Part shown: positions 1-19,213 of the stretch, one piece after another | How the letters are laid out: each line of letters starts with the position of its first letter | Position numbering within the stretch: position 1 is the first letter of the stretch | Assembly: GCA_040400605.1 (NCBI GenBank) | Contig: JBBAPZ010000011.1 | Coordinates: forward strand, 6,792-26,004 | Direction: 5' to 3' | Source of the DNA: Candidatus Sericytochromatia bacterium | Lineage (GTDB): Bacteria > Cyanobacteriota > Sericytochromatia > S15B-MN24 > JAQBPE01 | DNA length: 19,213 bases | Position numbers and translations under genes: made by a program | Notes under the pieces: model-generated | Told to the model about the DNA's origin: nothing | The model's input: only the letters and a program-made list of their open reading frames with translations | The model's database searches: none

Positions 1-123
1 ACGTGGTGTGCGATCGACCAGCTCCTCCGGAAACTTGTTTCGATTGGCAGGCGGAGGAACCGCCCCCGTACCGACAGCCATTTGACGTAAGGCTACACCG
101 ATTCTGTTCAGAAAATCGCTCAT
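1..123 (-). CDS. 5' part of a hypothetical protein running off the left edge (MSDFLNRIGVALRQMAVGTGAVPPPANRNKFPEELVDRTPR...)
   Basis: Read manually, not in the ORF track. ATG at 123 has GAGGAG 5 nt upstream, and the frame is open to position 1. Confidence 0.6.
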   Translation of the reverse strand, partial: MSDFLNRIGVALRQMAVGTGAVPPPANRNKFPEELVDRTPR

Positions 124-542
124 GCTCGCTCCTCAATGTCATCATTGCCGAGACTTACCAAGAGTTTCGTACCCACTCTCTCGCATTCTGAAACAGGCCA
201 AATACGAAATATCACGTTCGCTGATCAGATCAGCCTGCCGAGACAGCACCGTGACGAAAAATGAACCAAACCGTGCCGCTACCAGCCGCGGAATCTTACT
301 GACAATAAACAAACAATCAGCGAAATTGATGGATGGTCGAATACCAGAACCATCAGTTTCAGTGCTCAACGGACAACCGCCAGACCAAAATACAAGGGTA
401 AACAAGAACGATTTCTGAACGGAGTTAAAAACAAACCGTTGAAAAGCAATCAGTTAATTTGCTGGAATGCTAAAGTAGCACTGAAACCAGCTAAATGGAT
501 CTCCTGCTACCCCACCGTGCAAAGAAGTCAAAACAGGGGCGA

Positions 543-809
543 TTACTTGATATTCAATCTTGACTTGACGGCTTGTAAGCCTTCGTCGTAACTCAAGGCG
601 CCATCGGTGCCCCCGTGTTGCTTGAGAAGCTCCCGTGCATCCGTTTCATTAAACAATTCTTTCAACAAAGCGCTACGACTGTAGTCATCCATTGTAATCC
701 GCTTGTCTCGATTGATATCAGCCTGAGGGAAGATCTCTTTTTTGTAAATTTGCTCTACCTTCGATGGGGTTCGATTGGCAGGCATCATTAACGTTAACAA
801 AAAATTCAC
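543..809 (-). CDS. Small EF-hand-like putative Ca2+-binding protein (88 aa)
   Basis: GGAGGGG lies 7 nt before the GTG start. Loop DINRDKRITMDD fits D-x-N-x-D-x-x-I-x-x-x-[DE]; a second, degenerate loop is HGGTDGALSYDE. Confidence 0.6.
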   Translation of the reverse strand: MNFLLTLMMPANRTPSKVEQIYKKEIFPQADINRDKRITMDDYSRSALLKELFNETDARELLKQHGGTDGALSYDEGLQAVKSRLNIK

Positions 810-1042
810 TGCGTAACCCCTCCGTGCACGACAGCCCGTTCCGCTATCGCATTTATCGCCGCCACAGCACCAAACTGACGCCCAAATCCGTTAATAATGC
901 GTTAAGCTTAACAGTGATCGAATCCGCGCCGAAACGTGTCGGAATCGCGGTGTTCGAAACGCTCACGCTGACCCGCGTGCTGTCGAAATCAGGCTAAACC
1001 CCTTGCTAACGGGCTTTGCGGTGCTTCCCTGGTTTGCGAAAA

Positions 1043-1462
1043 TCATCCTTCCGGATGAGGCCCCGGTATGGACACACCGAAGATGTAACGGTGTGGCGCT
1101 TGCTGTTGCTGATACTCCAACGTGTCAACGATCTCATCATGCGTGCACAATCCCAGGTTAACCAGAACTTCGCCGAGGCGATCGCCCGTCGTGGCCTGAG
1201 CATCCAACGCCCTGGCAAGTTGATCACCCGTCACGACACCACGCTTAAGCAACAACTGCCCCAACAACAACGAATGATACTGCACATCCAACGCCGAACC
1301 AAGCTCATCAAGCGTAATCCACTGCTTGCTCAGCAAAATTTCACCAATACGAAAATAGGGACGCGTAGCCTTGATCTCCAACGCCACCCGCAGTTGCTCT
1401 TCCGTCAATCGTGTGTGCTTTAACAGTAATGTTCCAACCAAATCATGCTGCACGGTCAACAT
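1043..1462 (-). CDS. Stand-alone MshEN/GspE-N-like repeat protein, putative c-di-GMP receptor (139 aa)
   Basis: Four 24-aa motifs resemble RLGxxLxxxGxxxxxxLxxxLxxQ, e.g. RIGEILLSKQWITLDELGSALDVQ, LLGQLLLKRGVVTGDQLARALDAQ, RLGEVLVNLGLCTHDEIVDTLEYQ. Start re-placed at ATG 1462, which has AAGGGGG upstream; the track start was 1648. Confidence 0.8.
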   Translation of the reverse strand: MLTVQHDLVGTLLLKHTRLTEEQLRVALEIKATRPYFRIGEILLSKQWITLDELGSALDVQYHSLLLGQLLLKRGVVTGDQLARALDAQATTGDRLGEVLVNLGLCTHDEIVDTLEYQQQQAPHRYIFGVSIPGPHPEG

Positions 1463-1695
1463 CCCGTGTACCCCCTTAAGCGTACGTGGCTTCCCCGACG
1501 ACTCTCGCGCCCCCCGGGCGCACCCATCACCTTGCCCAGCAACCCGCTGGCGCTGAAAACCGGAAACTTTGTCGCTGATCAGCCACATACCACAATATAT
1601 GCGCCCTCCCCGCTCTCCGCTCCCGGACACGAATGCGTCGCAGCCCACTCAACTCACGGCTGAATCGGTGCACTAATCTTGTACCCGCAAACAGC

Positions 1696-1722
1696 AAAAA
1701 AAGCGTGGCCAATACCCACGCT
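1696..1722 (-). terminator. Intrinsic terminator downstream of the 1745-1924 mini-gene
   Basis: Minus strand reads AGCGTGG-GTATTGG-CCACGCT-TTTTTT: a 7-bp stem followed by a U tract. Confidence 0.75.
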
Positions 1723-1744
1723 CTCGAAATTTTTTGTTCAATCA

Positions 1745-1924
1745 CTAACGGGGGTTCAACGCCCGTTGTTGACGAAAACATTGCCGACAACAGGGCAAAC
1801 CATCCACCTTCAGCGGAACAAGTGTCTCACGCGAGCACTGCACACAATGCACAGTCAGAAAGCGACTGGTGACAATCGCTTGAGGGGTTTTTTCTTGCCT
1901 TGAACTGGCAGACGTGGTGAGAAT
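1745..1924 (-). CDS. Small CxxC-x15-CxxC zinc-ribbon protein (59 aa) with probable ATT start
   Basis: Manual translation: (I/M)LTTSASSRQEKTPQAIVTSRFLTVHCVQCSRETLVPLKVDGLPCCRQCFRQQRALNPR*. GAGGAG is 8 nt before ATT, an in-frame TGA lies just upstream, and a terminator follows. Aligns by eye to the C-terminal domain of 13155-13463. Confidence 0.7.
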   Translation of the reverse strand: MLTTSASSRQEKTPQAIVTSRFLTVHCVQCSRETLVPLKVDGLPCCRQCFRQQRALNPR

Positions 1925-2170
1925 GGTCGTTTCTCCTCAAAAAATGATATAAGCGGGGATTCAGATCGCCCTTGTGAAGCTCCTGGAACCACACTACGAT
2001 CCATTATCGCCCATGACGCCTCAAAACTTGCGTCGACTCAAGATCATTTTCGCACATATTTAACACGAAAATAATGTAAATTTGATTGCAACGGGCAAAA
2101 CTGGGCAAAATCCGACCCTACCACGGACTGGGTTGATTCAAAACCGAGCAGAATTGACTGGAGTGTAACC

Positions 2171-2521
2171 ATGAACGATCTGATGCATTTGCGGCACTTG
2201 AGTCTCGCACCCGGCGACGCGTCGAAAGCTGAGATCGACCTGGCGGTGGAAGAATGCCTCGTAGCCGCTGAGGCCGCAAATGAAGCAATTTGGCTCGAAC
2301 TGCAGCCAGGGGCGATCGCACGGGGCTTCCATCCCCTCATTGGCCGTTTTTGCGTCAATCGGAAACGAGACGACGCCCCAGCCCATCTACCCCTGTACTT
2401 GGCAACACTCGATCCGGCTACTTACGTCCACACAGGCGCAGACGAGCCGGAAGCAGCCCTCGTGGCACTGCTCACGATGGCGCAAAAAGCGATCGCAAAC
2501 GGGCAAACCACTTCATCGTGA
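2171..2521 (+). CDS. Hypothetical protein (116 aa)
   Basis: GGAG 7 nt before ATG and protein-like composition. No family recognised. The 3' end overlaps the convergent nuclease gene by 9 nt. Confidence 0.6.
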   Translation: MNDLMHLRHLSLAPGDASKAEIDLAVEECLVAAEAANEAIWLELQPGAIARGFHPLIGRFCVNRKRDDAPAHLPLYLATLDPATYVHTGADEPEAALVALLTMAQKAIANGQTTSS

Positions 2522-3232
2522 TCGACACAAGATTCCACCCAACGCCTCTGCCGCCTCACGCGTCATAGACTCCGCGTGCTTGCCCATCCGCGTATGGCCA
2601 CACCCCTCATAGTGAATCTTCCGACTGCGCGTATTCAACATCACCACATCACGCGCGCCAGGCTCGCTCCGCACAGCAACCTGTGACCGTACCGCACCCC
2701 CGCGGTGACGGTATTCGTAAGGCGTCTGACTCAAGGGGTTGCGTCCGTTCCAGATACCCAACCCCGCTGCACGCGCCGCAGACTGTGCGCGAACAAACGC
2801 ATCCGTATGCGCCACATTCGGCGGATACGTCAACAACACCGCCTGCCCCTGGCGCACCAATTCAAGATTCAAAAACAGCTGGCCCACATACACGTAACCA
2901 AGCAAACGCCCATAACGGTCGCGTTCCTGCACATCGGTCTCAATCCGCACCACCTGATTTAGAACCCTTTTTCGCGTGAAATCCCGCGCAAACGCCCCAA
3001 AGGGCGCCTGCGCCAACTCAGGCGTATCAACCCCAATCAACCGCACCTTCTCACGCTGCGCCTGAAGCGCAACCGTCAAGGTATCACCGTCGTGCGCCGC
3101 CACACAGCGTCCTTCGTACGTGCGCGCCCAAGCAGACGTAGCCATCATCACCCACGCCAAACCCAATGTGACGCAGATGTGCAGGCCGGATGCCCACAAG
3201 CCCCTCGGCCAAAACACGGACGAAGCACTCAC
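2513..3232 (-). CDS. Secreted thermonuclease (SNase-like) with a C-terminal Ada-like metal-binding tail
   Basis: SNase motifs HDGDTL, VRLIGVDTPE, DRYGRLLGYVY and NLELVRQG. Signal-like N-terminus ending ATSAWA. Tail reads NTRSRKIHYEGC...AEALGGILCRSR. Confidence 0.9.
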   Translation of the reverse strand: MSASSVFWPRGLWASGLHICVTLGLAWVMMATSAWARTYEGRCVAAHDGDTLTVALQAQREKVRLIGVDTPELAQAPFGAFARDFTRKRVLNQVVRIETDVQERDRYGRLLGYVYVGQLFLNLELVRQGQAVLLTYPPNVAHTDAFVRAQSAARAAGLGIWNGRNPLSQTPYEYRHRGGAVRSQVAVRSEPGARDVVMLNTRSRKIHYEGCGHTRMGKHAESMTREAAEALGGILCRSR

Positions 3233-3513
3233 GGCGCGATATCGCCCGAATCATCCACACTTTTGTCGCGGACGATCGCCCGCACGGTAGCTGAACGCTC
3301 CGTCTTTGCCCCCTCCGCAGGTGCAGGTGGCCCGTCATTGTCAAGGCGAAGCCCCTGACGCGACTCCTGATAAATATAAGTGGTCGGATAATATGGCGTC
3401 TTACTTGGCGCCGGTTGTGCATTGGCCTGTAACTGCTGTGCCGAGGCCATTGCGACAGAAAAAAGATTAAACATCACAGCCACCAACACGCTTGATAAAA
3501 TGACGGTACGCAT
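3229..3513 (-). CDS. Small exported hypothetical protein (94 aa)
   Basis: GGAGG 8 nt before ATG 3513. Signal peptide MRTVILSSVLVAVMFNLFSVAMASA. Stop overlaps the nuclease start (GTGA). Confidence 0.65.
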   Translation of the reverse strand: MRTVILSSVLVAVMFNLFSVAMASAQQLQANAQPAPSKTPYYPTTYIYQESRQGLRLDNDGPPAPAEGAKTERSATVRAIVRDKSVDDSGDIAP

Positions 3514-3802
3514 CAACGCAACCTCCAAAAACAATCGTAACAAACCAACCGTGTCATGCCCCAAAATGCCCATTCTAAAACCGCCACGGCCATCAGATTC
3601 CAATCATCAATTTCACGGATCGGACGCTGACCATCAGAACAAGACGCAAGATTAAGCAGACCGTTTTCGGGTGTTGCACGCGGCATGGTTACAACGAATA
3701 TTTAACGCACAATCAGTCAATCTGATGGATGGCATAAGATTCGCTGAACCAACGCCAGCCGCCACACCCAAGACGCCAGGGTAACCTAGCCGATTCCAGG
3801 TT

Positions 3803-3820
3803 TGACAACACCTGTTGTCA
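3803..3820. promoter_or_regulatory. Palindromic putative operator TGACAACA-CC-TGTTGTCA
   Basis: Perfect 8-bp inverted repeat with a 2-nt spacer in intergenic DNA upstream of the exported-protein/nuclease pair. Confidence 0.4.
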
Positions 3821-3908
3821 CAATCGCCATTTAACAGACAACCGGCACATGGGATGGGTGGTTGACGGAGGCGACTGTGCCTCGCGTTACGGTTGGCGGC
3901 AAGGGGCG

Positions 3909-5132
3909 TTACGGGATGACCTGAACGGGATATCCGAGCTTGGTCAGGTGCGCGAGGAGATCGGCAATGTGCTGCCCGTCGCGCGTTTCCAATTGCAGTT
4001 CCACGGCGGTTCCGCCGAGCGGCACATTGGCGCTGGCACGGTTGTGAATCACCTCGATCAGATTTCCCTGACAGTCCGCGATCGCCGTCAACAAACGCGC
4101 CAGCGCACCGGGACGATCCTCAACAGCCGTAAATAGGCGCACGTACCGCTCCGCCCGCAACATTTGACGCTCAATCAAACTGCTCAACAATTTGGTATCA
4201 ATGTTGCCTCCCGACAACATGACCGCCGTCTTACCCTTCACGCGCACCTTCCCCGTCAAGACCGCCGTCAGCGCAACCGCCCCCGCGCCCTCCACGACCA
4301 ACTTCGTGCGCTCCAGCAACATCACAATGGTATTGGCCGTCTCCTCATCACTGACCGAGACCATCTCGTCCACATATCGCGCGATATAATGAAAGGTTCG
4401 CTCTGCCGGTTTCTTGATCGCAATACCATCGGCCAAGGTTTTAACCGACGGCGTGTACTGCAATTCGCGCCTTTCCCACGAACGAACCAACGCCGATGCC
4501 CCATCCGCCTGGACACCGACGACGCGAATGCGCGGATTGACACTCTTTAGTGCCAACGCCATCCCGCTGATCATGCCGCCCCCGCCAACCGGCACCACCA
4601 CCGTATCAACATCCGGCAACTCCTCGAGGACTTCGAGCGCAACCGTGCCTTGACCGGTGATGATGTCATCGTGATCAAACGCACTCACAAACACGGCACC
4701 GATTTCCTCGGCATGCTTTTGTGCCGCTGCGACTGCTTCATCAAAAATCGCCCCGGCAAGCTCGACTTGGGCACCATAGTTACGGGTGGCTGAGATTTTG
4801 GCCAACGACGCCGTGGTCGGCATAAACACCGTCGCTTGAATGCCGTTGAGACGTGCACCCAACGCAATGCCTTGCGCGTGGTTTCCAGCCGATGCGGTCA
4901 CCACACCCCGTTCACGTTGTTCCGGTGAAAACCGGCTCAAACAATAGACCGCGCCACGAATCTTGAACGAACCCGTTTTTTGAAGATTTTCGGCCTTGAG
5001 GTACAGTGGTGCTCCAGCCATCGCGTCAAAAGTCTGCGCGGTAAACAATGGCGTGCGATGGGCCACTTGCTGAATCAGCGCGTAAGCGTCTTGCACGCGC
5101 TCAAGCGTTACATTCGTTACCATTTCAGCCAT
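3909..5132 (-). CDS. ilvA: Threonine ammonia-lyase (PLP-dependent) with a C-terminal ACT domain
   Basis: Motifs KAENLQKTGSFKIRGA (PLP lysine), SAGNHAQG, VPVGGGG, SGGNID and ACT-like DRPGALARLL. GGAGG SD upstream. ~407-aa medium (IlvA/TdcB-like) form. Confidence 0.92.
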   Translation of the reverse strand: MAEMVTNVTLERVQDAYALIQQVAHRTPLFTAQTFDAMAGAPLYLKAENLQKTGSFKIRGAVYCLSRFSPEQRERGVVTASAGNHAQGIALGARLNGIQATVFMPTTASLAKISATRNYGAQVELAGAIFDEAVAAAQKHAEEIGAVFVSAFDHDDIITGQGTVALEVLEELPDVDTVVVPVGGGGMISGMALALKSVNPRIRVVGVQADGASALVRSWERRELQYTPSVKTLADGIAIKKPAERTFHYIARYVDEMVSVSDEETANTIVMLLERTKLVVEGAGAVALTAVLTGKVRVKGKTAVMLSGGNIDTKLLSSLIERQMLRAERYVRLFTAVEDRPGALARLLTAIADCQGNLIEVIHNRASANVPLGGTAVELQLETRDGQHIADLLAHLTKLGYPVQVIP

Positions 5133-5234
5133 CACTCACCTCCTCATCGAAGCAAGCCCATTCTACCTTCTTTAGCGGATTTGGATGCGTGAAGACGTGC
5201 AACAATGTGAAATGACACGGTCAAACACCAGGCG

Positions 5235-6104
5235 TCACCTCGGCCATCCGATCCGCGTTCCGTACATTTCAATCAGGGCACGATGTTCACCATTGGTCAC
5301 CAAGCCTCTATAACTCTCGGCAAGTTGACCGTTAGGCAATAATGCATCCGGTGGAAATTTCATTCCATCGTCACTTTTCGTAAATTTGGCCGCGTCAACA
5401 CTGTGCATACGGCGCGTTCTGTCAAAATAGTCACTCCACATCCTGGATTGCAACCAACGGACGGTAGATTGTGTTTCCCGCGCGCGCGCCGATGCCACTT
5501 TCGCTTGAGCGGCCGCATCAGGTTTTGCCATCCGGTACTTATGCACTTTGCTTTCATAAACACACTGTTCGTTTAGCAGCATATCAAGATTTGGTCTCTC
5601 AGAAGAAGCACCTGAAATTTTTCTGTGCGTGCGATCAGTCTCTCCAGACGCTCGCAGTGCCTCCAGCACAGATTTCTGACTTGGTTCAGCCTTGAACGCA
5701 TCATTAATCTGTTGGGCCTTGGCATCCCACACTTGGGTCCCATTGGACCGTCTTGCATTATCAGGCAAAAGTTGTTGCCAGACATTAGACCTGGCGTGAA
5801 GCCGTAAGCCGGGGCTGTTACCCTGTGTTTCGCGATAACCATAACTATCGTGGAAAAGCTGTGTTAACGTTTGCTTGATCTGGTTTTGTGCACCTTCATC
5901 AATGCCACTGTAGGTGATCGGAAGTTAGGCGCCATCCCCGGTGAGCTCGCAAAAACTGTACAGTCTCGCTGCCATGCTTCGAGGAATACCCGCATCACTG
6001 TCCTCCTTCTGTAACTTTAGATCCGCTACAGATTTGATATCGTTAATAGGCCTTAAAATCCGAACCTTTCGATGGTTATTATCAGTTGACCTTTGGCCAA
6101 AAAC
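5235..6104 (-). pseudogene. Interrupted hypothetical gene; the 177-aa track ORF 5235-5768 is only its 3' part
   Basis: The frame of 5235-5768 stays open to 5924 and, after one TAA at 5925-5927, on to 6104. A strong AAGGAGG plus ATG at 5995 lies in the neighbouring frame. Confidence 0.5.
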
Positions 6105-7289
6105 TTATGGGGAGACTTTTGAAAATCTCAAGCTATCAATCAGTCGTTGGCGATCGCCAACCAACGCGTCGAATCGCTTGGAATTGGCCACAAATTGCAA
6201 CACAACGACGCGTGTGGCCTGCGGACACACCCAGACCTGATTGACCACTTGCTGCTTGCTGTTCGCGTCTTCGCGTCTCACGGTATAGCGCGTGCCGGGC
6301 AAGCCGTCAATCAAGAGCGACTCAGTGGCAGGCGGCTCGACGGCCCCTTGCGCAAGTTCCTTGCGGAGGGCTTCCTCATACACATTGAGGTCAAAGCCAT
6401 TGCCGGTATCAACCACCGTCACCGTCCAGTTCGGGGTGACTTCATCGGCATCGAGCGGGGCATTAAAAAAGACATTCAGTGTCGCCTGATTCACCAAAAA
6501 GTCCCAGTTTGGTCTTGGGAGTTGCAATGACACATCCACTGCAGGCAATACCAGCAGGCGTTCAGTCTCAACAAGCTTGGGGTTTGTCGTGGGCTGTGGT
6601 GCCGCATCAGCATCAGCTGGCAAGGTTACCTGGTTCACAATCCACCCGAAATCGGGCAACATTGTCGCGAAATCGTCGAGCGCCGCGCGGCAGTCAATCA
6701 GGGTGATCGTCGCGGGCTTGAACAGGTAATAACGGCGGACGCGTTCGGTCTGATTTTGACTGTCGGCTGGCAGGTCCAAGGTCCAAATGTGAGCTTCTGT
6801 GCGATCCACAACGCCTTTTTCCAGCAAGATCGCCCCTGATTCGCCACCACGCTCACGCAGTTCCTGCTCGAGATAAGCGCCAAAAGCAAAATCAGGCGGC
6901 CGCGGCACAATCTGGATAATCACACGTGGAATCACCCCTCCCTCGCGCAAGGGCGTTCGACGCAGCAGGTTGATGACATCATCACCGACGCGAAACTCCC
7001 ATTCCGCTTGATTGGGGCGTGAAACACCAAATTCGATGTCCGGAAACTCCAGGCGATCGCCCTTTATGGTATACGGACGACTCTCACCCGCGCGTTCCTG
7101 CTTCGCAGGCCAGCTGCCATCGATAAACTGCAAGGTCGTGACAGGCAAGGGCAGCCCAGCCACGCAAGATGCCAGCACAACACCCAATCCGACAAGCAGC
7201 CAACGCCATCTGAACCGCCCGCACGCCGCGTGCGGACCTAAAGACGCCAACGGGAATCGCCTCGAATCACCCCAACCGCAGGATTTCAT
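6105..7289 (-). CDS. Predicted lipoprotein with two tandem PsbP/DUF1795-like domains
   Basis: Lipobox VLAS-C after a hydrophobic stretch. Two repeated units (VSRPNQAEWEF / LQLPRPNWDF, ending FGWIVNQVTL / RLIDSLRF). Start overlaps the cphA stop (ATGA). Fold assignment is by eye. Confidence 0.65.
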   Translation of the reverse strand: MKSCGWGDSRRFPLASLGPHAACGRFRWRWLLVGLGVVLASCVAGLPLPVTTLQFIDGSWPAKQERAGESRPYTIKGDRLEFPDIEFGVSRPNQAEWEFRVGDDVINLLRRTPLREGGVIPRVIIQIVPRPPDFAFGAYLEQELRERGGESGAILLEKGVVDRTEAHIWTLDLPADSQNQTERVRRYYLFKPATITLIDCRAALDDFATMLPDFGWIVNQVTLPADADAAPQPTTNPKLVETERLLVLPAVDVSLQLPRPNWDFLVNQATLNVFFNAPLDADEVTPNWTVTVVDTGNGFDLNVYEEALRKELAQGAVEPPATESLLIDGLPGTRYTVRREDANSKQQVVNQVWVCPQATRVVVLQFVANSKRFDALVGDRQRLIDSLRFSKVSP

Positions 7290-9910
7290 TCAACCGACGG
7301 GATCAATACTTCGGCATGCTTGATCACATCCTTGATCATATCCGCCGTATCCGAACAGCCGATGATGATTAAATCGCCTGCCCGACCCTGTTCAATGGCC
7401 CGCGTGATCGCCGTTGGCTCATCCAGTATCAACTCGCAAACGACGCCCTCCCGCAAGGTCTCTTGCACCCCTTCCATAATCAAGGCTGGTGCCTCGCCCA
7501 ACGGACGCCCGCGCAAGTCTGTCATCTGTCTGACAATCACATGATCAAAACCCGCGCCACAGATACGACCAATCTCACGCAACTTCTCATCATAGCGATC
7601 GCCCGGCGCCGTCACAACCCCGACCAAGCGCTTGTGATTTAACTGACGCGCCGTCTCGATAATGTTCCGATACGACTCGGCATTGTGCGCGTAATCGAGC
7701 ATCACATGAAAGTCCCGGATGCGAAACAGATTCATGCGCCCTGGATTTTGGTCCACCGAAGACGTGAACGTCGCCAAACCTGCAACAATCGCCTCTTGAG
7801 AATAGCCCCCCGCCCAAAGCGCACCGACAGCTGCCAACGCATTCGCCACATTGAAACGTGCCCGCCCCTTGAGCGTAAAAGGAATCCGCTCCACCTCAAC
7901 CAACGGGATGCGATGCTCACCGTGTGCCAACATAATCATGTTCCGCCGCAAAAACACTCCCCGACCACCGCCGTCCAAGTGCTCCTCCAAGCGCCGATTC
8001 AGTGGATCCAAAGCAAAAAAGATGACCTCAGCGGACGCTTGCTTTTGCTTGACCATCGCAGAGACCAGTTCGTCTTCCGCGTTCAGCACCACAGCAGTGC
8101 GCGCCGTACGCGCAATCAACGACTTCACACGCGCGAGATCAGCCAACGTCTCTGCCCCGTGCTGACCCAGGTGATCATCGTGAATGTTGAGCACCACCCC
8201 AATATCAGCCTGATCGAACGCCAAGCCCCGCTTGAACATCCCACCGCGCGCCACTTCCAATACCGCCGCCTCCACGGTCGGACTCGTCAACACGGTCCGC
8301 GCCGACCAATAACCCGTACAATCCCCGGATTGTATCAGGCGTTGGTTGACGTAAATCCCCTCCGTGGTCGTCACCCCGGTCACCATCCCCGTGTTTTGAA
8401 TGATATGACCAATCAGCAACGTGGTGGTCGTCTTGCCATTCGTCCCCGTCACGGCGATCAGGGGAATCCGCGAAGGCGTCCCCGGCGGAAAGAGCGAACG
8501 CACAATCGCCGCCCCAACGTCGTGTGGCTTGCCCTTCGCCGGATGCTGATGCATCCGTATCCCCGGCGCCGCATTTACCTCAATGATCGCGCCCCGTTGC
8601 GCTTCAAGGGGTACAGCAATGTTCGCGCAGACCACATCAATGCCTGCGACATCCAATCCCACCTTCTGGGCAGCTCGCACACACGCCAACACGTTGCGGG
8701 GATGTATCTGATCCGTTACATCCTCAGCCACCCCACCCGTCGACAAATTGGCATTCTCCTTGAGCACCACCATCACGCCGGCAGCGGGCACAGAATCAAA
8801 CTGCAAGCACTGACGGGCCAACACCTGCCTGGCACCTTCATCCAGCTTGATGCGCGTCATCGGCTTCAAATGACCGCTGCCGCGCATCGGGTTCTCATTT
8901 TCAAGCGCCACCAATTCAGTCACCGTCCGCTCACCATCACCATAAACGTGCGCAGGCAAGCGACGCGCCACCGCGATAACTTGATCCCCCACCACGAGCA
9001 CACGGTAATCTTGCCCCTCAATGAACTGCTCGACCAGCACGCTGCGCCGATACGACGCAGCCAGCGCATACGCCGCCCGAATCTGTTCAGGGTCCGTCAA
9101 ATTCAAGCTGACACCCTTGCCTTGATTCCCATCAAAAGGCTTTAGCGCCACCGGTCCACGCAACCGCCTGGCAGCCGCCACCGCCGCATCAGCTGAACGA
9201 ACAACCTCCCCTTTGGGAACAGGCAATCCCGACTCATCCAACAAACGCTTCGTCAATTCCTTGTCCGACGCAATCCCAACCGCCACATGACTCGTGTTAC
9301 TCGTCATCGTCGCCTGAATGCGCTTTTGATACTTGCCCCAGCCCAGTTGAAACAAACTGGCCTCATCCGTCACACGAAACAATGGAATCTCGCGCCGCTC
9401 CGCCGCTTCAACAATCGCGAGCGTTGAAGGTCCCAGCGCGTGGCGTTGGGCCCACTCACGCAAGTTTGCAAGATCTTCCGTAATGTCAATCGTCTCCCCC
9501 CGAGCCAATGTCTCAACGATTCGAATTGCCACCGGCAAGGCTTCCAAAACTACCTTTTCAATTTTGTACGAACAGACGATGGTATACTGGCGCTCCCGAT
9601 TGGGCACTTTACGCGCCTTGCCAAAACCAACCTCCGTGCCCGCCATACACTGCAACTCGATCAAGACATGCTCCGTGATGTGCGCAGGGTAGGTTCCCTC
9701 GCGCAAGCGCTCCACAAAGCCCCCTCGACGCCCCGTCGAACAGCGATGCGCCATCAGGCCGGGAAGCAACGTTACCAAACGATCGACAAAGTGCTCAAAA
9801 CTGTTCGAGGGACGATCGTCAAGATCCTCCAAATCCAATACAGCCATAAAACACGGCCTGTCGGAATGAACGTTGGGACCCCGCAAAATCCGCTTTTCCA
9901 ATACCTTCAT
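7286..9910 (-). CDS. cphA: Cyanophycin synthetase (CphA1 type)
   Basis: N-terminal LRGPN and Cx19HxxEH motifs. ATP-grasp motifs KPFDGNQGKG and EVNAAPGIRMH. Mur-ligase GTNGKTTT and DYAHN. ATG 9910 overlaps the cphB stop. Confidence 0.96.
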   Translation of the reverse strand: MKVLEKRILRGPNVHSDRPCFMAVLDLEDLDDRPSNSFEHFVDRLVTLLPGLMAHRCSTGRRGGFVERLREGTYPAHITEHVLIELQCMAGTEVGFGKARKVPNRERQYTIVCSYKIEKVVLEALPVAIRIVETLARGETIDITEDLANLREWAQRHALGPSTLAIVEAAERREIPLFRVTDEASLFQLGWGKYQKRIQATMTSNTSHVAVGIASDKELTKRLLDESGLPVPKGEVVRSADAAVAAARRLRGPVALKPFDGNQGKGVSLNLTDPEQIRAAYALAASYRRSVLVEQFIEGQDYRVLVVGDQVIAVARRLPAHVYGDGERTVTELVALENENPMRGSGHLKPMTRIKLDEGARQVLARQCLQFDSVPAAGVMVVLKENANLSTGGVAEDVTDQIHPRNVLACVRAAQKVGLDVAGIDVVCANIAVPLEAQRGAIIEVNAAPGIRMHQHPAKGKPHDVGAAIVRSLFPPGTPSRIPLIAVTGTNGKTTTTLLIGHIIQNTGMVTGVTTTEGIYVNQRLIQSGDCTGYWSARTVLTSPTVEAAVLEVARGGMFKRGLAFDQADIGVVLNIHDDHLGQHGAETLADLARVKSLIARTARTAVVLNAEDELVSAMVKQKQASAEVIFFALDPLNRRLEEHLDGGGRGVFLRRNMIMLAHGEHRIPLVEVERIPFTLKGRARFNVANALAAVGALWAGGYSQEAIVAGLATFTSSVDQNPGRMNLFRIRDFHVMLDYAHNAESYRNIIETARQLNHKRLVGVVTAPGDRYDEKLREIGRICGAGFDHVIVRQMTDLRGRPLGEAPALIMEGVQETLREGVVCELILDEPTAITRAIEQGRAGDLIIIGCSDTADMIKDVIKHAEVLIPSVE

Positions 9911-10818
9911 GTCGCCTCGGCTTCTTCCTTTATCCATTCGCCCAAATCACCGCTGAAGCGAGACGACGTTGTCTCAATATCCGCACCCGCCAAGGGGCTC
10001 GCCACCGCACCCACCATCGACCGGGGCAACCGCGTTTCGATATGAAAGCGATAACCGGCCGGAAGCAAGTGAAACTGAATGTCGGTCATCGCCAAAATTT
10101 CGCCCCGGCGCGCCTCATTGACATTGCTGAAAGACATGCCCCGTGCATCCACAATCGTCACCGCACCGCGCCCAATCACCGACAAATCCGTGTGCGGGTC
10201 AACCACAATCGCCGTGTCCTCGTCAATCCCGACACCCAGCAAAAACGGGTTTTGCGCAACAATCGACAACAGACGCCCCAGCCGATGCCGTTGCGAAAAA
10301 TGCTGGTCGATGATCACCCGATTCAACAAACCCAGCCCAGGCACCAGATTCAACATCCCCTTTTTGGGATGAACACCGCTGCGTCCGGAGGCCACCATAT
10401 GCTCCGAGATGGCCGATGCACCTGCACTTGTGCCAGCCACGCACGCACCACGCTTCTTGAATGCCCGGTGCATGGCCTTGCCCACTTCCGAACCACCCAA
10501 AATGCTCGCCAGGCGGGACTGGTCACCCCCGGTCATGAAAATGCCGCTCGCATTCAGGACAATTTCCGCGAGCCGCGGATCATTCGCATCCAACCGGTCA
10601 TGAATGTGCAAGACCGTTACCCGCGACGCACCCAAGTCCCGAAATGCCTTGTCATAGACCACTTCGACCTCAGGTCCCAAACTGCTCGCCGTGGTCAACA
10701 CAACAATATGCGCAGAACCGCCCCCTGACAATTCCACCACTTTGGCAAGAATTTTCTTGTCACCACGGCGATCCTCGGCCCCGCCAATGATCACCAAATG
10801 TCCTTTTTGAATCTGCAA
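9907..10818 (-). CDS. cphB: Cyanophycinase (peptidase S51)
   Basis: Motifs IIGGAED, TGGDQ, GTSAGA (catalytic Ser), IDQHF and GIDEDTA. Start uncertain: TTG 10818 with AGGGGG upstream is preferred over the track start 11019. Confidence 0.93.
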   Translation of the reverse strand: MQIQKGHLVIIGGAEDRRGDKKILAKVVELSGGGSAHIVVLTTASSLGPEVEVVYDKAFRDLGASRVTVLHIHDRLDANDPRLAEIVLNASGIFMTGGDQSRLASILGGSEVGKAMHRAFKKRGACVAGTSAGASAISEHMVASGRSGVHPKKGMLNLVPGLGLLNRVIIDQHFSQRHRLGRLLSIVAQNPFLLGVGIDEDTAIVVDPHTDLSVIGRGAVTIVDARGMSFSNVNEARRGEILAMTDIQFHLLPAGYRFHIETRLPRSMVGAVASPLAGADIETTSSRFSGDLGEWIKEEAEAT

Positions 10819-11031
10819 AGCGGGCCCCCTGCCAGTCTGACATCCGAGCTCATACCCCAAATCGCTCTCGCCATAACCCCGTTTCACCGAGAAACCATCT
10901 GATTGACCAATTACAGGTCTTTGCCTGCTGATGGGTACCCCCCTGATGACGCATTGCGGAAAACGTGGCGATGGGCTGGTTTCCAGGACGTTGACATCGC
11001 TAAGGAGGCTGTCACTCACCCTGGGTGTCCA

Positions 11032-12708
11032 CTACGGTTCAAGGGGCACCGGGGGCAGCTTCATCAGTGCGAGCCAAGCCAATGCCAAACCTGCCAGAAT
11101 CCAACAGGCGATTGCCACCTGTGTCGCCCCAAATCCCCACCACAAGATGCCACCGAGCCACAACACACCTGCGATCGCGCCCCACGGCAAGCCCGCCCGG
11201 GCGGGCCGACCGGGCATCGAATTATGTCCTAAAAACGGGTGGCCGCTGCCACGCTCAAGCACCTTCAATGCGGCATCCAGCCGAGCGGGTAACCGCAGCA
11301 AATCCTGCCGCAACTCCTGCGTCCAGGTACCCACCTCCCGCGTGACAGACAGGTGCTCAGCCGCCGCGACAGCGACTTCATCCAGAAACTTGCCGTCCGG
11401 GTCCAACATCCGGCAAACACCAAACTGCGTCGATGCGCCGCGCCCCAAAAAGGCGATATCGGAGGGAAACTGAAACGCCGCGCTGTAAACCAAAGCCCGT
11501 AGATCCTGAACGACCTCAAGGAACTGTTCAGGCTTCAATGTGAAAATCTCGCCTTGAAGCTGTTTATCGAACAGCCAGGCGATGGTGCGGCTCAAAGCGG
11601 CGCGATCAGCACCCGGCCGCAAAACCGCCAGTTCATCAAGCCCCATCACGATGGCGTCCGGGTCCTTGCCCACAACGCCCACACCCACCCGCTTCAGTGC
11701 GCGTCGTTGCCGGGGCGTCAACTGTCCGACCATCCCGAAATCGATCAAGACCAGCTTGACGCCCGCGTCACCCGGCACCACCAAAATGTTGCCTGGATGC
11801 GGATCAGCATGAAAGAAACCGTCCACCAACACCTGACGCGATAACGCATGTACCAGCAATTTGGCCACATCGATTGGATCAACTCCCGCTTCCACCAACG
11901 CCTGCCGATCCTTCACCGAAATGCCAGGAAAATAAGACAAGGTCAACACACGCTGCCGAGTGTAAGACTCATGCACATGCGGCACCACAATACGAGGATG
12001 GCCGCCTGCTTCCGGATTGAACATCGCTGCGAACCGCTGGGTGTGACGCGCCTCTTCGCGCAAATCAAGCTCCCTGAGCAGAATATGGCAAGATTCAAAA
12101 AAGACCCCCGCCAAATCAAACGCCTTGGCCCATTCAGTCCATCGCAGCAGGCGCCGCACCACCTGACGGAAGCCTTCGAGATCAGCCCGGATCAAATCAT
12201 CAACGCCCGGTCGAAGCACCTTCACCACAACTTCGGCACCATCCGGTAAGGTGGCCCGATGCACCTGGCCCAAAGAGGCGGCGGCGAGCGGCACCGGATC
12301 AAACGTGGCGAAAACACGCTCCAGGCGATCGCCAAACTCAGCCTCAATCACCCCACGCACCGCTTCGAACGGAACCGGCGGCACCTCGTCTTGCAACGAA
12401 CTCAAAGCGGAAGTGAACGCAACCGGAAACAAATCACCCCGGGTACTGAGCAACTGCCCACCCTTGATCAACAAACCACCCAACGCCAACGCAGCCGCCC
12501 GATAACACTCACCCAACCCACGCCACATTTTCAAGCGAATGGCCTCCCGCGCCGCAGGCTCATCGCAAAAACGCAAACGCACGCGCTCCGTCCACAACCA
12601 GCGCACAGCCATCCGATAGAAAAGACGCAAGATGGCCGACACCCGCTTGCGGGCCAAACGCCGGCGCGCACGGGCAATCTGTAACTCGGACTGGGTCAGT
12701 TCACTCAT
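11032..12708 (-). CDS. ABC1/AarF/UbiB family atypical kinase with C-terminal membrane helices
   Basis: Motifs IKGGQLLSTR, LQD, AAASLGQVH, VKV, HADPHPGN and IDFGMVG; hydrophobic C-terminus. Start re-placed at ATG 12708 (track start 12828). Confidence 0.92.
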   Translation of the reverse strand: MSELTQSELQIARARRRLARKRVSAILRLFYRMAVRWLWTERVRLRFCDEPAAREAIRLKMWRGLGECYRAAALALGGLLIKGGQLLSTRGDLFPVAFTSALSSLQDEVPPVPFEAVRGVIEAEFGDRLERVFATFDPVPLAAASLGQVHRATLPDGAEVVVKVLRPGVDDLIRADLEGFRQVVRRLLRWTEWAKAFDLAGVFFESCHILLRELDLREEARHTQRFAAMFNPEAGGHPRIVVPHVHESYTRQRVLTLSYFPGISVKDRQALVEAGVDPIDVAKLLVHALSRQVLVDGFFHADPHPGNILVVPGDAGVKLVLIDFGMVGQLTPRQRRALKRVGVGVVGKDPDAIVMGLDELAVLRPGADRAALSRTIAWLFDKQLQGEIFTLKPEQFLEVVQDLRALVYSAAFQFPSDIAFLGRGASTQFGVCRMLDPDGKFLDEVAVAAAEHLSVTREVGTWTQELRQDLLRLPARLDAALKVLERGSGHPFLGHNSMPGRPARAGLPWGAIAGVLWLGGILWWGFGATQVAIACWILAGLALAWLALMKLPPVPLEP

Positions 12709-12716
12709 GGTTTGTG

Positions 12717-12725
12717 ATCTTAACA
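12717..12725 (-). promoter_or_regulatory. Extended -10 element (TG-T-TAAGAT) for the ABC1 kinase gene
   Basis: Sits 8 nt before ATG 12708 with no SD. Confidence 0.35.
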
Positions 12726-12924
12726 CGCCCGTTCGACACCCCGTAAAAACGAAAGGGGCTTGAGACACCGTTTTGATGGGTGCAGCAGCATCATTCCCAG
12801 GCGAAACGAAACGGCCTGACACCATCACCCACAGGCACCACCCTCAAGGCCAACCACCTCCAAACAGACCCCTGAAGCGCGTTTTGTGACCAACCGTGTC
12901 AGAAAAAACTGGCCAAGGAGAAAC

Positions 12925-12978
12925 TTGACATAGATGTTGACATTTACCCTCTTGACAACGGCGTGGGTGTGCTATAAT
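12925..12978 (+). promoter_or_regulatory. Sigma70-type promoter of the zinc-ribbon gene
   Basis: TG-C-TATAAT at 12970-12978. TTGACA at 12952-12957 (15-nt spacer), with further TTGACA copies at 12925 and 12937. Confidence 0.7.
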
Positions 12979-13024
12979 AGCGAGCGGTGAATCGTTGTCA
13001 GGTTAATGGCCGTATCGCTCATCA

Positions 13025-13156
13025 ATCGACTAACCTTTACCAAGTGGATGCCCAAGGGGGGGAGCAGGCGGGTGCCGTGAGCCGTCTGTTTCAGGTATGT
13101 CTCATCATCAATCGGAAACAGGCTCGCGGTTGGTCGCTGACGAAAGGTTAGTCGAT
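13025..13156 (+). ncRNA. Putative structured cis-regulatory 5' leader RNA sequestering the SD and start codon
   Basis: ATCGACTAACCTTT (13025-13038) is exactly complementary to AAAGGTTAGTCGAT (13143-13156). Nested helices: ACCAA/TTGGT, CCGTGAGCC/GGCTCGCGG and TGTTTC/GAAACA. Confidence 0.6.
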
Positions 13157-13463
13157 GCTCTATACGGATCAAATCATTGCCTGCGTGGATTGCGGGACCG
13201 AGTTCACTTTTTCTGCGCGGGAACAGGAGTTCTTTGCCCAGAAGGGTTTCACCAGTTTGCCAAAACGTTGCAAGCCCTGCCGTGGTGCGCGTAAGGACCA
13301 GTCCGGTTCGCGCGGTTCTTCGGAGTACGGCGGCGGGTATGGCGCGCCCCGTGAGCGGGAAATGCACAGCGTGACGTGTGCACAGTGTGGTGTGGAAACG
13401 CAAGTTCCCTTCAAGCCACGCGGTGATCGTCCTGTTTATTGCCGGAGTTGCTTCCAGAAGTAA
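13155..13463 (+). CDS. Two-domain zinc-ribbon protein (zf-trcl/PF13451-like plus CxxC-x17-CxxC), 102 aa
   Basis: CVDC...FTFSAREQEFF...PKRCKPCR, a Gly-rich linker, then CAQCGVETQVPFKPRGDRPVYCRSCF. Confidence 0.92.
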   Translation: MLYTDQIIACVDCGTEFTFSAREQEFFAQKGFTSLPKRCKPCRGARKDQSGSRGSSEYGGGYGAPREREMHSVTCAQCGVETQVPFKPRGDRPVYCRSCFQK

Positions 13464-13486
13464 GCCTTCAATTTAATAGATGCGTG

Positions 13487-13514
13487 GAGCCTGTCTGAAA
13501 AGACAGGCTTTCTC
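13487..13514 (+). terminator. Intrinsic terminator after the zinc-ribbon gene
   Basis: AGCCTGTCT-GAAA-AGACAGGCT followed by TTCTC: 9-10 bp stem, GNRA loop, short U tract. Confidence 0.7.
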
Positions 13515-13544
13515 ATTGCAATGGTGCGCACGATCGTGTGGACT

Positions 13545-13553
13545 TGGTACAAT
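13545..13553 (+). promoter_or_regulatory. Extended -10 element (TG-G-TACAAT) for the yitJ-like gene
   Basis: Sits 7 nt before ATG 13561 with no SD, just downstream of the terminator. Confidence 0.5.
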
Positions 13554-13560
13554 GGCTGGC

Positions 13561-15405
13561 ATGATGCGAGACGCGCGAGATTTTTTGTTGTCGGGAGATC
13601 GGGTTCGCCTTTTTGATGGGGCGATGGGGACGATGCTCTACAATCGGGGCATTTACATCAATCAATGCTTTGATGAGATTACCTTGAAGTCGCCGGAGTT
13701 GATACGTGAGGTTCATGCAGCGTATTTCCGGGCGGGTGCTGAGATCATTGAGACCAACACTTTCGGTGCCAGTCGCTACAAGTTGGCGGCGTACGGCCTT
13801 GAGAGACAGGTTCGGATGCTGAATGAGCGAGCGGCCAGGTTGGCCCGCGAGGTTGTGGGGGACAAAGGTTGGGTGGCGGGGGCCATTGGGCCGTTGGGGA
13901 TTCGTTTGGAGCCTTATGGGCCGACGTCATTGGAAGAGGCGCAAGCGGCTTTTCGTGAGGCTGCGGAGGGTCTGCTTGAGGGTGGCGCCGATCTCATTTT
14001 GCTTGAAACGTTTTCGGATCTTGCGGAGATACTGCAGGCGGTGATTGCCATCAAGTCGATCACCGACAAGCCCATCGTCGCTCAAATGACCATTGGTGAA
14101 GAGGGGACGACGGCTTACGGCACGGATGTGCAGCATCTGACGCGTGCGTTGGAAAAAAGTGGTGCGGATGTAATTGGTTTGAACTGCAGTGTTGGTCCGG
14201 CGACCATGCTCGGGGCGATCGAGGTGATGGCTGACACAACAGCGCTCAAACTGTCGGCGCAACCCAATGCAGGGTTGCCCCGCGAGGTGGCGGGCAGGCA
14301 AATCTATATGGCGTCCCCGGACTACATGGCCAAGCACGCCAAGCGCTTGATTGCGGCGGGTGCGCGGATACTGGGCGGATGCTGTGGCACCACGCCGGAA
14401 CATATCCGTTTGATGGGGGACGCCATTCGTGCGCAATCTCCAGGACGTTTGCAGTTCAGTTTCGCGCAGGCGGCTGAGGGCATTGAACCGATGACGGAGA
14501 CGCCTTTGGCGGAGCGCTCCGCTTTCGCGGCCAAATTGTCGCGTGGTGAGTTTGTGACATCAGTGGAGTTGGTGCCGCCGAAGGGGAGCGATGCCGATCA
14601 GTTGATATCGGCGGTGCGTGTTTTGAAGGCAGCCGGGGTGGATGCGGTGAATGTGCCGGATGGTCCGCGTGCACAGAGTCGGATGAGTGCGATGGCTGCC
14701 TCGCTGTTGCTTGAGCGTGAAGGCATTGAGGCTGTGGTGCATTATTGTTGTCGCGATCGCAACTTGCTCGGTATGCAAAGCGATCTGTTGGGTGCCGGGG
14801 CTTTGGGCATTCGCAATTTGTTGTTGATTACGGGCGATCCTCCGAAAATGGGGCCTTACCCGCAAGCCACGGCAGTGTTTGACATTGATTCGATTGGTTT
14901 GACCAATTTGGTAAAACGCCTGAACCAAGGACTTGATCTCGGAGGGAACCCGGTGGGTTCCAAGACCTCATTTTTGATTGGTGTCGGGGTTAATCCAGGC
15001 GCATTGGATTTGGAACACGAACTCAAGCGTTTTCGCTGGAAAGTTGAGGCAGGCGCGCAGTATGCGATCACGCAGCCGGTCTTTGATCCAGAGCAGTTAA
15101 AAACCTTTTTGCGTGCCACCAAAGATCTGGCCATTCCGATCATTGCTGGAATCTGGCCACTCACCAGTTATCGGAACGCCGAATTCATGAACAACGAAGT
15201 GCCAGGCGTTGTCGTTCCGGAAAGCGTCATGGAGCGCATGCGCCGAGCAGTGAACGCTGAAGCCGCGCGAGCCGAGGGCATCATGATCGCGCGGGAGATG
15301 CTGGAGGACGTTCGCGCCGAAATTCGCGGCGTGCAGGTTTCCGCACCATTTGGCCGGGTTGAATTCGCGCTGGAAGTGCTGGCATCGTCCACCGTGTGTC
15401 GCTAA
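13561..15405 (+). CDS. yitJ: Bifunctional homocysteine S-methyltransferase / 5,10-methylenetetrahydrofolate reductase
   Basis: N-terminal half has FDGAMGT, ETNTFGA, GLNC, PNAGLP and GGCCGTTPEHI. MTHFR half has ELVPPKG, HYCCRDRN, ITGDPP and ITQPVFD. The track start 13480 would run through the terminator, so it was moved. Confidence 0.93.
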   Translation: MMRDARDFLLSGDRVRLFDGAMGTMLYNRGIYINQCFDEITLKSPELIREVHAAYFRAGAEIIETNTFGASRYKLAAYGLERQVRMLNERAARLAREVVGDKGWVAGAIGPLGIRLEPYGPTSLEEAQAAFREAAEGLLEGGADLILLETFSDLAEILQAVIAIKSITDKPIVAQMTIGEEGTTAYGTDVQHLTRALEKSGADVIGLNCSVGPATMLGAIEVMADTTALKLSAQPNAGLPREVAGRQIYMASPDYMAKHAKRLIAAGARILGGCCGTTPEHIRLMGDAIRAQSPGRLQFSFAQAAEGIEPMTETPLAERSAFAAKLSRGEFVTSVELVPPKGSDADQLISAVRVLKAAGVDAVNVPDGPRAQSRMSAMAASLLLEREGIEAVVHYCCRDRNLLGMQSDLLGAGALGIRNLLLITGDPPKMGPYPQATAVFDIDSIGLTNLVKRLNQGLDLGGNPVGSKTSFLIGVGVNPGALDLEHELKRFRWKVEAGAQYAITQPVFDPEQLKTFLRATKDLAIPIIAGIWPLTSYRNAEFMNNEVPGVVVPESVMERMRRAVNAEAARAEGIMIAREMLEDVRAEIRGVQVSAPFGRVEFALEVLASSTVCR

Positions 15406-15449
15406 CGATTTTGCGTCGCGCAAGACTGGGTGCATGGTTGCCCATCAGA

Positions 15450-16592
15450 TCAGGCATCTGGCAAAACGGGGGGATGTGGTACCCGGGGCCAGTCAGGCGG
15501 TGCTGTGTCTGGTGTTGGGCGTGGTTGTTGCAGCGCGGGTTTTTGGCGGTCGCGCGCCAACTTGAGCCAAGCACGCACTTGATTGAGGTACACGCGGCCT
15601 GTTAACTTCCCATCGGAATTTTCATAAGTCAGATCATCGAGATTCAGACCCCGGGCGCTCCAAAAGCTTGCTTCCCGCAAAAAATCCTGGCAAGCATCCT
15701 CAAGCGCCACGTACTGGCTGCGCGACTGTTCAAAAGCCTGAGTTTCAAAAACTCGCTGTCCATCGTTGACCAGCAGGGCAATCCGGGCCATTGTCTCCAG
15801 CAGTTGTCCTTTCACGATAGCCAATTCATGTTGTTGCTCCAGGCGTTCCATGCGTGACACATAGGCACTCACCATGCGCTGCCACCCAGCGAGTTCCGCC
15901 AACTCCGGTTGATTGATCAACGTATCCCATCGCACGCGCAAGGCATTGAGACGTTCGACCTGGCGATCCAAGGTCTCGGTTGGCAAACATTTTTCCGCCT
16001 CACCCACGAGTGACTCCAATTGTTGCGCAAGGGTTTTCAAGCGGCGATTGGATTCGGTGTCCACGCCGTTCTCGAGTTTCATGGATACGCGTTCATCCAA
16101 GGCAGCCAAGCGGGTCTTTAACAGGAGCCATTCCGGGTGCAAACCCAGTACCAGATGATTGCGTTCCGCTTCCAGGCAGAGTTTACGGGCTTGGAGCAGG
16201 TAACGGTGAGCCTTGAGATCCTGTAATACTGCCAGGTGCTGATCAGCCTCATTCAGCAAACGCGTCAAACTCTCCGCCAACCCTTTCTCGACGTGGCCCA
16301 ATGTGACCCAATGCGGCAATTCAGGCGGAGCAATCGGTGACGCGGCTGGGGAAGGTGTTGTAACTGGTGCGATCGTACCATTCAATCCCGGTGTTGCAAC
16401 GCTGGGAGTTGATGTGACACCACTGGGTGCCGGTACCGGTGTTGCACCAGCAGGCGTTGACGGTAGCGCTTGGGCGGAAGGGCTTGGTGATGGTACCTGC
16501 GCAGCGATCGCAGGAAGGGAATAAGGCTGCGAAACCATCATCGCACAACCAATTCCCATTTGATAAAGTTGAGACAGGCGCTTGGCGTTCAC
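15450..16592 (-). CDS. Probable exported hypothetical protein with a Pro/Thr/Ser-rich linker and a helical domain (380 aa)
   Basis: Long ORF starting 30 nt after the gyrB stop. Signal-like N-terminus ending AIAA-Q, a low-complexity P/T/S stretch, then Leu/Glu/Gln-rich helices. Confidence 0.7.
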   Translation of the reverse strand: MNAKRLSQLYQMGIGCAMMVSQPYSLPAIAAQVPSPSPSAQALPSTPAGATPVPAPSGVTSTPSVATPGLNGTIAPVTTPSPAASPIAPPELPHWVTLGHVEKGLAESLTRLLNEADQHLAVLQDLKAHRYLLQARKLCLEAERNHLVLGLHPEWLLLKTRLAALDERVSMKLENGVDTESNRRLKTLAQQLESLVGEAEKCLPTETLDRQVERLNALRVRWDTLINQPELAELAGWQRMVSAYVSRMERLEQQHELAIVKGQLLETMARIALLVNDGQRVFETQAFEQSRSQYVALEDACQDFLREASFWSARGLNLDDLTYENSDGKLTGRVYLNQVRAWLKLARDRQKPALQQPRPTPDTAPPDWPRVPHPPVLPDA

Positions 16593-16622
16593 AATCAGGT
16601 ACCCAGATTGTCGTCAGGGTCA

Positions 16623-19213
<2,591 letters not shown>

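Follow-up and report, generated by a model that had tools for sequence, protein, structure and literature searches.

How is a gene translated when its ribosome-binding site (RBS) appears to be sealed within a perfect RNA helix? The question is raised by a small zinc-finger gene in the window, the whole 19,213-nt stretch of Candidatus Sericytochromatia DNA analyzed here (genome G000). A sequence-only reading had described a promoter, a leader of about 170 nt, a 102-residue reading frame and a terminator as one self-contained unit, and had proposed that the leader acts as a translational OFF switch opened by temperature, a ligand or the encoded protein.

A self-contained unit with a conserved promoter layout

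The reading frame (13155..13463, forward strand) encodes a 102-residue protein featuring a PF13451 zf_Tbcl match at residues 5-50, a Gly/Ser/Arg/Tyr linker and a CxxC-x17-CxxC module recognized by both TIGR04272 and PF23477 at residues 68-102, with all three models scoring above cut-off (67.6, 72.2 and 71.6 bits). Eight cysteines are invariant across 34 sequences of zf_Tbcl plus CxxC-x17-CxxC proteins, two small fingers joined by a disordered linker make up the AlphaFold model, and the product is likely a zinc protein. PF00313 is absent from it, and the gene thus does not encode a cold-shock-domain protein. Orthologues were found in seven of the eight genomes of the family (none in G005 with the query used), and a metagenome scan with a coding-only pattern retrieved two further loci, L079 and L080; L079, being identical to the window, was left out of all counts and L080 was kept, giving a set of eight orthologues.

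A sigma-70-type promoter is predicted at 12952..12978 on the forward strand, with TTGACA at 12952-57, a 15-nt spacer and an extended -10 element, TGcTATAAT, at 12970-78, which would place the transcription start near 12985 and yield a leader of 170 nt. The promoter scanner gave no call at 12952-12978 because it requires a spacer of 16-18 nt and the actual one measures 15; the same TTGAC-15-TATAAT geometry is repeated in all eight orthologues. TTGACA occurs three times in tandem upstream of the -10 element (window 12927-12957), the last copy alone lying at the conserved 15-nt spacing, and no LexA/SOS box was found in the eight promoters with five box patterns and a loose box allowing one mismatch. 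At the other end, an intrinsic-terminator-like hairpin (13488..13514, forward strand) comprises a stem-loop at 13488-13509 with a GAAA loop, followed by a short and weak U tail; by eye, the orthologues likewise feature a GC-rich hairpin after the stop codon, mostly with a U run. The described arrangement of promoter, leader, gene and terminator is therefore borne out, its promoter layout recurring in eight of eight orthologues. Contigs from four of nine listed RNA runs, representing three studies, carry parts of the leader and the ORF on single pieces (13027-13558); strand, start and level are not readable from such contigs, in which uncovered flanks prove nothing.

A conserved leader outside Rfam

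The eight leaders range from 80 to 215 nt; the seven that were aligned share about 56% column identity, and all eight start with a G(U/G)UGUC box and end with RRGGUU(A/C)GUCG-AUG. Model R1, trained on seven leaders, recovered one copy in each of the seven family f1 genomes out of 61 genomes scanned, including the leader of G003, on which it was not trained (E = 2.6e-5); the remaining 54 gave no genuine match. An eighth match, in G042 (E 0.002), was dropped, as by eye it sits in a tRNA-gene stretch.

Scanning Rfam 15, which includes the cspA thermoregulator, ROSE, FourU and riboswitches, gave no match at gathering score: the window yielded three chance matches (E 2.3-3.2), none of them in the leader, the loci of 20 relatives yielded none, and all that turned up at 20 loci from other phyla was a tRNA. 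The initial impression that this is no known riboswitch thus survives the scan. The literature within search reach, which left some motif-discovery supplements outside, held no description of the leader or of a cold or RNA role for the protein family. Overall, the leader is real, conserved and uncatalogued, and we consider it very probable that it is a functional translational element.

A perfect helix over the Shine-Dalgarno sequence and start codon

In the stable fold of the full leader (hereafter OFF), an anti-SD arm (13025..13038, forward strand) pairs with the 3′ strand of helix P1 (13143..13156, forward strand), which comprises the SD AAAGG, the spacer and the AU of the start codon. The sequence-only reading had recognized this pairing as a perfect 14-bp helix, and it was right: no dinucleotide shuffle of the leader among 300 matches it, and none of 1493 other SD-bearing starts in the genome, crudely called, exceeds 10 bp. 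At 37 °C, opening the RBS costs 15.5 kcal/mol, more than at any of 150 sampled starts of the same genome (mean 7.7), and P1 extends past the start codon as a long duplex within the coding region. Opening energies at the same temperature amount to 11.4, 10.4 and 9.4 kcal/mol in G001, G007 and G004, respectively, and to 6.2-8.1 kcal/mol, near the G000 background mean, in G002, G003, G006 and L080.

Placed in register by hand, P1 pairs at 8-14 positions in G000, G001, G002, G004, G006 and L080, with double changes from U-A to C-G in G001 and from U-A to G-C in a second arm of G002 and G006. The helix requires a bulge in G007, and G003, which is devoid of the inner domain P2 (below) and of most of the arm, retains only a 7-bp core, so that its lock is largely lost. 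In a MAFFT alignment, 79.6% of P1 cells are paired, compared with 20-47% in slid controls, and P1 covariation is no higher than in shuffles (328 of 500 as high), a statistic computed from seven rows with G007 misaligned. Absence of covariation or conservation had been put forward at the outset as grounds for abandoning the helix: conservation of the leader is found, in seven of eight family genomes and L080, and covariation above that of shuffles is not, among seven sequences.

Could the complementarity have arisen by chance in one genome and be functionless? The insignificant covariation statistic would agree with this, as would the folding energy of the whole leader, which reaches only z = -1.68 with 10 of 200 shuffles equally good. 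Against it stand the counts of zero among 300 shuffles and 1493 starts, the retention of arm, P2 and SD-AUG spacer at about 56% leader identity and across lengths of 80-215 nt, and the recovery of the untrained G003 leader, and we regard a fortuitous helix as the least credible of the readings considered here.

P2 (13074..13130, forward strand), whose apical part is variable, is built around a CCGUGAGC/GCUCRCGG helix and is present in seven of the eight orthologues; G004 shows two double changes, and G000 and G001 have wobble pairs. The nested helices originally listed within P1 fared unevenly: 13075-83/13121-29 and 13087-92/13115-20 belong to the minimum free energy (MFE) structure; 13039-43/13130-34 is complementary and absent from it, and its end pair is broken in close relatives (three of four RNA runs: X1, X2 and X6) by T13130C, which strengthens the neighboring P2; and the G-rich arm exists in G000 alone and is not conserved. 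In a near relative from RNA run X5 the indels are confined to loops, and the apical part and junctions of P2 are free to vary, a near relative having lost 17 nt there. Across the eight leaders, a small sample, each invariant position falls in a helix, in the RBS or in the 5′ box, and loops vary in both length and sequence, a pattern that makes a ligand aptamer unlikely.

These observations bear on a riboswitch in which P2 would be the aptamer for Zn2+, SAM or another methionine-cycle metabolite. The neighborhood is one of methionine synthesis, with a homocysteine methyltransferase/MTHFR gene downstream in G000 and, in seven of eight orthologues, an upstream gene that is presumably metH-like. 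A zinc ligand would also suit the product, likely a zinc protein given zinc binding in its domain family as described in the accessible text of PMC12704099. Such a ligand-reading leader is nevertheless improbable in view of the missing Rfam match, the variability of the P2 apical part and junctions down to the 17-nt deletion, the restriction of the element to the finger gene alone, which has its own terminator, and the lack of a core in common with the leaders of other phyla.

In melting (zipper) thermometers of the ROSE and FourU type, the SD is held in a weak helix containing non-canonical pairs, which comes apart at growth temperature. P1, in contrast, is perfect over 14 bp, and opening the RBS costs from 13.5 kcal/mol at 45 °C to 25 kcal/mol at 5 °C; we therefore ruled out a heat-melting thermometer. 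Of the proposed OFF switch, the conserved and uncatalogued lock thus stands, its opening by heat does not, and its opening by a ligand is unlikely. As an opening cost of 13-25 kcal/mol means that the lock cannot melt, control must be kinetic or protein-assisted, and translation must rely on an alternative fold that forms first.

A predicted competing 5′ hairpin and a candidate divergent promoter

Such a fold, missed in the sequence-only reading, is predicted at the 5′ end of the leader. The ON hairpin (12986..13041, forward strand) consists of GGUGAA/UUUACC, GUU-GUC/GAC-U-AAC and an inner stem, is formed by the first ~57 nt and covers 12 of the 14 anti-SD nucleotides, an arm common to both folds. 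It is the MFE structure of the nascent 5′ part of the G000 leader at 10-45 °C, with an energy of -15.5 kcal/mol at 37 °C. Its 5′ strand includes the conserved box GGUGnnnnGUUGUCnnGU (12986..13003, forward strand), a candidate anti-anti-SD element. Box and arm pair at six of six positions in all seven arm-bearing leaders, with G007 altering both sides from U-A to G-C, and 90.5% of box-arm cells are paired, compared with 10-52% in slid controls. The GUG/YAC lower stem is retained in seven of eight leaders, and both of its sides are lost together in L080.

We further compared nascent and full-length folds, defining a leader as switch-like if at least 8 RBS nucleotides are locked and pairing upstream holds 6 or more arm nucleotides. 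Six of the eight leaders behave in this way (G004 narrowly fails and G003 fails), compared with 6-17 of 100 shuffles. As in csp-type leaders, therefore, the stable fold pairs an anti-RBS segment with the RBS and start codon in silico, and an alternative 5′ hairpin, the nascent MFE in G000 and found in six of eight orthologues, sequesters that same segment. The energy of the box-arm duplex is by itself not significant, 49-983 of 1000 shuffled boxes being as good, and when the RBS is constrained to stay open, most full-length MFE structures lack the ON hairpin (G001 and G004 being the exceptions).

The box has a second potential role. A candidate divergent promoter for the upstream gene (12974..13001, reverse strand; CTGACA-16-TATTAT) has its -35 element inside the leader box, whose TGUCA also reads as a good -35 for this promoter, which overlaps the forward one. 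All eight orthologues have a divergently oriented upstream gene, the reverse -35 is (C/G)TGACA in seven of eight, and the reverse spacer measures 16 in seven of eight and 14 in L080. In G000 the divergent slot is taken by an ABC1 kinase gene (window 11032-12828, reverse strand) with the reverse promoter geometry kept; in the other seven orthologues (L003, L004, L005, L080, L172, L175 and L178) it is occupied by what we take to be a metH-like gene. The predicted start sites of the two promoters lie ~18 bp apart, which the accessible part of a preprint gives as the commonest start-site spacing of bidirectional promoters (bioRxiv 10.1101/2020.01.31.928960).

Because the box doubles as the reverse -35 element, its conservation alone is no proof of pairing, and a static lock has to be weighed in which P1 would damp translation of a strongly transcribed gene (or serve as an RNase III-type cleavage helix), the box being kept only for the divergent promoter and the ON hairpin being incidental. 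The conserved divergent arrangement, with its -35, spacer and start-site distance, is what this reading would expect, and the insignificant box-arm energy and the long P1 duplex reaching into the coding region of G000 fit it as well. It does not account for the GUG/YAC pairing, which falls within the promoter spacer, where variation should be free, and whose two sides are co-lost in L080, nor for the G007 double change, nor for the 14-nt spacer of L080, a poor fit to a promoter; moreover, a permanent 15 kcal/mol block, placed after a near-consensus promoter, would allow next to no translation of the gene. At the level of sequence comparison, the GUG/YAC stem and the G007 double change appear as the independent part of the evidence for ON pairing, and we judge the static lock unlikely.

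Arm-like motifs are found in tandem in some leaders, three in G002 and G006 and two in G007. A side observation concerns the leaders of L005 and L036, where three such motifs at positions 61, 76 and 90 accompany an A-to-C change on the SD side. Copies one and two carry the matching G and copy three has a mismatch, a pattern that suggests arm duplication and hand-over.

A proposed kinetic two-state switch

We favor the interpretation of the leader as a two-state translational switch, with a probability of roughly 65%. By computation, the two folds are mutually exclusive and both are conserved, and, for the leader extended to +20, OFF lies 12-16 kcal/mol below ON at 10-37 °C. The refolding barrier was estimated with findpath at 11-17 kcal/mol, a rough upper bound that becomes erratic with 40 coding nucleotides; as any refolding slows in the cold, such barriers are not evidence for cold sensing.

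From these folds we infer use in vivo, an input from temperature, RNA binding by the protein and feedback, in the following manner. Once the first ~60 nt are transcribed, the 5′ box would pair with the anti-SD arm to form the ON hairpin; P2 would then fold independently, and SD and AUG would come out unpaired and available for ribosome loading. The ON state would be metastable and would refold into P1, 12-16 kcal/mol lower, with SD and AUG buried. Output would thus be set by a race between ribosome loading and refolding, in which cold would slow refolding and favor ON, and warmth, or an RNA chaperone unwinding the ON hairpin, would favor OFF. The likeliest chaperone would be the encoded protein itself or one of its paralogues, of a type with two zinc fingers and a Gly/Arg linker that appears to occupy the place of Csp or RRM RNA-binding proteins in this lineage, which would result in negative feedback. 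Temperature and feedback are drawn from the analogy with csp leaders and from the associations of the protein, and for the complete csp-type scheme, with cold input and chaperone feedback, we see the odds as about even.

The closest parallels are found in cold-shock genes. In Staphylococcus aureus cspB and cspC, the open form features a long 5′ hairpin that sequesters the anti-RBS, the locked form pairs anti-RBS with RBS, and the RNA chaperone CspA favors the latter, according to the accessible text of PMC8034633. The leader described here has the same two exclusive folds by prediction, its anti-RBS held either in a 5′ hairpin or on the RBS; unlike cspB/C, it precedes a zinc-finger gene rather than a Csp gene and carries no U-rich loop motif, and no sequence relation was seen. 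In Escherichia coli cspA, cspB, cspG and cspI, a stable fold spanning the UTR and early coding region hides SD and AUG, and a shorter, UTR-only fold, resembling transcription intermediates, frees them, as presented in the accessible portions of PMC9947658 and PMC13271884. Both folds and a similar leader length (about 170 nt) are shared with these; differences from cspA are the lack of an Rfam cspA match and the zinc-finger product. As the effect of CspA in the cold is described as stimulatory in the accessible text for E. coli cspA (PMC9947658), the sign of the feedback could here be either. By analogy, the leader most likely works like csp switches, outside every Rfam family.

A variant of the two-state switch would be read by protein alone, be it the product, a fusion of zf_Tbcl with a cold-shock domain (zf-CSD) or a ribosome-related factor; temperature would not be an input, and the repeated GRC(G/U)AAC arms would serve as putative binding sites in autoregulation. 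Conservation of both folds is as expected in this case, OFF is favored at every temperature, the tandem arm-like motifs of G002, G006 and G007 could be such sites, and the domain fusions described below point toward RNA binding; the link with cold-shock domains and the complementarity with RRM genes would be left unexplained. We consider this protein-only readout unlikely, if the first of the alternatives to be kept in mind.

Fusion to cold-shock domains and near-complementarity with RRM genes

The case for a chaperone in the csp-type switch comes from the genomic company of the protein family. In the best 120 of 727 longer homologues, the cold-shock domain (CSD) is the commonest non-finger partner, occurring in 18, with an RRM and a DEAD-box helicase in one each. 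The sole CSD in G000 is fused to zf_Tbcl; across the order, 7 of 27 genomes contain CSD matches, none of them in a frame shorter than 164 aa. Among the 61 genomes, 26 of the 27 without the finger protein have RRM genes (1-8 copies), versus 24 without an RRM and 10 with one among the 34 that have it, a distribution drawn from few lineages, with kin that are not independent and one protein query for the finger search. Fusions and the near-complementary RRM distribution suggest an RNA-chaperone role, and in its genomic pattern the family behaves like Csp and RRM proteins. Small ORFs, matched by eye, stand in a row with zf-CSD and RRM genes in G011, with zf-CSD in G000 and with RRM in G019.

Structure searches provided no relative: none in the PDB by sequence, a best Foldseek E of 0.37, a best VIA Z of 3.4, and in the Atlas the same family only. 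The accessible text on Methanosarcina mazei CxxC-x17-CxxC proteins reports that two members bind zinc and that the authors propose a role in transcription (PMC12704099), and that same text mentions neither leader RNA nor a cold link ('cold' occurring 0 times). Ours belongs to the same domain family of multi-copy small proteins and differs from them in having two fingers joined by a Gly/Arg linker within 102 residues. Cyanobacterial Gly-rich RRM proteins (Rbp) are often cold-expressed according to the accessible text of PMC12232666; the present protein is likewise small with Gly-rich parts, and unlike them does not have the RRM fold. Finally, the Chlorobi-RRM motif RF01697 is, according to the accessible text of PMC2864571, a structured leader with a cis-regulatory role on the gene of an RNA-binding protein; here too a structured leader precedes a small-protein gene, with RNA binding presumed for its product and no Rfam match to RF01697.

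Should the proposal hold, it would show how RNA is kept from folding at low temperature in lineages with no stand-alone Csp or RRM, and kinetic translation switches would gain an uncatalogued class. For the widespread, multi-copy CxxC-x17-CxxC/zf_Tbcl family, the csp-style switch, the CSD fusions and the near-complementarity with RRM proteins together offer a concrete and cheap test of its role.

Several further gene contexts were noted. Unannotated proteins of 84-93 aa lie directly before zf-CSD and/or RRM genes (L181:1747-2028, reverse strand; L180:2250-2525, reverse; L182:659-910, reverse; L182:1162-1419, forward), the three that were tested have no Pfam match, and they are possibly another RNA-related small protein. 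The gene directly before five paralogues is presumably infA. In genera g9 and g10 (L022, L024, L029; L031, L044, L045, L047), the single family gene directly follows an upstream gene with no leader of its own, and six of the seven genomes have an RRM gene.

Leaders on family genes elsewhere

Anti-SD leaders recur on family genes beyond this family of genomes. In the wider protein family, 59 of 80 loci were inspected, and unrelated, clade-conserved leaders were found repeatedly. In 18 Clostridia (L103, L109, L110, L112, L114, L116, L118-L120, L124-L126, L129, L130, L132, L136, L137, L156), the roughly 130 nt preceding the start form a highly conserved leader with an invariant anti-SD, TTCCTC, and two mutually exclusive predicted folds. 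Of 13 leaders that were folded, 12 conceal the SD in the full-length structure and most conceal the anti-SD in the nascent one, and three tested leaders had no Rfam match. Fourteen Limnocylindria/Chloroflexia (L096, L104, L111, L135, L139, L141, L145, L152, L154, L161, L163, L165-L167) feature a nearly invariant CCCUCC-type arm, nested helices, a conserved GGGGYAGCGGCAAGA loop region and a GUG start. In nine other Chloroflexota (L099, L102, L107, L113, L117, L123, L138, L147, L157), a 5′ UCCGCAG competes with the RBS for one arm, the RBS pairing in six. As an additional observation, L097, L098, L100, L101 and L115 carry a further leader type, in which a 5′ segment is set against the RBS for one arm. 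Only 0 of 14, 2 of 13, 4 of 9 and 3 of 5 leaders have an RBS duplex energy better than that of 95% or more of the shuffles, and with energies mostly not significant the recurrence in these phyla is only a lead. A still broader possibility, which we put forward tentatively and with some doubt, is that zf_Tbcl/CxxC-x17-CxxC proteins are a third, unrecognized class of cold-shock-type RNA chaperones beside Csp and RRM, on which unrelated, kinetically trapped two-state autoregulatory leaders would have evolved separately from Sericytochromatia to Chloroflexota and Clostridia, the ON strand doubling as a divergent -35 element in the present case.

Within the window, a distant single-finger paralogue (1745..1924, reverse strand) has an SD and no AUG, GUG or UUG in frame before its conserved N terminus, and AUU (or ACG) is a possible start. 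It bears a weak likeness to the C-terminal finger (TIGR04272, 15.7 bits, E = 0.009, cut-off 36) and was not recovered by a PF23477 search of the genome. Its orthologue in G004 begins with ATG-ILT, which supports the reading frame and indicates that an AUU start is not conserved. The paralogue first described as AUU-initiated thus holds as an ORF and loses the start-codon argument, and the idea built on it, of a family controlled at translation initiation, parts with that basis and draws support instead from the anti-SD leaders in other phyla.

Leader motifs specific to other paralogue clades within the order were also observed: UUCGACUG plus CAGUCGAA beside the SD in L016, L061, L063 and L067; a GGGUAUUC/GAAUGCCC-type hairpin in L006, L011, L053 and L062; and GUUCUUGU with CAAGAAC in L033, L035, L037, L038, L040, L041 and L071.
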